DNA of 64,000 nucleotides. Origin: Bacteroidaceae bacterium (GTDB lineage: Bacteria; Bacteroidota; Bacteroidia; Bacteroidales; Bacteroidaceae). Made by a program: the position numbers and the translations under genes. A model generated the notes under the pieces. It saw nothing but the letters and a program-made list of their open reading frames with translations, did not search any database and had not been told where the DNA came from. How positions within the stretch are numbered: position 1 is the first letter of the stretch; each line of letters starts with the position of its first letter. The stretch lies in the NCBI GenBank assembly GCA_963666495.2, contig OY762866.2, positions 3,692,997-3,756,996 of the forward strand. Direction: 5' to 3'. Shown in pieces: positions 1-64,000 of the stretch.

Positions 1-828
1 ATTATAAAGAAAAATATTCTTCCAAGATTTGATAATAGAGTAAACAAAATACTACTTCAGGTACCTATCGTAAATGAGAAGCTAAAAGCATCCATCAGAC
101 AGGAAGCTATGGATGCCTTTGGCGGTAACTTTGACGAAATAATCATTGGAGGTGCACCTCTGAACGGAGGAATTGAATCTTTACTGAGAACAATTAATTT
201 CCCATATACCATTGCATACGGTATGACGGAATGCGCTCCGATCATTGCATCCAGTCATTGGTCGGACTTAAAGCAAAAGTGCTGCGGAAAAGCTGCTTCG
301 CGTATGGAAGTTGCCGTTGTATCTGAAAATCCGGAAAGCACTCCCGGCGAACTTATCTGCAAAGGTGAGAATATGATGCTGGGATATTATAAAAATGAAG
401 AGGCCACAAAAGGTGTTATCGACGAGAATGGATGGTTACACACAGGTGATATGGCTGTGATGGACAAAGAAGGTAACATTAGCATTAAGGGACGCTGCAA
501 GAATCTACTTATGAATGCTTCCGGACAAAATATCTATCCTGAAGAAATTGAATCTGTACTTAATAATATGCCGTATGTTTCAGAATCAATTATTGTGATG
601 CAAAATGAAAAGCTTGTGGCATTAATATATCCTGATTACGATGATGCTTTTGCAAACGGACTAAGCAACGAGGATATTGAAAAAGCGATGGAAACCAATC
701 GTGCTTCATTGAATCAGCAGTTACCGGGTTATTCTCAGATTGGCAAGGTAAAACTGCATCCCGAAGAATTTGAAAAAACAGCAAAGAAGAGCATCAAACG
801 ATTTATGTATCAGGATATTCAGGGATAA
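1..828 (+). CDS. Long-chain fatty acid--CoA ligase, C-terminal part (5' truncated by window edge)
   Basis: Frame is open from base 1. AMP-binding motifs YGMTEC, GWLHTGD and GRCKNL..SGQNIYPEEIE are present. Confidence 0.9.
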   Translation: MIKKNILPRFDNRVNKILLQVPIVNEKLKASIRQEAMDAFGGNFDEIIIGGAPLNGGIESLLRTINFPYTIAYGMTECAPIIASSHWSDLKQKCCGKAASRMEVAVVSENPESTPGELICKGENMMLGYYKNEEATKGVIDENGWLHTGDMAVMDKEGNISIKGRCKNLLMNASGQNIYPEEIESVLNNMPYVSESIIVMQNEKLVALIYPDYDDAFANGLSNEDIEKAMETNRASLNQQLPGYSQIGKVKLHPEEFEKTAKKSIKRFMYQDIQG

Positions 829-1218
829 GCAAGATTAAAATCTCTAAAAAACATTTTAGAGGTTAAAAGATATATTCTTAATCTTTCGAAGGATTTTAAC
901 CAGATAAAATAAAGGTCTGGTTAAAGTCCTTCTTTCTTTTTCAGTGAGTTCATCTTCATTGATCGGATTTTACTATTCAAATCATACGAATACTACCATA
1001 ATATCTACAAGTACTCTCAATATTACTCAATTCTAATGTTACACTAAATTAGAGCATTTAGACTTTTCATAGCACTAGATGTCAAGCATTTATATTTTTT
1101 AGTATTCTTATTTGGTCGTATTTGTTCTAATTTATTCGTATTTATTTTATTTTAGTCGTATTTTTGTTCTTAAATGCTGCACTATTTTTTAATATTTGCA
1201 TAAACAAAAACATTTACA

Positions 1219-4200
1219 ATGAGTGTTTCACCAGAACTACTAGTATATAAAGCCTCTGCCGGATCGGGGAAAACGTTTACCCTGGCGGTGGAATACATTA
1301 AATTGCTGATACAAAATCCAAGGGCTTATCAGCAGATTCTTGCAGTTACCTTTACCAATAAGGCTACTTCTGAAATGAAAGAACGTATCCTGAGCCAGCT
1401 TTACGGAATATGGACTGCCGATAAAGATTCTGCCGCTTACCTTGATAAGGTTTGCACAGAACTGAATCTACCCGAGGCTGAAGTGAGAAAAGCAGCAGGT
1501 ACGGCACTGAACTACATGATTCACGACTATAGTCGGTTCAGGGTTGAGACTATCGACTCGTTTTTCCAGTCGGTTATGCGTAATCTGGCACGGGAGCTGG
1601 AACTTAGTCCGAATCTGAATATTGAACTAAACAATACAGAAGTGCTTAGCGACGCTGTCGATTCAATGATTGAAAAGCTTAAACCCACTTCGGAAGTACT
1701 GGCGTGGCTGCTCGATTATATTGACGAGCGTATAAAAGACGATAAGCGTTGGAATGTTTCTGGTGAAGTAAAGAACTTCGGACGAAATATTTTCGATGAA
1801 GGATATATTGAAAAAGGAAGTGGTCTGCGGGCCAAACTAAAAGATCCTAATTATATAGGGAATTACAAAAAAGAGCTTCAGGCTATACAAGAAGAAGCTT
1901 TGGATCAGATGAAAGGATTTGCCGATCAGTTTAACGGATTACTAGAAGAGCATGGGCTTACTCCTCTCGACTTAAAGAACGGTGCGAGAGGAATTGGCAG
2001 CTATTTCAATAAGATTAATAATGGCGTTTTGAGCAATGATGTGCGTAACATTACTGTAGAGAAGTGTTTGGAGAGCGAGGATAACTGGGCTACCAAAACT
2101 TCACCCCAAAAAAATCTTATTATTGAACTGGCTCACGAAGAGCTTATTCCTTTATTACAGGCAGCAGAAGAGTATCGCGTAAAGAATAGTACCATTGTGA
2201 ATTCTTGCCGACTCTCCTTGCAACACGTAAATAAAGTGCGACTTCTGGCAAATATTGACGAGGAAGTGCGTTCTCTAAATAAGGAAAATAACCGTTTCCT
2301 ACTGTCGGATACCAATGCATTGCTTCATCGGTTGGTGCAGGATGGCGATTCATCTTTTGTATTTGAGAAGATTGGGACAAGCATTCGAAACGTGATGATT
2401 GACGAATTCCAGGATACTTCGCGTATGCAGTGGGATAATTTCAAATTATTGTTGCTCGAAGGACTTTCTCAAGGATCAGACAGCCTCATCGTGGGAGATG
2501 TAAAGCAATCAATTTACCGCTGGCGTAACGGCGACTGGGGTATTCTGAACGGATTGCGTGATAAGATGGATAGTTTCCCGGTTCGTGTGAAGACACTGAC
2601 AACCAATCGCCGTAGTGAAGCGAACATAATCCGGTTCAACAATAGTCTGTTTACCGCAGCATGTAACTATCTGTGCGATGTTTATTATGAACAGCAGAAC
2701 GAAGAATGCTTCAGCTTGAAGGATGCATATTGCGATGTTAAGCAGGAATCTCCCAAGAAAGAAGATAAGGGTTACGTAAAAATCTCCTTCCTCGCCGGCG
2801 ATGATAAAGATACTCCGCCGGAGGAGAGAAAAGATTACGTGCAATACACCATGGAGTCTCTTGCCGAAGAGGTGAACGACCTCATAGAGCAAGGTGTGAA
2901 ACTAAATGATATTACCATTCTTGTGCGGAAGAACAAGACTATCCCTCAGATAGCAAGCTTCTTTGAGGAGAATCTCCCCTATCGCATTGTGTCCGATGAG
3001 GCTTTCCGACTGGATGCTTCTCTGGCTATATGCATGATTCTCGACGCACTGCGCTATCTTTCCAATCCGGATAATACCATAGCGAAAGCGCAACTGGCGG
3101 CTTCTTATCAGAATGAAGTTTTAAAACAAGGAGTGGATCTGAATACGTTGCTGCTTAGCGAGATAGACAGTTACCTGCCTTCGGAATTCGTATCCGGAAG
3201 AGAAGCGTTGCCTTTGATGCCTCTTTACGAACTGATAGAAGAGCTGTTCCGCATTTTCGAGATGGAAAAGATAGAGAATCAGGATGCTTACCTGTTCTCG
3301 TTCTACGATGCGGTAGTGGAATACTTGCAAAACAACTCGTCCGACCCAGATTCTTTCATTACTTTCTGGGAAGAACGTCTGTGCAGCAAGACTATTCCGT
3401 CGGGCGAAATAGAAGGGATACGAATCATGTCTATCCATAAATCCAAAGGATTGGAGTTTCATACCGTGTTGCTTCCGTTCTGCGACTGGAAACTGGAGAA
3501 CGAAACAAATAATCAGTTGGTGTGGTGCTCACCCACCGTACCGCCATTCAATGAGCTCGATCTGGTCCCGGTAAACTATTCTTCGGCTATGGCGGAATCT
3601 ATTTATAAAGAAGATTACCTGAACGAACGCCTTCAGCTTTGGGTAGATAACCTGAACCTGCTTTATGTTGCCTTTACCCGTGCGGAAACAAATCTGATTG
3701 TATGGGGAAAGAAAGATCTGAAGAATACTGTGTCCGAATTGCTGGGCAGAGCCTTACGGTCGGTCGCTGTAGCAGAATCCATTGAGTGGGACGAGGACTC
3801 GCCTTACGAATCCGGTACACTTTGTCCGTCGGAAGTCAAGGAGCAGAAAGCTACCACCAACAAGCTTACTACTCCCCCCAGCAGTGTTCCGGTACAGATC
3901 GAGTCGCACTTGCACAATATTGAGTTCCGTCAATCGAACCGTTCGGCAGACTTCATCAAAGGAGACGATACGGGCGAGGGCGACAGCAAATATATCAACC
4001 AGGGACAACTGCTCCACACACTGTTCTCGGCTATTGAAACAAAGGAAGATGTGCAGTCCGCCATTGAGCGATTGCTCTTTGAAGGAGTAATACCCGACAG
4101 CAAAACGGAGAAAGAGATTCGCAAAACAGCAGAGAAGGCTCTCTCTCACCCAATGGTTCAGGAATGGTACTCGGGCACTTACCGGTTGTTCAACGAATGT

Positions 4201-4425
4201 GCCATCATCTACAAGGAAAAAGGTACGCTAGAAGTGCGCCGCCCCGACCGTGTTATGATGAATGATGACGAGGTTGTGGTGGTAGATTTCAAATTTGGTA
4301 AGAAGAACAAGAAATACAACGAGCAAGTTAAGGGATATATCTCCTTACTCGCCGAGATGGGTTATAAGAACATTATCGGATACCTATGGTATGTTTATGA
4401 TGAGGAACTGGAAAAGGTTGGGTAA
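1219..4425 (+). CDS. addA: AddA-type UvrD-family helicase with C-terminal PD-(D/E)XK nuclease
   Basis: Walker A ASAGSGKT, AVTFTNKATSEM, DEFQDTS, VGDVKQSIYRWR, MSIHKSKGLEF, LLYVAFTRA; C-terminal RPDRV..VVDFKFG; adjacent to an AddB-like gene. Confidence 0.9.
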   Translation: MSVSPELLVYKASAGSGKTFTLAVEYIKLLIQNPRAYQQILAVTFTNKATSEMKERILSQLYGIWTADKDSAAYLDKVCTELNLPEAEVRKAAGTALNYMIHDYSRFRVETIDSFFQSVMRNLARELELSPNLNIELNNTEVLSDAVDSMIEKLKPTSEVLAWLLDYIDERIKDDKRWNVSGEVKNFGRNIFDEGYIEKGSGLRAKLKDPNYIGNYKKELQAIQEEALDQMKGFADQFNGLLEEHGLTPLDLKNGARGIGSYFNKINNGVLSNDVRNITVEKCLESEDNWATKTSPQKNLIIELAHEELIPLLQAAEEYRVKNSTIVNSCRLSLQHVNKVRLLANIDEEVRSLNKENNRFLLSDTNALLHRLVQDGDSSFVFEKIGTSIRNVMIDEFQDTSRMQWDNFKLLLLEGLSQGSDSLIVGDVKQSIYRWRNGDWGILNGLRDKMDSFPVRVKTLTTNRRSEANIIRFNNSLFTAACNYLCDVYYEQQNEECFSLKDAYCDVKQESPKKEDKGYVKISFLAGDDKDTPPEERKDYVQYTMESLAEEVNDLIEQGVKLNDITILVRKNKTIPQIASFFEENLPYRIVSDEAFRLDASLAICMILDALRYLSNPDNTIAKAQLAASYQNEVLKQGVDLNTLLLSEIDSYLPSEFVSGREALPLMPLYELIEELFRIFEMEKIENQDAYLFSFYDAVVEYLQNNSSDPDSFITFWEERLCSKTIPSGEIEGIRIMSIHKSKGLEFHTVLLPFCDWKLENETNNQLVWCSPTVPPFNELDLVPVNYSSAMAESIYKEDYLNERLQLWVDNLNLLYVAFTRAETNLIVWGKKDLKNTVSELLGRALRSVAVAESIEWDEDSPYESGTLCPSEVKEQKATTNKLTTPPSSVPVQIESHLHNIEFRQSNRSADFIKGDDTGEGDSKYINQGQLLHTLFSAIETKEDVQSAIERLLFEGVIPDSKTEKEIRKTAEKALSHPMVQEWYSGTYRLFNECAIIYKEKGTLEVRRPDRVMMNDDEVVVVDFKFGKKNKKYNEQVKGYISLLAEMGYKNIIGYLWYVYDEELEKVG

Positions 4426-4692
4426 ATCTTAATGAAATTGTGATAAAAGCGGAGTAAAAATCCGCACTATTCACGAACAGTTTTCTGGGGTTCGAATCCC
4501 CCAGCTTCCGCACAAGAGCATTATAAGCATTATTGAAGCGGGAGTTAAGGCAAAGTCCGGTGAAAGCTAAGCAAAGATTACACTGGACATTCATAATTAT
4601 CAGTAGAGCAAAACAAAATAAGGTGTACTCCTTATAATAAAATAGTCTACACTTTATATAGAAATAGTGTAGGTCAAACAAAGAAGCAAATA

Positions 4693-7563
4693 ATGGAAAC
4701 ATTCTTAAGTATCGTTGCAAAAGACTTATATAAAAGGCATGGAGCTGATCTCTCCCGCGTAGCTGTTATTTTCCCTAACAAACGCGCCGGATTATTTTTC
4801 AATGAACACCTCGCCGAAGAGGCAAACCGTCCTATCTGGTCGCCGGCTTATCTCAGCATCAGCGAACTGTTTCAGCAGTTATCGGCGCAAAGAAGCGAGA
4901 ATCCTTTGAAGCTTGGCGACTCTATTAAGCTTGTTTGCGAACTTTATAAAATATTCCGCGAGGAGACTAAAAGTGAGGAAACGCTGGACGATTTCTATTT
5001 CTGGGGAGAACTGCTTATTAGTGATTTTGACGATGCCGATAAGAATCTTGTGGATGCCGATAAGTTATTCAGCAATCTGCAGGACTTAAAGAATATAATG
5101 GACGATTTCGATTTTCTTAATGAGGATCAGGAAGCAGCCATCCGTCAGTTTTTTCAGAACTTCTCCATCGAGAAGCGTACTGCCTTGAAAGAGAAATTTA
5201 TCTCTCTGTGGGACGTGCTCGGAAATATCTACCATCGATATAAAGAAGAACTGGCTACTCAGAACATAGCCTACGAAGGAATGCTCTACCGTTCGGTTAT
5301 TGAGCAGCTTGATGCGTCGCAAATGAAATATGATACTTATGTGTTTGTGGGATTCAACGTGCTGAATAAGGTAGAAACAAAGTTCTTCCAGTTACTTCGC
5401 GACGCTAGGAAAGCTCTTTTCTATTGGGATTACGATGAATTCTACACCAATGAGAAAAATCATGAAGCGGGAGAATTCATTCGCCGTAACCTGAAAGAGT
5501 TTCCTTCTGCCCTTAGCGGAGTTACCTTTAACAAGATGATTCAGCCAAAGAAGGTGCGCTTTGTTGCATCCTCTACCGAAAACGCTCAGGCGCGCTTCCT
5601 GCCGGAATGGATTCGCGGTAATGTTACCGGAAAAGAATCGGAAAGTGCTGTGGTTCTTTGCAACGAAGCACTGCTACTCCCCGTGCTGCATTCCATACCT
5701 GATAGCGTACAGCATGTGAACATAACCATGGGATTTCCTTTGGCTCAGACTCCCGTGCACAGTTTTATCACCGCTCTGCTGGAACTGCAGACCGAAGGTT
5801 TCCGAACCAACACCGGAAGATATGCCTACGCTGCCGTTCAGGCCGTACTGAAACACCCATACACTCGCCAGCTGTCGTCCAAAGCCAATGATCTGGAAAA
5901 GGATCTTACTGAAAAGAATCGTTTTTATCCTCTTCCTTCCGAGTTAAAGCAGGACGATTTTCTGGGAATGCTTTTCACTCCACAACTAAGCAATATGGAT
6001 TTGTGCCGTTATCTTTCCGATGCGCTCAAAGAAGTTGCTATCATATACGACAAGGAAAAAAAGAGCGATGATGTATTTAATCAGCTTTATCGTGAATCTC
6101 TCTTCAAAGCATATACGCTAATCAACCGCCTTGGCAGTATGATTGATAAAGGCGACCTGATAGTTCAGACAGGAACCTTCAAACGTTTACTGAACAAGGT
6201 TTTGTCTGCCTCAAACATCCCCTTCCACGGAGAACCGGCCATCGGTATGCAGGTAATGGGTGTGCTCGAAACCCGTAACCTCGACTTTAAAAATCTGGTG
6301 ATGATGTCGCTAAACGAAGGTCAGCTGCCTAAAGGTAGCGGCGATTCATCATTCATTCCATATAATCTGCGCAAAGCATTCGGAATGACCACCATTGAGC
6401 ACAAGAATGCGGTATACGCTTATTATTTCTATCGACTGATGCAACGTGCCGAAAACATAACTTTGATGTACAATACCGCATCAGACGGACTAAACCGTGG
6501 CGAATGGTCGCGCTTCATGCTGCAATTCCTTATTGAATGGCCGCACGAAATTGCCCGCGAATATCTGGAAGCGGGACAATCTCCGCAAACAGCGAAAGAA
6601 ATTATCATTGAAAAAACGCCGGAAGTAATGAAGCGTTTGCAGAACTTTTATGATGTGCGATGCAATAAGAGAGCACAATTTTCTCCTTCTGCGCTAAACA
6701 CTTATATGGACTGCCAGCTAAAATTCTACTATACTTACGTTGCCAAACTGAAACCGAAACCAGAAGTAAGTTCGGAAATAGATTCAGCCATGTTCGGAAC
6801 CATCTTCCATCGTTCGGCAGAACTTATATATGGTGATTTCAAAGCACACGGTAATGTGGTAAACAAAGAACAGATAGAACAACTACTACACAACGATGTG
6901 AAGCTTCAGGGATATGTAGACAGGGCATTCAAAGAGGAATTCTTCCAGGTGCCGCTTGACGAGAAGCCGGAATACAACGGCGTGCAGCTGGTTAACTCTA
7001 AAGTTATAGCTTCATATATTCGTCAGCTGCTACGCAATGACAAAGAGTACACTCCATTTACCCTGGTAGATATGGAGAAAAAGGTGAGTGAAGATATCAC
7101 AATTCCAACAGCCAAGGGAGAGATCCTTTCAAGAATAGGAGGAACCATTGACCGTATGGACAGCAAAGACGGCACTCTAAGAATTGTAGATTACAAAACC
7201 GGTGGTTTTCCAAAAGCCGCTGCAGATATTGCTGCATTATTCACTCCGGCAGAGAATCGTCCCAACTATATTTTCCAGACATTTCTCTACGCTGCCATAA
7301 TGACTCGCCAGCAGAAACAGAAAGTAGCTCCTTCTCTACTCTATATTCATCAGGCAGCATCGGCAGATTACAAACCATACATAGAAATTGGTCTGCGGAA
7401 CAATAAAACTTTTGTGGAAGATTTTACTCCATACGAAGAAGAGTTCAGAGAATTGCTAACCCAATTGCTATCGGATATATTCAATTCCGAACAGCCATTC
7501 AACCAGACTAAGTTCGTAAATAAATGCGAGTTTTGCGACTTTAAAGCACTGTGTAAGAAGTAA
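4693..7563 (+). CDS. addB: AddB-type inactive-helicase/PD-(D/E)XK nuclease subunit with 4Fe-4S staple cysteines
   Basis: N-terminal VIFPNKRAGLF, GMQVMGVLETRNLDF, SPSALNTYMDC, GTIDRMD..IVDYKTG, and C-terminal CEFCDFKALC (1+3 Cys). Confidence 0.85.
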   Translation: METFLSIVAKDLYKRHGADLSRVAVIFPNKRAGLFFNEHLAEEANRPIWSPAYLSISELFQQLSAQRSENPLKLGDSIKLVCELYKIFREETKSEETLDDFYFWGELLISDFDDADKNLVDADKLFSNLQDLKNIMDDFDFLNEDQEAAIRQFFQNFSIEKRTALKEKFISLWDVLGNIYHRYKEELATQNIAYEGMLYRSVIEQLDASQMKYDTYVFVGFNVLNKVETKFFQLLRDARKALFYWDYDEFYTNEKNHEAGEFIRRNLKEFPSALSGVTFNKMIQPKKVRFVASSTENAQARFLPEWIRGNVTGKESESAVVLCNEALLLPVLHSIPDSVQHVNITMGFPLAQTPVHSFITALLELQTEGFRTNTGRYAYAAVQAVLKHPYTRQLSSKANDLEKDLTEKNRFYPLPSELKQDDFLGMLFTPQLSNMDLCRYLSDALKEVAIIYDKEKKSDDVFNQLYRESLFKAYTLINRLGSMIDKGDLIVQTGTFKRLLNKVLSASNIPFHGEPAIGMQVMGVLETRNLDFKNLVMMSLNEGQLPKGSGDSSFIPYNLRKAFGMTTIEHKNAVYAYYFYRLMQRAENITLMYNTASDGLNRGEWSRFMLQFLIEWPHEIAREYLEAGQSPQTAKEIIIEKTPEVMKRLQNFYDVRCNKRAQFSPSALNTYMDCQLKFYYTYVAKLKPKPEVSSEIDSAMFGTIFHRSAELIYGDFKAHGNVVNKEQIEQLLHNDVKLQGYVDRAFKEEFFQVPLDEKPEYNGVQLVNSKVIASYIRQLLRNDKEYTPFTLVDMEKKVSEDITIPTAKGEILSRIGGTIDRMDSKDGTLRIVDYKTGGFPKAAADIAALFTPAENRPNYIFQTFLYAAIMTRQQKQKVAPSLLYIHQAASADYKPYIEIGLRNNKTFVEDFTPYEEEFRELLTQLLSDIFNSEQPFNQTKFVNKCEFCDFKALCKK

Positions 7564-7604
7564 ATAAAGTTTTAATAAATATTTTGTTTTTTAAGAATTA
7601 ATCC

Positions 7605-7612
7605 TATTTTTG
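7605..7612 (+). promoter_or_regulatory. Bacteroidetes primary-sigma -7 box (TATTTTTG)
   Basis: Matches TAnnTTTG, with TTTG at 7583-7586, about 100 bp before the 7714 ORF. Confidence 0.5.
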
Positions 7613-7713
7613 CAATAATTAAAAAGCTGTAAACTAATGTTAAGTTAATTAAATATAACTTCAATAGACATCAGGCTTAAATGTGTAATTCTTAACTAAA
7701 CAAATTTATTTTT

Positions 7714-8487
7714 ATGAAAACCTTAAAAATTTTCGTGCTAATGCTGGCAGCTGCAGGATTCTCGCTTTCCTCATGCCAAAAAAATGATTCAGAGATTATG
7801 ATTGAAAGTGGAAGCAAGTCACTTGGCGTTCAGCTTCAGGCAGTAAACAACACTTATTCATTCGGCATTGGTACCAAAGCTTTGACAACAGGTACACTGA
7901 AATGGGACACTTGCCAGATGTATGTTTCCAGAGTTCATCTTACAGCTACAAAAGAGCAAGGTGATACATTGGCTACAGAATTCAGCATGGATCTGAAATT
8001 TAAAAACTCAAAATTAGCTGATTTGTTTAGTGCAAATTCATTGCTTGGTGATGTAACTCTTCCAGCTGGATTATACGACAAAATATCTATTCAGATTCAA
8101 TCGGACAAAAAAGATGCCGGTACTGCTCCTGTATTCTATCTTGCAGGTATTTATACTAATGCTTTAGGAACTACTCCTATTGCTTTTATTGTAAACAAAG
8201 ACCTGAAGTTTAAAGCTTCTGCAAAAGACAGCGTTCAGTTAAACACTGCAGCAGATTACACTGCATTATTCCAGTTAGACCTGTCTAATGCAATAAGCAA
8301 TGGCAGAATCACAGAAGCCGACCTTGATAAAGCTTCACTTACTAATGGTAAGATAATTATTAGCGAGAATTCAAATAAAGAAATTTATGAGAAATTCTTT
8401 AAAAGAGTTTTGAATCTTGATGCATTCCAACACAAAGCATTTAAGAAAGCAAATAAAAAAGATAATGATGAAAACGATGAGGACTAA
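7714..8487 (+). CDS. Hypothetical lipoprotein
   Basis: Signal peptide ending LSSC, 257 aa beta-rich body, followed by a terminator-like hairpin. Confidence 0.75.
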   Translation: MKTLKIFVLMLAAAGFSLSSCQKNDSEIMIESGSKSLGVQLQAVNNTYSFGIGTKALTTGTLKWDTCQMYVSRVHLTATKEQGDTLATEFSMDLKFKNSKLADLFSANSLLGDVTLPAGLYDKISIQIQSDKKDAGTAPVFYLAGIYTNALGTTPIAFIVNKDLKFKASAKDSVQLNTAADYTALFQLDLSNAISNGRITEADLDKASLTNGKIIISENSNKEIYEKFFKRVLNLDAFQHKAFKKANKKDNDENDED

Positions 8488-8513
8488 TAGCTAACCAAGC
8501 AAAAATTAATATT

Positions 8514-8555
8514 AGCAGGTTATTCCTAAATTATTATTGGAATAATCTGCTTTTT
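8514..8555 (+). terminator. Rho-independent terminator-like hairpin
   Basis: AGCAGGTTATTCC...GGAATAATCTGCT followed by a T-run. Confidence 0.6.
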
Positions 8556-8820
8556 GTTTTATATGCTTCTACTAGATATGACCGAATTAAAGAAAATCTA
8601 AGAAATTAGACTATTTGAAGATAGAAAAAGAACTCAAAAAATGATTTTTTTTCTTAGGTATAAAACAGAGAAACAATAAGCAGCTAACTAATTTATTGAC
8701 AGCTATTTTAGGCTTCATTTAGCCTTAATTATTGCTGGAATATCGATCAAACCTAAAAAAAATAATGCACCTTAAACGAAAAAAAGTATCCAAAACCTTT
8801 TGATATTTCACAAAAAGCCT

Positions 8821-8828
8821 TACCTTTG
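8821..8828 (+). promoter_or_regulatory. -7 box (TACCTTTG) of the tRNA-Arg promoter
   Basis: TAnnTTTG 16 bp before the tRNA, with TTTG about 20 bp further upstream. Confidence 0.7.
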
Positions 8829-8844
8829 CAGTGCAATTAAGGAT

Positions 8845-8918
<74 letters not shown>

Positions 8919-8924
8919 CAAAGC

Positions 8925-8965
8925 AAAATCGCAAATAGCTTATTATTAGTTATTTGCGATTTTTA
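8925..8965 (+). terminator. Hairpin/terminator after tRNA-Arg
   Basis: AAAATCGCAAATA...TATTTGCGATTTT followed by a T-rich tract. Confidence 0.65.
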
Positions 8966-9004
8966 TTTTTGCCCAATCTTCCTCATCCTTGGACGAGACA
9001 AAGC

Positions 9005-9105
9005 GCTAGACTGCTAGACTATTGCTAGACTTTACCGGGTATATCTAGCACCTATACAATACTAACAGTCAGCAGGTTAAATACTCCCCGCTAGACTGCT
9101 AGATT
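9005..9105. repeat. GCTAGACT-core repeat element
   Basis: Cores at 9005, 9013 and 9024, inverted TCTAGC at 9044, 40-bp spacer, then tandem cores at 9090 and 9098. Confidence 0.8.
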
Positions 9106-9147
9106 ATTTTGAGATTTTTAATTTTTATGAGAGATGTGCTATTCGTC

Positions 9148-12100
9148 TCATTCATCAAACGGGCAAGTCTCTAACAAATAAATGGCATCCAAACTCCATG
9201 TGGCTACATCATTAGTACTCACAAATGGAATCTCATCAATTGGAGCAGGCACTTCCGGTGGCAAGATACTAGAAGTTTTGAGAGGTGGTAATGTTTTGTT
9301 TTTACCCCAACGCAATAAATCATTCCAGGCCTCTTTACCCATTTCTGGCTTCTGCATATTATAAGCAGCATAACCTAACAATCGGGAAATACGGAAACGA
9401 TTATTACTGATCTCTGCTGCTTTTTTCTTATAATTTGCAGCATGATCCAGCCATACCTTATTCCATTCCGGCACATTTACCATTCTTTGTAATTCATTCA
9501 TAATCTCAAAGCCACCCATTATAGTCATCAGATGATTTGTATTTTGCATTGCCGAGTCACCTTCATAGGTTATCATTCCTGTAGCAGGATCAAACCCTAA
9601 AGCTTTCGGTCCGGTAAACAATCCATGCTTTAAAGATGCAATACTTTTCATTCCAGTAAGAATCTTATCCCGGTAAGTAGTATTGCGCGTACGCTCCCAC
9701 TCTGTCATCCAATTGCCTGCATACGCCAACCAATCAGGACCAATCCGCAAACGAGCCGGAGCAGTACAAGGATAAAGACTACGAGGTTCTGCCAAACGCA
9801 TCGGATCTAATGTATATAGTTTCTGCTCAGCATCTTTAACCTCTTTCATCAAATCACCGCAACGTTCGTCGGTTGTCAGATAATAATAAAAGCGATTCCA
9901 AGCAGCCTGACTAATACGTGCTTCTTTCGCACCGCATCCCCAGTGGCTTACATTATGACGACTTCCTAATCCCGCGTTTTCTCCTATATGATAAACATCA
10001 ACTTCAGCAGTATGCCGTGTCATTGCTTTAGCCATCTTCCAGATATCAGCACGTCCGGTACGCAGGAAATTATACCATAACCACATATTTGAGCCTAATT
10101 CAGTATTATCCCAGGCAAATCCCCCAACGTCGTACCGCCATTCATGCCGAGCAGGATCGTAAGCATGCATTACATCTCCGTAATTCCAGAAGCCATACCA
10201 TTTATTTTGTTCTATAGCTTTCTGGTAAAAGTCTATATATCCATTCAATCTATCTTCAATTTTAGCACGGAAAGGAGTACTATTATCAGGCAAACTCCAT
10301 ACTCCAAAAGCTTCTTGTCGTTGCAAGTACTCAGGAGAACACATTAAAGGCGAATCGGCCGATAGAGCTTTTGCTATTTTTGCAATACCTGCTTTACCGG
10401 GATATGCAGATTGAGGAACAATTGTCAGTGTATGTGTACGTGCTATACCATAAGGCGTACTTAATCCTTCCTGCACATCTTCGTAACTAGCATTCAAATC
10501 ATGAGCAACTTTATCATAATGGCGCAAGTCCATAGCTTCTGCGTCAGGACTCCATAGCCACATTGTGATTGCTGCTGTATCTTTTCGTGCATTATCAACT
10601 TCGAGAGAAGATGGATAAGACTGCCAAAAATCGTGTAGACAAACTCCTAGCCCACCACTGACATCACCTGCAAATACATATCCATTGGAACGGGTTCCAG
10701 AGAAAGTACCTATCCAGGGATTATCATCTGTAGCACGTTTACGGATACTGAAAGCATCAGCATTTAATTGAGACAAGCGAAAGCCGTCCCATGATGCCCA
10801 CTTATCAAGCAAATCGCGGTTCTCGGCATCAAACTTTTCATATTCAGGAATACGTTTGCCTTCCATCTGTTGTTGCTGAAGAGTATTATCTCCATTTAAA
10901 GTCAGAACACGTCTTCCAACTAAAGGTTGTACCGGTTCACTCCATATTCCGCCCTCAGCTCCCGAAAATGCAATATGACGATTATACACGGCTTCACGCA
11001 TAGGTACTTCAAAGCGTATACCAAGAGAGTGAATATAATCTTTATTCTGATCGCCATCATAAACAAAAGTATGTACCATCTTTATCTGATCACTGCCTTT
11101 ATATAGATAAAAACGGATAGTAAAAGGCAATAATTCACGACCATTTGTTTTATGCACTCCTTCTATTTTCACAACTATGCGTACAGCACCATTCTGTTCA
11201 ATTTCAACCTTCTTTATTTCACTCTGATAGTTGGTAAAATGAATCTGATCTGTATTTTCGGCCAAAGGTTTATCCTGTGTCTGGCAAATCGAATAAGCTC
11301 TACCTCCTACCTTAACATCGCCATACCAAAGACCGTCTAATAAATATTCACCAGTCTTAGGAAATACAGCCTTAATTATACCTGTATTTACCTCAAAAGT
11401 ATTGTTTTTACTAACAACAGGCATTAACTCTGCCTTTTTCTTTGATGCTTCATTAATCTGCAGTTTTAACTGATTAGTTGAAGCAGGTATCACAGCCGAT
11501 ACCCCACCCCACTTTACTGAACCATCAGGCCAATAAGCCAATGGCCACATATCTGCCGAAAGTTGTTTTCCATCAGCTGAAAAAAGAGCAATAGTTTTAT
11601 TCTGAGTGAGATTACCTTGAGTAAATGGAACTCCAAAGCTTACCGGTGTATTAATTGATGGTACATCGCCTATCCACTTCAGACTGACAGGTTCCTTTTC
11701 GACATTACTGCAAGTATACTGGAAATTTGTAATACGAGTACGGGATAAAGTTGTACGGAAACCAAACCAGCCGGAGGTAAGTTGATTAGCATCACGGAAG
11801 TCAACCAAACGTTTGCCATTCATATAATAGCTCACCTTATTGCCTTTGCTCATAATTTTAATATGATACCATTTATTAGGTTTAAGCAAATGTTCGCTAT
11901 CAGTATATTCACGTAAAATAGCCGGTTGAAAAGCTTTATCTTTTATACTGCGTTCATCTCCGTTATATCGGCGGAAACGTGTTGTTGAACTACTATTTCC
12001 CCCATATCCCAAATAGTAGAGCTGCAAAGAATAGCAATTCATAAAGATACCATTACGCCAGCTCTTTCTTTTCAGGATATCATTTGGGTATTTAGGATCG

Positions 12101-12408
12101 GATGCCATCCAGAAACAATTCAGGTCGCTCAACCGATCTCCTTTTTTACCTTCATCCATTACACAAGCGTCATATTCTATTGTAGTTTCACCATTCATCT
12201 TTTCCTTGCGCCACAGAGTAAGTCCTTTCGGTGAAAGAATTTCCACAGTATCGCCCAGAAAAGTTATTTTGTAATCTGGCGACTCAGATTCCACACTCCA
12301 GAATTTATTAAATTGTCGGGCATTTAAAGCCGACAACTGTTTAGTTTGAGCTGATGAAATAAAAGGAACCAAACAAAAACCGAGAATCCAAAATAATCTA
12401 TTTTTCAT
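9148..12408 (-). CDS. Exported two-module protein: N-terminal DUF6250-like domain fused to exo-rhamnogalacturonan lyase (PL26/YetA-like)
   Basis: N-terminal SDLNCFWMASDP..YYLGYGGN..TRFRRY resembles DUF6250. C-terminal WPLAYWPDGSVKW, WYGFWNYGDVMH, AWDNTEL and RHNVSHWGC resemble PcRGLX/YetA lyases. Signal peptide present. Confidence 0.7.
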   Translation of the reverse strand: MKNRLFWILGFCLVPFISSAQTKQLSALNARQFNKFWSVESESPDYKITFLGDTVEILSPKGLTLWRKEKMNGETTIEYDACVMDEGKKGDRLSDLNCFWMASDPKYPNDILKRKSWRNGIFMNCYSLQLYYLGYGGNSSSTTRFRRYNGDERSIKDKAFQPAILREYTDSEHLLKPNKWYHIKIMSKGNKVSYYMNGKRLVDFRDANQLTSGWFGFRTTLSRTRITNFQYTCSNVEKEPVSLKWIGDVPSINTPVSFGVPFTQGNLTQNKTIALFSADGKQLSADMWPLAYWPDGSVKWGGVSAVIPASTNQLKLQINEASKKKAELMPVVSKNNTFEVNTGIIKAVFPKTGEYLLDGLWYGDVKVGGRAYSICQTQDKPLAENTDQIHFTNYQSEIKKVEIEQNGAVRIVVKIEGVHKTNGRELLPFTIRFYLYKGSDQIKMVHTFVYDGDQNKDYIHSLGIRFEVPMREAVYNRHIAFSGAEGGIWSEPVQPLVGRRVLTLNGDNTLQQQQMEGKRIPEYEKFDAENRDLLDKWASWDGFRLSQLNADAFSIRKRATDDNPWIGTFSGTRSNGYVFAGDVSGGLGVCLHDFWQSYPSSLEVDNARKDTAAITMWLWSPDAEAMDLRHYDKVAHDLNASYEDVQEGLSTPYGIARTHTLTIVPQSAYPGKAGIAKIAKALSADSPLMCSPEYLQRQEAFGVWSLPDNSTPFRAKIEDRLNGYIDFYQKAIEQNKWYGFWNYGDVMHAYDPARHEWRYDVGGFAWDNTELGSNMWLWYNFLRTGRADIWKMAKAMTRHTAEVDVYHIGENAGLGSRHNVSHWGCGAKEARISQAAWNRFYYYLTTDERCGDLMKEVKDAEQKLYTLDPMRLAEPRSLYPCTAPARLRIGPDWLAYAGNWMTEWERTRNTTYRDKILTGMKSIASLKHGLFTGPKALGFDPATGMITYEGDSAMQNTNHLMTIMGGFEIMNELQRMVNVPEWNKVWLDHAANYKKKAAEISNNRFRISRLLGYAAYNMQKPEMGKEAWNDLLRWGKNKTLPPLKTSSILPPEVPAPIDEIPFVSTNDVATWSLDAIYLLETCPFDE

Positions 12409-12426
12409 TCTAAAGTAACTATTAAA

Positions 12427-14286
12427 CTATTCACCTAAATAATATGAAGGTACAGGTGCTTGCGGATAACCCATAGAACGATGTGCAACATAACTACGGT
12501 AAACGCCATCCTGCATCAAAGTGATTCTACGATCTTTTGCCGGTATATTAGTTGTATATATACGAAGTTCACCCGGTAATGAGGTAACGACCTCTTCACG
12601 CCAGTCGCCATATAAATCTCCAATCAGTTGAATATCGCCTTCTATACCTTCAGTAAGAGTTTTGCCTTTCCATTCTGTAACACTTAAAGATTTGCCATTA
12701 GAAGAAGAACTTGCTCCCCAGCGGTTATCGTCACCTTTAAATGTTTCTCTGGCAAGGTCTGCATTCCACCATATCCAGTTGCGACATGAAGGAACATCTT
12801 CATTTTTACCCAAAGATTTACCATCAGCAGATAATAAGTATTTGTCACTGCTTCCTCCTTTTTTATCTTCAGAGGCAAAGCATTCCAAACCTTTATGAGC
12901 AGGATCAATATCAGCAACCATTCCATCGCCAACATGAAATGTTTTATGTCCGATGTTCCATACCTGTTTTCCGGTTTTAGCATCTACTACACAAACACCT
13001 CTGCCATTGTCTTGCCAAGGTTCCAAAGCAAGAAAGACTTCCATTCCCGGTCGATTTGGATCAATATCAGTTAAATAACATTTATCAGGATGTCCCAAAC
13101 CAGCCGACCACAATAAAGTTCCATTATCATCAAGCATGCAGGAACCTAATAATATTTCATCACGTCCATCTCCATCAACATCACCGCAAACCATATTATG
13201 AGATCCCATGCTACGCACTACCGGATTTTCTTCATCCCCATTCCAGCGCCATGCACGTTCAAGTTTATTGCCATTAAGTTGCCATGCATCCACCACCATT
13301 AGTTTATACGTGCCACGACAAGCCAGGATATAAGGTGTTTTACCATCCAGAAAAGCCATACCTATCTGGTTGCGATTCTGGCGAACTAAGTTACCATAGC
13401 TAAAATTTCTTTCCGGCCAATCTACTCTTGTTATCTCTTTTCCGGTCATACCATCAAGAATGCTCAAATATTCCTCTCCTGAATCAATACGTCCCTTTTC
13501 GTTTCGCTTAGCATTATCCGGTGCTGTTTTTAGAGCAATCTCAGCTTTTCCATCGCCATTAAAATCGTAAGCTACAAATGGTGAATACCAAATACCAGGT
13601 TCTATGCCTTGCCCTAAATCTTTTGACCACAAGAAAGTTCCATCATTGAGGTAAGCTTCAATCTGAAATGTTTTTCCATCCAGATTTCCAGGCATTCCCG
13701 GATCAACGTTCATATCTGGTGTACGGATTATGTAATCGTAAGTTCCATCTCCATTCAGATCAGCAACTGCAATTTTCCCTACTTTCACAGAACGGTTAAG
13801 CTTGATTGAATGATAATTCTTCAAAGAAGCAAAATTCACATCCAGTTTATCTGATAATGATTTTTCTTTTCCATTTCTATCCAGAACACTAATCCAATAT
13901 TGAGCTTTTCCCGCTGAAAAAGTTTTGTCTGTAAAATCACAAGTAGCAGTTAATGGCTTCTTTGTTAATCGCTGTATTTTTCCATTTAAATTACGATAAA
14001 GATGAAAAGACACATCATTTCCATCTTGTTCTAAAAGTCGCCAACTAAGATAAACACCTTTACCATCAGTAGCCGGAACTGCAGTCAGCCCACGATTGAG
14101 GCTTTCCTTGATTTTATTAGTTGCAAAACCATTCACTGCTGGTTTTGGTTCATGACTGGGTTGCAATATCTCATAATAATAATTGCGTTCACGGGGATCT
14201 TGTGCATGCAAATTTCCAGCAACACATAATAAGACTCCGCAAAAAAGTAGATGTGCAGATTTCATAATTTCTATATTCATTAACAA
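12427..14286 (-). CDS. Rhamnogalacturonan lyase, PL11 (YesW/YesX-like)
   Basis: LNRGLTAV..GVYLSWRLL, repeated DxNGDG Ca-binding loops, YSPFVAYDFNGDGKAE, GDLYGDWREEV, LMQDGVYR..Y.Q.P.PSYYLG. Confidence 0.85.
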   Translation of the reverse strand: MLMNIEIMKSAHLLFCGVLLCVAGNLHAQDPRERNYYYEILQPSHEPKPAVNGFATNKIKESLNRGLTAVPATDGKGVYLSWRLLEQDGNDVSFHLYRNLNGKIQRLTKKPLTATCDFTDKTFSAGKAQYWISVLDRNGKEKSLSDKLDVNFASLKNYHSIKLNRSVKVGKIAVADLNGDGTYDYIIRTPDMNVDPGMPGNLDGKTFQIEAYLNDGTFLWSKDLGQGIEPGIWYSPFVAYDFNGDGKAEIALKTAPDNAKRNEKGRIDSGEEYLSILDGMTGKEITRVDWPERNFSYGNLVRQNRNQIGMAFLDGKTPYILACRGTYKLMVVDAWQLNGNKLERAWRWNGDEENPVVRSMGSHNMVCGDVDGDGRDEILLGSCMLDDNGTLLWSAGLGHPDKCYLTDIDPNRPGMEVFLALEPWQDNGRGVCVVDAKTGKQVWNIGHKTFHVGDGMVADIDPAHKGLECFASEDKKGGSSDKYLLSADGKSLGKNEDVPSCRNWIWWNADLARETFKGDDNRWGASSSSNGKSLSVTEWKGKTLTEGIEGDIQLIGDLYGDWREEVVTSLPGELRIYTTNIPAKDRRITLMQDGVYRSYVAHRSMGYPQAPVPSYYLGE

Positions 14287-14303
14287 AGTAAGTTATCTTT
14301 CAA

Positions 14304-14311
14304 CAAAAGTA
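14304..14311 (-). promoter_or_regulatory. -7 box (TACTTTTG) for the PL11-PL26 operon
   Basis: CAAAAGTA on the + strand just upstream of the PL11 start. Confidence 0.5.
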
Positions 14312-14899
14312 AATCACTACCCTGCATTATACAATAGAATATAGTACACAGAGATTAAATATTATACTAAAAAAAAGATTCATTCGCATTTGAGTAGGTG
14401 TTTTGTTATTGAACAGCAAGTACTTAATAAAATAGCACAGTCTTTATTAGTATTTGAAGCAATGCCATAATTGCAGTTATGAATTTCCCGAAACGACTAG
14501 AGGCAGACTGAATCAAATCAATTATTAAACATTAATGAGTAAAATATGCTATATGGTTAAATAGCTATATTTTTCAAAATGAATATTCTTTAATATAAAT
14601 GTATTGTATTCCATTTTTAAAACAAATAACATATAATACTTTTGCAATCATTGAAACAAACAAATAGTAAGTCTCTATTTAAAGGGCGTTATCTTATATT
14701 ATTAAACAGACATTAGTGTATAAAATAGAATTCAAATATTAAAATAAACTTTAGGTGTTTTAGGGTATAGATTATTTAGGGAAACGGATTAATAGATTAA
14801 ATTTATAGAAAGGAGTGGTCGTGAGATTACTCCTTTTTCATTAATTGATTTTATATTTTATTTTTGATTTTAAAATTCCGCCAAATAAGTATTTCAAAA

Positions 14900-14933
14900 A
14901 AAAGAGCCAAACTTTTACAAGTTTGGCTCTTTT
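14900..14933 (-). terminator. Terminator downstream of the GH43 gene
   Basis: AAAAGAGCCAAAC-8 nt-GTTTGGCTCTTTT, a perfect 13-bp stem. Confidence 0.75.
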
Positions 14934-14971
14934 ATATCTTATAGCAGACCTAATAAAGTTTATTTGCTATC

Positions 14972-16900
14972 TTAATTAGTAGGTATTACACGCTTTATTG
15001 TTCCGTCTTCATTAAACATGAGCCTATCAATACAAACTTCACGATGGTATCCAGGTCCATTTTCTTTATTCAGATAATTCTTGTTGATACGATGATAAAC
15101 AATATACCATTCGTCACTTCCAGGAATATTTAAAATTGAATTATGTGCCGGACCGTAAATCTCGTTCTTTGCATCTTGTATTAAAACGATAGGATCTTTA
15201 GCCACCTCTATCGGACCAATAGGTGAAGTACTAGTTCCATACGCTACGTGATAATTTGGTGAACCTGTATCATCAACCGACCAAAGGAAATAATAGAGTC
15301 CATTTCTATAAAATACGTAAGAAGCTTCACGAAAAGCATAATTCTCCAAAGTTCCACCTTGAGGAGTTAATACTTTTGTAGTACCTTCTTTGAGTGATGT
15401 CATATCATCGTTAAGCTCAGCCACTGCCATATAACCATTACCCCAATATAGATAACTCTTACCCGATTTTGGATCAGTGAATACATCCACATCAATTTGC
15501 TGACCTTTTCCCACAGGTGATGTTGTAACGATAGGATATCCTAAGTCAGTAAAAGGTCCTGTAGGAGAATCTGACGTAGCAACACCTATTTGCTTTCTAT
15601 TTGCTTCTTTGCAATTAGCACTAAAGTAAAAGAAGTATTTATATTTTCCATTAATGAGTTTCTCTTCAATACAAGGTGCCCAAGCATTACCGTCAGCCCA
15701 CTTTACCTGATCTGTTTTTACATCAATAATTGTTCCTTCATCTTTCCAGTCTTTCAAATTTATTGATGAGAAAACATTAAATGAATGTCCACCCCATCCT
15801 GATACTCCATCTGTTGTTGGATAAATATAATATTTACCTGTCTTGTGTGAATAAAGAACTTCAGGATCGGCATGGAATCCCGGAATTATAGGATTAGATT
15901 GTTTGCTTTCTGTTATGCCCCATTTTGCAATCAAAGCATCTTTTTCCTTTTTAGTTATAGGAATAATAGTTCCGTGACGAGGATGAAAATTCATAGAGAT
16001 ATTATTATCAATAACTTTAAAGTGATCTAAATCGGTACTTTCGGTAAACTGATATTTTCCTTTCATGTACACATCATACATGAGAATATATTTATCAGAA
16101 TTGATTAGCTTAAATATTCCAGAACCTTCTACAGATTCTTTAGTCTGTTGTTTATAATCACTTGATTCTGTCCATTTTCCAGAGGTAAGAGAAGAAGTTG
16201 TTGCTTTCTTTATACCATTGCCATGTCCTTCTGTTTTATAAAATAAATGATATAATCCATCTTTATAGATAATATCACCATCAATGCACGACAGTTTGTT
16301 TTGAGGAATAAACAAAGGTTTCGGAGTTCCTTCAATATCAGTAAAATCTTTATTGGCATATGCATAATAAATAACATCCGGATTTTCGCCATACTTCATT
16401 GACCAGTACACCATATACTTACCAGCCTTTTTATCATAGATAGTTTGTGGTGCCCAAACCCGAAGCAGATCTTCCTGTCCTTTATACTTTTTCTGAATAT
16501 TAACTACATTAGATTTCCAATTAATGAGATCGGTAGATTTAAGCAATATCATTGCTCTGTTAGAGCTCCAGCCGTTAGCTGCCACCATATCTGTAAGTAC
16601 CATATAAAAAGTCTTTCCATCTTCCCCACGCAAGATATGCGGATCTCGCACCCCTCCGGTAGAACTGATAGTTTTTGAACTGATCACTGGCTTATTGTTG
16701 TTCAAAGCTTTGTAGTTATATCCATCGTCACTAATGGCATAACGAACAGATTCTTCATCTCCATTATTGCCAGTGAAATAGACAAAAAGGTAAGCACTGC
16801 AATTATTAGCTTTTTTGCTGGTAGTAATTGCAGCTTTTCCAGAGAAAGTTAAAAAGAAGAATAATAAAAGTAGAGTTGCATTTTTCATTTCATATTTCAT
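14972..16900 (-). CDS. Exported glycoside hydrolase with two GH43 domains
   Basis: Domain 1: RDPHILRG, WAPQ, IDGDII, EGSGIF. Domain 2: NPIIPGFHADPEV, WAPCI, IDVDVF, REASYV, GPAHNSI. Confidence 0.85.
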   Translation of the reverse strand: MKYEMKNATLLLLFFFLTFSGKAAITTSKKANNCSAYLFVYFTGNNGDEESVRYAISDDGYNYKALNNNKPVISSKTISSTGGVRDPHILRGEDGKTFYMVLTDMVAANGWSSNRAMILLKSTDLINWKSNVVNIQKKYKGQEDLLRVWAPQTIYDKKAGKYMVYWSMKYGENPDVIYYAYANKDFTDIEGTPKPLFIPQNKLSCIDGDIIYKDGLYHLFYKTEGHGNGIKKATTSSLTSGKWTESSDYKQQTKESVEGSGIFKLINSDKYILMYDVYMKGKYQFTESTDLDHFKVIDNNISMNFHPRHGTIIPITKKEKDALIAKWGITESKQSNPIIPGFHADPEVLYSHKTGKYYIYPTTDGVSGWGGHSFNVFSSINLKDWKDEGTIIDVKTDQVKWADGNAWAPCIEEKLINGKYKYFFYFSANCKEANRKQIGVATSDSPTGPFTDLGYPIVTTSPVGKGQQIDVDVFTDPKSGKSYLYWGNGYMAVAELNDDMTSLKEGTTKVLTPQGGTLENYAFREASYVFYRNGLYYFLWSVDDTGSPNYHVAYGTSTSPIGPIEVAKDPIVLIQDAKNEIYGPAHNSILNIPGSDEWYIVYHRINKNYLNKENGPGYHREVCIDRLMFNEDGTIKRVIPTN

Positions 16901-17156
16901 TTTTAAATAAATACAGTTTAAGAAGTCCCAGATACATAAATATCTTTGAAAATCTTGTTGTTAATAGAAACCGAGTTTACTTCGGAATTATTTCATAATT
17001 ATTATTTTATGCCGTAGATGTACAGCATGTGAGAATGAATAGAACAATAAATTTGTTTCTCCATAATCGATTTTTACAGGACACAAATATAATAAAAATC
17101 AAGCTAGCTCAGATTAACTATGCCAGCTTGATTTTATACTCAACGCTCTTTTTTAT

Positions 17157-18353
17157 TTATTTAAAAGTATAAATGCTTATTTTATTCCAGATATTATTAA
17201 TTGGTGCAGATTGTTTATTGCCACTGAAGTTCATTATTGTAAAGCGATTTGCAGGAATATTATATTTTTCACTCAACACTTTAATAACAGCTTCAGCACG
17301 TTTTTTACTTACCTGCAAATTAATATCAGCTGTACTTGCTTTTACATCTGTATAACTTGCTATTGTAACCTGCTTTTCACGATATTTCATCATATATTGT
17401 GCTACTGTATAAAGATTAAACTCCTGATCTGTTTCAATTGTAGATTTTCCAGTCCGGAAAACAATCACAGAAATCAGCACCGTATCTTTCAAGGCAGATT
17501 CATTATCAACAAAGGTATTCTTTTCAGTTTCTGTAATTTGCTTATTTTCATAACGCACCTTGTACCCTTCCAATTGTTCTCTAAGTTCCTTATTCTGATT
17601 ATTCAATATTTGAATTTCTCCTCGCAACTCATTATTCCGTTCATTCAAAGACTGAATTAAAATGGGATCAACAGGATCAACAAGAGCAAAGCCCCTATTT
17701 TTGAAACGATAAGTAAAGCCTGCCAAGAGATTAAGAGTTACATCATTATAAGTCTTCCATTTCTCCTGACCATTAAAATCATCGCGCAGCAGATTACCAT
17801 TTGCTTCTATATTAAAACTCCAGGCATCACTAAGACGAATATCTGCTTGTAATCCTAACCGTATAGAGCCGCTATTCGATGATTTCAAAGTATGTTGCTG
17901 AGGTTCGAACTGTGTTGATACATATACATTCTGATTTTTAAAAGTATGCACAAAGCCAGCTCCTAGGATACCTATAAGATTGAATCCTCTATTTTCTCTG
18001 TATGATCTGAATATATTACTCATATTAAACAATACATCTAAGTTTGCATTAATATAAGTAACATTATAAAGAGCTCCAACAATATTATTCTTCGAAGTCC
18101 ATCCTCCAATCTGAAAACGAGTACCGACTTCGGGAGAAAAGAATTTTCCTATATTTAAAGCTGCAGTTGGACTCAACTTACCGGAGAAAGAAGAGTAAGC
18201 CTGGCACTCACTAAACGTATATTGTCCTCCCATCTGCAACTGTAGAAACCAATTATCCCAATATCCATACTGCTTTAAAGTTTTTTCCCGTTCCTGAGCA
18301 AAACTCATTGCAGTAAAAATGGCTACTGCCAACAGAAAAAATACTTTTTTCAT
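17157..18353 (-). CDS. OmpA family outer membrane protein
   Basis: N-terminal barrel (WFLQLQMGGQY, LNLLAGFTYRF), coiled-coil linker, C-terminal OmpA-like F..GKS.I..YTD..N..VSKKRA. Confidence 0.85.
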   Translation of the reverse strand: MKKVFFLLAVAIFTAMSFAQEREKTLKQYGYWDNWFLQLQMGGQYTFSECQAYSSFSGKLSPTAALNIGKFFSPEVGTRFQIGGWTSKNNIVGALYNVTYINANLDVLFNMSNIFRSYRENRGFNLIGILGAGFVHTFKNQNVYVSTQFEPQQHTLKSSNSGSIRLGLQADIRLSDAWSFNIEANGNLLRDDFNGQEKWKTYNDVTLNLLAGFTYRFKNRGFALVDPVDPILIQSLNERNNELRGEIQILNNQNKELREQLEGYKVRYENKQITETEKNTFVDNESALKDTVLISVIVFRTGKSTIETDQEFNLYTVAQYMMKYREKQVTIASYTDVKASTADINLQVSKKRAEAVIKVLSEKYNIPANRFTIMNFSGNKQSAPINNIWNKISIYTFK

Positions 18354-18489
18354 AGTTCTTTATTTAATCATTAATAAAACTATATATAAAACACACAAGT
18401 ATTGATTATTGTTAAACGCTAACTACTCTTTTTTGAGATTCTAACGAATAAAGAGATAAAAAGAATAAAACAAGAAAGAATTATATTTT

Positions 18490-18590
18490 GATGTACATCA
18501 AAGAGGTATTTAGATATACATCAAAAGAGTGCTTTGATATACATCAAAACAATGATTAGATGTACATCAAAAACAAATTAAGATACATCT
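18490..18590. repeat. Array of palindromic GAT(G/A)TACATC units at 23-bp period
   Basis: Units at 18490, 18513, 18536 and 18559, plus a degenerate fifth near 18582. Confidence 0.85.
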
Positions 18591-18868
18591 AAAGACAGAA
18601 CTTCTCTTGTAAAATAACAAATCATCTTCATATAAATTACTAAACAAACAAGTCCAATAATATTTTTAAGAATGAGTAATTTATAAAACTCATATTTAAA
18701 ACAAAATAACTAGAAAAATACTTATATATAATTGTTATTTATTTGAGAAATTATTACTTATTTTGTCATGCATTTTTAGCGTTTAAATTTTGATAATAGT
18801 AACTAAGCCTTAAAATGCAGGATTCTAGAAGATTACAAAAACTACACATAGATTAAAAACGAACTATC

Positions 18869-19204
18869 ATGAAAAAATTTATTTTATTCTTCTGTTTGAC
18901 AATTGTTTTATCATCATGCAAAATTCTGAACTTCGGGCATAATATAATGCTTATAGAACAAGGGATGACAAAGAATGAGGTTCTAAAGATTTTAGGAGAG
19001 CCTAGCGACAGACAATTTCAAGAAACTGAAGAATCATGGAGATATATTGATCCGCTTGCGGGTTCAACAACTTCAACTCAATATTATATTGTTTGGTTTG
19101 AGAATAACATCGTTACAAGCTTAACTACATACAACGAACCTTTGCCAAATACTCAGAATAATAATTCACATTACGACAGACGTAATCATATAGACAGAAG
19201 ATAA
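18869..19204 (+). CDS. Small lipoprotein, BamE/SmpA-OmlA-like domain
   Basis: Lipobox LSSC; IEQGMTKNEVLKILGEP..EESWRY..YYIVWFENNIV pattern. Confidence 0.65.
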   Translation: MKKFILFFCLTIVLSSCKILNFGHNIMLIEQGMTKNEVLKILGEPSDRQFQETEESWRYIDPLAGSTTSTQYYIVWFENNIVTSLTTYNEPLPNTQNNNSHYDRRNHIDRR

Positions 19205-19348
19205 ATAGCTCTTTTTACATTTCTTTTTAAAGCCAGATAATAAGATTTATACAAATTAAAAAACATAATATATAAATAGAACGCTCTTTTATATTATTAT
19301 TTTTGAAACGTATATTTTGTTTTCAATATGACTAAAAACAAGAAGATT

Positions 19349-20065
19349 ATGAAAAAGTTATTTTTAACACTGACAGTATTTGTTGCATCATTTAGTATGC
19401 ATGCACAATCTTACAATGATTTTATGGTATTTGTTGGCAATGTATTGTTGAATAATAAAAATTATACCAACGACGAGGTTTGCAGTTTGTATAATCAACA
19501 CTATGGTATCTCTCAACAAAAACTTAATGAGTTATACAATGGATTCAACAGAAATTGGGGAGATGTTGTTATGGGTTTAGAATTAAGCCAGTTTTTAAAT
19601 AAACCAATTAACACAATCTTCAATGATTATAGAGATAGTGGTGCAACAAAAGGTTGGGGCAATTTAGCAAAAGAATATGGTATAAAACCTGGTTCTGATG
19701 AATTCCATCGCTTTAAACAAAGAATGAAAGAAGAAACCATTTATTGGAAAAACACTCATAAAGAATATAAAGCTAAGAAAGATCTAAATGTTGTAGGTAA
19801 GAATAGGAAAAATTACCCGAATGAATTAGTAGAAGAACCTCTTTTCTATCATAAGCAAAAAGCCAGAGATAATAAAAAGTACAAGGATAATAAGAATAAC
19901 AAAGAGAAAGAATATAAATCTAAAGAGAACAATGACCGAGACGAGTATGATAAATTTCAAAAAAGAAACGAGAAAGGAAATCGAGGACAGATGAAAGGTC
20001 ATAAAGGAGAAGAAAATAAATATAAGCACAACAAAGGTAATCGAGAAAGAGATAACGATGAATAA
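19349..20065 (+). CDS. Exported hypothetical protein with KGWGNLAKEYGIKPGS motif and K/E/N-rich tail
   Basis: Signal peptide MKKLFLTLTVFVASFSMHA (start moved from 19328 to 19349); highly charged low-complexity C-terminus. Confidence 0.7.
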   Translation: MKKLFLTLTVFVASFSMHAQSYNDFMVFVGNVLLNNKNYTNDEVCSLYNQHYGISQQKLNELYNGFNRNWGDVVMGLELSQFLNKPINTIFNDYRDSGATKGWGNLAKEYGIKPGSDEFHRFKQRMKEETIYWKNTHKEYKAKKDLNVVGKNRKNYPNELVEEPLFYHKQKARDNKKYKDNKNNKEKEYKSKENNDRDEYDKFQKRNEKGNRGQMKGHKGEENKYKHNKGNRERDNDE

Positions 20066-20153
20066 TAACTTTAACAAGTTACTTTTATGATAAGAGAGAG
20101 AAAACTTTTTAGAATAACACATTGTTATTCAATATGTACAATCTCATACTATC

Positions 20154-21080
20154 ATGAAAACTAATTGTATATTCAAAATATCAATTGTTATAATAACACT
20201 TCTGTTATGTGGCTGTACAAATCATATAACAGAGGTAAAAGGTCGGATGGTCAACAACTATCATTTATTCATGGATCAACATGTTGCTGCAATGAATTCA
20301 TCATTGCAACAGATAAATCCATCAAAAATCACTAAAAAGAAACTTTTCAAGGCAATTCCTTCTGCCATCTTTCAATTTGAGCTATCTTCTATCGGGAATC
20401 AGAAGATTTCTTTTAAGCAATATAATGAAGTTAGAAATAACACCCTGCAAATAATTAAAGATAGCTTAAACCTATACATTATTTACAAAGATAAAGAGAC
20501 TGTAAAATCATTAGTAGACAGCATTCTAAAATCTTATTCAGAACAATTCCCCGTTAAAAACGCATATTCATATTATAAAGAACAAAGAGAATTTGCCGGA
20601 ACATTCATACAATTTGTGGAAGCTAAAAACGAAGGTTATTGTAATGAAGAGAATATGCTCCCTGGCGATTGCAACTGGGGATATATTTTTCTTTCAGCAA
20701 ATGGCAAAAGCCTGCTTCAATTTCAATGTGTGGGCTCAGACAGTGTTCGGTATGATATTGGCGATTATAGAATAATTTCTGATACACTTGTATGTACATT
20801 CAAAAACAGTTATTCTTATCCGGAAAAATATGACAGTAACACAGGTGTTAGCATTTCAGATCCTAATGATGGAAGAATAAATTCAGAGAAAGACTTCATT
20901 ATAAAATTACTGCCATGCGAATGTTTGCAATACCCTTTCATTATTAAATATTTAAATGAAGAAGATAAAGAAAGCATTCAGCTACAAACTTATGTAGTAA
21001 AAATAGCAACTCTAAAAGAACAAGATGACTTTATTAAATCAATAAGAAATATAAAGCCTATTGCAAACATGGTAAGATAA
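20154..21080 (+). CDS. Hypothetical lipoprotein
   Basis: Lipobox LCGC; 308 aa ORF ending at a bidirectional terminator. Confidence 0.65.
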   Translation: MKTNCIFKISIVIITLLLCGCTNHITEVKGRMVNNYHLFMDQHVAAMNSSLQQINPSKITKKKLFKAIPSAIFQFELSSIGNQKISFKQYNEVRNNTLQIIKDSLNLYIIYKDKETVKSLVDSILKSYSEQFPVKNAYSYYKEQREFAGTFIQFVEAKNEGYCNEENMLPGDCNWGYIFLSANGKSLLQFQCVGSDSVRYDIGDYRIISDTLVCTFKNSYSYPEKYDSNTGVSISDPNDGRINSEKDFIIKLLPCECLQYPFIIKYLNEEDKESIQLQTYVVKIATLKEQDDFIKSIRNIKPIANMVR

Positions 21081-21122
21081 AAACATAAGAGGCAGTCAAA
21101 GTTGACTGCCTCTTATGTTTTT
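21080..21122. terminator. Bidirectional terminator
   Basis: AAAACATAAGAGGCAGTCAA-AG-TTGACTGCCTCTTATGTTTT, a perfect stem between convergent genes. Confidence 0.85.
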
Positions 21123-21139
21123 ATTAGAGAATATTACTA

Positions 21140-22312
21140 CTAAAACATTTGTAATTGATAAATAAAGCCTAAAGAAATCCGGTTTGTATCATCATCAAAT
21201 CCTGTCGTCATTAACGATTTGGCTCTATTTGTATATTCGTATGCACGTCCCACATAAGTCAGGAAGAAATGCAAATTAGATTCCATGGGGTAATATTCTA
21301 ATCCAGCAAAATACCCATAAGCTGTTCTATATTTACCTTTCGGAAATCCCATCAAGTTATTTTTTAGTGAAGCTGTTTCGTACATTCCTTCAAGGAAAAC
21401 ATTCCATTTGGGAGCAAACCGATAATTCAGCTTTGTAACTAATGATAAATATTGTGCATTAACAGCATTTCCATATCTACTCGAATTTGTAATTTTACTC
21501 ATAATTCCATTACGGTCAAGCTCTTCATTGGAATACATAAAATCAAAAAACATGTTGAATTTGCCTTGCGTTAGTTCATTTCCCAATGCATAGTAATACA
21601 TATTCTTGCCTTTTGCTTCATTCATCAAAGATGCTGACCATCTGGTTTTGAATGCATTATCAAAGAAACTACCGTTCCAATTCAACGTGTATACAAGCGG
21701 TGCCTGACTTTGTACTATACCTGTGTTACCAACATTATATGTATTCTCAAAGTTTTCATTCATACTATTCAAAACCTGCAACTGTAACTGATGATCACTA
21801 TTGAAGTTATATGCAAAGTTTACTCCGGTAAGGAAATTACTCATATTCTCAATCATATCACTGTATTCGTATATTTCGATCGGATTAAGGTCAAATTCAA
21901 TACCTCCGTAAGCTGCACACTGTTTCCCTATAAACATAGAAAACTTATCTGTTACTTTCACACCAATTCCCGCAACATCTATAGATCTGGGTAAGTTATC
22001 AAGATTATCACCACCTGCATTTGAACGGTTCAAACGTTGTCGCCATCGATAAGAAAGCCAATCGTTAATTTTACCTTTTGCCTCAATACGGAGTTGTCTC
22101 ATATTGAAATTACTCATCTCATGAACATCTCGGACGAACTTGGTATCAAAGCTTCCATTCATATTAAGAAATAAGTTAAACCTGTCTGTCTTCTTCTTAA
22201 TGTTAGTAACCTCCTCAAACAAACTTTTAGAGGAGCGCATATCACCATCTTGTTGCGCACGGACTCCAGCCATGCATAACAGGACTCCCAAGAATAGTAT
22301 ATACTTTTTCAT
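21140..22312 (-). CDS. Outer membrane porin (OprO/OprP-like family)
   Basis: Signal peptide from MKKYILFLG (22312), FNMRQLRIEAKG, C-terminal RISLGFIYQLQMF; starts 2 nt after the ansB stop. Confidence 0.75.
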   Translation of the reverse strand: MKKYILFLGVLLCMAGVRAQQDGDMRSSKSLFEEVTNIKKKTDRFNLFLNMNGSFDTKFVRDVHEMSNFNMRQLRIEAKGKINDWLSYRWRQRLNRSNAGGDNLDNLPRSIDVAGIGVKVTDKFSMFIGKQCAAYGGIEFDLNPIEIYEYSDMIENMSNFLTGVNFAYNFNSDHQLQLQVLNSMNENFENTYNVGNTGIVQSQAPLVYTLNWNGSFFDNAFKTRWSASLMNEAKGKNMYYYALGNELTQGKFNMFFDFMYSNEELDRNGIMSKITNSSRYGNAVNAQYLSLVTKLNYRFAPKWNVFLEGMYETASLKNNLMGFPKGKYRTAYGYFAGLEYYPMESNLHFFLTYVGRAYEYTNRAKSLMTTGFDDDTNRISLGFIYQLQMF

Positions 22313-22313
22313 A

Positions 22314-23372
22314 TCAATATTCATTAAAATAAGTTTGGATCTGCTTCCAATCATTAGTCCTTGTTAATGCCAACATTAGCAGAACTCTTGCTTTTTGAGG
22401 ATTTAATTCCTGAGAGGCAACAAACCCATATTCAGCATCATTCACTTCTGCATCCAATGTGCTTGGTCCTGTAGGAACTCTTGAAGAACGAACAACCTGA
22501 ATACCTGCTTTTCTGGCTCTGATTAGTTCAGGGAAAATATTCTTATGAATGTTACCATTTCCCACACCTGCATGAATAATGCCTTTATATCCAGATGCAA
22601 TTAATGCATTAACAGCTTCAGGTTCAACATTTGAATAACTGTAGATAATACCTACTTTTGGCAGCTTATTAAGATTATCAACAGAAAAATCGGAATTTGT
22701 AGTATGCTTTTTTACAGAAACACGATTAAAGAATACTTTACTATTAAAAACATAACCTAATGGGCCACAATTTGGAGATTGGAAAGTCTCTACACTTATA
22801 GTGTTTGTTTTTAAAACATCTCCAGCTCCAAGAATCAGTCCATTCATAACAACCATTACCCCTTTACCTTTTGATTCTTTTGCAGAAGCGGTAATTACAG
22901 CATTATATAAATTCAACGGACCATCTGCACTGATAGCAGTAGAAGGTCGCATTGCACCAACCAGCACAACCGGTTTATCAGAATGTACAACAAGATTCAA
23001 GAAATAAGCGGTTTCTTCCATGGTATCAGTTCCGTGAGTAATTACAATACCATCAACTTTGCTATCGGCAAGTAATATATTAATCCGCTTCGCAAGAGTA
23101 AGCCACACATCATCAGACATATCTTGTGAACCAATTCTGACAATTTGCTCACCTGTTACATTTGCCACATTATTAATATCAGGAACAGCATCAAGTAGCG
23201 CACCAATAGCTACCTGCCCCGCCGTATAATTTGTTTTGGTACCCGAAGTACCAGTTCCCGCAATTGTACCTCCAGTTGCTAAAATGTGAATGTTAGGCTT
23301 TTGAGCCATTACACTTATTGCTGATAGCAACACACAAAGAACAAAAAATTGAAATCTTTTAACTGCTTTCAT
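22314..23372 (-). CDS. ansB: Type II (periplasmic) L-asparaginase
   Basis: Signal peptide; ILATGGTIAG, THGTDTMEET, GAMRPS..SADGPLNL and LNPQKARVLLMLAL motifs. Confidence 0.95.
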   Translation of the reverse strand: MKAVKRFQFFVLCVLLSAISVMAQKPNIHILATGGTIAGTGTSGTKTNYTAGQVAIGALLDAVPDINNVANVTGEQIVRIGSQDMSDDVWLTLAKRINILLADSKVDGIVITHGTDTMEETAYFLNLVVHSDKPVVLVGAMRPSTAISADGPLNLYNAVITASAKESKGKGVMVVMNGLILGAGDVLKTNTISVETFQSPNCGPLGYVFNSKVFFNRVSVKKHTTNSDFSVDNLNKLPKVGIIYSYSNVEPEAVNALIASGYKGIIHAGVGNGNIHKNIFPELIRARKAGIQVVRSSRVPTGPSTLDAEVNDAEYGFVASQELNPQKARVLLMLALTRTNDWKQIQTYFNEY

Positions 23373-23407
23373 AACAATAAAACATTTAGTTATTAAAAAA
23401 ATAAATC

Positions 23408-24721
23408 TTAGGAAAAGAATTGAATCATCAACAATCCCATACCTACGGCTACTGCTGTAGAAATAAGGCCTGGCATCATAAATGAATGATTCAGTACATA
23501 TTTACCGATACGGGTAGTTCCTGTCCGGTCAAAATTAATAGCTGCCACAACTGTTGGATAATTTGGAATAAAAAAGTAACCGTTTACTGCCGGAAACAAT
23601 GCTATAAGCATGTACGGTGAAATTGCCAATGCAATGCCAAGTGGCATAAGCGCTCTGACTGTTGCAGCCTGACTATATAAAAGAATAGACATTACAAAAA
23701 GTGCAAATCCGAAAAGCCATGGAGTTGCAGTTACAATATCCTTTATAGAGGCAGTCAATTCAGGAAGGTTGCCCTCCAAAAAAGTATCTCCCATCCAAGC
23801 AATACCAAATATAGCAATTACTGCTTGCATTCCAGCAGGGAATACAGATCCTTGAGTAGCTTTTATTCCGTCCGTTTTGGTAAATAAGAGAATCAAAGCT
23901 GCAGCTGACAACATTAGTATTTCAATGATAGACGACATACTTAGCTTCACCATTTCACCATCAACATTAAACGAAGGCCTTAAGCCATCAAATGAACCAA
24001 ACAGCACAATAAAAAGTGTTGCAAGTATAAAAATAGAAACAGAGATTATTGCATTTCGGTTATTCTCAACCTCTTTCGTATGTATCTTTTTAGTTTCAAA
24101 TTCACCTTCTGCTATTCTTTTCTGAAATTCAGGATCATCTTCAAGCTCTTTACCTACATACAACGAATAAAATGCACCAACAAGCACTCCTACCAAAGTA
24201 GCAGGAATAGTTATTTTCAGGATATCAAATAACGAGATGTTATATCCCGACAATAATCCGAGAAGCGCAACTGTAGCTGCTGAAATAGGACTTGCTGTAA
24301 TGGCTTGTTGAGATGCTATAACTGCAATACTCAACGGGCGCTCCGGCCTTATTTTTGTTTCAGTGGCAACTTCAGCAATAACAGGCAAAACAGAATATGC
24401 AACGTGTCCTGTTCCTGCTACAATTGTAAAAAGATAAGTCACTATCGGGCTCAGCCAAACAACCTTGGATGGATTTTTACGTAACACATGTTCAGCAGCT
24501 TTCACCATGTAGTCAAGTCCACCGGCAGCCTGCATACAAGAAGCAGCAGAGATTACTGCAGCTATCATTAACATTACATCAATCGGAGGTGCTGTTGGTT
24601 GCAAGCCAAATACAAAAGTAAGAATAGCTAACCCCACTCCTCCCATAACTCCAAGTCCAATGCCTCCTAGTCGTGCACCGACAAGAATAGCAACTAACAC
24701 AAAAATCAATTGTAGAACCAT
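23408..24721 (-). CDS. Anaerobic C4-dicarboxylate transporter, DcuA/DcuB family
   Basis: GARLGGIGLG, MQAAGGLD, GTGH..YSVLPVI, RPERPL, PNYPT..AA..FD.TGTT.IG..V.NHSF. DcuA versus DcuB cannot be decided by eye. Confidence 0.92.
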   Translation of the reverse strand: MVLQLIFVLVAILVGARLGGIGLGVMGGVGLAILTFVFGLQPTAPPIDVMLMIAAVISAASCMQAAGGLDYMVKAAEHVLRKNPSKVVWLSPIVTYLFTIVAGTGHVAYSVLPVIAEVATETKIRPERPLSIAVIASQQAITASPISAATVALLGLLSGYNISLFDILKITIPATLVGVLVGAFYSLYVGKELEDDPEFQKRIAEGEFETKKIHTKEVENNRNAIISVSIFILATLFIVLFGSFDGLRPSFNVDGEMVKLSMSSIIEILMLSAAALILLFTKTDGIKATQGSVFPAGMQAVIAIFGIAWMGDTFLEGNLPELTASIKDIVTATPWLFGFALFVMSILLYSQAATVRALMPLGIALAISPYMLIALFPAVNGYFFIPNYPTVVAAINFDRTGTTRIGKYVLNHSFMMPGLISTAVAVGMGLLMIQFFS

Positions 24722-24921
24722 ATTTACATTGAATAATAAAGTAGAATATTTAAATAAAAGCAGACTGATATAAGTTTATCAAATTACAATATAAATATAA
24801 CAAATAAATTTATAAATAGGTTTGGTTTTAGAAACTATAAATCACATTATTTGCAAAAACTATTGTATTCATATTTATGTTATTAATTAACAATAGAATA
24901 ATAAATTAATAACACTACATC

Positions 24922-25362
24922 ATGAAAACTTGCTTATTAATGTTTTTGTTAGTCTTTTCTATGAGAATATTCTCCCAGGATATATATAACAAGGAGAATG
25001 AGATAAACACTTTTAATAAGTATTCTAACGTAGAAATGGGTAATTCACTAAATATTTCTTTACCTGAAACAAATGAAAACCATTTGTATAAATGTGGAGT
25101 TTACTTAGAAAAATCTGCTAATTATAGATATTTTGCTCTTGGGTCTTTAGCTGCAAGTATTATTCTATCTTCTGCAGGTTCAAGTTCTAATGATTCTCCA
25201 GGATCAAACAATAACAAAGATTTGTATTATGTAATTAGTGGCATATTTCTCACATCATCTATAGTGTGTACAATTATATCTATCAATTACAAGCTAAAAG
25301 CCGGAAAACAACTCAAGATATCTGCAAATGGTACTTCAGCCTGTATTTCCTATACATATTAA
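24922..25362 (+). CDS. Exported/membrane hypothetical protein (tandem paralogue 1)
   Basis: Signal peptide, two hydrophobic helices, C-terminal strand ending ISYTY. Confidence 0.65.
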   Translation: MKTCLLMFLLVFSMRIFSQDIYNKENEINTFNKYSNVEMGNSLNISLPETNENHLYKCGVYLEKSANYRYFALGSLAASIILSSAGSSSNDSPGSNNNKDLYYVISGIFLTSSIVCTIISINYKLKAGKQLKISANGTSACISYTY

Positions 25363-25379
25363 TTAAAGCTATAAAGATT

Positions 25380-25823
25380 ATGAAACACATTTTAATAGCA
25401 ATATTACTCTTGATTTCTACGAATACATTCTCTCAACAGATAATTACCCCCAATAATGAGGAAAAGAATAATTCAGTAGTAGAAGTCAAGGACAGTATAA
25501 AGACAACAATGGATGTAAATACGAAAAGTATTTTAATCAAATCCAGTGATTATATGCGAAAATCAGCATATTATGAATACGGAGCTTTAGGTTCGTTTGC
25601 TGCCAGCATGGGATTTATGTTAATAGCTTTCAGTAATTTCGACTTTTGGAATGAAAATGACAGTAATATTAATGCTAGTGCCATTAGTGCGGTTGCGGCA
25701 ACTTTATTTTTCACTTCTGCGATTGTTTGTACTATAGCGTCAGTAAGATTCGATAAAAAAGCCGGTAAAGAACTCAAATTACTTATGCGTGGTGGAACAG
25801 GAACTATTTCTTTAACTTTTTAA
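25380..25823 (+). CDS. Exported/membrane hypothetical protein (tandem paralogue 2)
   Basis: Start reassigned to MKHILIAILL (25380); shares KSA.Y...ALGS.AAS and IVCTI.S....KAGK.LK motifs with the upstream ORF. Confidence 0.7.
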   Translation: MKHILIAILLLISTNTFSQQIITPNNEEKNNSVVEVKDSIKTTMDVNTKSILIKSSDYMRKSAYYEYGALGSFAASMGFMLIAFSNFDFWNENDSNINASAISAVAATLFFTSAIVCTIASVRFDKKAGKELKLLMRGGTGTISLTF

Positions 25824-25885
25824 TTGCTAAACAAATAAAGATTTCAACAGAAATTATTATATTCGCAATATAAAAAAGGATCTGT

Positions 25886-26470
25886 ATGAAGAATTATTTT
25901 TTAATATTTTTTCTTTTATTACTTCCGCTAAAAGTACTTGCACAAACAAGCCCGGATTCTGTTGTGATCAATTTTTACAAATGGTACTTTAGCGTTATTG
26001 AGAGTGGGCAAATTGAAGAATATCAACCCATATTTGCAGCAGATTCACTAGGGATGACTACCCTTAATATGGATAAATATATTAAGAACCTCCGGCAGTA
26101 CAACTTTTCAGATAGTCTTATAATCCATGAAGTAGCTTCATATCAAACTTGTATTAAGGAAATCAATAAAATAAAATTTGATGAATTAAACGATAAATTC
26201 CCCAATCTGGAAGATTATAGAAATATTGGTTGTGACTTTTTCAATATATATCGATGGATTATGGATGTAGAGCCAATGAATGGTATAGATATTATTGAAA
26301 CCTTTAAAATCAATGACAAGAAAGTTATAATTAAAGGAAAATTCTTTAGAGGCAATGTGGAATCAAAAGATAAAGCTTACTGGAATAAGTTTCTATTTGT
26401 TTCATTAAAAAAAGAAAACAATATCTGGAAAATAGATCAGATAGAGACCAAGAAAACAAAGGAAAAATAG
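25886..26470 (+). CDS. Exported hypothetical protein, DUF3828/YbjP-like
   Basis: Signal peptide; PDSVVINFYKWY near the N-terminus and KKENNIWKIDQI at the C-terminus. Confidence 0.5.
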   Translation: MKNYFLIFFLLLLPLKVLAQTSPDSVVINFYKWYFSVIESGQIEEYQPIFAADSLGMTTLNMDKYIKNLRQYNFSDSLIIHEVASYQTCIKEINKIKFDELNDKFPNLEDYRNIGCDFFNIYRWIMDVEPMNGIDIIETFKINDKKVIIKGKFFRGNVESKDKAYWNKFLFVSLKKENNIWKIDQIETKKTKEK

Positions 26471-26534
26471 AGGGAAACTAATTATTACACTATTAGGATT
26501 CCTATAAATAAAAAAATCAAAGGGTAAGTTTTAT

Positions 26535-27416
26535 CTATTTAAAGAGCTTAACCTGAACATTCTCTTCTGGCTCCGCATGAATGTATACCTCACTTCTTTT
26601 AATAAGGTTACCAATTTCAATTTCTATATTATCACAAATTTCATGTACTTGCTTTAAAGATAAATCTGGTTGAAGATGAACATTGACTTTAATAAAGGTG
26701 TTTGCTCCAGCAGAACGAATTTTAAGATCATGATAAGATATTACTTCAGGTGTAGCTGATAATAAAACTTCCACCATGTGAACTTTGTCTTGAGGAGCCG
26801 TATCAAGTAAGACGTCAATAGATTTTTTACCTAATTTTAAAGAAACCGAGACAACAAGTATTGCAACTAATAGTGCAGCTATTGAATCAGCAAAGAAAAA
26901 ACCAAAGTTAGCGCATATAAGTCCAAGTAACACTACAGAAGAACTCCATACATCAGTAGAAAAATGCAAGGCATCTGCTTCCAGAGCCTGACTGTTATGT
27001 TTCTTAGCAACCTTTGATAGAGCTCTTGAACGAGTTACATCAATTATTATCGCTGTAATAACTACTATATAACTCCAGATATTTACTTTTATTTCTGTTT
27101 CTCCGGTAACCAATCGATTTACTGCTTCATAGATAATCCAGACACAAGTGATGAGAAGTAATAACGTTTCAATCAAGGCTGAGAAATTCTCTACCTTACC
27201 ATGCCCATAGTTATGCTCTTTATCAGCAGGTTTATCTGAAATACTGACCGAAAAAAAGGTAATAACAGCTGCTATAAGATCTAGAGTTGAATGCAAGGCT
27301 TCCGAAAGTATACCTAAACTACCTGTAAGAATACCGATAATCATCTTAAATCCAGTCAAAAATATCGCTGCTAATACGGAAAGCAAAGCAACTCTCTTTT
27401 TCTCATTTTTAATCAT
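26535..27416 (-). CDS. Cation diffusion facilitator (FieF-like)
   Basis: SEALHSTLD, HNYGHGKVE and ADALHFSTD metal-site motifs; C-terminal IHAEP dimerisation domain. Confidence 0.92.
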   Translation of the reverse strand: MIKNEKKRVALLSVLAAIFLTGFKMIIGILTGSLGILSEALHSTLDLIAAVITFFSVSISDKPADKEHNYGHGKVENFSALIETLLLLITCVWIIYEAVNRLVTGETEIKVNIWSYIVVITAIIIDVTRSRALSKVAKKHNSQALEADALHFSTDVWSSSVVLLGLICANFGFFFADSIAALLVAILVVSVSLKLGKKSIDVLLDTAPQDKVHMVEVLLSATPEVISYHDLKIRSAGANTFIKVNVHLQPDLSLKQVHEICDNIEIEIGNLIKRSEVYIHAEPEENVQVKLFK

Positions 27417-27736
27417 TACAAGCTACATATTAATTTATTAGGGATACTTTTCAATAGAACAAAGCTATAAAAATAAGTTGAAAACGACAGATTATTTCAA
27501 AAAAAAGAACTGCAGATTAAGTTATATAGATTTAGTCTAATTATTTCTAATTTAGATGGTATAAAAACAAGCATGAGAACTCTAATTATCAACACTTTAA
27601 AATATAACATGTTAACGTTTTTAATAAGATTACTTAATTTGATGTGATTTTTATCGTTACAATTCATTTTATACAAAACAAATTTAGTACTTTTGCCGCA
27701 TCTTTTTTAGAGAATAAAAGACAAAAGTAAGACTTT

Positions 27737-27744
27737 TACTTTTG
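27737..27744 (+). promoter_or_regulatory. -7 box (TACTTTTG) for PBP1A
   Basis: TAnnTTTG 32 bp before the start codon. Confidence 0.5.
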
Positions 27745-27776
27745 CCTATAAACAGTTACAATTGAATCATACTTAG

Positions 27777-30191
27777 ATGGCAAACTTTGATTTCAGAAAT
27801 TTGGCTTCTCGCGGTAAATCCGCCTTTGTTTTCTTCAAATCCAAATGTAAATTTTTAGGAACTAAATACAAATCTTTCTATCAGAACTCTCCCTGGTATA
27901 AGAAAATTGTAATCGTTTTCTGTTCCTTAATTCTTTTGTTTTCTCTTTATTTATTCATGGTAGATATAAACTTCCTTTGGTTGTTTGGAAAATCGCCTAG
28001 TATGTCGAGCATAAATAATCCGAACCAAAGTGTAGCCTCGGAAATTTATAGCGCAGACGGCAAGCTTATCAGTAAATATTTTAGGGAAAATAGAACTCCT
28101 GTTGAATATGAAGAAATCTCACCAATATTAATTAAGACACTTATCAGCACTGAAGATGAACGTTTTTACGAACACTTTGGAGTTGACTTAAAAGGAGTTT
28201 TTGCAGCTGTTAAGGATATGGCTCATGGTAATGCACGCGGTGCCAGCACTATTACTCAGCAGCTCGTGAAAAATTTATTTAAAGTGCGTTCCCAATATTC
28301 AAGAGGACTTATAGGAAATATTCCTGGTTTTAAACTGCTTATTATGAAATCGAAAGAATGGATTACAGCAGTTAAAATTGAAATATTTTATTCCAAAAAA
28401 GAAATCCTTACCATGTACCTCAACACAGTTGATTTTGGTAGCAATGCTTATGGAATAAAGACAGCCTGCAAAACCTATTTTAATACTACTCCTAGAAATC
28501 TAACAATAGAACAAGCTGCAACATTGGTAGGTTTACTTAAGGCTACAACAACTTATAACCCTCGCTTAAATCCAAAAAACAGTCTTAAACGACGTAATGT
28601 AGTATTAGAAAACTTATTAACTCACCATCTGATCAGTAAAACTGAATTCGATTCTCTGAAACGAATTCCAATCAAACTGAATTATAGCATTGAGCAGAAT
28701 TATGGCGGACAAGCTCTTTATTTCAGGGACGCTGTTGCCGAATCTCTTAAAGACTGGTGCAAAGAAAATGATATTGACTTATATTCTGACGGACTAAAGA
28801 TATATACAACTTTAGATACCAGAATGCAAAAATACGCTGAAGAAGCTGTAGACAAACAAATGCGTATAGTACAGCGTAACTTTGACAGTCATTGGGGAAC
28901 TGAGAACCCATGGCAAGATCAGAATCATAAAGAAATTGTTGGTTTTATTGAGAATTTAGCCAAAAGAACCGACACTTATAAGATTCTGGAGCAAAAATAT
29001 CCGAATCAGCCAGATTCTATTAATTATTATCTAAACAAGCCTCACAAAGTTAAGGTCTTCGATTATAAGACTGGAACTAAAGTGATGGAAATTAGTACAA
29101 TGGATTCTATCCGTTATATGGAAAGATTTATGCATACCGGCTTTGTGGCTATGGAGCCTCAAAATGGATTCGTAAGAGCTTGGGTAGGCGACATTGATTT
29201 CAATTCTTGGAAATATGACAAAGTTCTTTCAAAGCGTCAACCGGGATCTACTTTCAAGCTATTTGATTATGCTACAGCTTTCAATAAAGGAATGTCTCCT
29301 TGCGACGAAAGGGTTGATCAATATCTTGAATGGGAAGTTATGGAAAAAGGAGAACTTAAAAAATGGACTCCACGTAATGCTAACGGAAACTATTCAGGCC
29401 AGACATTGACATTAAAAGCTGCTTTTGCAAGATCTATTAATAGTATTGCGGTACAAATTGCAAAAGAAGTAGGTATTGCTGAAATTATCAAGACAGCACA
29501 TGCAATGGGTATTAAAACTCCACTGCACAATATACCGGCAACAAGTCTGGGAGCTTCAGACGTTTCTTTATTAGAACTAGTTAACGCTTACTGTACAGTT
29601 GTGAATGATGGTATGACCCACGATCCTGTATTGGTAACACGTATTGAAGATCGTAGTGGAAAAGTGCTATATAATTATTCACCCGAACAGAAACAAGCTA
29701 TTCCTTATGAAACAGCATTCTTGATGCAGCAAATGCTTCAAGGAGGACTTACTGAACCAATGGGAACAACTCAGAATCTATGGTCTTTTGATGTATTCAA
29801 ATACAACACCGATTTTGGAGGTAAAACCGGAACATCATCTAATCACTCTGATGCATGGTTCGTTGGTGTGACTCCGAATTTAGTAGGTGGTGCGTGGGTT
29901 GGTGGTGAACATCGAAGTATCCACTTTAGAACCGGCAAACTAGGAGAAGGAAGCAAGACTGCCCTACCAATATTTGGTTATTTCATGGAGAAAGTGCTTG
30001 CAGATGCTCAATTATCTAAATACAGAGCTAAGTTCCCTAAACCGAAACAACCAATAACCAAAAACTATCAATGCCAATCATCGTATCCTTCTGCAAAGAA
30101 TGATTCTATTGACGGATTAGCGTCAGATAGTACTGCTATCAATTCAGATCAAGAAGGACTGGAAGAGGAAAATGTAGAAGAGCAACTTTAA
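27777..30191 (+). CDS. mrcA: Class A penicillin-binding protein (PBP1A, transglycosylase/transpeptidase)
   Basis: GT51 motifs EDERFYEH.GVD and GASTITQQL.KN; transpeptidase motifs STFK, SIN and KTG; single N-terminal TM helix. Confidence 0.92.
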   Translation: MANFDFRNLASRGKSAFVFFKSKCKFLGTKYKSFYQNSPWYKKIVIVFCSLILLFSLYLFMVDINFLWLFGKSPSMSSINNPNQSVASEIYSADGKLISKYFRENRTPVEYEEISPILIKTLISTEDERFYEHFGVDLKGVFAAVKDMAHGNARGASTITQQLVKNLFKVRSQYSRGLIGNIPGFKLLIMKSKEWITAVKIEIFYSKKEILTMYLNTVDFGSNAYGIKTACKTYFNTTPRNLTIEQAATLVGLLKATTTYNPRLNPKNSLKRRNVVLENLLTHHLISKTEFDSLKRIPIKLNYSIEQNYGGQALYFRDAVAESLKDWCKENDIDLYSDGLKIYTTLDTRMQKYAEEAVDKQMRIVQRNFDSHWGTENPWQDQNHKEIVGFIENLAKRTDTYKILEQKYPNQPDSINYYLNKPHKVKVFDYKTGTKVMEISTMDSIRYMERFMHTGFVAMEPQNGFVRAWVGDIDFNSWKYDKVLSKRQPGSTFKLFDYATAFNKGMSPCDERVDQYLEWEVMEKGELKKWTPRNANGNYSGQTLTLKAAFARSINSIAVQIAKEVGIAEIIKTAHAMGIKTPLHNIPATSLGASDVSLLELVNAYCTVVNDGMTHDPVLVTRIEDRSGKVLYNYSPEQKQAIPYETAFLMQQMLQGGLTEPMGTTQNLWSFDVFKYNTDFGGKTGTSSNHSDAWFVGVTPNLVGGAWVGGEHRSIHFRTGKLGEGSKTALPIFGYFMEKVLADAQLSKYRAKFPKPKQPITKNYQCQSSYPSAKNDSIDGLASDSTAINSDQEGLEEENVEEQL

Positions 30192-30214
30192 AAATATAAA
30201 GCTTCGAAAAATAT

Positions 30215-30250
30215 AAAGGCTCAGATGAATTTGTTCATCTGAGCCTTTTT
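30215..30250 (+). terminator. Terminator after PBP1A
   Basis: AAAGGCTCAGATGAA-TTTG-TTCATCTGAGCCTTTTT. Confidence 0.85.
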
Positions 30251-30447
30251 ATTATAGTTCTCAAATATTATCGGCAAAGGTACTGATCTACTTACTTTTA
30301 TTATGATGCGCCATCTGGATAATAAGATTTGTATAAAAGACCATCTTTCTTAAATTTGATTTATTATTGAATGAAATAAGAAACTATTGGTGTATGATTT
30401 CAATTTATTCGTCAATAAATAAAATCCATTGACGAATGGCTACTCAA

Positions 30448-30526
30448 ACTCCCGCCTGCAATTTTCAAAAGCAGGCGGGAGTTTGTTCAACATCCGGTTA
30501 CGTTTCTGAAAAAGCAGGCGGGATGT
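30448..30526. repeat. GCAGGCGGGA-core units in alternating orientation, about 22-bp period
   Basis: ACTCCCGCCTGC (30448), GCAGGCGGGAGT (30471), degenerate ACATCCGGTTAC (about 30490), GCAGGCGGGATG (30514). Confidence 0.65.
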
Positions 30527-30568
30527 TTTAGCATTGTACTTTTACGCTATCTTACAGAAAAAATAAAA

Positions 30569-30901
30569 TCATCCCTCACTCCCTCACTTTTCCTTTTAAC
30601 ATACTTAAGAATAGCATATTACTTAGTGATGGTAGCATTTTGAACCCTCACCAAACCATCACTTTTGGAGTCAACCTAATTTAGGACGAGACATTTTCGA
30701 GCTATATTTATCCAAATAGAATAAAACTCAGTCTAATATTGTTGCTCAAGACAATTTAAGCCTGAAATATGCAGATTGTGCTCAAAAGGTGAGGGTTATG
30801 TCTTTTGGTGATAGTTTGGTGAGGGTTCAAATCGCTACCATCACCTTATAATTAATTGTTATTTAGCTTATTAATCAAAATAGTGAGGGAGTGAGGGATG
30901 A
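30569..30901. mobile_element. MITE-like non-coding element with about 94-bp composite inverted arms (CCCTCAC/GTGAGGG cores)
   Basis: Perfect 20-bp outer inverted repeat (30569-30588 / 30882-30901), 37-bp spacers on both sides, and a 37-bp inner inverted repeat with 3 mismatches (30626-30662 / 30808-30844). Mobility is inferred only. Confidence 0.6.
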
Positions 30902-31223
30902 AATTAATTTTTAATTGAATAGTACCGAATAATGGTGCCTAATATTAATAATGATTGTCAGTGGCCTGTTTTTTCCGTCAATACATATTTGTTCAAGAAA
31001 CTTTTCTCACTAAAGTTATATATAGCAAAAGCTATATCCTGCCCAATCATTCATTCCAGGCTATTTTATTATGTCTTTTTTACTCTTTGAATAACGATTT
31101 ACTTGTCTCCTTAACTTCCTAAAAAGAACTATAGAAAATAAAAAGAACATATTTCTTTATATTAATGCAGTATAATATTTTGTACTTCGTTTATCTAATA
31201 AATAATTTTACTATTTTCATGAT

Positions 31224-31676
31224 ATGAAAAAGAAAAACACAACATGGCTGAATTTAGCAAATAAAGTTCTATCAGGAATGATGGTATTACTGGGATTTAA
31301 CGGTTGTTCCGGAGAAGCCCCGTGCATGTATGGTTCGCCTTACGCTTTGCATACTATTAAAGGAAAAGTAGAAAACAATTCCGGAACTGCAATAAAAGGA
31401 ATTCAAGTTATTTGCAACGCAAAGAATAGCTGGATTAAACCGGATACTTTGCTATCCAATCAAAATGGAGAATTTATTTTCAAGAGCGAGCATACTTTTA
31501 CCGAAGCTACTTATAAGCTTATCTGCAAAGACATTGATGGAGATACAAATGGTTCATATAAAAATGACTCTATTGAAGTAGAATTTAAAAAAAGTGACTT
31601 AAGCAATGGAAAAGATTGGTTTGAAGGAGAAGCTACAAAAAATGTGACGATAAAATTATCCGAAAATGATAAGTGA
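31224..31676 (+). CDS. Lipoprotein of the rSAM/lipoprotein system (TIGR04134-like)
   Basis: Signal peptide with FNGC lipobox, then SGEAPCMYGSPYA, IKGKV..IKGIQV, and DIDG..NGSY; overlaps the rSAM gene by 11 nt. Confidence 0.85.
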   Translation: MKKKNTTWLNLANKVLSGMMVLLGFNGCSGEAPCMYGSPYALHTIKGKVENNSGTAIKGIQVICNAKNSWIKPDTLLSNQNGEFIFKSEHTFTEATYKLICKDIDGDTNGSYKNDSIEVEFKKSDLSNGKDWFEGEATKNVTIKLSENDK

Positions 31677-32739
31677 GATAACTTTAAAAAAGCTCTTGGC
31701 ATTAGAAATAGCTCGCAAAATAAGGCATAACAAAATCAAATTACATCCCCTTCGCCAACTATTTTGGGAATGTACTTTACGATGCAATCTTTATTGCCGG
31801 CACTGTGGAAGTGATTGCAAAAAAACAGCATATCAAAAAGATATGCCATTGGCAGATTTCCTTGCGGTTATTGATTCTATATCTCCGCATGTTAATCCAT
31901 CAGAGGTATGTATTATCATAACCGGAGGTGAGCCATTAATGAGAGAAGACATTGAAGAATGTGGACTTGCACTCTACCATAAAGGTTTCCCTTGGGGAAT
32001 CGTAACAAACGGACTTTATCTTAGTCACAAACGTCTTGACTCATTACTGGCTTCCGGAATGCATTCTATTACAATAAGTCTGGATGGACTTGAAAAAGAG
32101 CATAATTGGATGCGAGGACATCCCGAAAGTTTTACCCGAGCAACAGAAGCTATTAAAATGGTTGCTTCTGAAAAAGACTTAAATTGGGATGTTGTTACGT
32201 GCATAAACCGTAAAAACTATAAAGATTTAGAAGAATTAAAAAACTATTTGATATCCATCGGAGTAAGAAATTGGCGAATATTCACAGTCTTTCCGGTAGG
32301 ACGAGCAGCAGAAGATCCGGAACTTCTACTCACTAATCAAGAATATACAGGCTTGATGGAATTTATAAAGCTGAGTCGCAAAGAAGGAAAAATAAAGATA
32401 AACTATGCATGCGAAGGCTTTCTCGGAAAATACGAAGGAGAAGTAAGAGATAATTTCTATTCGTGCGGAGCAGGTGTTAGTGTAGCTTCAATTCTGATTG
32501 ATGGCTCAATCTCTGCCTGTCCAAGTATCCGAAGCAATTTTTATCAAGGGAATATATATCGTGATAATTTTATGGAAATATGGAATAATCGATTTGAAAA
32601 CTTCCGTAACCGTGAATGGATGAAAAAAGATAAATGTGCCAAGTGCAATTACTTCCGCTATTGTGAAGGAAACGGAATGCATCTTCGCAATAATGAAGGA
32701 AAACTCCTTATATGTCATTATAACAAACTTCGAGATTAA
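31666..32739 (+). CDS. Radical SAM/SPASM enzyme (TIGR04133-like, rSAM/lipoprotein system)
   Basis: CNLYCRHC (CxxxCxxC), ITGGEPL, ISLDG; SPASM cysteines CGAG..ISACP..CAKCNYFRYCEG. Confidence 0.9.
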   Translation: MISEITLKKLLALEIARKIRHNKIKLHPLRQLFWECTLRCNLYCRHCGSDCKKTAYQKDMPLADFLAVIDSISPHVNPSEVCIIITGGEPLMREDIEECGLALYHKGFPWGIVTNGLYLSHKRLDSLLASGMHSITISLDGLEKEHNWMRGHPESFTRATEAIKMVASEKDLNWDVVTCINRKNYKDLEELKNYLISIGVRNWRIFTVFPVGRAAEDPELLLTNQEYTGLMEFIKLSRKEGKIKINYACEGFLGKYEGEVRDNFYSCGAGVSVASILIDGSISACPSIRSNFYQGNIYRDNFMEIWNNRFENFRNREWMKKDKCAKCNYFRYCEGNGMHLRNNEGKLLICHYNKLRD

Positions 32740-32764
32740 CAATATTACAGACTTATTCTAAACT

Positions 32765-32812
32765 AGAAATCCCGCTCTCGCATTTTTATAATGTCAGAGC
32801 GGGATTCTTTTA
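32765..32812 (+). terminator. Terminator after the rSAM gene
   Basis: GAAATCCCGCTCT...AGAGCGGGATTC followed by TTTT. Confidence 0.75.
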
Positions 32813-33090
32813 TTATAAATTCAGCACAGTTAAGCATAGTATTCTTTTATATGTAACACTACTTAAGTATAAATATAGCAGACAAATATATACAGTTTCC
32901 AACAATAAACAAACGTTTAAAAGATATCATTTTTCACAATTTTTCAATTATAAATTCAGTTATAAAGATGGTGCATTTCTAATAGAATTCAACCTATAAT
33001 CAATGATTACAATACTATTAAGACTGATATTCCCGGGCTATTCACCTTCTTTTTATTGGTTATTTTCTTTCATATAACAAACAAACATAT

Positions 33091-33098
33091 TATATTTG
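33091..33098 (+). promoter_or_regulatory. -7 box (TATATTTG) for gmd-fcl
   Basis: TAnnTTTG 65 bp before the gmd start. Confidence 0.6.
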
Positions 33099-33163
33099 CA
33101 AAATTAATAACATTATTTACATAAAATAGGTATTACAATACAACTTTACTAATAACAATAGAC

Positions 33164-34231
33164 ATGAAAAAAGCCTTAATTTCAGGTATAACCGGTCAGG
33201 ACGGTTCATTCTTAGCTGAATTTTTATTAAAAAAAGGATATGAAGTTCACGGCATTCTTCGCCGTTCTTCTTCTTTCAATACAGGACGCATCGAACATCT
33301 ATATTTTGATGAATGGGTACGCGATATGAAACAACAACGAACCATAAATCTTCATTATGGAGATATGACCGATTCCAGTTCTCTTATACGTATTATCCAA
33401 CAAGTACAACCAGACGAGATATATAATCTGGCAGCTCAAAGTCATGTAAAGGTAAGCTTTGATGTTCCTGAATATACAGCCGAAGCTGATGCTGTGGGTA
33501 CCCTCCGCATGCTGGAAGCTGTTCGTATTCTAGGCTTAGAAAATAAAACCAAAATATATCAGGCTTCTACTTCCGAACTTTTTGGTTTGGTGCAGGAAGT
33601 TCCACAAAAAGAAACTACACCTTTTTATCCACGCAGTCCATACGGAGTTGCTAAACAATACGGTTTTTGGATTACAAAGAATTATCGCGAATCTTACGGA
33701 ATGTTTGCTGTAAACGGAATCTTATTTAATCACGAAAGTGAAAGACGTGGAGAAACGTTTGTTACCAGAAAGATTTCTTTAGCTGTTGCCCGTATTAAAC
33801 AAGGTGTACAAGATAAGCTTTACATGGGTAACCTTGATTCACAACGTGACTGGGGATATGCAAGAGATTATGTAGAGTGTATGTGGTTAATTTTACAACA
33901 TGACACTCCAGAAGATTTTGTAATTGCTACCGGAGAAATGCATACCGTTCGAGAATTCTGTACGTTTGCTTTCAAAGAAGCAGATATTGAACTTCGTTGG
34001 GAAGGTGAAGGAGTTGATGAAAAAGGTATTGACGTAGCCACTGGTCGTGTATTAGTAGAAGTGGATCCTAAATATTTCCGTCCGGCTGAGGTTGAACAAT
34101 TATTAGGAGACCCTACAAAAGCAAAAACATTACTTGGCTGGAATCCTACACAAACATCATTCCCTGAGTTGGTAAAGATCATGGTACAACATGATATGGA
34201 AAAAGTCAGAAAGTTGATCGCAAATAAATAA
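33164..34231 (+). CDS. gmd: GDP-mannose 4,6-dehydratase
   Basis: [51 protein letters not shown]. Confidence 0.97.
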
Positions 34232-35319
34232 TGATGAAAAAAGATGCAAAGATTTTTGTAGCCGGACACCGTGGACTTGTAGGTTCGGCTATTTTAAATA
34301 ATCTGAAGAAAAAAGGATATACTAATTTTGTTCTTCGAACTCATAAAGAATTAGATTTATGTAATCAGGCCGCTGTTACAGAATTCTTTGATCAAGAGAA
34401 GCCTGAATATGTATTTCTGGCTGCCGCACATGTAGGCGGGATTGTAGCGAATAGCCTTTACAGAGCTGATTTTATTTATCGCAATCTGGAAATTCAGAAT
34501 AATGTAATATACAATTCATTCCGTACAGGAGTAAAGAAGTTGCTGTTTCTTGGCAGTACTTGCATTTATCCGGGAAATGCTCCTCAACCAATGAAAGAAG
34601 ATTGCCTGCTTTCTTCTGAATTGGAATATACCAATGAGCCTTATGCATTGGCAAAAATTGCCGGACTGAAAATGTGCGAAAGCTTTAACCTGCAATATGG
34701 AACAAACTATATAGCAGTAATGCCAACTAACCTTTATGGTCCGAATGATAATTTCAATTTGGAACGCAGTCATGTATTGCCGGCTTTAATCAGAAAGGCA
34801 CACTTAGGCAAACAGCTAATGGCCGGTAACTGGGATGAAATCCGCAAGGATTTTAAGACTGCCCCTGTGGAGGGTGTAGATGGAAATACCAGTCAGGAAG
34901 CTATTCTTGAAAAACTAAATAAATACGGTATTACCCAATCTACAAACGGAAAAGTAAATGTTGAGATATGGGGTACAGGTGCTCCCCTACGCGAATTCCT
35001 TTGGAGCGAAGATATGGCCGATGCTTGTGTCTTTATTATGGAAAATGTAGATTTTGCAGATCTGAAAGGAAATAGCAAGGAAGTACGTAATTGCCATATT
35101 AACATAGGTACAGGAAAAGAGCTTTCTATCAAAGAACTTGCTTACCTGGTTGCAAAGAAAGTTGGCTTCGAGGGAAACATTGTTTTCAATTCCGATAAAC
35201 CGGACGGAACAATGCGCAAGCTTACTGACCCTTCTAAACTTCACAGCCTAGGCTGGAAACACAAAGTTGAACTAGAAGATGGCATTGCTATGATATACAA
35301 TTGGTATATTAATAAATAA
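34231..35319 (+). CDS. fcl: GDP-L-fucose synthase
   Basis: [63 protein letters not shown]; overlaps the gmd stop. Confidence 0.96.
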
Positions 35320-35436
35320 AAAAATAGACATATGATAAAGTTCAGAGTAATTTGAACAAAAAATTAAGTTGATTAATAGAGTAGATTAAGATAATAGGGC
35401 ATGTGATATGTCCTATTATTGTTTTAAAGAACAGAG

Positions 35437-36144
35437 TCAACAACCACTAAGCAATTTGTTTTTAAGGATAGCTTCCAGCACTTTTTCTTTATAAGTCCTT
35501 GATATTGGAATTTTATATTTATCTATGCCAAGCATATTCCCTTCAATATTCAATACCTTTTCTACGTTTATAATGAAAGATTTATGCGTTTGAATAAAAA
35601 GCTGTTCAGGAAGATTCTCCAATATAAGCCTAAGAGTTGAATGAGTTATAACCTTTCCCGAAATTGTTTGAATAGCCACATAATTCTCTATCCCCTCAAC
35701 ATATAATATATCCTTGAAAAAAATCTTTTCCAGTTTCTGATTCGCTTTTACAAAGAAATAATCAGGAGATTTTGATGCCGTTTGATTTACAATCACGTCA
35801 TACGCCTTATTCACAGCTTTCAGAAATCGTTCAAAAGAAATTGGTTTAAGCAAATAATCTACAACTTCCAGATCATATCCCTTTATTGCATACTGTTCGT
35901 AAGCACTGGTAATAATAACCTTGGGAGGGTTAACCAAAGAGTTTAGCAAATCAATACCCGACATATATGGCATTTCAATATCCAGAAACAACAAATCTAC
36001 TTGCTGAGTTTTCAAGGCGTTGCTTAACTGTATAGCATCTTCGCAAACGCCTACTAGTTCAAGAAAATCAAGTCTTTCAACATAGCTTTGAATTCCATTT
36101 CTTGCTATCGGTTCATCATCGGTTATAATACATTTAATTTTCAT
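35437..36144 (-). CDS. LytTR-family response regulator
   Basis: Receiver DDE, FLDIEMP and YLLKP; LytTR domain ILYVEG..NYV..FIQTHKSFIIN..IPISR. Confidence 0.95.
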   Translation of the reverse strand: MKIKCIITDDEPIARNGIQSYVERLDFLELVGVCEDAIQLSNALKTQQVDLLFLDIEMPYMSGIDLLNSLVNPPKVIITSAYEQYAIKGYDLEVVDYLLKPISFERFLKAVNKAYDVIVNQTASKSPDYFFVKANQKLEKIFFKDILYVEGIENYVAIQTISGKVITHSTLRLILENLPEQLFIQTHKSFIINVEKVLNIEGNMLGIDKYKIPISRTYKEKVLEAILKNKLLSGC

Positions 36145-36161
36145 TCTGGCTATTATTCAAA

Positions 36162-37196
36162 TTAAAACTCAATCATCAAATTTGCCTTATAAGAGTCAGC
36201 AGTCTTAGAAATCAAAAGTTTATGCTTACCCGGATATAACAGTTCAAGCCTTCTTCTTAGATTTTCCAGCCCAATTCCACCTATTTTCGAAGCGGGAAAA
36301 GGAGTTTGAGGTATTGCATTCACAACTTCAAACAACAGTCTATTCCCATCAAGTTTACCATCTATCTTTATCCAGTACTCCCCTCCTACATATTTCAATG
36401 CATTCTCAACCAATGGAAACAAAAGCAAAGAATGGATCTTTTGATTTTTTAGCTTTGGATCAAAAGATATATCCAGTTTAAGACTCTCTTTCATCCGTAT
36501 CTTTTGCAAATCTATATAAGTAAGCAAAAAATTAATTTCTTGCTCAATAGTCACTGCCTGATTAACATCATAGAGCTGATAGCGGAGCAAATCCGACAAT
36601 TGTTCAATCGTTTTTCTTGGAATTTCATTCTTCTCGTCTATCTGGAAATAAATGGTATTTAATGCATTGAATAAAAAATGAGGATGGAACTGAGCTTTTA
36701 AAAATTTCAGTTCTGTTTCAATCTGCATATTTTTTATTTTCTGAGTCTGTAGTTTCTGGTCAATATATGCATTAAGAATCTGATTTCCTCTAAAAAGAGA
36801 ATAGATGATAATAAGCACCAAAAGAAAAATTATATTGGCAATAGTAATATCATCTATCCCCAGAGGATCATTTATCAGATAATGTATTAGCACCAGACAA
36901 GGATTGAATACAACAATTCCTGCAGCCAAAACCATAAGATATTCCGAAAGAAACATCTTAAATGTCAGCCTTCCGGTGTGTTTACTATTTCTTTCTAACA
37001 AATAACTGATAATAAACTGGCACAGATACGCAATTATTATTGCAAAACCAAATTCAATGAGGTTCCATTCCAAAGGTCGTTCCCAAAATTTGTAACCGGT
37101 AGGAGTATCACTTACCAGCCGAATACCTGCCATTACAACGGCTGCAAAAATCAATGGAACAATCCAGAACCAGATATTATATTTCTTCGTTTTCAT
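36162..37196 (-). CDS. LytS-type sensor histidine kinase
   Basis: N-terminal TM helices; ELKFLKAQFHPHFLFNALN, LSDLLRY, PLVENALK, GIGLEN..RRL. Confidence 0.92.
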   Translation of the reverse strand: MKTKKYNIWFWIVPLIFAAVVMAGIRLVSDTPTGYKFWERPLEWNLIEFGFAIIIAYLCQFIISYLLERNSKHTGRLTFKMFLSEYLMVLAAGIVVFNPCLVLIHYLINDPLGIDDITIANIIFLLVLIIIYSLFRGNQILNAYIDQKLQTQKIKNMQIETELKFLKAQFHPHFLFNALNTIYFQIDEKNEIPRKTIEQLSDLLRYQLYDVNQAVTIEQEINFLLTYIDLQKIRMKESLKLDISFDPKLKNQKIHSLLLFPLVENALKYVGGEYWIKIDGKLDGNRLLFEVVNAIPQTPFPASKIGGIGLENLRRRLELLYPGKHKLLISKTADSYKANLMIEF

Positions 37197-37213
37197 TGTT
37201 TAAGGTGCTTATA

Positions 37214-39661
37214 CTACAAATTTATTCTTTTTGTATCAAAAGATTCTCCTTTTTTCTTATATTCTTTTGAAATATACCCTTTTTTGAATCGATAAGTTAA
37301 AGAGATTCCAATTACACATCGGTCATTTCTTTCATTGGTACTAGCCCATGTTCCATTAAAAATGCCACTTCCTTTTTCTCTGTATAAATTAAAAATATCA
37401 TTTGAATATATTCCTAAAGTAGCGTTTCCCTTCAGGAACTTCTTCTGAATTCCGGCAGATAGCCTCCACATAGGAGAAACTGATATTTGTCCATAAGCCA
37501 TTTTACCATTATAAAATCCGGTAATTTCCGCCGCCCAATCTTTAGGTAAGCTTATTCTATTATTCAGACTAAACATGATGGTTGTTTTTCTGTTCTTATT
37601 GCTATAAGCATCTAAATCCCAGTTATAATTATTACGCACTAAACCTGCATTAATGCTTGAGTGCAGAAAATTCACAAATGAAAGATCTCCTACACCCACC
37701 CTTAAACCGTACGAGTTATACGATGACATATTAGTTGGCATAACATATACTCTATTTTCGCTGTCTTTAATGATGTATGATTTCACTATGGCCTTTTGAG
37801 TTGTACCATAAAACAAACCAATACGATAATTATTCCTAATGATATACGATACATCAAAATTATCAGAAAACTGTGGCTGTAATCCTGTATTTCCCTGCTC
37901 GTATGTATAAGCATCGAATATATAAATAAACGGATTCAAATCTTTGTAATTAGGTCTGCCTATCCTTCTTCCATAAGTAAAGTTAAAAGTATTTATATTG
38001 TTAAGAGAATAGCTCAACATAACTGTAGGAAATATATTTGTGTACGACTTGGTAAACAAAGAATCATTATGTTGCTGGTTTCCTGGTTGATGACCTTTCA
38101 CATTTGTATTTTCCAATCTAATGCCACCTTCAAAATGAAACTTATTTAAGGAATACTTTGTGCTGACATAAGCAGCATTTATATTTTCTCGATAAAGGAA
38201 CTGATAACTTAATCCATAATCCGGAAGCCAGTTCACTCCTACCTTGTTTTGATATGCAGATGCATTATCAATGTTCACAAATTCAGATTTCACTCCTGCC
38301 TCGAAGGAGAGTTTCTCAGATACCGGATAAGTAAAATCAGCTCTACCAGAATACATATTAATTATTCCGTTCTTCAATCCTTTTGAATACTCGTCTGTTG
38401 TTACCCCATTCAATCCCATAAAATTATCATTATGTATCTGATCCTCATCAAGAGAATAGTGCAGATAATCAAAAGATACACTAAGCTCTTTACCTTTATT
38501 ATTAAATTTATGAAGCATGTTCAAGCTTGAACTGAAATTATTCCTATGCTCATTATTATTGGTAAATGAATTAAGAGTTGAATCATTCTTCGCAACAGAG
38601 GTATAAAAAGCTGAATTAATTGTCCCCTTCTCCGAACGTTTGGCAGAGTATCCGTTGGCCGAAAGCTCAAAAGTAGTCATGTCCGACAGAAAATACTGAA
38701 TCCCTGCATTAAAATATTGATTATCATCTGCTCTTTTGCGAAACGAATTCTGATCGAATGTAGTATATGATGGAGAAAAAGAGCTATTCATTTTTCTAAG
38801 AACTTTTAAATCAATAAAGTCATGCCCTGTATAATAGCCATACATTCCAAAAACATTTATTTTTCCATTACGATGATTAAATGAAACACTATTATTAAAC
38901 CGCCCGTAACCACCTTGTTCGAAGCTTGAATTAAGAGTCATATTAAAGCCCATCATCTTTGATTTTTTAGTCCTGATATTAATAATGCCCGAATTTCCGC
39001 TTGCATCATATTTTGCTGATGGATTTGTGATTAATTCTACTTTATCAAGAGCTGAAGCCGGAGTAGATTTCAGATAATTAACCAACTCAGTTCCTCCCAG
39101 ATAATAGGTCTTTCCATCAATTAAAACCTTTGTTCCAGATTTACCATTCATCGAGATAGAGCCATCATTGCCAATAATTACGCCCGGAAGACTTTGCATA
39201 ACAGAAAACGCACTATTTCCCGAACTTAACGCATAAGATTCAATATTAACAACTGTTTTATCGGCCATAATCTCTATTGATGGCCTTTTACCTGTTACTA
39301 CAATTGCATTCAGCTTCTGAGCTTCCACTTCCATATATACGGGCGAAAGTACAACCGATTTTCCGTCTTCTACAACAGTATCTCTGAATTCCTTTTTATA
39401 TCCAAGCATGGAAACTTGAACAAAATAACGTCCCGGAGTTATTTGTCTGAAAACAAAGTTTCCATTATTATCACTGGCAGTTCCCTTTACAAAAGAGGAA
39501 TCTTTCTGAGCTAACAAAATAACCTGAGCACCTTCCAGCGGTGATTTGTTTTCTACTAGGACTTTACCACTTAACACAGCGCTTGTCTCTGAAGAAAAAA
39601 GATTAAAACATAGAAAAGAATTCAATAAAAGAAAAAGGCAACTTAGCTTACACATAATCAT
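37214..39661 (-). CDS. TonB-dependent/outer-membrane beta-barrel protein with carboxypeptidase-regulatory-like N-domain
   Basis: GKV..GAQV..KGTASDNNGNF N-domain, plug LITNPSAKYDASG..GIINI, barrel region RRIGRPNY.DLNPF..GN..LQPQ. Confidence 0.88.
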   Translation of the reverse strand: MIMCKLSCLFLLLNSFLCFNLFSSETSAVLSGKVLVENKSPLEGAQVILLAQKDSSFVKGTASDNNGNFVFRQITPGRYFVQVSMLGYKKEFRDTVVEDGKSVVLSPVYMEVEAQKLNAIVVTGKRPSIEIMADKTVVNIESYALSSGNSAFSVMQSLPGVIIGNDGSISMNGKSGTKVLIDGKTYYLGGTELVNYLKSTPASALDKVELITNPSAKYDASGNSGIINIRTKKSKMMGFNMTLNSSFEQGGYGRFNNSVSFNHRNGKINVFGMYGYYTGHDFIDLKVLRKMNSSFSPSYTTFDQNSFRKRADDNQYFNAGIQYFLSDMTTFELSANGYSAKRSEKGTINSAFYTSVAKNDSTLNSFTNNNEHRNNFSSSLNMLHKFNNKGKELSVSFDYLHYSLDEDQIHNDNFMGLNGVTTDEYSKGLKNGIINMYSGRADFTYPVSEKLSFEAGVKSEFVNIDNASAYQNKVGVNWLPDYGLSYQFLYRENINAAYVSTKYSLNKFHFEGGIRLENTNVKGHQPGNQQHNDSLFTKSYTNIFPTVMLSYSLNNINTFNFTYGRRIGRPNYKDLNPFIYIFDAYTYEQGNTGLQPQFSDNFDVSYIIRNNYRIGLFYGTTQKAIVKSYIIKDSENRVYVMPTNMSSYNSYGLRVGVGDLSFVNFLHSSINAGLVRNNYNWDLDAYSNKNRKTTIMFSLNNRISLPKDWAAEITGFYNGKMAYGQISVSPMWRLSAGIQKKFLKGNATLGIYSNDIFNLYREKGSGIFNGTWASTNERNDRCVIGISLTYRFKKGYISKEYKKKGESFDTKRINL

Positions 39662-39680
39662 TTCTTTTTTTAGTTCTATG

Positions 39681-39688
39681 CAAAGCTA
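39681..39688 (-). promoter_or_regulatory. -7 box (TAGCTTTG) of the barrel-kinase-LytTR operon
   Basis: CAAAGCTA on the + strand; -33 TTTG at 39709-39712 with a 20-bp spacer. Confidence 0.7.
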
Positions 39689-39717
39689 ATCTCAAAAAAT
39701 GGGGGAATCAAATTCTT

Positions 39718-39755
39718 TTGACCACCTGCATATTATCGTTGACCAAATGCATATT
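39718..39755 (-). promoter_or_regulatory. Direct repeat TTGACCA..TGCATATT at 21-bp period, putative LytTR site
   Basis: TTGACCACCTGCATATT (39718) and TTGACCAAATGCATATT (39739), immediately upstream of the -33 box. Confidence 0.65.
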
Positions 39756-39880
39756 GCACTTTTATCAGCCATTCACAAAATAACTTTCGGAAGTATTTCG
39801 GGACTTTTAGATGCAATTCCTGCTTATTTTTATGTGTCTGCGAGGTTTTTAGAATCATTCACCAGACATTTTATTTTCCT

Positions 39881-39952
39881 TGTACAGAAGAATTAATTCT
39901 ATTGTACAAAAGATTTAATTCTTCTGTACAAAACAATGCATTCTTTTGTACA
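39881..39952. repeat. Four TGTACA-centred palindromic units at 22-bp period
   Basis: TGTACA at 39881, 39903, 39925 and 39947; consensus TTCTTTTGTACAAAAGAATTAA. Confidence 0.85.
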
Positions 39953-40107
39953 AGAATTAATTAATGTATAACCAAAGGCTTATAAATACAAAATGAAAGA
40001 ATTTGTTTTGTACGCCTAACTACAAAAAACTGTAATTTCATCTTTCCATAAGAACGAAAATACATTCATAACGTACAATATTATGGCTATAAAACAAAAT
40101 AGATTCT

Positions 40108-40115
40108 TAACTTTG
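40108..40115 (+). promoter_or_regulatory. -7 box (TAACTTTG) for the GH27 gene
   Basis: TAnnTTTG 54 bp before the start codon. Confidence 0.55.
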
Positions 40116-40169
40116 CATTAATTTTTAATTTATTTAAAAATACAATAAGTTTACCGATATCAATATAAT

Positions 40170-41780
40170 ATGAAAAAGCATTTTATAACATGGGGGCTTC
40201 TAATGGCCTTGTTCGCTACTAGTTCTTTTGCACAGAAATCAAAAGAGTTGTCTTCTAAAACATTTCTTCCACCATTAATGGGCTGGAGTTCGTGGAATAC
40301 CTATCGCGTCAATATCAACGAAGATTTAATTAAAAAGCAGGCTGATGCTTTGGTACAACAAGGTTTAAAAGATGTTGGCTATCTGTATATTAATGTAGAC
40401 GACGGCTTTTTTGGCTGGCGAGACAAAACGGGTAAAATGCATGCCCATTCGCAACGTTTTCCTAACGGGATGAAACCTGTTTCCGACTATATTCATTCAC
40501 TGGGATTAAAAGCCGGAATTTATTCGGATGCCGGACATAATACTTGTGGATCTATTTATGATAAAGATGTGAATGGTGTAGGTTCCGGACTATATGGCCA
40601 TGAACAAAAAGACATGGATTTATACTTAAAAGAGTGGAACTTCGACTTTATAAAAATCGATTATTGCGGTGCGTTAGAATTAGGATTGGACGAAGAAAAA
40701 CGGTATTCAACAATATGTGAGGCCATTAAAAATACAGGCCGAACAGATGTTTCCATTAATATTTGCCGTTGGGCATATCCAGGAACCTGGACAAAACGTT
40801 TGGCTCGTTCCTGGCGCATAAGTCATGATATTAATCCAAGCTGGGGTTCTGTGAAATATATTATTCAAAAGAATCTATACTTATCAGCATACGCTGGCAG
40901 TGGTCATTATAACGATATGGACATGCTGGAAATTGGTCGCGGAATGAAGCCTGAGGAAGAAGAAGTGCACTTTGGTATGTGGTGTATCATGAGTTCTCCT
41001 TTACTGATAGGTTGCGATATGAACACGATTCCTGCAGTTTCATTGAGTTTACTTAAGAATAAAGAGCTGATTGCGCTCAATCAAGACACCCTAGGTTTGC
41101 AGGCTTACGTTGTACAACACACTGATGATAGTTATGTGCTGGTAAAAGATATAGAGCAAAAACGTGGAACAGTGCGTGCCGTTGCCTTGTATAATCCTTC
41201 AGACAGTGCGCGTAACTTTGTTGTTCCATTCGAGACTCTAGAATTAGGAGGTAAAGTAAAGGTTCGGGATTTAATTAAATACAAGAATCTAGGTAAAATG
41301 CAAAACGAAATACGGCAAACAGTTCAGCCTCATAGTGTAAAGATATGGAGACTGGAAGCTGAGAAACGCCTGGAACCAACCTCTTATGAAGCTGAATGGG
41401 CATACCTGCCATGTTATGATGATTTGGCTAAAAGCCCAAAACAAATATTCTATGCCATATCTCCTGTATGTTCCGGTAAAATGAAAATCTCCCGCCTTGG
41501 CAGACGTGAAGAAAACTATGCCGAATGGGGAAATGTTTATAGCGAAAAGGGTGGAGAATATGATATGACTATCTTCTATAGTTGCGCAGATAACAGAAAA
41601 CTGGAACTTTCAGTAAATGGAAAGATAACTGAAATAGGAAATTTGAATGCTGGCAGTGCTGATAAAACAAACTCCGTAACTGTTCCGGTCAATCTGGTAA
41701 CCGGCAATAATATTATTCGTATGGGAAATAATTTTGGCTGGGCGCCGGACATTGACCGCTTTACTTTGCAAAAGAAGTAA
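40170..41780 (+). CDS. GH27 alpha-galactosidase-like hydrolase with C-terminal CBM35/CBM6-like module
   Basis: PLMGWSSWN, NVDDGF, DFIKIDYC, SWRISHDI, YNDMDMLEIG; C-terminal YEAE..WAPDIDRF. Confidence 0.88.
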   Translation: MKKHFITWGLLMALFATSSFAQKSKELSSKTFLPPLMGWSSWNTYRVNINEDLIKKQADALVQQGLKDVGYLYINVDDGFFGWRDKTGKMHAHSQRFPNGMKPVSDYIHSLGLKAGIYSDAGHNTCGSIYDKDVNGVGSGLYGHEQKDMDLYLKEWNFDFIKIDYCGALELGLDEEKRYSTICEAIKNTGRTDVSINICRWAYPGTWTKRLARSWRISHDINPSWGSVKYIIQKNLYLSAYAGSGHYNDMDMLEIGRGMKPEEEEVHFGMWCIMSSPLLIGCDMNTIPAVSLSLLKNKELIALNQDTLGLQAYVVQHTDDSYVLVKDIEQKRGTVRAVALYNPSDSARNFVVPFETLELGGKVKVRDLIKYKNLGKMQNEIRQTVQPHSVKIWRLEAEKRLEPTSYEAEWAYLPCYDDLAKSPKQIFYAISPVCSGKMKISRLGRREENYAEWGNVYSEKGGEYDMTIFYSCADNRKLELSVNGKITEIGNLNAGSADKTNSVTVPVNLVTGNNIIRMGNNFGWAPDIDRFTLQKK

Positions 41781-41884
41781 GGACTAAATGATAAACAAAA
41801 TACAATTTTAGCAATTACTTGCTGTATTTTATTGAAACAATAAAGCACAGATTCATTGTTTCTGGAATCTCTGTAAGATACAAA

Positions 41885-41925
41885 TAAAAATGGGGTGCAC
41901 TTTAAAAGTGATCACCCCATTTTTT
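41885..41925. terminator. Bidirectional terminator between GH27 and fkp
   Basis: AAAAATGGGGTG...CACCCCATTTTT between convergent genes. Confidence 0.75.
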
Positions 41926-42033
41926 ATGTCTTTATTTCCAATCCTCTTCTGAATGAATTTTCAAATATTCAGTTTTCAGAAATTCTATTTACCTTTTGAA
42001 TAAGCCTCTTTTCTTTTATAAAAGTAGTTCAAA

Positions 42034-44886
42034 TTAAGAGCGGCTAACTTGCAATCCTTTATTTGAAAGAGTCATTTCCACAAATCTGGCATTCGGATTC
42101 GGCTGATGTTCATTGAGAATATCTCGGATCTTCAATGCTGCTTTCGGATCTTTGGCAATAATATAAAGATAGCCACCACCTCCTGCTCCGGGAAGTTTAT
42201 ATCCTAAAGTATAATCCTTTATTAAATTGATAATAGCTTCTACAGCCGGAGGATTAGTTCCAGAATCCAATGCTTTATTCTGATTCCATGTCTTGCCAAC
42301 TAACGCAGCCATTTCTTCGAAATTACCTCTCTGAATAGCTTCATAAGTATCGAGTGCATGCGCTTTCATTTCACTAAGCAATGTAAGATGCTCGGTAGAA
42401 TTAAGGAACATACCGCAAACAATCTCAGAAAGAATACCCTTTGCCGTACGGGTAATGCCTGTATAATAAAGCAAGTGACAGGGTTTATATTCCGGATTAT
42501 TAAATATATAATCGGGCAACCAACGAACTAAAGGAGATTGATCGAATCCTTTATTAGTCTGCAGCAGTTTCACACCATGAAGCACACCACCGTATTGATC
42601 CTGCCAGCCACCACCGGTAGTTAGTAGTTGTTCCAAAACCAGTGTACGCTTACAAATTTCATTCTTATCCCAGGCCAGTCCGCAGAAATCAGAAACAGCA
42701 CCAAGCACTGTAGAAGCAAGAATGGAACTTGTTCCTAAACCAGATCCGGCAGGAATGGCAGCAAGCAAAGTAACTTCAATACCCGATCCGAATTCCTTTA
42801 ACTGATCTTCTAATGTTTTATAAGTTTTAGAAGCAAACATACGGCTAAAACCTGCTAAAGTGAGGGCTGCCTTTGGAATAGAGAAAGGTGAACCAACCTT
42901 AGCAAAGTCATTCAATTCTTCATAGGTAGTTACAACTTCCATTGCTCCCAAATCAATTGAACGAAGTATCACTTTATATTCCTTACTTGGCTTTACATAA
43001 ACCTGTAAAGGAGGTTGTCCATTGAGTTCTATGGCAATATTTACTACATTTCCCCCCGAATAAAGGCAATAAGGAGGTGTATCAGTCCAACCTCCTGCCA
43101 GATCAATACGAACCGGACTGCGGCTCCATACAATCTGATCGGGATATACATTCATTATTGGCTGCTGTTTTTTCTCAGACAACGAGCCTATAAGTCCTTC
43201 ACGAAGCAGAGCAAATGCTCTCTGTTCTTCAGCTTTATATTCTTTATTCTGTAGTTGTAACGCACGAGCACGAAACATTTGGTTATGGATTCGTGTCATC
43301 AAAGGAGCATCTTCTCCTAGAAGTTCGGGGAAAGCAATCTGTTGTTTTGCAAATTCGGATGCTGCATCTGCCAGATTTAGCTGGTAAAATACACTTTTAT
43401 CGTAATTAGCAGCTAATGCCGACCAGTTTTTCTTTCTAAAAGCCTCGCGTTGCGCATAAAGTCTCTTTAAATTAGCCTTTGCAGAAAGTTCATCAGCAGA
43501 AAGTCTAATAGCTTGTTCCCATATTTGCTTTCCTTCTGCAAACTCAGGTTCAAATATCATCCAACGGAATACCTTTCCAAGTTCTTCAGTGTTATGGCAA
43601 ACAGGGAATAACTTAGCAGCCTGAAGATCATCAATCCGTCCAAAAGTTGCTTCGTCAAGTTGCACTCCTCTGGCAGATAACCATTCAATAAATGGAATTC
43701 CCATAAATAAGGTTTCCTTATTAGCGAGCGCACCTTTGAATGCATCATTAAGTCCATAAGTACGGGCAGCATAATCATATTCGCCCATCGGAATAACGTC
43801 AACACAAACACCGACAGGAAGTTTCATTTCCCAATCATTTTCCGGAACTCCGGTAATAATATGCTGATGAGTCAAAGTCCATTGTTTACCAATATGGCTA
43901 TTTTCTACCCACAATTCAGAATTATCTGCAGTGAGTTGAATTCCTATCCCGGCATTTTGAACAAACATGGCAGGATGAGGTTTTACCTTTCGTTGCATAA
44001 TCTCTCGCTGATCGCGAACCAAGTTCTGGACAGCCAATGTAGAAGATATAAGTTCCTTACTGGTTCCGTAGTGGTAAAACTCTCCACCAGGAAGAGGAAG
44101 AATAGCCACTGAAAGAGAATTTAAATCTTCATCTTTTATACGGGGATTATCGCCCAAAGCCAAGCCAAAATCGGTGTAGAGGTCGTAATATTTTAGTTCG
44201 TTACCATCTGTTGTATGAGAACGTTTCATAAGAAGTTCAACAGCACGGTCACTTAATATCCAAATACCAATATCCATGAGGAACATGTGCGTTTTAGCCA
44301 ACGAGCCAAGTTCTTCAAGTGATGGTTTCTGAAGCATAAAATCAAGCTGATCTGGTTTCTTTCTGTCAGAAACAAACACACCATGGTGAGTTGCTAAAGA
44401 TGGGTCAACCCATAAACCATAACAAACAACATCCGCTTCGGGAATTGGTTGCAATGTTTTTTCAGACCGGATATAAACATCTCCACTCGCAATTAGTGTA
44501 TGCAAAGAATCTGGCGCCTTCTTCATTATTTGTTCATAAAGAGGCAATTGAAGTGAAAGCAGATTTTGTTTTAGCTTTTGTCCCCTCTCCCATCTGAAAA
44601 CAGGAATTGGAGTTAATATTTTACCAGAAGGAGCATAACCAGGTAACCGGCGACTTTGCCCTCCTGCATGAAGTAATATACGTTTTTCCTGAGATATCCA
44701 TTGAGTGAAATTAGCTTCGGGAGCATTCTTCTTTTGACATTCTGCCAATAACCAGGTAGTTCCTCCGCCAGAACCTAATTTAGCTCCAATTGGATCTGAT
44801 GTACAGAACCAATCTTTATAATCCGCTCCTTCTATTTCGTGAAAACAATCTACTAAATTAGGAGGGAGTGAAAGAAGTTTTTGCAT
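42034..44886 (-). CDS. fkp: Bifunctional L-fucokinase / GDP-L-fucose pyrophosphorylase
   Basis: LGSGGGT, LHAGGQSRRLP; GHMP kinase PVRIDLAGGWTD, PAGSGLGTSS, GGGWQDQ, KLPGAGGGG; 950 aa. Confidence 0.95.
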   Translation of the reverse strand: MQKLLSLPPNLVDCFHEIEGADYKDWFCTSDPIGAKLGSGGGTTWLLAECQKKNAPEANFTQWISQEKRILLHAGGQSRRLPGYAPSGKILTPIPVFRWERGQKLKQNLLSLQLPLYEQIMKKAPDSLHTLIASGDVYIRSEKTLQPIPEADVVCYGLWVDPSLATHHGVFVSDRKKPDQLDFMLQKPSLEELGSLAKTHMFLMDIGIWILSDRAVELLMKRSHTTDGNELKYYDLYTDFGLALGDNPRIKDEDLNSLSVAILPLPGGEFYHYGTSKELISSTLAVQNLVRDQREIMQRKVKPHPAMFVQNAGIGIQLTADNSELWVENSHIGKQWTLTHQHIITGVPENDWEMKLPVGVCVDVIPMGEYDYAARTYGLNDAFKGALANKETLFMGIPFIEWLSARGVQLDEATFGRIDDLQAAKLFPVCHNTEELGKVFRWMIFEPEFAEGKQIWEQAIRLSADELSAKANLKRLYAQREAFRKKNWSALAANYDKSVFYQLNLADAASEFAKQQIAFPELLGEDAPLMTRIHNQMFRARALQLQNKEYKAEEQRAFALLREGLIGSLSEKKQQPIMNVYPDQIVWSRSPVRIDLAGGWTDTPPYCLYSGGNVVNIAIELNGQPPLQVYVKPSKEYKVILRSIDLGAMEVVTTYEELNDFAKVGSPFSIPKAALTLAGFSRMFASKTYKTLEDQLKEFGSGIEVTLLAAIPAGSGLGTSSILASTVLGAVSDFCGLAWDKNEICKRTLVLEQLLTTGGGWQDQYGGVLHGVKLLQTNKGFDQSPLVRWLPDYIFNNPEYKPCHLLYYTGITRTAKGILSEIVCGMFLNSTEHLTLLSEMKAHALDTYEAIQRGNFEEMAALVGKTWNQNKALDSGTNPPAVEAIINLIKDYTLGYKLPGAGGGGYLYIIAKDPKAALKIRDILNEHQPNPNARFVEMTLSNKGLQVSRS

Positions 44887-44926
44887 TTTATACTAAATTT
44901 AATCTTTATCTAAAAGTCAACAGACT

Positions 44927-46096
44927 TTATTCCCAATACCAGCTAACTTGATTCCAACCTGCTGCATTATACCAGGAAAGTGTTTTGAAAAAACTATTAT
45001 ATGTGGTTTGGCTTGCATTAGGTATGTATGCTCCTAAACCACTAAAATGATTAGAATCTATCTTCAAATTAATAAAATAATCTGTTGCCTTTTTATAGAC
45101 CACAGTTGCATTCAATTGTGTTTGGAAAGCACTCCATTCATCAGTGGTTGCAATACTTTGAATTATATGTCCAAAGTCGTATGCAAAATGATTATTAGCG
45201 TTTTCACGATCATATAACTGAATACCACTAGATACGAATGTACTTACTTTAGAAGCATGAGCTCCAATGATTTTCTTTGTTGCTGCAGCCAGATTATCCA
45301 TTTCACTGCATTTAGTCATTGCAATTGTTGCTGATTTATATTCTCCGCTCATTGCATTGTAATAATCATAAAAGCTAGATGCTATTTTTTGATAATTTTT
45401 ATTAGTACTAAACATTGGTTCTATAATCTGATCATAAGGAAAACCATCGGTAATAACTTCAGCAGGAGAAGCTATCAGATAATCTGTATGATCCTTCAAT
45501 TCATAAGCTACTTCTACACCGCTCATCAAACAGGCATCAAACATGATAAAATCAAGATGGGGAGCTCCAGAAAGAGCAGTTGCTAAATCAGGAATATCCA
45601 TATAATGAGTTACATCTCCCTGAGTTGATGTTGACTGATCCTGTCCAAACCAACGAGTAGAAATTGTCTTAGTAGTGGGCGAAGGAACCCAACTATACCC
45701 ATGCGACCAAAGAACCAGTCCATAACTATCGGCAGGATAAGATGTATAAACATCAGATAAAATGCCTTTCATTACAGAAACATCTACTGAATTCTGCTCA
45801 GAATAATATTTAACCGTTTCTTTGGTTACAGTACCATTACTATTCTTTTTGAGTTTATATAAAACAGGGGATTTACTAGTATCATCAAGATAAATCAACA
45901 GATTTCCTGTTACTTTTGCTGTTTTATATCCGGACATCATACTGTCAATATTAGCTTCAACATTTGATGTAAGGCTATTATCTGCAATCATATAGACCAA
46001 CACAGTACGATTATTTGCCGCACTAGGAGTTGGAGTATCGTGATGACAGGCACTAAATACAATTATGCCTAATAATAGTAGAAACAGCTTTTTCAT
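44927..46096 (-). CDS. Clostripain-family (C11) cysteine protease lipoprotein
   Basis: Lipobox FSAC; catalytic His in LWSHGYSW and Cys in FDACLM; putative activation Arg in STRWFGQD. Confidence 0.9.
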   Translation of the reverse strand: MKKLFLLLLGIIVFSACHHDTPTPSAANNRTVLVYMIADNSLTSNVEANIDSMMSGYKTAKVTGNLLIYLDDTSKSPVLYKLKKNSNGTVTKETVKYYSEQNSVDVSVMKGILSDVYTSYPADSYGLVLWSHGYSWVPSPTTKTISTRWFGQDQSTSTQGDVTHYMDIPDLATALSGAPHLDFIMFDACLMSGVEVAYELKDHTDYLIASPAEVITDGFPYDQIIEPMFSTNKNYQKIASSFYDYYNAMSGEYKSATIAMTKCSEMDNLAAATKKIIGAHASKVSTFVSSGIQLYDRENANNHFAYDFGHIIQSIATTDEWSAFQTQLNATVVYKKATDYFINLKIDSNHFSGLGAYIPNASQTTYNSFFKTLSWYNAAGWNQVSWYWE

Positions 46097-46121
46097 GATA
46101 ATACATATAATGAAGAATTAA

Positions 46122-46517
46122 TTATTCCTCTGGTTTTTTAAATTGAAAGTCTTTCTTTTCTATTTTCTTGAAAGAAACTGTTTTATTTTTCTTGTATTTA
46201 CCAGAAATCTTTTCAAATTCACTGGCTATTTTTTTCTGACTATCCGAAAAATAGATCATACAAGTGCGATTCGCTTCTCCTTTATTTTCAAGATAACTTT
46301 TAAGTTGATAGCTATATGATTCTCTTTTAGGAAGAAAACCTTCTGAAGTAAGACTAGCACTATCCAACACCTGAATTTCAGTATAGTAAACTATTGAATC
46401 TGTGAATGAAGCAGAAATACCAAATGCATAAACTGGCTGAGTTTTCTTTAATAAAGAGAACGATGAGAGCACACATAGCATCACAATCGCAGGTAATACG
46501 TTTTTTATAAATTTCAT
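46122..46517 (-). CDS. Conserved exported hypothetical protein
   Basis: Signal peptide; VYAFGISASFTDSIVYYTEIQ; -7 box TATCTTTG at 46546-46553. Confidence 0.7.
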   Translation of the reverse strand: MKFIKNVLPAIVMLCVLSSFSLLKKTQPVYAFGISASFTDSIVYYTEIQVLDSASLTSEGFLPKRESYSYQLKSYLENKGEANRTCMIYFSDSQKKIASEFEKISGKYKKNKTVSFKKIEKKDFQFKKPEE

Positions 46518-46658
46518 GAATATGTTTTTTTATAATAGTTCGACACAAAGATAACGAAAAGCACAAAACACCAAAGTAAAAATATGATAAAAATAAAGCC
46601 GGACAACCTTTTGGTTAACCGGCTCTATATACTTTTTCTCAGAAATTGATTTTTCTAC

Positions 46659-47519
46659 TTATCCTAAATAGGATTTGAGCAATTTACTACGCGAATTCTG
46701 TCTTAATCGTCTAATAGCTTTTTCTTTAATCTGACGAACGCGCTCACGTGTGAGGCCAAATTTATCGCCGATTTCTTCTAACGTCATTTCCTGCGTTTCA
46801 ATACCGAAGAACATTTGGATAATCTCCTTTTCTCTATCGGTTAACGTAGAAAGTGCTCTATCAATTTCTTTCGCAAGTGATTCATTAACCAGAGAGCGAT
46901 CCGCCATAGGTGAATCGTCATTGACCAACACATCCAAAAGACTGTTATCTTCTCCTTCAACAAAAGGTGCATCTACAGAAATATGTCTTCCTGACACTTT
47001 CAATGTATCTGAGATTTTGTCTACCGGAATATCAAGTTCATCTGCCAGTTCTTCAGGTGAAGGCTTACGCTCATTTTCTTGCTCAAACTTAGAGAAGGCT
47101 TTACTAATTTTATTTAGAGAGCCAACCTGGTTAAGCGGAAGACGAACAATACGAGATTGTTCAGCTAAAGCCTGAAGAATAGATTGACGAATCCACCATA
47201 CAGCATAACTGATAAACTTAAATCCACGCGTTTCGTCAAACTTTTCAGCTGCTTTAATCAGTCCTAAATTGCCTTCATTTATTAAGTCAGGCAAACTCAA
47301 ACCTTGGTTTTGGTACTGTTTAGCTACGGATACAACGAAACGGAGATTTGCTCGTGTCAGTTTTTCTAATGCTACACGGTCTCCCTTACGAATGCGTTGG
47401 GCTAGTTCTACTTCTTCTTCTACAGTAATCAAGTCCTCACGACCGATTTCCTGAAGATACTTGTCAAGAGAAGCGCTCTCCCTGTTAGTGATACTTTTGG
47501 TAATCTTTAATTGTCTCAT
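46659..47519 (-). CDS. rpoD: Primary RNA polymerase sigma factor (compact Bacteroidetes type)
   Basis: [15 protein letters not shown] start (47519), [42 protein letters not shown]; 286 aa; -7 box TAACTTTG at 47544-47551. Confidence 0.95.
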
Positions 47520-47692
47520 GCTTATAAAACAAGTTTGGAGGGACAAAGTTACAACAAAATATTCATATTTAACGAAATATATAAAGCTATTTTATTTTTT
47601 TATAGTATAAAAACGAAGATTACACAGATTTGTTCAGAATTTAATAAAATCATTTCAAATCTGTGTAAATAGCCTATATATTTAAGTTTATA

Positions 47693-49192
47693 CTATTTCG
47701 TTGATAAATCAACAGCATAATTAGCACGCTTTCCAGAAGGAAACATTCCAGTCATAAAGAGTACTTGTTCTGGCGACTGAGTAGCTGCTTTAAATAAATC
47801 TTCAAATTCAGCTGTAGTATTAACTGGCTGACCATTAACCTTCAATATAATGAATCCTTTAGTTATCCCTGCATCTTTCATTTTACCACTTTGTACGCCT
47901 GTAACCTCCAGTCCATTGCTAAGTTTCAGTTGCGCTTTCAAGTCACCAGGTAATTCTCTGAACGCTGCACCTAAAATATCCATATCTGCATTTTTCACCA
48001 CTTTGGTATTTCCTTGTGAATTCTTCAAAGTTACATCAAATGTTTTTTCCTTTTTATCACGAACAACTTTCACCTTTATATTAGTTCCGGGAGTAAAGCG
48101 TGTGATTGTTTCCTGCAACTCAGCCATAGATTTAATATCTTTTCCATTAATAGCCACAATAACATCTTTTGCTTTCAAACCAGCATCAGCAGCAGAACCT
48201 CCATCTGTAACTTCATCAATATATACCCCATTAATTACTCCCAAATCTTTTTCTTTTGCGAGTTCTGCACTATTATCACCACCTCTAACTCCTAATAAAG
48301 CTCGTTGAACTGTACCATATTCTTTAAGGTCGGCAACTACTTTTTTCATTATTGTAGTTGGAATAGCAAATCCATAACCAGCATAAGATCCTGTTGGAGA
48401 ATAAATAGCCGAATTAATTCCCACTAATTCTCCACGTGTATTTACCAAAGCGCCACCACTATTACCTTGATTAATCGCAGCATCTGTCTGAATGAAGGAT
48501 TCAATGCCTCCACCTCCCATGCCAAGGTTACGTGCTTTTGCACTAACAATACCAGCTGTTACAGTAGAAGATAAATTCAAAGGATTACCTACAGCAAGCA
48601 CCCATTCACCAACCTTTAAGTCATCAGAATTTCCAACTGGAAGAGTTGGGAAGTCCTTTCCTTCTATTTTAATCAAAGCTAAGTCTGTTGCAGCATCAGC
48701 ACCAATCAGGCGAGCCTTAAATTCTCGCTTATCATTAAGAGTTACTGTAATTACATCACTATTATCTATTACGTGATTATTAGTAACGATATATCCATCG
48801 TTTGAGATGATTACACCAGAACCAATGCCAACTTTGGGAGGTTGTTGTACTTGTCTTTGTTGACGTCCTCCATTACCATTTCCGAAGAAATCTCCAAAGA
48901 AATCACTAAAAGGATCTTGCACATCTACAGTTGTAGTTTTCGCATTGATTGTTGATTTTATGTGAACAACAGCATGAACCGAATTCTCTGCTGCAAAAGT
49001 AAAATCTACTGGTGCAGCATCAGAAGCATTGAAGCTGGCACGATGAACATTAGGGTTCTGCGGAAACATTTCCTCAAATGCCATGTTTGCTTTTTTAGGA
49101 GCAACAAGAGAATAAGTTGTTACTGCTGCAACTCCAGAACTGAGAGCGATCACAAGTCCTAAACCTAAGATGTTTTTCGTTTTCTGTTTCAT
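47693..49192 (-). CDS. htrA: HtrA/DegP-family serine protease with two PDZ domains
   Basis: GSGVIIS.DGYIVTNNHV, TDLALIK, QTDAAINQGNSGG; two PDZ-like segments. Confidence 0.93.
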   Translation of the reverse strand: MKQKTKNILGLGLVIALSSGVAAVTTYSLVAPKKANMAFEEMFPQNPNVHRASFNASDAAPVDFTFAAENSVHAVVHIKSTINAKTTTVDVQDPFSDFFGDFFGNGNGGRQQRQVQQPPKVGIGSGVIISNDGYIVTNNHVIDNSDVITVTLNDKREFKARLIGADAATDLALIKIEGKDFPTLPVGNSDDLKVGEWVLAVGNPLNLSSTVTAGIVSAKARNLGMGGGGIESFIQTDAAINQGNSGGALVNTRGELVGINSAIYSPTGSYAGYGFAIPTTIMKKVVADLKEYGTVQRALLGVRGGDNSAELAKEKDLGVINGVYIDEVTDGGSAADAGLKAKDVIVAINGKDIKSMAELQETITRFTPGTNIKVKVVRDKKEKTFDVTLKNSQGNTKVVKNADMDILGAAFRELPGDLKAQLKLSNGLEVTGVQSGKMKDAGITKGFIILKVNGQPVNTTAEFEDLFKAATQSPEQVLFMTGMFPSGKRANYAVDLSTK

Positions 49193-49403
49193 ATTATTCT
49201 AACTATTAAATTTGTTAATATCTCGTTTGTGTTTAACTTTATCGACGTTAAATTAACAACAAAAATCAGTCAATTATTCAACATGTCATTCATTTTTGCT
49301 ATCTTTTAACAGAGAAATAAAGCACTTAACAGCACTTAACGACAGAGACTGACAAATTTACATTCGTTAGATAAGGAAGGTGACAAAAAGAGGATGACAA
49401 AAG

Positions 49404-50729
49404 TTATTCCATATATTCAATTTCTAAATTCCATTTCCATTTATCAAAATAAAGATTACCTTTTCTCCACTCAGCCTCCCCACGTTGAAAATCAACAGTT
49501 TCGCTTCGATGGTATTTTTTGGCAGGAAAAAGTGAATTGGAATAGTCATCATTTACAATCATCCGATATGAATCTATACCGGTCATAAAGAAATATTTTT
49601 CATCCTGATTCTTAGAAGGAAATAATCCAAAAGATTGATCAACAGGGACCCACCCCACTCCTTCAAAATAAACCTGAGCCCAATCATGCATATTTTTACC
49701 TCCCGGATGCATCATAAATCCACTTTGAAACTTAGCAGGAATACCACAATAGCGGGCCAGGGTAATAAAGAGTAAGCTCACTTGGCCACAATCACCGTGT
49801 TTATTATCGAGCACATATTCCGGAATATTATCAAGAGTAGAATATTCCCGTGCCGATGCCCATGGAATTTGATTAATCCACTCATATATCTTCTTGACTT
49901 TCAGAAGTGGATTCTGTTCATTGCCTACAATTTGTGTAGCAAGCTCTTTTATACGTGGGGTAAAAAGAATATGTTTCTCTCTTTCACTGGTATATTTCTT
50001 ATATAAGGAAGTATTCTTTCTATAAGGCAATATATCTTCCGGTTTTAACTGATGCCATTCCGCAGATGAAGTATACTCATATTCCACAGAAAAAGTTGTA
50101 GGTTTATCTTTTTCTTGTTTTTTCTCCATGTATATTGTAGAATGCTTGTATTTAACAGGAGCTATTACATATTTATCTTCACTTGTATTGAATAGCTTCA
50201 GATCGGTTTGGCGAGGCTGATCTGTACGAGGATAAGGTAACCAGCATCGAATAATTTCTCCTTCGGGTACTGCATTAGGCTGAACAGTCAATGAATACTT
50301 TACATGCATTTTTACTGAAAGGACAATATTTTGCTTCTTTGCCTTAACCGCACTTACAACTAAAGGTACATGAGTTAAATTCACTCTATCTTTACCATCT
50401 TCTGCTACGCCATCTTTTGCAATTTTTATAGCAATAGCTTCCTTATTGATACGAAAAAGATTTGGTGCTGCATTATAGAAATACATCTTTTTCCCATCAA
50501 TAGTCATACATTCAAGTGATTTCTCATTTTCCCATTGAAGCATTTGTTCATCACTGACATTGGGGATATATTTACGAATATAATCAATGACCTGATCTCT
50601 GTTTTTAGAAAAATCGATTCGGGTACGATTCATCTTTTCTTGTTCAAAACCAGCCATTGATTCAGAATAAGAGACACAACCTGTAAACATAAAGATTCCA
50701 CACAAGCCCAGCCAACATGCTTTCTTCAT
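49404..50729 (-). CDS. Transglutaminase-like lipoprotein
   Basis: Lipobox FTGC; triad motifs GDCGQ (Cys) and HDWAQVYF.G.GWVPVD (His, Asp). Confidence 0.85.
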   Translation of the reverse strand: MKKACWLGLCGIFMFTGCVSYSESMAGFEQEKMNRTRIDFSKNRDQVIDYIRKYIPNVSDEQMLQWENEKSLECMTIDGKKMYFYNAAPNLFRINKEAIAIKIAKDGVAEDGKDRVNLTHVPLVVSAVKAKKQNIVLSVKMHVKYSLTVQPNAVPEGEIIRCWLPYPRTDQPRQTDLKLFNTSEDKYVIAPVKYKHSTIYMEKKQEKDKPTTFSVEYEYTSSAEWHQLKPEDILPYRKNTSLYKKYTSEREKHILFTPRIKELATQIVGNEQNPLLKVKKIYEWINQIPWASAREYSTLDNIPEYVLDNKHGDCGQVSLLFITLARYCGIPAKFQSGFMMHPGGKNMHDWAQVYFEGVGWVPVDQSFGLFPSKNQDEKYFFMTGIDSYRMIVNDDYSNSLFPAKKYHRSETVDFQRGEAEWRKGNLYFDKWKWNLEIEYME

Positions 50730-50733
50730 ACAT

Positions 50734-51888
50734 CTATAGTTTTTTTATTCCAATCCCCGGAAGATCATTTAAGGTTATCTTACCTTTTACAACTTCCATC
50801 CCTTTAAAGAGATCATTAGAAATAAGAAGATTGCCATCCAAATCTGCAAAATCAACAGCCGGTGAGAATTGCGCAGCTGCCGAAACAGCACAAGATGTTT
50901 CAGTCATGCACCCTACCATAATTTTCATACCTAAAGCTTTTCCTAACGTAACCATCTTCCAGGCTTCGCGCATTCCAGTACATTTCATTAATTTTATATT
51001 GATACCGGTAAAAACACCTTTTAATTTTGCAACATCACTCAATCGCTGAAGAGATTCATCTGCAAAGATAGGAAGTGGACTTTGTTGAGTAACCCAGGCA
51101 ATATCATCAAGCTGAGCTTTTGGCATAGGCTGCTCAATCATTACAATACCTTGCTCTTTCAGCCATTGAATCATATCTAAAGCATGATATTTATCTTTCC
51201 AACCCTGATTTGCATCGACAGCAATAGGCAACTGACTTACAGCACGAATGGCATTTATTATCTCTTTATCATTTTCGCGTCCAAGCTTTACTTTAAGGAT
51301 ATTAAATTTATCTGCAACTTCCAGCGTTTTTTCTTTAACAACTTCTGCGGTATCAATACCTATAGTATAGGTTGTAGAAGGCGCTTTCTCTTTATCAAGT
51401 CCCCATATCTTATACCATGGTGCATTTAGTAATTTTCCTACCAAGTCGTGAAGCGCAATATCAACAGATGCCTTCGCTGCCGTATTTCCCGGCATTACAC
51501 CATCTACATAAGCCAATATATCTTCCAATTGGAAAGGATCATTAAACTGTTCGAAATTTACTTTTTTAAGGAAAGCCATAACAGACTCTACAGACTCTCC
51601 CAAATAAGGAGGCATAGATGCTTCACCGTAACCTATTACTCCATCATATTCAATCTCTACTTGTACATCCGGCGTTGTAGTCCGGGAATAAGTTGCAACA
51701 GTAAAAACATGTTTCAACTTTAAATCATATGGGCGAAAAGTTAGTTTCATCTTACCTGAATGAGAATGTTTATTAATTGAAAAAATAGAGTTAATTGATT
51801 CGCCGGCTAGTGTACCTTGCATAGCTACCCCGGAGCCGATAGCAGCTAATGCAGCTGTCTTTATAAATTGTCTTCTGTCCTGACTCAT
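50734..51888 (-). CDS. Dipeptide (L-Ala-D/L-Glu) epimerase, enolase superfamily, with Tat-like signal
   Basis: DRRQFIK signal; LKVKLG, VDANQGW, IEQP, ADES, NIKLMKCTG, GCMTETS, DLDG. Confidence 0.9.
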   Translation of the reverse strand: MSQDRRQFIKTAALAAIGSGVAMQGTLAGESINSIFSINKHSHSGKMKLTFRPYDLKLKHVFTVATYSRTTTPDVQVEIEYDGVIGYGEASMPPYLGESVESVMAFLKKVNFEQFNDPFQLEDILAYVDGVMPGNTAAKASVDIALHDLVGKLLNAPWYKIWGLDKEKAPSTTYTIGIDTAEVVKEKTLEVADKFNILKVKLGRENDKEIINAIRAVSQLPIAVDANQGWKDKYHALDMIQWLKEQGIVMIEQPMPKAQLDDIAWVTQQSPLPIFADESLQRLSDVAKLKGVFTGINIKLMKCTGMREAWKMVTLGKALGMKIMVGCMTETSCAVSAAAQFSPAVDFADLDGNLLISNDLFKGMEVVKGKITLNDLPGIGIKKL

Positions 51889-51900
51889 AAGTCTTGGTTA

Positions 51901-53109
51901 TTATTGAGGTTGATAAAATGGATTAGATTTAAGAGTACTGATATCCGCTGTTCCAATATGACCAAGAATTCGACCCGCACTTAATAGTCTGTTAAGATTA
52001 TATTGATCAAAGTCTTTATCATCCGGATTGAAGCTGCTTATATGTACATATCCTTGCGAGTGAATAAATTTCTGATTACCTATATATATAGCCACATGTA
52101 TTACTCGTTCTTTTTGTTCCGCGGTTGCTTTTCGTCCAAAAAACAATAAATCTCCAGGCTTTAGGTTTTCAAATCCATTACTAATGTCTATTCTTTCTCC
52201 TACATAAGCCATTTGAGATGCATCACGAGGCAGAATAACCCCATTAAGAAACATAACCATTTTTACAAAACCACTGCAATCCATTGCTTTGGCAGACATT
52301 CCACCCCACATATAAGGAATTCCCATAAATGTCATTCCGGTATTTATTATACTATCAGCAGTTATCTTATCTCTATTTAACCATTCGCTTTCTGGCATTC
52401 CTGCAGATTTTGGTAAATAGGCCATTCTTCCATCAGGATATGAGACTTTATAAAAGCCTCTATCCTCACCTTCACATTTTAACATGTTGCCACTAACAAC
52501 ATCAGATACTGTTTGAGAGTTCAAATCAGGTTTTTCAAAAGTAAACCCATAATGAGACGTTACAACAATCTTATTAGATGCATTCCATGAATTATACTCT
52601 GTTTTATTCATAGGAATAATACTAGATGAGTTCACCCAGGAAATATAATTATCAGGAGTCTGTACTCTGTACCATTCATCTTCTTGCAGTATCTTCACGG
52701 GAGTACCCAATAATGCTTGAGTCATCATTTCACTAGCAAAACTTACTTTTTTTCGAAGATTAGCAACAGATACATTTACTACCCCATATATCTTATCACC
52801 TAAAATACTATCGGGCAACAATCTGAAGTTATCTACAATCTTATACTTCTTTTCGAGTAATAGAGAAATAAGCTCTACTTTTGCTTCTGGTATCGAAGTT
52901 GAACCATATAACGTAAGTGTCTTTCTTTTCTTTTTTACTTCAAGATCAAAAACAACATTCCGCTTATCAGGAGCATACTTTTGTTCAACGGTTTCTATCA
53001 CCTTTTTTATACGTTTGGGAAGGTCTTTAGCAAAAGTGTAATTGCACATTACAACTCCAGCAAATAAAATGAGAAACAGAACTATACGTTTTTTCATTTT
53101 AAGAAGCAT
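51901..53109 (-). CDS. NlpC/P60 gamma-D-glutamyl endopeptidase with SH3b domains (YkfC-like)
   Basis: TQALLGTPV..WYRVQTPDNYISW SH3b; PYMWGG..DCSG, LPRDASQ, GDLLFF, HVAIY..FIHS; -7 box TACCTTTG at 53130-53137. Confidence 0.9.
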   Translation of the reverse strand: MLLKMKKRIVLFLILFAGVVMCNYTFAKDLPKRIKKVIETVEQKYAPDKRNVVFDLEVKKKRKTLTLYGSTSIPEAKVELISLLLEKKYKIVDNFRLLPDSILGDKIYGVVNVSVANLRKKVSFASEMMTQALLGTPVKILQEDEWYRVQTPDNYISWVNSSSIIPMNKTEYNSWNASNKIVVTSHYGFTFEKPDLNSQTVSDVVSGNMLKCEGEDRGFYKVSYPDGRMAYLPKSAGMPESEWLNRDKITADSIINTGMTFMGIPYMWGGMSAKAMDCSGFVKMVMFLNGVILPRDASQMAYVGERIDISNGFENLKPGDLLFFGRKATAEQKERVIHVAIYIGNQKFIHSQGYVHISSFNPDDKDFDQYNLNRLLSAGRILGHIGTADISTLKSNPFYQPQ

Positions 53110-53210
53110 TAAAAGATTATCTTAATACACAAAGGTATTATTATTTTTATTAACAGATACATTTTATTAGTTTTTTTAAGATTTAAATTATTGATGTATC
53201 ATTTTAATTT

Positions 53211-53290
53211 AGACCCCCATCTAAACCTTTTTTAGATGGGGGTCTAAAATGTTTTAGATCCGGGTCTAAGCTCTATTGAGACCCGGGTCT
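53211..53290. repeat. Four AGACCCGGGTCT-like palindromic units at 22-23-bp period
   Basis: Units at 53211, 53234, 53256 and 53279. Confidence 0.85.
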
Positions 53291-53450
53291 TAATAAAAAT
53301 ATTAAATGATTAATTATAATATTCAATTTGCAATTATCTATCTAAAGCAAATTACACAAATTATTCCTCAATAAATAAAATCCATTAGTGAATGGCTGAA
53401 ATTTATTCTTGAATGGTTTTAATACTCACGCCGAACTTTTTTGAAAAAGT

Positions 53451-53801
53451 CCATCACTCCCTCACTTCTTTGCATGTAACTACCTGATTAATTGACTCGT
53501 AAAAAGTAATTCCTATAATTTCATCCCTCACTTTACCATCACTTAACCATCACTTTTCAGAGCATCCCTCACTTTTTCGAATCATTTTTTGCTGTTTCGT
53601 ACATTTCGAAAACTAAGAAAATAAGAGCAAGGTATGCAATTCCAGCAAAATTTCTCATTTAAAAATGACAAATAGAGATCGAAAAGGTGAGGGTAACACC
53701 ATTTGGTGAGGGTTCTTGTGATAGTTCAGAATGCCACCCTCACCTCCTATAACACTGATTTACAAAGAATTGAATAATATTAGTGAGGGAGTGAGAGATG
53801 A
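53451..53801. mobile_element. Second, more diverged CCCTCAC/GTGAGGG element
   Basis: Left end CCATCACTCCCTCACT, right end AGTGAGGGAGTGAGAGATGA, internal core clusters as in 30569-30901. Mobility is inferred only. Confidence 0.55.
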
Positions 53802-53867
53802 ATTAAAAAGAAATAAATATGAAGCAAAATATAAAACGATTAGAGCTGACTTCTCAAATATTTTCGT

Positions 53868-53875
53868 TATTTTTG
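53868..53875 (+). promoter_or_regulatory. -7 box (TATTTTTG) of rnpB
   Basis: TAnnTTTG immediately before the P1 helix. Confidence 0.65.
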
Positions 53876-53881
53876 CAAAAG

Positions 53882-54252
53882 AAAAGCAGCCGACCGGTTT
53901 GTCGCACGTACATTATTTGTACGGGAGGAAAGTCCGGGCAACATAGAGCATCCTACTTCCTAACAGAAAGCTGTCCGCGAGGGTAGAGTAACGTAGAAGA
54001 AAATAACCGCCTCTTTTCGGAGAGGTAAGGGTGAGAAGGCAGGGTAAGAGCCTACCGGTCCTTGTGGCAACACGGGAGCCGTACGTCTTAGGAGTTGTAA
54101 GGTCATGTAAACCGACGCTATTGAGGGCTGCTCGCCCCAGCCGGAGGGTAGACCGCTAGAACTTAATGGTGACATTAAGTCCAGATAAATGACAGACGCT
54201 TTATTTGTTTACATTTAAAGAACAGAACTCGGCTTATAGGTCGGCTGCTTTT
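53882..54252 (+). ncRNA. rnpB: RNase P RNA (type A)
   Basis: GGAGGAAAGTCCGGGC near the 5' end, AACAGAACTCGGCTTATAG near the 3' end; terminal P1 pairing AAAAGCAGCCGACC/GGTCGGCTGCTTTT. Confidence 0.96.
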
Positions 54253-54289
54253 TTCTTTTTATAAACTTTGATAACTACAGATTAAAGCT

Positions 54290-55609
54290 ATGAATAAGAA
54301 AATAAAAGCATTCTTCAATTTTATTACTTATGACATCTGGCGGGTTTCAGAAGCAGAAGTAACTCATACAAAATTCTCTCTCTATAATATTGTAAAAACG
54401 ATAATTCTTGCAGTACGGCGTTTTACTACAGACCGTTTAACCGACAAAGCTTCTGCACTAACATACAGCACACTTCTTTCAATAGTTCCTCTTTTAGCTA
54501 TTTTATTTGCCATAGCCCGTGGATTTGGATTTGACAATATGATGGAGGAACAGATAAGAAGCAGTTTAAGTAGTCAGGAAACAGCAACCGGAACTATATT
54601 GGGTTTTGTTGATTCTTACTTAAAACAAACAAAAAGTGGAATATTTGTAGGGGTAGGTTTAGTCCTCTTACTTTGGACTGTTGTTAATTTAACAGCCAAT
54701 ATAGAACTTACATTTAATAATATCTGGCAAGTAAAAAAACAACGAACATTATATAGAAAAATTACGGATTACTTTTCAATGTTTCTGCTTTTGCCTATAT
54801 TAATAGTTGTATCGGGAGGTCTCTCTATTTTTACAAGTACAATGCTAAAAAGCATGGAAAGTTTTGTTATGCTTGCTCCTATTTTAAAATTTATGGTGAG
54901 AACTATTCCATTTGCACTAACCTGGCTTATGTTTACGGCTCTTTTTATTTTTATACCGAACACCAAAGTTAAGTTCAAACATGCTCTAATCTCGGGTATT
55001 ATTGCAGGAACTGCTTATCAAGCTTTTCAGTTTCTATATATTAACGGACAGATTTCTGTAACAAAATACAATGCAATTTATGGTAGCTTTGCAGCAATAC
55101 CGCTTTTTCTATTATGGCTTCAAATTTCATGGACAATTATACTTTTCGGAGCAGAACTTACATACGCGGGTCAAAACATCAAAAACTTCAACTTTGAAAA
55201 AGACACTAAAAATATAAGCAGAAGGTATAGAGATTTTATATCAATACTTATTATGTCATTAATCTGTAAACGATTTGAAAAAGGAGAAAAACCATACAGT
55301 GCAGAAGAAATATCTTTGGAATATAAAATACCAATTAGACTAACTCATCAAATTCTGAGTCTTCTACAAGAAATAAATCTAATACATGAAGTTGCTGAAG
55401 ATACAAAAAGCGAGAATATATTATATCAGCCATCAATTGATATAAATAAAATTAACATCGAATTACTTCTCAATCGTATAGATACTAATGGTTCGGAAGA
55501 TTTTAAGATTGATAAAGATAATGAGTTTGGGAGTCATTGGCAAACATTAATAGAATCGCGCAATTTTGCCAAAATGGAAAACTGCGCGATTCTATTAAAA
55601 GACCTTTAA
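54290..55609 (+). CDS. YihY/BrkB-family membrane protein with C-terminal HTH-like extension
   Basis: KASALTYSTLLSIVP, IELTFNNIW, YGSFAAIPLFLLWLQISW.IILFGAEL. Confidence 0.88.
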   Translation: MNKKIKAFFNFITYDIWRVSEAEVTHTKFSLYNIVKTIILAVRRFTTDRLTDKASALTYSTLLSIVPLLAILFAIARGFGFDNMMEEQIRSSLSSQETATGTILGFVDSYLKQTKSGIFVGVGLVLLLWTVVNLTANIELTFNNIWQVKKQRTLYRKITDYFSMFLLLPILIVVSGGLSIFTSTMLKSMESFVMLAPILKFMVRTIPFALTWLMFTALFIFIPNTKVKFKHALISGIIAGTAYQAFQFLYINGQISVTKYNAIYGSFAAIPLFLLWLQISWTIILFGAELTYAGQNIKNFNFEKDTKNISRRYRDFISILIMSLICKRFEKGEKPYSAEEISLEYKIPIRLTHQILSLLQEINLIHEVAEDTKSENILYQPSIDINKINIELLLNRIDTNGSEDFKIDKDNEFGSHWQTLIESRNFAKMENCAILLKDL

Positions 55610-55618
55610 AGTCTATTT

Positions 55619-56824
55619 TTAATATATTTTTGAACGAGGAGTTCGTTCCGAGAATGTCAAATTTAAGAAGAATGAAAACATTTGATTCTTTTGAACATTC
55701 GAACCAGCTCCTGCTTGAGTCTCATATTTAACTCCAAAAGAAACCAAATTACCAGTCATTACGGGAATACCTAAACCAGCACTAACGTGATAGTTCATAG
55801 GCTTCTTACTTTTAAGAACAACATAGGAATTTGAAACGCCTGCTCCTAGCATAAAATGCCATGGGTTAGTAAAAGACTCCCCAGAAAGTAGATCTGCTCC
55901 AATATTCACAGCATGTTGATCACAATACGAGACAGAAGAATTATCAGATACCATAGCAGACCACTGAGTCAATTTATAATCAGCTGATAATGTCAAACGT
56001 TTATTATTCAAAGCAACACCACCTCCAAAGTATTGTGGCAAGAATTGAGATTTTGGATGTAATTTCTCAGTCAAGGTCTCACTACTCGATGAATTAATTA
56101 CAGTTCGATCGTTATTCAGACTTAGTTGTTGTTTATAACCATACACACCACCAAAGTTCATATTCCACTTTTTATTCAGAGCAATATTATATTGCAAACC
56201 GAAATCTGCATAAAATGCTTTTTTATAAGAAATATCTTTAATTGATGTATTTCCTTGTACCTCAGACTGAGTAGTACTACCCATTATATAAGAAAGATTT
56301 AATCCCAAAGAAAAATTCTTTGAGAATTTAAATGCATTAGATAGGTACACTTTAGACAAACCACCACTTCCTTCAAACAAAGAAGAGATAGTTCCTTCTG
56401 TTCCTTCAACCGGTTGATCTACAGTAATAGCATATCCCATACTACTCAATGGAGCTAAACCAGCAGCAGCATACCACGAAGGCATAACTCTAAAACCAAT
56501 ACCTAGATTACGAATGTTACCCGTAACAGAAGATGAGCTTCTTCCTCTAGTTGTATATTTTTCAAACGAAACATTAGCCCCAGCTTCGTAAACGAACTTT
56601 GCACTATCCATTGCAGTTAAAGCAGACGGATTTAAACCATTTAGAAAATTATCAGAACGAAGAGCTATCCCAACTCCACCCATACCAACATACTTGCCAG
56701 CTTCTCCAACAGTAATATCACCTATACCAAACATTGAAGAAGGAGAATTCGTACTATTTTGTGCAGAGACATTGAGAAAAAGAGATATAAATAAAGATAA
56801 TAAAAGTATTCTAGAAGTATTCAT
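55619..56824 (-). CDS. FadL/OmpP1-like outer membrane barrel protein
   Basis: Signal peptide; NSPSSMFGIGD, GMGGVGIALRS..LNPSA, FEGSGGLS; amphipathic strands. Confidence 0.75.
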   Translation of the reverse strand: MNTSRILLLSLFISLFLNVSAQNSTNSPSSMFGIGDITVGEAGKYVGMGGVGIALRSDNFLNGLNPSALTAMDSAKFVYEAGANVSFEKYTTRGRSSSSVTGNIRNLGIGFRVMPSWYAAAGLAPLSSMGYAITVDQPVEGTEGTISSLFEGSGGLSKVYLSNAFKFSKNFSLGLNLSYIMGSTTQSEVQGNTSIKDISYKKAFYADFGLQYNIALNKKWNMNFGGVYGYKQQLSLNNDRTVINSSSSETLTEKLHPKSQFLPQYFGGGVALNNKRLTLSADYKLTQWSAMVSDNSSVSYCDQHAVNIGADLLSGESFTNPWHFMLGAGVSNSYVVLKSKKPMNYHVSAGLGIPVMTGNLVSFGVKYETQAGAGSNVQKNQMFSFFLNLTFSERTPRSKIY

Positions 56825-56840
56825 TTTTATTAATTCAATA

Positions 56841-58160
56841 TTAATTCGTTTTATAAACCTTATAAAGAACAGACAACTTCACATTACTTTGAGGATGCTT
56901 CATATCACCAAAAATAACACTTTGGTAAGATGTATTTATCTTACTTTCAGGTAAAACAAGTTGCAGATTCTTTATATTATAACCAACCTTTCCTAAATTA
57001 CTCTGCAAAAAGCTTGTAACATCAAAAGAATAATATGTATTTTCATGAAGCGACTCGTCAGTAACAAGACTACCTGTTTGAACTGAAGATCCCAATAAAT
57101 CTGTTATCTGATCTTCTGTTACATTGTTTTCATTAGATTGATAAAGAGCTAAAGAAGACGGCAAAGGATTATTAAGCCCATAAGACCCTTTTACAGGGTA
57201 TAAATAAAGCTTAGCTGATTCAATACTAACCATTTTTCCAGCCTCTAATAAATTATTTAAATAAGGAAACTCAATTTTTGTATATAAGCCTGTTAAACCC
57301 TGAACATAAGATATATTAGACATCTTATCAGAAACTATTTCGGTCAGTTTATGACTAAAATTCTGCAATGGAGTATCTGTACGATCATGTTTTACTTTAT
57401 TAAAATTAGGAGTAGTTGGAACAAATTTCACAGTTCCCTCAACTGATTCTTGACCAATTTCATGGTAATATAAAGTAATATACATACTGGAATCACTTAT
57501 TCCAAATCCCATGATAGACTTATTACTTGCCTCGTCTGGAACAAAAGCAATACCTTTAAAATAATGTCTAAAATCATCTGAATTTTTAAAGTCATCAGAT
57601 TTTGATAGTATTTTATTAAACCACGTTTTTCCTAAATCATCAGAAAGTCTATATTCTAAAGTTTTTTTCCCTTTAGGAGTTGGTTGTATTTTTATAGTAG
57701 AGAATGGTTCCGAATTATAAGAAAAAGAAGAATTACTATATAGATACTTTGTATATGTATCTAAGACCAGGTTCTCTGTTAACTCATGCAAATGAACTTT
57801 TACTGGTGAAAGTGTATCACCTAAATAGTCTCCATTACATTTCATAGAAATAGTAAGAGAATCAAATCTATACGTATATTTTTCATTTGGAGTAAAAGTC
57901 GCCGGAGAATATTCAACATAAGTAGAAGCTGATATCTTCCCCCAAGTGTTATCACTGTAATAGCCTAGTTGGGCTACACTTTTGTTTGATGTATAAATCG
58001 AATCCAAGAAAACAGTGCTTAATCTTACTGTACAAGTATCAGACATAACATTTTTCAAATCACTCTCAACCCATTCTTCCCCTAAAGTTGAAGTCTCATT
58101 TCGACAAGATATACAAAACAGTAATGAAACAAACGAAATCAAAAAAAGTATCTTTTTCAT
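56841..58160 (-). CDS. DUF4270-family lipoprotein
   Basis: Start reassigned to MKKILFLISF..CISC (58160); DTCTVRLSTV..DSIYTS, SYVQGLTGLYTKIEFP, IESAKLYLYP. Confidence 0.75.
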   Translation of the reverse strand: MKKILFLISFVSLLFCISCRNETSTLGEEWVESDLKNVMSDTCTVRLSTVFLDSIYTSNKSVAQLGYYSDNTWGKISASTYVEYSPATFTPNEKYTYRFDSLTISMKCNGDYLGDTLSPVKVHLHELTENLVLDTYTKYLYSNSSFSYNSEPFSTIKIQPTPKGKKTLEYRLSDDLGKTWFNKILSKSDDFKNSDDFRHYFKGIAFVPDEASNKSIMGFGISDSSMYITLYYHEIGQESVEGTVKFVPTTPNFNKVKHDRTDTPLQNFSHKLTEIVSDKMSNISYVQGLTGLYTKIEFPYLNNLLEAGKMVSIESAKLYLYPVKGSYGLNNPLPSSLALYQSNENNVTEDQITDLLGSSVQTGSLVTDESLHENTYYSFDVTSFLQSNLGKVGYNIKNLQLVLPESKINTSYQSVIFGDMKHPQSNVKLSVLYKVYKTN

Positions 58161-58375
58161 ATTCACTTCTAAAAGTATTTTAGTGCAAAAAAAATAGCAA
58201 AACCTATATAAATAAAATACAATCGACAAAACAGGTAATTCCACCCATAAAAGTATAAATTTCACCCATTTATAAAAACGGTCGCAATTTACGTCTTTTA
58301 TCGATAATATTATTCGATTTGACGATAAAATTTCCCATTTCGTCGATTAATTTTGTTTAAAAGCATCGATGAAAC

Positions 58376-58383
58376 TACTTTTG
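58376..58383 (+). promoter_or_regulatory. -7 box (TACTTTTG) for the Kelch-DUF4907 operon
   Basis: TAnnTTTG, with -33 TTTG at 58352-58355 (20-bp spacer). Confidence 0.65.
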
Positions 58384-58442
58384 GCCGCAGAAATAAATAT
58401 AGAATTAACAACATTATGAATGTATTATTGTATTTAAAAAAG

Positions 58443-59468
58443 ATGAAAAAACTATTATTAATAGGTTGTTTCGCCACTTTGATTTTCTCTTCTTGCACTA
58501 GTGAGAGCACATATACTCAAGGTGTATGGGAACAACGTTCTGATTTTGATGGTGTGGCAAGAAATGATGCCGCTTCATTTATGATTGATGGAGACGGATA
58601 TGTTTGTTGCGGATACGATGGTGACGAACGTTTGAACGACCTTTGGAGATACAATGTATCATCAAACAGCTGGACTCAAAGAGCTAGCTTACCTGAAAGT
58701 GCTGCTAGAAACGCTGCTGTAGGTTTTTCTGTAAATGGTAAAGGTTATGTTACTACCGGATACAATGGGAATACATATCTAAAAGATACATGGGAATATG
58801 ATCCAACATCAAATAAATGGACCCAAAAAGCTGATTTCGCAGGTTCTGGAAGATATTATGCATTATCATTCTCAATTGGAAATTATGGTTATGTAGGTAC
58901 TGGATATGATAAAAACTATTTGAAAGATTTTTATCGTTACGATCCTGTAAATGACAAATGGGAAATTATGGATGGCACTAACGGAATGAATAGCTTTAGT
59001 GGACAGAAGCGCCGTGGAGGTAGTGCATTCGTAATTAACAATATTGCTTATGTTGTAGGTGGTCAATCTAACGGTTCTTATTGTGATGACTTCTGGAAAT
59101 TTGATCCATCAAAAGGAACTTGGACTGCTTTAAGAGACATTGCTGATAACAATGATAAAGAAGATTATGATGATAATTATGCAGGTATTGCTCGTGAAAG
59201 AGCTGTAACATTTGTTATCGACGGCAAAGCCTTTTTAACAACTGGTACATCTGGTACACTTAAAACAGATTATTGGATCTATGATCCTTCAACAGATCTT
59301 TGGTCTGGAGATAGCGACGATGATTACACTCCATTTGAAGGTTCTGCACGTGCAGGTGCTGTTGGCTTCTCTACTGGAACAAAAGGATTTGTTGTAACAG
59401 GAGGTAGTAGCAGTCTATATTTTGACGATATGTGGGAATTATTACCATATGAAAAAGAAGAAGACTAA
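58443..59468 (+). CDS. Kelch-repeat beta-propeller lipoprotein
   Basis: Start reassigned to 58443 (MKKLLLIG..FSSC); repeated R..A..F.I...GYV.TG.......D.W.YDP....W units. Confidence 0.9.
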   Translation: MKKLLLIGCFATLIFSSCTSESTYTQGVWEQRSDFDGVARNDAASFMIDGDGYVCCGYDGDERLNDLWRYNVSSNSWTQRASLPESAARNAAVGFSVNGKGYVTTGYNGNTYLKDTWEYDPTSNKWTQKADFAGSGRYYALSFSIGNYGYVGTGYDKNYLKDFYRYDPVNDKWEIMDGTNGMNSFSGQKRRGGSAFVINNIAYVVGGQSNGSYCDDFWKFDPSKGTWTALRDIADNNDKEDYDDNYAGIARERAVTFVIDGKAFLTTGTSGTLKTDYWIYDPSTDLWSGDSDDDYTPFEGSARAGAVGFSTGTKGFVVTGGSSSLYFDDMWELLPYEKEED

Positions 59469-59787
59469 GAGTATAATTCTTTATACAATTATAAGTATAC
59501 TCGCCATTATTACTGTTTTTTCTGTAGTTAAATCAAAAGATTCGTCTAAGAATCGAAAAGAAATATTATTAGAAGTAGTAAGCGTAAAAGGCGGATATGG
59601 TTATCAAATAAAAGAGGGAAATCGAATATTGATCGATCAACCATTTATTCCGGCAATTTCTGAAGAGAAAGCTTTTAAAAGCCGGGAAGACGCACAAAAA
59701 GTTGGAGAATTAGTTCTAAAACGCGTCAAAAATCATACGGATTTTTCCGTTTCAGTTAAGGAGTTGCGAGAACTCAATATAGAATAG
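59449..59787 (+). CDS. DUF4907-family small membrane-anchored protein
   Basis: One TM helix, then GGYGYQI..LIDQPFIPAI..KAF..EDAQKVGELV. Confidence 0.8.
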   Translation: MKKKKTKSIILYTIISILAIITVFSVVKSKDSSKNRKEILLEVVSVKGGYGYQIKEGNRILIDQPFIPAISEEKAFKSREDAQKVGELVLKRVKNHTDFSVSVKELRELNIE

Positions 59788-59820
59788 TTTAGTTTAGTTA
59801 AGTCTAGTTTAGTTTTTGTA

Positions 59821-59856
59821 TATTCCCCGTCTGACAGAGGTCAGGTACGGGGAATA
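59821..59856. terminator. Bidirectional terminator
   Basis: TATTCCCCGT...ACGGGGAATA between convergent operons. Confidence 0.75.
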
Positions 59857-59871
59857 TTCTTTTTTATACGG

Positions 59872-60567
59872 TTATAGACTATCTGTGAACAGTTCTGAAT
59901 CACTTAACCGAGATACAATATAACCTGCAGGATAGTTATCATTCCCTTTTATCACCTCTTTTAAAATATCAGTTTTATTCTTGCCTAACACATAAAAGAA
60001 TACTTTCTTTGCATGAAGAATTGGCAAACCAGTCAAAGCAATGCGTTTCAACCTTGTTTCAGGATGAACACTTACAGCATAAATATCGGGCGAATTTAAT
60101 AAGTTATTCTGGCCAGGAAATAAAGAAGAGGTATGTCCATCAGCACCTATTCCTAAGAGAATGCAATCAAAAACAGGACACAATTTCTCCTTTATTAATA
60201 AATTTTCTACTAAAAATGAATATCGCTTCACTTCTATTTCAGGAGTATCTTCTCCATGAATACGATGAACTTGCATAATAGGGATTGTTATATTATCGAG
60301 TAAAACACGTTTAGTCATTCCATAATTACTATCAGAATTCTCAGGTGGTACACATCGTTCATCTACCCAATAAAGGTGTAGTCGACTCCAAGGTATAGTG
60401 TTTTTATAATCTTCAACCCAAAGTCTAAATAATCCGACAGGAGTAGTTCCACCTGATATTGCCAAATGAAAGTTTTTTGTATCAGAAGTATTTATCTGAG
60501 ACAAAAGAGCTCTTGTTAAGGCATGAGCTGCTTCCAAAGAAGAAGGGAAACTATTTACTTTTATCAT
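59872..60567 (-). CDS. pgl: 6-phosphogluconolactonase
   Basis: AISGGTTP, WVDERCVP..SDSNY, LLGIGADGHTSSLFP, RIALT. Confidence 0.95.
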   Translation of the reverse strand: MIKVNSFPSSLEAAHALTRALLSQINTSDTKNFHLAISGGTTPVGLFRLWVEDYKNTIPWSRLHLYWVDERCVPPENSDSNYGMTKRVLLDNITIPIMQVHRIHGEDTPEIEVKRYSFLVENLLIKEKLCPVFDCILLGIGADGHTSSLFPGQNNLLNSPDIYAVSVHPETRLKRIALTGLPILHAKKVFFYVLGKNKTDILKEVIKGNDNYPAGYIVSRLSDSELFTDSL

Positions 60568-60576
60568 TTGATCTTA

Positions 60577-62103
60577 TTAAAGTTCACAATACAAATCAGT
60601 ATTTGTTAAGTTTTTACAAGGATTAATCCACTGCACTCCATGTTCCTGCATCATAGCTTCAGATTCTTTAGGTCCCCAAGTTCCAGCTGGGTAACCATAG
60701 ACTGGTATTTCCGGATGCTTTTTCCAAAAATTTAGTACTGGAGTAAAGAACTTCCAGCTAGCTTCTACAGCATCACTTCGAGTAAATAATGTTGGATCTC
60801 CTATCATACAATCTTCAATAAGACGAACATAAGCATCTTCCGAAGGAAGAGAACCTAAACTTTTATAACTAAAATCCATAGCAACTTGCTTTACTTCAAA
60901 TCCTGCTCCAGGTACTTTCATTGCAAACTTCAGTACTATCCCTTCATCTGGCAAAATACGAATAATTAACTGATTCGCTGTAGGACATTGTTTATCCGAA
61001 CAATTAAATAACAAAAAAGGAGTAGGCTTAAAGTGGACAATGATTTCACTAACCTTAGTCGGCATTTGCTTTCCTGTACGAATATAAAATGGTACACCGT
61101 TCCATCGCCAATTACTAATACCTAGTTTCATGGCTACATAAGTTTCAGTTCTGGATAATGGATCTACATCTTTTTCTTCACGATATCCTGTTTTCTTTTC
61201 TGAAGCTACGTATTGTCCACGAACAATATGTTCATGCATATCTTTATCAGTTAATGGTGTTAGAGATTGATACACTTTAGCCACCTCATCACGAAAACTA
61301 TCTGCATTAAAAGCCATTGGAGGTTCCATGGCAGCAATTGCTACTAGTTGAATAAGATGATTTTGAACCATATCCCGTAAAGTACCCGTCTCATCAAAAT
61401 ACCCCCCTCTTTGTTCAACGCCCATATTTTCTACAGCGGTAATTTCAATATGATCAATATAGTTTCTGTTCCACACCGGTTCGAAAATGCTATTGGCAAA
61501 ACGAAGAGCCATAATATTTTGTACAGTCTCTTTTCCTAAATAATGATCTATTCGAAAAATCTGATCTTCTCGAAATGCATCCTTATAATAAACGTTATTT
61601 AGTTCAAGAGCCGAATCAAGATCATACCCAAAAGGCTTTTCCACAACAATTCGCTTTTTTCCTCTTACACCTTTATCCAAATTCAATCCTACATTTTTTA
61701 AGTACTGAGGAATTACTCCATATAATGAAGGCGGAGTTGCAAGATAATACAGATATTGCTCTCCACTTTCAATCTTAGCATCAAGTTCCAAAAGCTTGGG
61801 TTGTAAATGCAAATAGTCGTTCGGATTAGCCGGATCCATTGAAAAATAATGCAACATGTTAACAAAGGAACTGATCAAAGCTTCATTGATATCATCAGTT
61901 TTTAAAAAACGATGCAATTGCAAATTAATACGTTCGCGATATTCATCATCTGTATATTGAGTACGCGCAACACCTAAAACAGCAAAATTTTCGGGTAACT
62001 TTTTGAGTTTATACAACAAATAAAGAGCAGGCATCAGTTTACGACGAGTCAAGTCGCCTGATGCTCCAAAAATAACCATTATCATGCTCTTAGGTTTATC
62101 CAT
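60577..62103 (-). CDS. zwf: Glucose-6-phosphate 1-dehydrogenase
   Basis: GASGDLTRRKL, EKPFG, RIDHYLGKETVQN, RDMVQNH, WNGVPFYIRTGK. Confidence 0.97.
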   Translation of the reverse strand: MDKPKSMIMVIFGASGDLTRRKLMPALYLLYKLKKLPENFAVLGVARTQYTDDEYRERINLQLHRFLKTDDINEALISSFVNMLHYFSMDPANPNDYLHLQPKLLELDAKIESGEQYLYYLATPPSLYGVIPQYLKNVGLNLDKGVRGKKRIVVEKPFGYDLDSALELNNVYYKDAFREDQIFRIDHYLGKETVQNIMALRFANSIFEPVWNRNYIDHIEITAVENMGVEQRGGYFDETGTLRDMVQNHLIQLVAIAAMEPPMAFNADSFRDEVAKVYQSLTPLTDKDMHEHIVRGQYVASEKKTGYREEKDVDPLSRTETYVAMKLGISNWRWNGVPFYIRTGKQMPTKVSEIIVHFKPTPFLLFNCSDKQCPTANQLIIRILPDEGIVLKFAMKVPGAGFEVKQVAMDFSYKSLGSLPSEDAYVRLIEDCMIGDPTLFTRSDAVEASWKFFTPVLNFWKKHPEIPVYGYPAGTWGPKESEAMMQEHGVQWINPCKNLTNTDLYCEL

Positions 62104-62116
62104 AGCTCAACAATTA

Positions 62117-63586
62117 TTATATAATATAATTTCCAGACTTAGTACTGTTAGCTTTTCCAATCCAATTCTCATGCATAAAAACACCTCTTGGCAAATCTAT
62201 TCTTTCAAAGGTATGTGCTCCAAAATAATCTCGTTGTGCCTGTACTAAATTTGCAGGCAAATTATCGGTTGTCAAAGAATAAAAGTAATTAAGAGCAGAT
62301 GAAAATGCAGGCACTGGCAATTCTTCTTTAGCAGCAACTGAAACTAATCGTTTCCAGAAAGGTAACGCCAATACAATTTCGTCCCTGAAATATGGAGCCA
62401 GAAGCAAATTAGACAGATGTCTATCTTCTTCAAAAGCTTTGGCTATTTCATTTAAAAATGCAGAACGAATAATACATCCTCCTCTCCAAAGCCGTGCTAT
62501 AGAGGCCAAATTCAATCTCCACCCATATTTATCAGATGCATATTTCAGCACATTAAATCCTTGAGCATAAGAGACTAATTTGGATGCATAAAGAGAACTA
62601 TATATTTCTTTAATCAGTTCCTCAGCCAAATATGTTTTTTGAGAAGCTTCCCTGTGATATATACTTGAAGCCTCCATACGAAGTTCTTTTCTGGCCGAAA
62701 GATTTCTCTCAAAAACAGCAGTCGCAATAAGGTTCAGTGGCATTTCTAATTCCATGGCATTAATAACCGACCATTTTCCTGTTCCCTTCTGTCCCGCAGT
62801 ATCCAGTATTTTATCTATCAGATAATCTCCACCAGCATCTTTATATTTTAATATTTTTGAAGTAATTTCTATTAAGAAGCTTTTGAGTTTTCCTTCATTC
62901 CAGGTTTCAAAATAAGTAGCCATTTCTTCATTTGAAGCCTCTAATAAGTGCTTCATTATAAAGTAAGCTTCAGAAATTAACTGCATATCGCCATATTCAA
63001 TACCATTATGAATCATTTTCACAAAGTGTCCAGAGCCGCCCGGCCCAATCCATTCGCAGCAAGGAGAACCATCTTCGGCTTTTGCTGCAATACTCTGAAG
63101 AATAGGTCTTACCTCAAACCAGGCACCGGCTGACCCTCCAGGCATAATTGATGCACCATGTAAAGCCCCTTCTTCACCACCAGAAACACCGGCACCTATG
63201 AAATAAATGTCTTTTGCTTCTGATTCTCTGACTCTTCTTGCAGTGTCTTCATAATTAGAATTGCCTCCATCAATCAATATATCTCCCGGAGAAAGAAACG
63301 GATAGAGCTGCTCCATTAATTCATCTACGGGATTACCGGCACGCACCATCAACATAATTTTGCGAGGCTGGGATATAGAATTCACAAAATCTTCTATATT
63401 ATTAAAGCCCATAATCTTTTTCCCACGAGCACGCCCAGATACAAAGCGATCAACAACACCTTCTTCCACACCTGCCACTGTGCGATTATATACAGAAACC
63501 CGCCATCCTTTACTTTCTATGTTCAATGCAAGATTTTCTCCCATCACTGCAAGACCAATTAACCCAATATCAGATTTACTTGTCAT
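62117..63586 (-). CDS. gnd: NADP-dependent 6-phosphogluconate dehydrogenase
   Basis: GLAVMGENL, GVSGGEEGA..G.SIMPGG, VKMIHNGIEYGDMQ, QAQRDYFGAHT; start at MTSKSDIG. Confidence 0.97.
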   Translation of the reverse strand: MTSKSDIGLIGLAVMGENLALNIESKGWRVSVYNRTVAGVEEGVVDRFVSGRARGKKIMGFNNIEDFVNSISQPRKIMLMVRAGNPVDELMEQLYPFLSPGDILIDGGNSNYEDTARRVRESEAKDIYFIGAGVSGGEEGALHGASIMPGGSAGAWFEVRPILQSIAAKAEDGSPCCEWIGPGGSGHFVKMIHNGIEYGDMQLISEAYFIMKHLLEASNEEMATYFETWNEGKLKSFLIEITSKILKYKDAGGDYLIDKILDTAGQKGTGKWSVINAMELEMPLNLIATAVFERNLSARKELRMEASSIYHREASQKTYLAEELIKEIYSSLYASKLVSYAQGFNVLKYASDKYGWRLNLASIARLWRGGCIIRSAFLNEIAKAFEEDRHLSNLLLAPYFRDEIVLALPFWKRLVSVAAKEELPVPAFSSALNYFYSLTTDNLPANLVQAQRDYFGAHTFERIDLPRGVFMHENWIGKANSTKSGNYII

Positions 63587-63712
63587 ATAGCCTTTCATTG
63601 TTAAATAACCGTTTGATAATTAACAAAAAATAAAGACGAGATGTTCAATAAAAGAAGAAATTATAAAAAACGAGAAGAATTTAAAAAACGTAAAGGAAGG
63701 TTTTATATATAT

Positions 63713-63784
63713 TGTACAAAAGAATTAATTCTTCTGTACAGAAGAAAGAAATCCCTTGTACAAAAGATTTCATTCTTTTGTACA
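63713..63784. repeat. Four TGTACA-centred palindromic units at 22-bp period (same family as 39881)
   Basis: TGTACA at 63713, 63735, 63757 and 63779. Confidence 0.85.
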
Positions 63785-63811
63785 AGGGATTTTTAATATA
63801 TTAGGTTTAAA

Positions 63812-64000
63812 TTAATATACTTCTACTCTGGAAGCAATATCTTTCGCTTTATCTCTAAGTTTATCTAAGTCAGATCCTAACGGAGCATAGCACAACACGA
63901 CTCCCATACGGCGATTAACCTTTGTAAATGGCTTACCAAATATACGAAGATAAGTATCTTCTTCTTTCACGACATCTTCCAAACCTTTATAACGAGGAGC
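63812..64000 (-). CDS. purT: Formate-dependent phosphoribosylglycinamide formyltransferase, C-terminal 62 aa (truncated by window edge; not in the ORF track)
   Basis: Reverse strand reads [62 protein letters not shown]; RIFGKP..RRMGV is typical of the PurT C-terminus. Confidence 0.85.

Follow-up and report, generated by a model that had tools for sequence, protein, structure and literature searches.

A radical SAM/SPASM enzyme and its lipoprotein partner in Bacteroidales: a conserved Met-Tyr-Gly next to the lipid anchor as the predicted site of modification

Introduction

What does a radical SAM/SPASM enzyme do to the lipoprotein whose gene overlaps its own? The question is raised by a gene pair from a Bacteroidaceae bacterium (contig OY762866.2), located within the window, the whole stretch of 64,000 nucleotides analysed here. 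On the basis of comparative sequence data, the enzyme very probably alters, before export, a Met-Tyr-Gly that is conserved beside the lipid anchor of this protein and, by analogy, the known tyramine-splicing reaction may be the route. Characterised spliceases act at XYG sites (MYG, LYG) with the loss of C8H9NO (135.06 Da), and their products are protease-inhibiting ketoamides; the binary splicease systems have no RRE and make use of a leader helix (PMC11626197, PMC11414181). An acidic DYG site is left unspliced in one characterised system (PMC11626197). A prediction made from the DNA letters and their open reading frames (hereafter referred to as the original prediction) had quoted the loss of C8H9NO at XYG and the inhibition of proteases by the resulting ketoamides, and the literature agrees with it on both points (PMC11626197, PMC11414181).

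Results

Organization of the locus

The locus is a self-contained two-gene operon, with the following features:

31224..31676, forward strand: lipoprotein gene (150 aa), TIGR04134 family, presumed substrate (ORF and profile score)
31666..32739, forward strand: radical SAM/SPASM enzyme gene (357 aa), TIGR04133 family (ORF and profile score)
32765..32808 (approximate), forward strand: intrinsic-terminator-like hairpin followed by a U-rich tail, at the end of the two-gene unit (folding energy compared with shuffled sequences)
31092..31223, forward strand: conserved 5' region upstream of the lipoprotein gene, presumed promoter and 5' UTR (identity to a related locus, L033)

The two ORFs have 11 nt in common (31666–31676), and the two-gene unit with its overlap is present as originally predicted. 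The terminator attributed to the unit was also recovered, as a strong hairpin at about 32765–32808 (−25.4 kcal/mol, z = −6.83), with none of 200 shuffled sequences as stable. The long loop of this hairpin caused it to be overlooked by a simple terminator scan. The upstream PBP1A gene has a separate terminator (30215–30248). No PqqD/RRE gene was found adjacent to the pair, in agreement with the original prediction, and the enzyme model likewise has no RRE domain.

The final ~130 nt before the ATG of the lipoprotein gene displayed 85–97% identity to L033, a related locus in a MAG, and the remainder of the ~1 kb intergenic spacer was poorly conserved (68% identity overall, one indel). The 1 kb upstream spacer had no Rfam match, and the presence of a regulatory RNA upstream of the lipoprotein gene was rejected on the basis of this result and the poor conservation. 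No perfect Bacteroides −7 box (TAnnTTTG) was found in the conserved 5' region or near the lipoprotein gene, and a sigma-70 promoter scan gave a result no better than that for shuffled sequence. A search of sequencing runs retrieved the locus from DNA and metagenome runs only.

Family assignment

The enzyme scored 610.4 bits against the TIGR04133 profile (cut-off 425), over profile positions 1–349 of 350, and the lipoprotein scored 139.3 bits against TIGR04134 (cut-off 39.8). With both proteins above the curated cut-offs and their genes adjacent, the pairing of these two families recognised in the original prediction holds. Both are hypothetical equivalogs, defined by computation only and given no function in NCBIfam release 20.0; of the 401 Bacteroidales genomes sampled, 85 encode the enzyme, and both families are represented in Bacteroides thetaiotaomicron VPI-5482. 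No description of the chemistry of the two families was found in the literature searched; a survey outside that literature, by Scott et al. in 2022 (Chem 8:2659), may cover them; it is said to have examined, across 189 genera, YG-rich sequences neighbouring rSAM/SPASM enzymes, and to include 27 experimentally verified splicease pairs. The single literature match to TIGR04134 turned out to be a typographical error, the model meant being one for the T9SS C-terminal domain.

The original prediction also linked the enzyme to the PlpX/PcpX spliceases. By HMM, it lies far below the cut-off of the PlpX family (TIGR04103/IPR026482; 120.9 bits, cut-off 725), and it scores slightly higher against AhbD (137.7), TIGR04053 (132) and NirJ2 (129). 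Its best matches among peptide maturases were TIGR04103 (121 bits) and TIGR03913 (116 bits) and, when a TIGR03913/TIGR04103-type enzyme encoded beside a PYG peptide was considered, TIGR04133 was its third-best family, above AhbD. No TIGR04103 member above the cut-off was present in 401 Bacteroidota genomes, in which only TIGR03913-like enzymes beside PYG peptides were found. Taken alone, the enzyme sequence does not place it among the spliceases and, because it is not a PlpX-family member by HMM, the substrate motif is the main argument for splicing.

The heme-pathway enzymes AhbD and NirJ2, which figure among the top non-self HMM scores, would fit a quite different reading, in which the lipoprotein is not the substrate but a functional partner or product carrier. 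The enzyme would then act on a small molecule (a tetrapyrrole, for example, as for AhbD/NirJ) or on another protein, and the YG.P motif would serve in sorting, folding or binding. The homologous β-sandwich, with a D-I-D-G-x-x-N-G loop, that is common to most partners would also be consistent with such a role, which is weighed below against the distribution of the motif.

Sequence and structure of the enzyme

Two regions of the enzyme carry its conserved cysteines:

31783..31806, forward strand: radical SAM cluster motif C40-N-L-Y-C44-R-H-C47 (invariant in 48 of 48 aligned homologues)
32410..32715, forward strand: SPASM region with seven conserved Cys for two auxiliary clusters (alignment, Pfam)

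The CxxxCxxC motif and SPASM cysteines of the original prediction thus correspond to C40-x3-C44-x2-C47 and to Cys 249, 267, 285, 324, 327, 333 and 350, and all seven SPASM Cys are kept by every one of the 34 enzymes of the main clade and the 11 of the sister clade. Pfam matches were obtained for Radical_SAM (PF04055) and SPASM (PF13186; residues 267–328). The enzyme has no signal peptide. Its AF2 model (mean pLDDT 91.2) consists of a helix (residues 7–26), a radical SAM barrel and a SPASM domain; there is no RRE, and nothing but the 20-residue N-terminal helix lies ahead of the radical SAM core. The best fold matches in the PDB were anSMEcpe (TM 0.72, E = 2e-14), SkfB, PqqE and SuiB, and the triceptide synthase ChlB matched with a TM of 0.69. 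There was no splicease among the sequence matches of the enzyme in the PDB.

The lipoprotein and its predicted location

Three parts of the lipoprotein can be distinguished:

31224..31307, forward strand: signal peptide with a conserved N-x(10-11)-LLGF element, ending in the lipobox Cys28; candidate leader for the enzyme (alignments)
31326..31340, forward strand: M35-Y36-G37-S38-P39, an x-Y-G-x-P motif and the predicted modification site (conservation)
31341..31658, forward strand: mature β-sandwich domain, residues 40–145, with a conserved D103-I-D-G-x-x-N-G110 loop (alignment, AF2, Foldseek)

The protein reads MKKKNTTWLNLANKVLSGMMVLLGFNG-C28-SGEAP-C34-M35-Y36-G37-S38-P39-Y40, residue for residue as given in the original prediction, with the codons for the lipobox Cys28 and for Tyr36 at 31305–31307 and 31329–31331, respectively. 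It has the features of an SPII lipoprotein, with an MKKK n-region and a hydrophobic helix (residues 4–22) followed by a GFNG-C28 lipobox, and lipidation is predicted. G24 and C28 are nearly invariant (alignments A2 and A3), and the type of signal peptide is conserved in, and distinct for, each enzyme subclade. An LG[FLYIW] sequence ahead of the Cys was found in 26 of the 837 lipoproteins crudely predicted for the genome, versus most of the enzyme-linked partners. In the AF2 model (mean pLDDT 85.4), the signal helix (4–22) is followed by disorder over residues 23–39 and a β-sandwich over residues 40–145, which bears out the placing of the motif in a tether next to the membrane anchor. Foldseek groups the mature domain with transthyretin, CarboxypepD_reg and CnaB-like sandwiches. 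Pairwise identity was 70% for the motif region versus 30% for the mature domain.

Surface-exposed lipoproteins of Bacteroidota have an export signal, K-(D/E)2 or Q-A-(D/E)2, just past the Cys (PMC5080379). The SGEAP sequence after Cys28 contains one acidic residue and no signal of the K-(D/E)2 type, and two or more acidic residues after the Cys were observed in no more than 9 of the 37 partners in the main clade and in none of the 8 in the sister clade. These residues provide no support for the original description of the protein as a surface lipoprotein; the mature protein is probably oriented towards the periplasm and not exposed on the cell surface.

The Y-G-x-P motif

At about 63 related loci, distributed over three enzyme subclades, a Y-G-x-P lipoprotein adjoins the enzyme, with Tyr, Gly and Pro nearly invariant; all three are invariant in alignment A3. 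The sampled TIGR04133 loci had a YG lipoprotein beside the enzyme in 35 of 35 cases and YG.P in 34 of 35. A second TIGR04133 subclade (457–490 bits) had FQAC-YG-x-P partners at 17 of 20 loci, with one further ACYG partner without the Pro, and a sister clade below the TIGR04133 cut-off (330–370 bits) had AAC-YG-x-P partners at at least 8 of 11 loci. The motif directly follows the lipidated Cys in two large subclades. YG.P was present in 148 of the 149 top representatives examined, these being the best 149 of 2084 profile hits. Over 57 motif instances, the counts were 57 for Y, 57 for G and 56 for P, with a variable residue before the Tyr (E25, M10, C8, L5, V3), which in some subclades is the lipobox Cys itself. 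The consensus is x-Y-G-[TSVACM]-P-x-A, with no conserved Arg. The original prediction had named poor conservation of YG among the homologous lipoproteins as grounds for abandoning it; the Tyr-Gly pair proved to be conserved.

The same alignments bear on two other modifications. A Cys-based thioether of the sactipeptide/ranthipeptide type, formed via Cys34 or Cys28, had been put forward as an alternative, and it is true that Cys34 lies two residues before Tyr36, that P-C-M-Y-G is kept in close homologues and that SkfB is a good fold match. However, a Cys at −2, equivalent to Cys34, occurs in just 12 of the 57 motif instances, many partners have the lipobox Cys as their sole Cys, and the lipobox thiol is required for diacylglyceryl transfer. 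In addition, the enzyme matches sacti/ranthi maturases (StsB, 71 bits; PapB, 66 bits) less well than it does the splicease-type models. The donor Cys is not conserved in the substrate core, and the thioether, which we consider highly improbable, was rejected on motif conservation. Formylglycine-type chemistry, in which a side chain of the motif would undergo two-electron oxidation before export as in anSME substrates, was rejected on the same basis and is the least credible of the chemistries considered. It would draw support from anSMEcpe being the best solved-structure match and from the common features of the two enzymes (~360 aa, no RRE, substrates exported later), but the lipoproteins lack the (C/S)-x-(P/A)-x-R sequence targeted by anSME, V, A or M is often found at +2, and none of these could give formylglycine, and the anSME model TIGR03942 is outside the 25 best matches of the enzyme.

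The motif is also found in partners whose mature parts are unrelated, including helical proteins (loci L091, L095 and L097) and short peptides (L083, L096 and L092), and in tandem copies at L080, L090 and L094. A TIGR04134 paralogue in the same genome (L002) has no enzyme beside it and no YG, and the residues that define its fold are the same. In contrast to the 35 of 35 sampled loci, only 2 of the 837 crudely predicted lipoproteins had YG.P no more than 60 residues from the lipobox Cys, so that its presence beside the enzyme exceeds what coincidence would give; one of the two is the protein described here. The other, a 674-aa protein with YYGLPY ~46 residues past the lipobox Cys and no LGF signal, was judged to be a chance match. 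Strong hits to the signal-plus-motif profile, some of them copies unlinked to an enzyme gene, came from 47 genomes, every one of which has the enzyme; the 307 enzyme-less genomes gave none (Fisher P = 3e-35, in a test that ignores phylogeny and for which ~30 of the 47 positive genomes supplied profile training sequences).

Because the motif is conserved across subclades and unrelated partners, is missing from the enzyme-less paralogue and is restricted to genomes with the enzyme, Y-G-x-P is strongly supported as the target; in our judgement, the lipoprotein is very likely the substrate of the enzyme, and YG its site. The alternative role as a partner or carrier is improbable in the light of the same data: motif and signal peptide are retained by unrelated mature regions and by peptides of 60–100 aa, the paralogue has lost the motif and not the fold, motif proteins are confined to genomes with the enzyme, and a cytoplasmic enzyme could form no stable partnership with a protein after its export.

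Discussion

By analogy with the characterised systems, the reaction at the lipoprotein motif would be tyramine splicing, a proposal to which we give a little less than an even chance. The enzyme, with its one SAM-cleaving cluster and two auxiliary [4Fe-4S] clusters, is predicted to be cytoplasmic and would act on the new pre-lipoprotein ahead of Sec export, with translational coupling perhaps helping it to find its substrate. There is no Y/RRE gene or domain, and the conserved signal-peptide helix (N-x10-LLGF) found in the AF2 model and alignments is a candidate leader that the enzyme may recognise. Tyr36, in the flexible tether between Cys28 and the β-sandwich, is the residue predicted to be modified, a target strongly supported by the comparative data. 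In the most likely chemistry, a tyramine equivalent (C8H9NO, −135.06 Da) would be cut from Tyr36 and the backbone rejoined by the splicease reaction, converting Met35 into an α-keto-β-methionine ketoamide. After modification, the precursor would be exported, receive its lipid at Cys28 and be processed by signal peptidase II, yielding a small membrane-anchored β-sandwich with an electrophilic ketoamide six residues from the anchor.

Two features of the motif count against splicing: the commonest residue before the Tyr across the family is Glu, and the splicing mechanism in itself gives no reason for a near-invariant Pro at +3. The same Y-G-x-P unit might instead be modified by another radical reaction, such as formation of a three-residue cyclophane (from the Tyr ring to the C-β of the +2 residue, as in the triceptides of ChlB/XyeB), another Tyr C–C or C–O cross-link, β-hydroxylation or epimerisation. 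The invariant set comprises Y, G and P, which is more than XYG, and the +2 residue (T, S, V, A, C, M or P) always has a C-β; the good fold match to ChlB and the position of the enzyme outside the PlpX family point in the same direction. Triceptide precursors typically have tandem motif repeats, which also counts in favour of a cyclophane. However, an invariant Gly right after the aromatic residue is a hallmark of splice sites, and we know of no requirement for such a Gly in cyclophane motifs. Moreover, the 25 best NCBIfam matches of the enzyme include splicease-type models and no triceptide, FxsB or XyeB models. We consider modification by another radical reaction the less likely option, and tyramine splicing is retained as the preferred reading.

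As for the function of a spliced product, the original prediction had suggested a tethered protease trap. The genomic context provides no support for this idea, as the neighbourhoods are not conserved and, since the motif abuts the lipidated Cys in the two large subclades, it would be awkwardly placed as protease bait. Extended to the whole family, our proposal would make TIGR04133 a Bacteroidales-wide branch of tyramine spliceases, with full-size lipoprotein substrates, a signal peptide doubling as a RiPP-style leader, cytoplasmic splicing before export and anchored α-ketoamides; we advance this generalization slightly more tentatively than splicing at the motif itself.

If Tyr36 is indeed spliced, β-amino-acid ketoamides would be a regular modification of envelope proteins, beyond secreted peptide natural products, in roughly one in five Bacteroidales from the gut, the rumen and the environment, and in two subclades the ketoamide would be formed on the lipidated Cys itself. 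The system would also provide a natural example of a signal peptide acting as a maturase leader and, for protein engineering, a compact RRE-free enzyme with a tag of ~7 residues (x-Y-G-x-P-x-A). Even with another chemistry, the family is large and sharply defined, 2084 clusters (50% identity) matching the substrate N-terminus, and the predicted site of action is narrowed to one tyrosine.

Comparison with known systems

The locus does not differ from other TIGR04133/TIGR04134 pairs (rSAM_w_lipo/lipo_with_rSAM), of which it is a typical, ordinary member. Among enzymes of established function, anSME modifies a short motif in full-length sulfatase, in the cytoplasm, before export. It has the closest solved fold (PDB 4k36-4k39), a similar size, a full SPASM domain and no RRE, but its target motif and sequence family are different, and its Cys/Ser-to-formylglycine chemistry is inapplicable to the lipoprotein motif. 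The TIGR03913 "GDL motif peptide-associated" maturases, which lie between TIGR04103 and TIGR04133 by HMM, resemble the enzyme described here in having a small partner, a DUF1843 peptide, that starts with a conserved P-Y-G (L112, L113). Unlike the lipoprotein, this partner is a cytoplasmic helical peptide without a signal peptide, and the enzyme is larger (~480 aa), with a C-terminal extension.

The tyramine spliceases (PlpX/PcpX with a Y protein, and the binary RhaX, RcsX and RasX) similarly consist of a radical SAM/SPASM enzyme encoded beside a substrate with a conserved X-Tyr-Gly. PlpX and RcsX splice MYG (PMC11414181, PMC11626197), the site present at this locus, and the binary spliceases, like the system described here, have no RRE protein and a conserved N-terminal helix in the substrate. 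In contrast to the substrates of the known spliceases, that considered here is a full-size lipoprotein, the presumed leader of which is a Sec/SPII signal peptide rather than a leader of the Nif11/NHLP type. Its motif has a near-invariant Pro at +3, the X position is occupied in two subclades by the lipidated Cys, and the product would remain attached to the membrane rather than being released.

Gene pair, distribution and surroundings

The features considered here, in window coordinates unless stated otherwise, were as follows:

30215-30248, perfect 15-bp-stem hairpin, terminator of the upstream PBP1A gene
31224..31676, + strand, lipoprotein gene (150 aa)
31530-31553, loop D-I-D-G-D-T-N-G, residues 103-110 of the lipoprotein
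31666..32739, + strand, radical SAM/SPASM enzyme gene (357 aa; Pfam PF04055 and PF13186)
~32765-32808, terminator-like hairpin and U-rich tail closing the pair (-25.4 kcal/mol, z = -6.8)
33164-35319, + strand, gmd and fcl (GDP-L-fucose synthesis), downstream of the pair
35437-37196, - strand, LytTR response regulator and LytS-type histidine kinase, beyond gmd/fcl
G000:C1:2022073-2022456 (source genome, outside the window; locus L002, 1489-1944), - strand, second TIGR04134 paralogue (151 aa, 80.6 bits)

The original prediction of a two-gene unit with an 11-nt overlap and its own terminator was borne out by the reading frames and the closing hairpin. The lipoprotein begins MKKKNTTWLNLANKVLSGMMVLLGFNG-C28-SGEAP-C34-M35-Y36-G37-S38-P39-Y40, as previously read, with a basic n-region followed by a hydrophobic helix, the lipobox cysteine (Cys28) and the motif. 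The enzyme has the expected CxxxCxxC (C40-x3-C44-x2-C47) and a C-terminal SPASM domain. The proposed family pairing was upheld by scores of 610.4 bits for the enzyme against TIGR04133 (cut-off 425) and 139.3 bits for the lipoprotein against TIGR04134 (cut-off 39.8). Both models are “hypothetical equivalogs”; the pair is therefore catalogued, without an assigned function, and is already known as a computational family. Of 401 sampled Bacteroidales genomes, 85 have a TIGR04133 match above the cut-off; at E ≤ 1e-60, matches occur in 67 of 236 genera, a patchy distribution, as for an accessory function. The source organism is Bacteroides luti DSM 26991 or a strain almost identical to it (99% protein identity in L032). 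The window locus is representative of its system, which is widespread, uncharacterised and easily put to the test.

The genes on either side have no relation to the pair: they encode a CDF cation exporter, PBP1A, GDP-mannose dehydratase, GDP-fucose synthase and a two-component system of the LytTR type. None of gmd, fcl and the LytTR/LytS genes was kept beside the pair in other genomes. As previously noted, no PqqD/RRE gene was present around the pair. The PBP1A hairpin had a terminator score on both strands and may therefore be bidirectional. The spacer ahead of the lipoprotein gene (30249-31223) is AT-rich and unusually long (~1 kb), with neither an ORF >55 aa nor an Rfam match. It is 68% identical to that of a related MAG locus (L033), versus 92-94% for the flanking genes, and a ~200-nt segment (~30890-31090) is replaced relative to that locus. 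Its sole perfect Bacteroides -7 box, TAAATTTG, lies 873 nt before the start codon, at 30351.

Conservation of the Tyr-Gly motif at enzyme loci

Loci around the enzyme gene were taken from the main TIGR04133 clade, a second TIGR04133 subclade (457-490 bits) and a sister clade that scores under the cut-off (330-370 bits). An adjoining Tyr-Gly lipoprotein, almost always encoded directly upstream of the enzyme, was present at all 35 main-clade loci, with Tyr-Gly-x-Pro (YG.P) at 34 of them. Partners of the form FQAC-YG-[TAPV]-P, in which Tyr-Gly directly follows the lipobox Cys, were found at 17/20 loci of the second subclade, a further locus having ACYG with Pro absent, and (I/V)(L/F)AAC-YG-x-P partners at no fewer than eight (at least 8/11) of the sister-clade loci. 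In these two groups (L124-L143 and L098-L108) the enzymes pair with lipoproteins whose lipobox Cys runs straight into Y-G-x-P (FQAC-YGTPQ or ILAAC-YGTP).

Across 57 motif instances Tyr and Gly were invariant, the conservation that the original prediction had called for; Pro occupied +3 in 56, +5 was mostly Ala and +7 aromatic. The residue before Tyr (X) was variable (E25, M10, C8, L5, V3). YG.P also occurred in partners with unrelated mature parts, namely helical proteins (L091, L095, L097) and 60-100-aa peptides (L083, L096, L092), and in tandem copies (L080, L090, L094).

Some genomes (L003, i.e. G119:C21, and G075) have between three and five lipoprotein genes with the YG motif, tandem or scattered, on contigs other than that of their only enzyme gene. 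In one scattered copy, which reads MYACPYA, Tyr-Ala replaces Tyr-Gly.

Linkage of motif and enzyme across genomes

A 52-position profile of the signal peptide and motif (A3; strong match, E ≤ 2e-5) had strong matches in 47 of the 401 Bacteroidales genomes, each of them with the enzyme, and in none of the 307 enzyme-less genomes (Fisher P = 3e-35, kinship ignored; ~30 of the 47 are the source of the training sequences). Some matches showed no linkage to the enzyme gene (G570, G566, G442, G317, G688 and G119). In the source genome, only two of 837 crudely predicted lipoproteins, one being that of the window, had YG.P no more than 60 residues from the Cys. A global library yielded 2084 matching representative proteins; YG.P was present in 148 of the best 149, with X being E (126) or M (33), a sample biased toward YG.P because the profile itself includes the motif.

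The L002 paralogue, which has no neighbouring radical SAM gene, provides a natural negative control: it reads ...KPIVQNYAEHTIKG..., with no YG and a different signal peptide lacking LLGF, and retains the beta-sandwich residues and the DIDG..NG loop. The motif appears to be tied to the enzyme, not to the fold. These comparative data make a strong case for the lipoprotein as the probable substrate and Tyr-Gly as the probable site; a non-substrate role for the lipoprotein seems improbable.

Candidate chemistry

Tyramine splicing at Y36 is a plausible candidate reaction, rated slightly below an even chance. The window motif is MYG, which, like LYG, is a proven splice site, and binary splicease systems lack the Y/RRE protein and depend on a leader helix (PMC11414181, PMC11626197, PMC9811515). 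The invariant Tyr-Gly with variable X is as splicing predicts. Of the peptide-maturase models, those matching the enzyme best were TIGR04103 (splicease family, 120.9 bits) and TIGR03913 (a related family, 116.4 bits); reciprocally, TIGR04133 was third-best (169 bits), above AhbD, for a TIGR03913/TIGR04103-type enzyme (L112). However, in the HMM comparison with PlpX that the original prediction had proposed as a check, 121 bits is far under the cut-off of 725, and AhbD (137.7), TIGR04053 (131.6) and NirJ2 (128.7) scored higher. Furthermore, Pro at +3 is conserved like Tyr and Gly yet is not required by the splicing mechanism, and the commonest X is Glu, whereas an acidic DYG site was left unspliced by RcsX (PMC11626197). 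Another Tyr-directed radical reaction, such as a three-residue cyclophane cross-link to the +2 residue, would fit the motif almost as well and is possible, although clearly less likely. The thioether alternative of the original prediction is very doubtful, with a donor Cys in only 12/57 motif instances, and anSME-like oxidation, the anSME motif being absent, is marginally more so. The remaining probability also covers reactions not yet thought of.

If splicing were the reaction, the lipidated Cys itself would become a beta-amino acid in the FQAC-YG and AAC-YG subclades. A protease could hardly reach the site there, because it abuts this Cys, and the gene neighbourhoods, not being conserved, likewise gave the suggested tethered protease trap no support.

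In two other Bacteroidota genomes (L112 and L113), a ~480-aa radical SAM/SPASM enzyme (TIGR03913, 531 bits; TIGR04103, 424 bits) adjoins a 58-aa DUF1843 peptide starting MGIMMPYGAA, a further case of a splicease-like enzyme with a YG-bearing partner; DUF1843 is still treated as function-unknown in a PDB-related paper (PMC10994174).

In the searchable literature, which does not include Scott et al. 2022 (Chem 8:2659), we found no account of TIGR04133/TIGR04134 chemistry or of a YG link. As summarised in PMC10849128, that study looked across 189 genera for YG-rich neighbours of rSAM/SPASM enzymes, with 27 enzyme-substrate pairs confirmed; it is the likeliest paper to mention the TIGR04133 family, with a roughly one-in-three chance of already covering it. 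The sole searchable mention of TIGR04134 (PMC11611037) misuses it for the type B T9SS C-terminal domain model.

Structure and location of the lipoprotein

The AF2 model (mean pLDDT 85.4) comprises a signal helix (residues 4-22), a low-confidence linker (23-39) holding Cys28 and M35-Y36-G37, and a seven-strand beta-sandwich from residue 40. This puts the motif in the tether, where it borders the folded domain, in agreement with the original reading. The sandwich resembles transthyretin/CarboxypepD_reg/CnaB-type modules, among them the SusC N-terminal extension and teneurin domains, with a sub-threshold Pfam CarboxypepD_reg match, and the modelled fold suggests no enzymatic function. The D-I-D-G-D-T-N-G loop, common to main-clade and sister-clade partners and the enzyme-less paralogue, looks like a candidate Ca2+-binding or ligand-binding loop.

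The label “surface lipoprotein” was not sustained: surface lipoproteins of Bacteroidota have an acidic export signal right after the Cys, K-(D/E)2 or Q-A-(D/E)2 (PMC5080379), whereas the window protein reads C-SGEAP. At least two acidic residues followed the Cys in 9/37 main-clade and 0/8 sister-clade partners.

Enzyme structure, presumed leader and timing

The enzyme model (mean pLDDT 91.2) consists of a 20-residue N-terminal helix, a radical SAM barrel and a SPASM domain, with no winged-helix RRE. Its best solved-structure match was anSMEcpe (TM 0.72), followed by SkfB, PqqE and SuiB; ChlB ranked 21 (TM 0.69).

Substrate conservation outside the motif is confined to the signal peptide, with N-x(10-11)-LLGF ahead of the Cys (pairwise identity 38-40%, versus 30% for the mature domain). 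LG[FLYIW] precedes the Cys in only 26 of the 837 lipoprotein candidates of the source genome, and the signal-peptide type differs from one enzyme subclade to the next (LLGF..C, GGLSF...FQAC or TGSFS..AAC). From this conservation, rarity and subclade specificity, we infer that the signal peptide is the presumed leader for the enzyme. Modification must take place ahead of Sec export, because the enzyme lacks a signal peptide and depends on Fe-S clusters and SAM. The anSME enzymes are RRE-less SPASM enzymes that modify a short motif of full-length proteins in the cytoplasm, before export. They offer a helpful precedent for the TIGR04133 enzyme, likewise an RRE-less SPASM enzyme that would act before export of its substrate.
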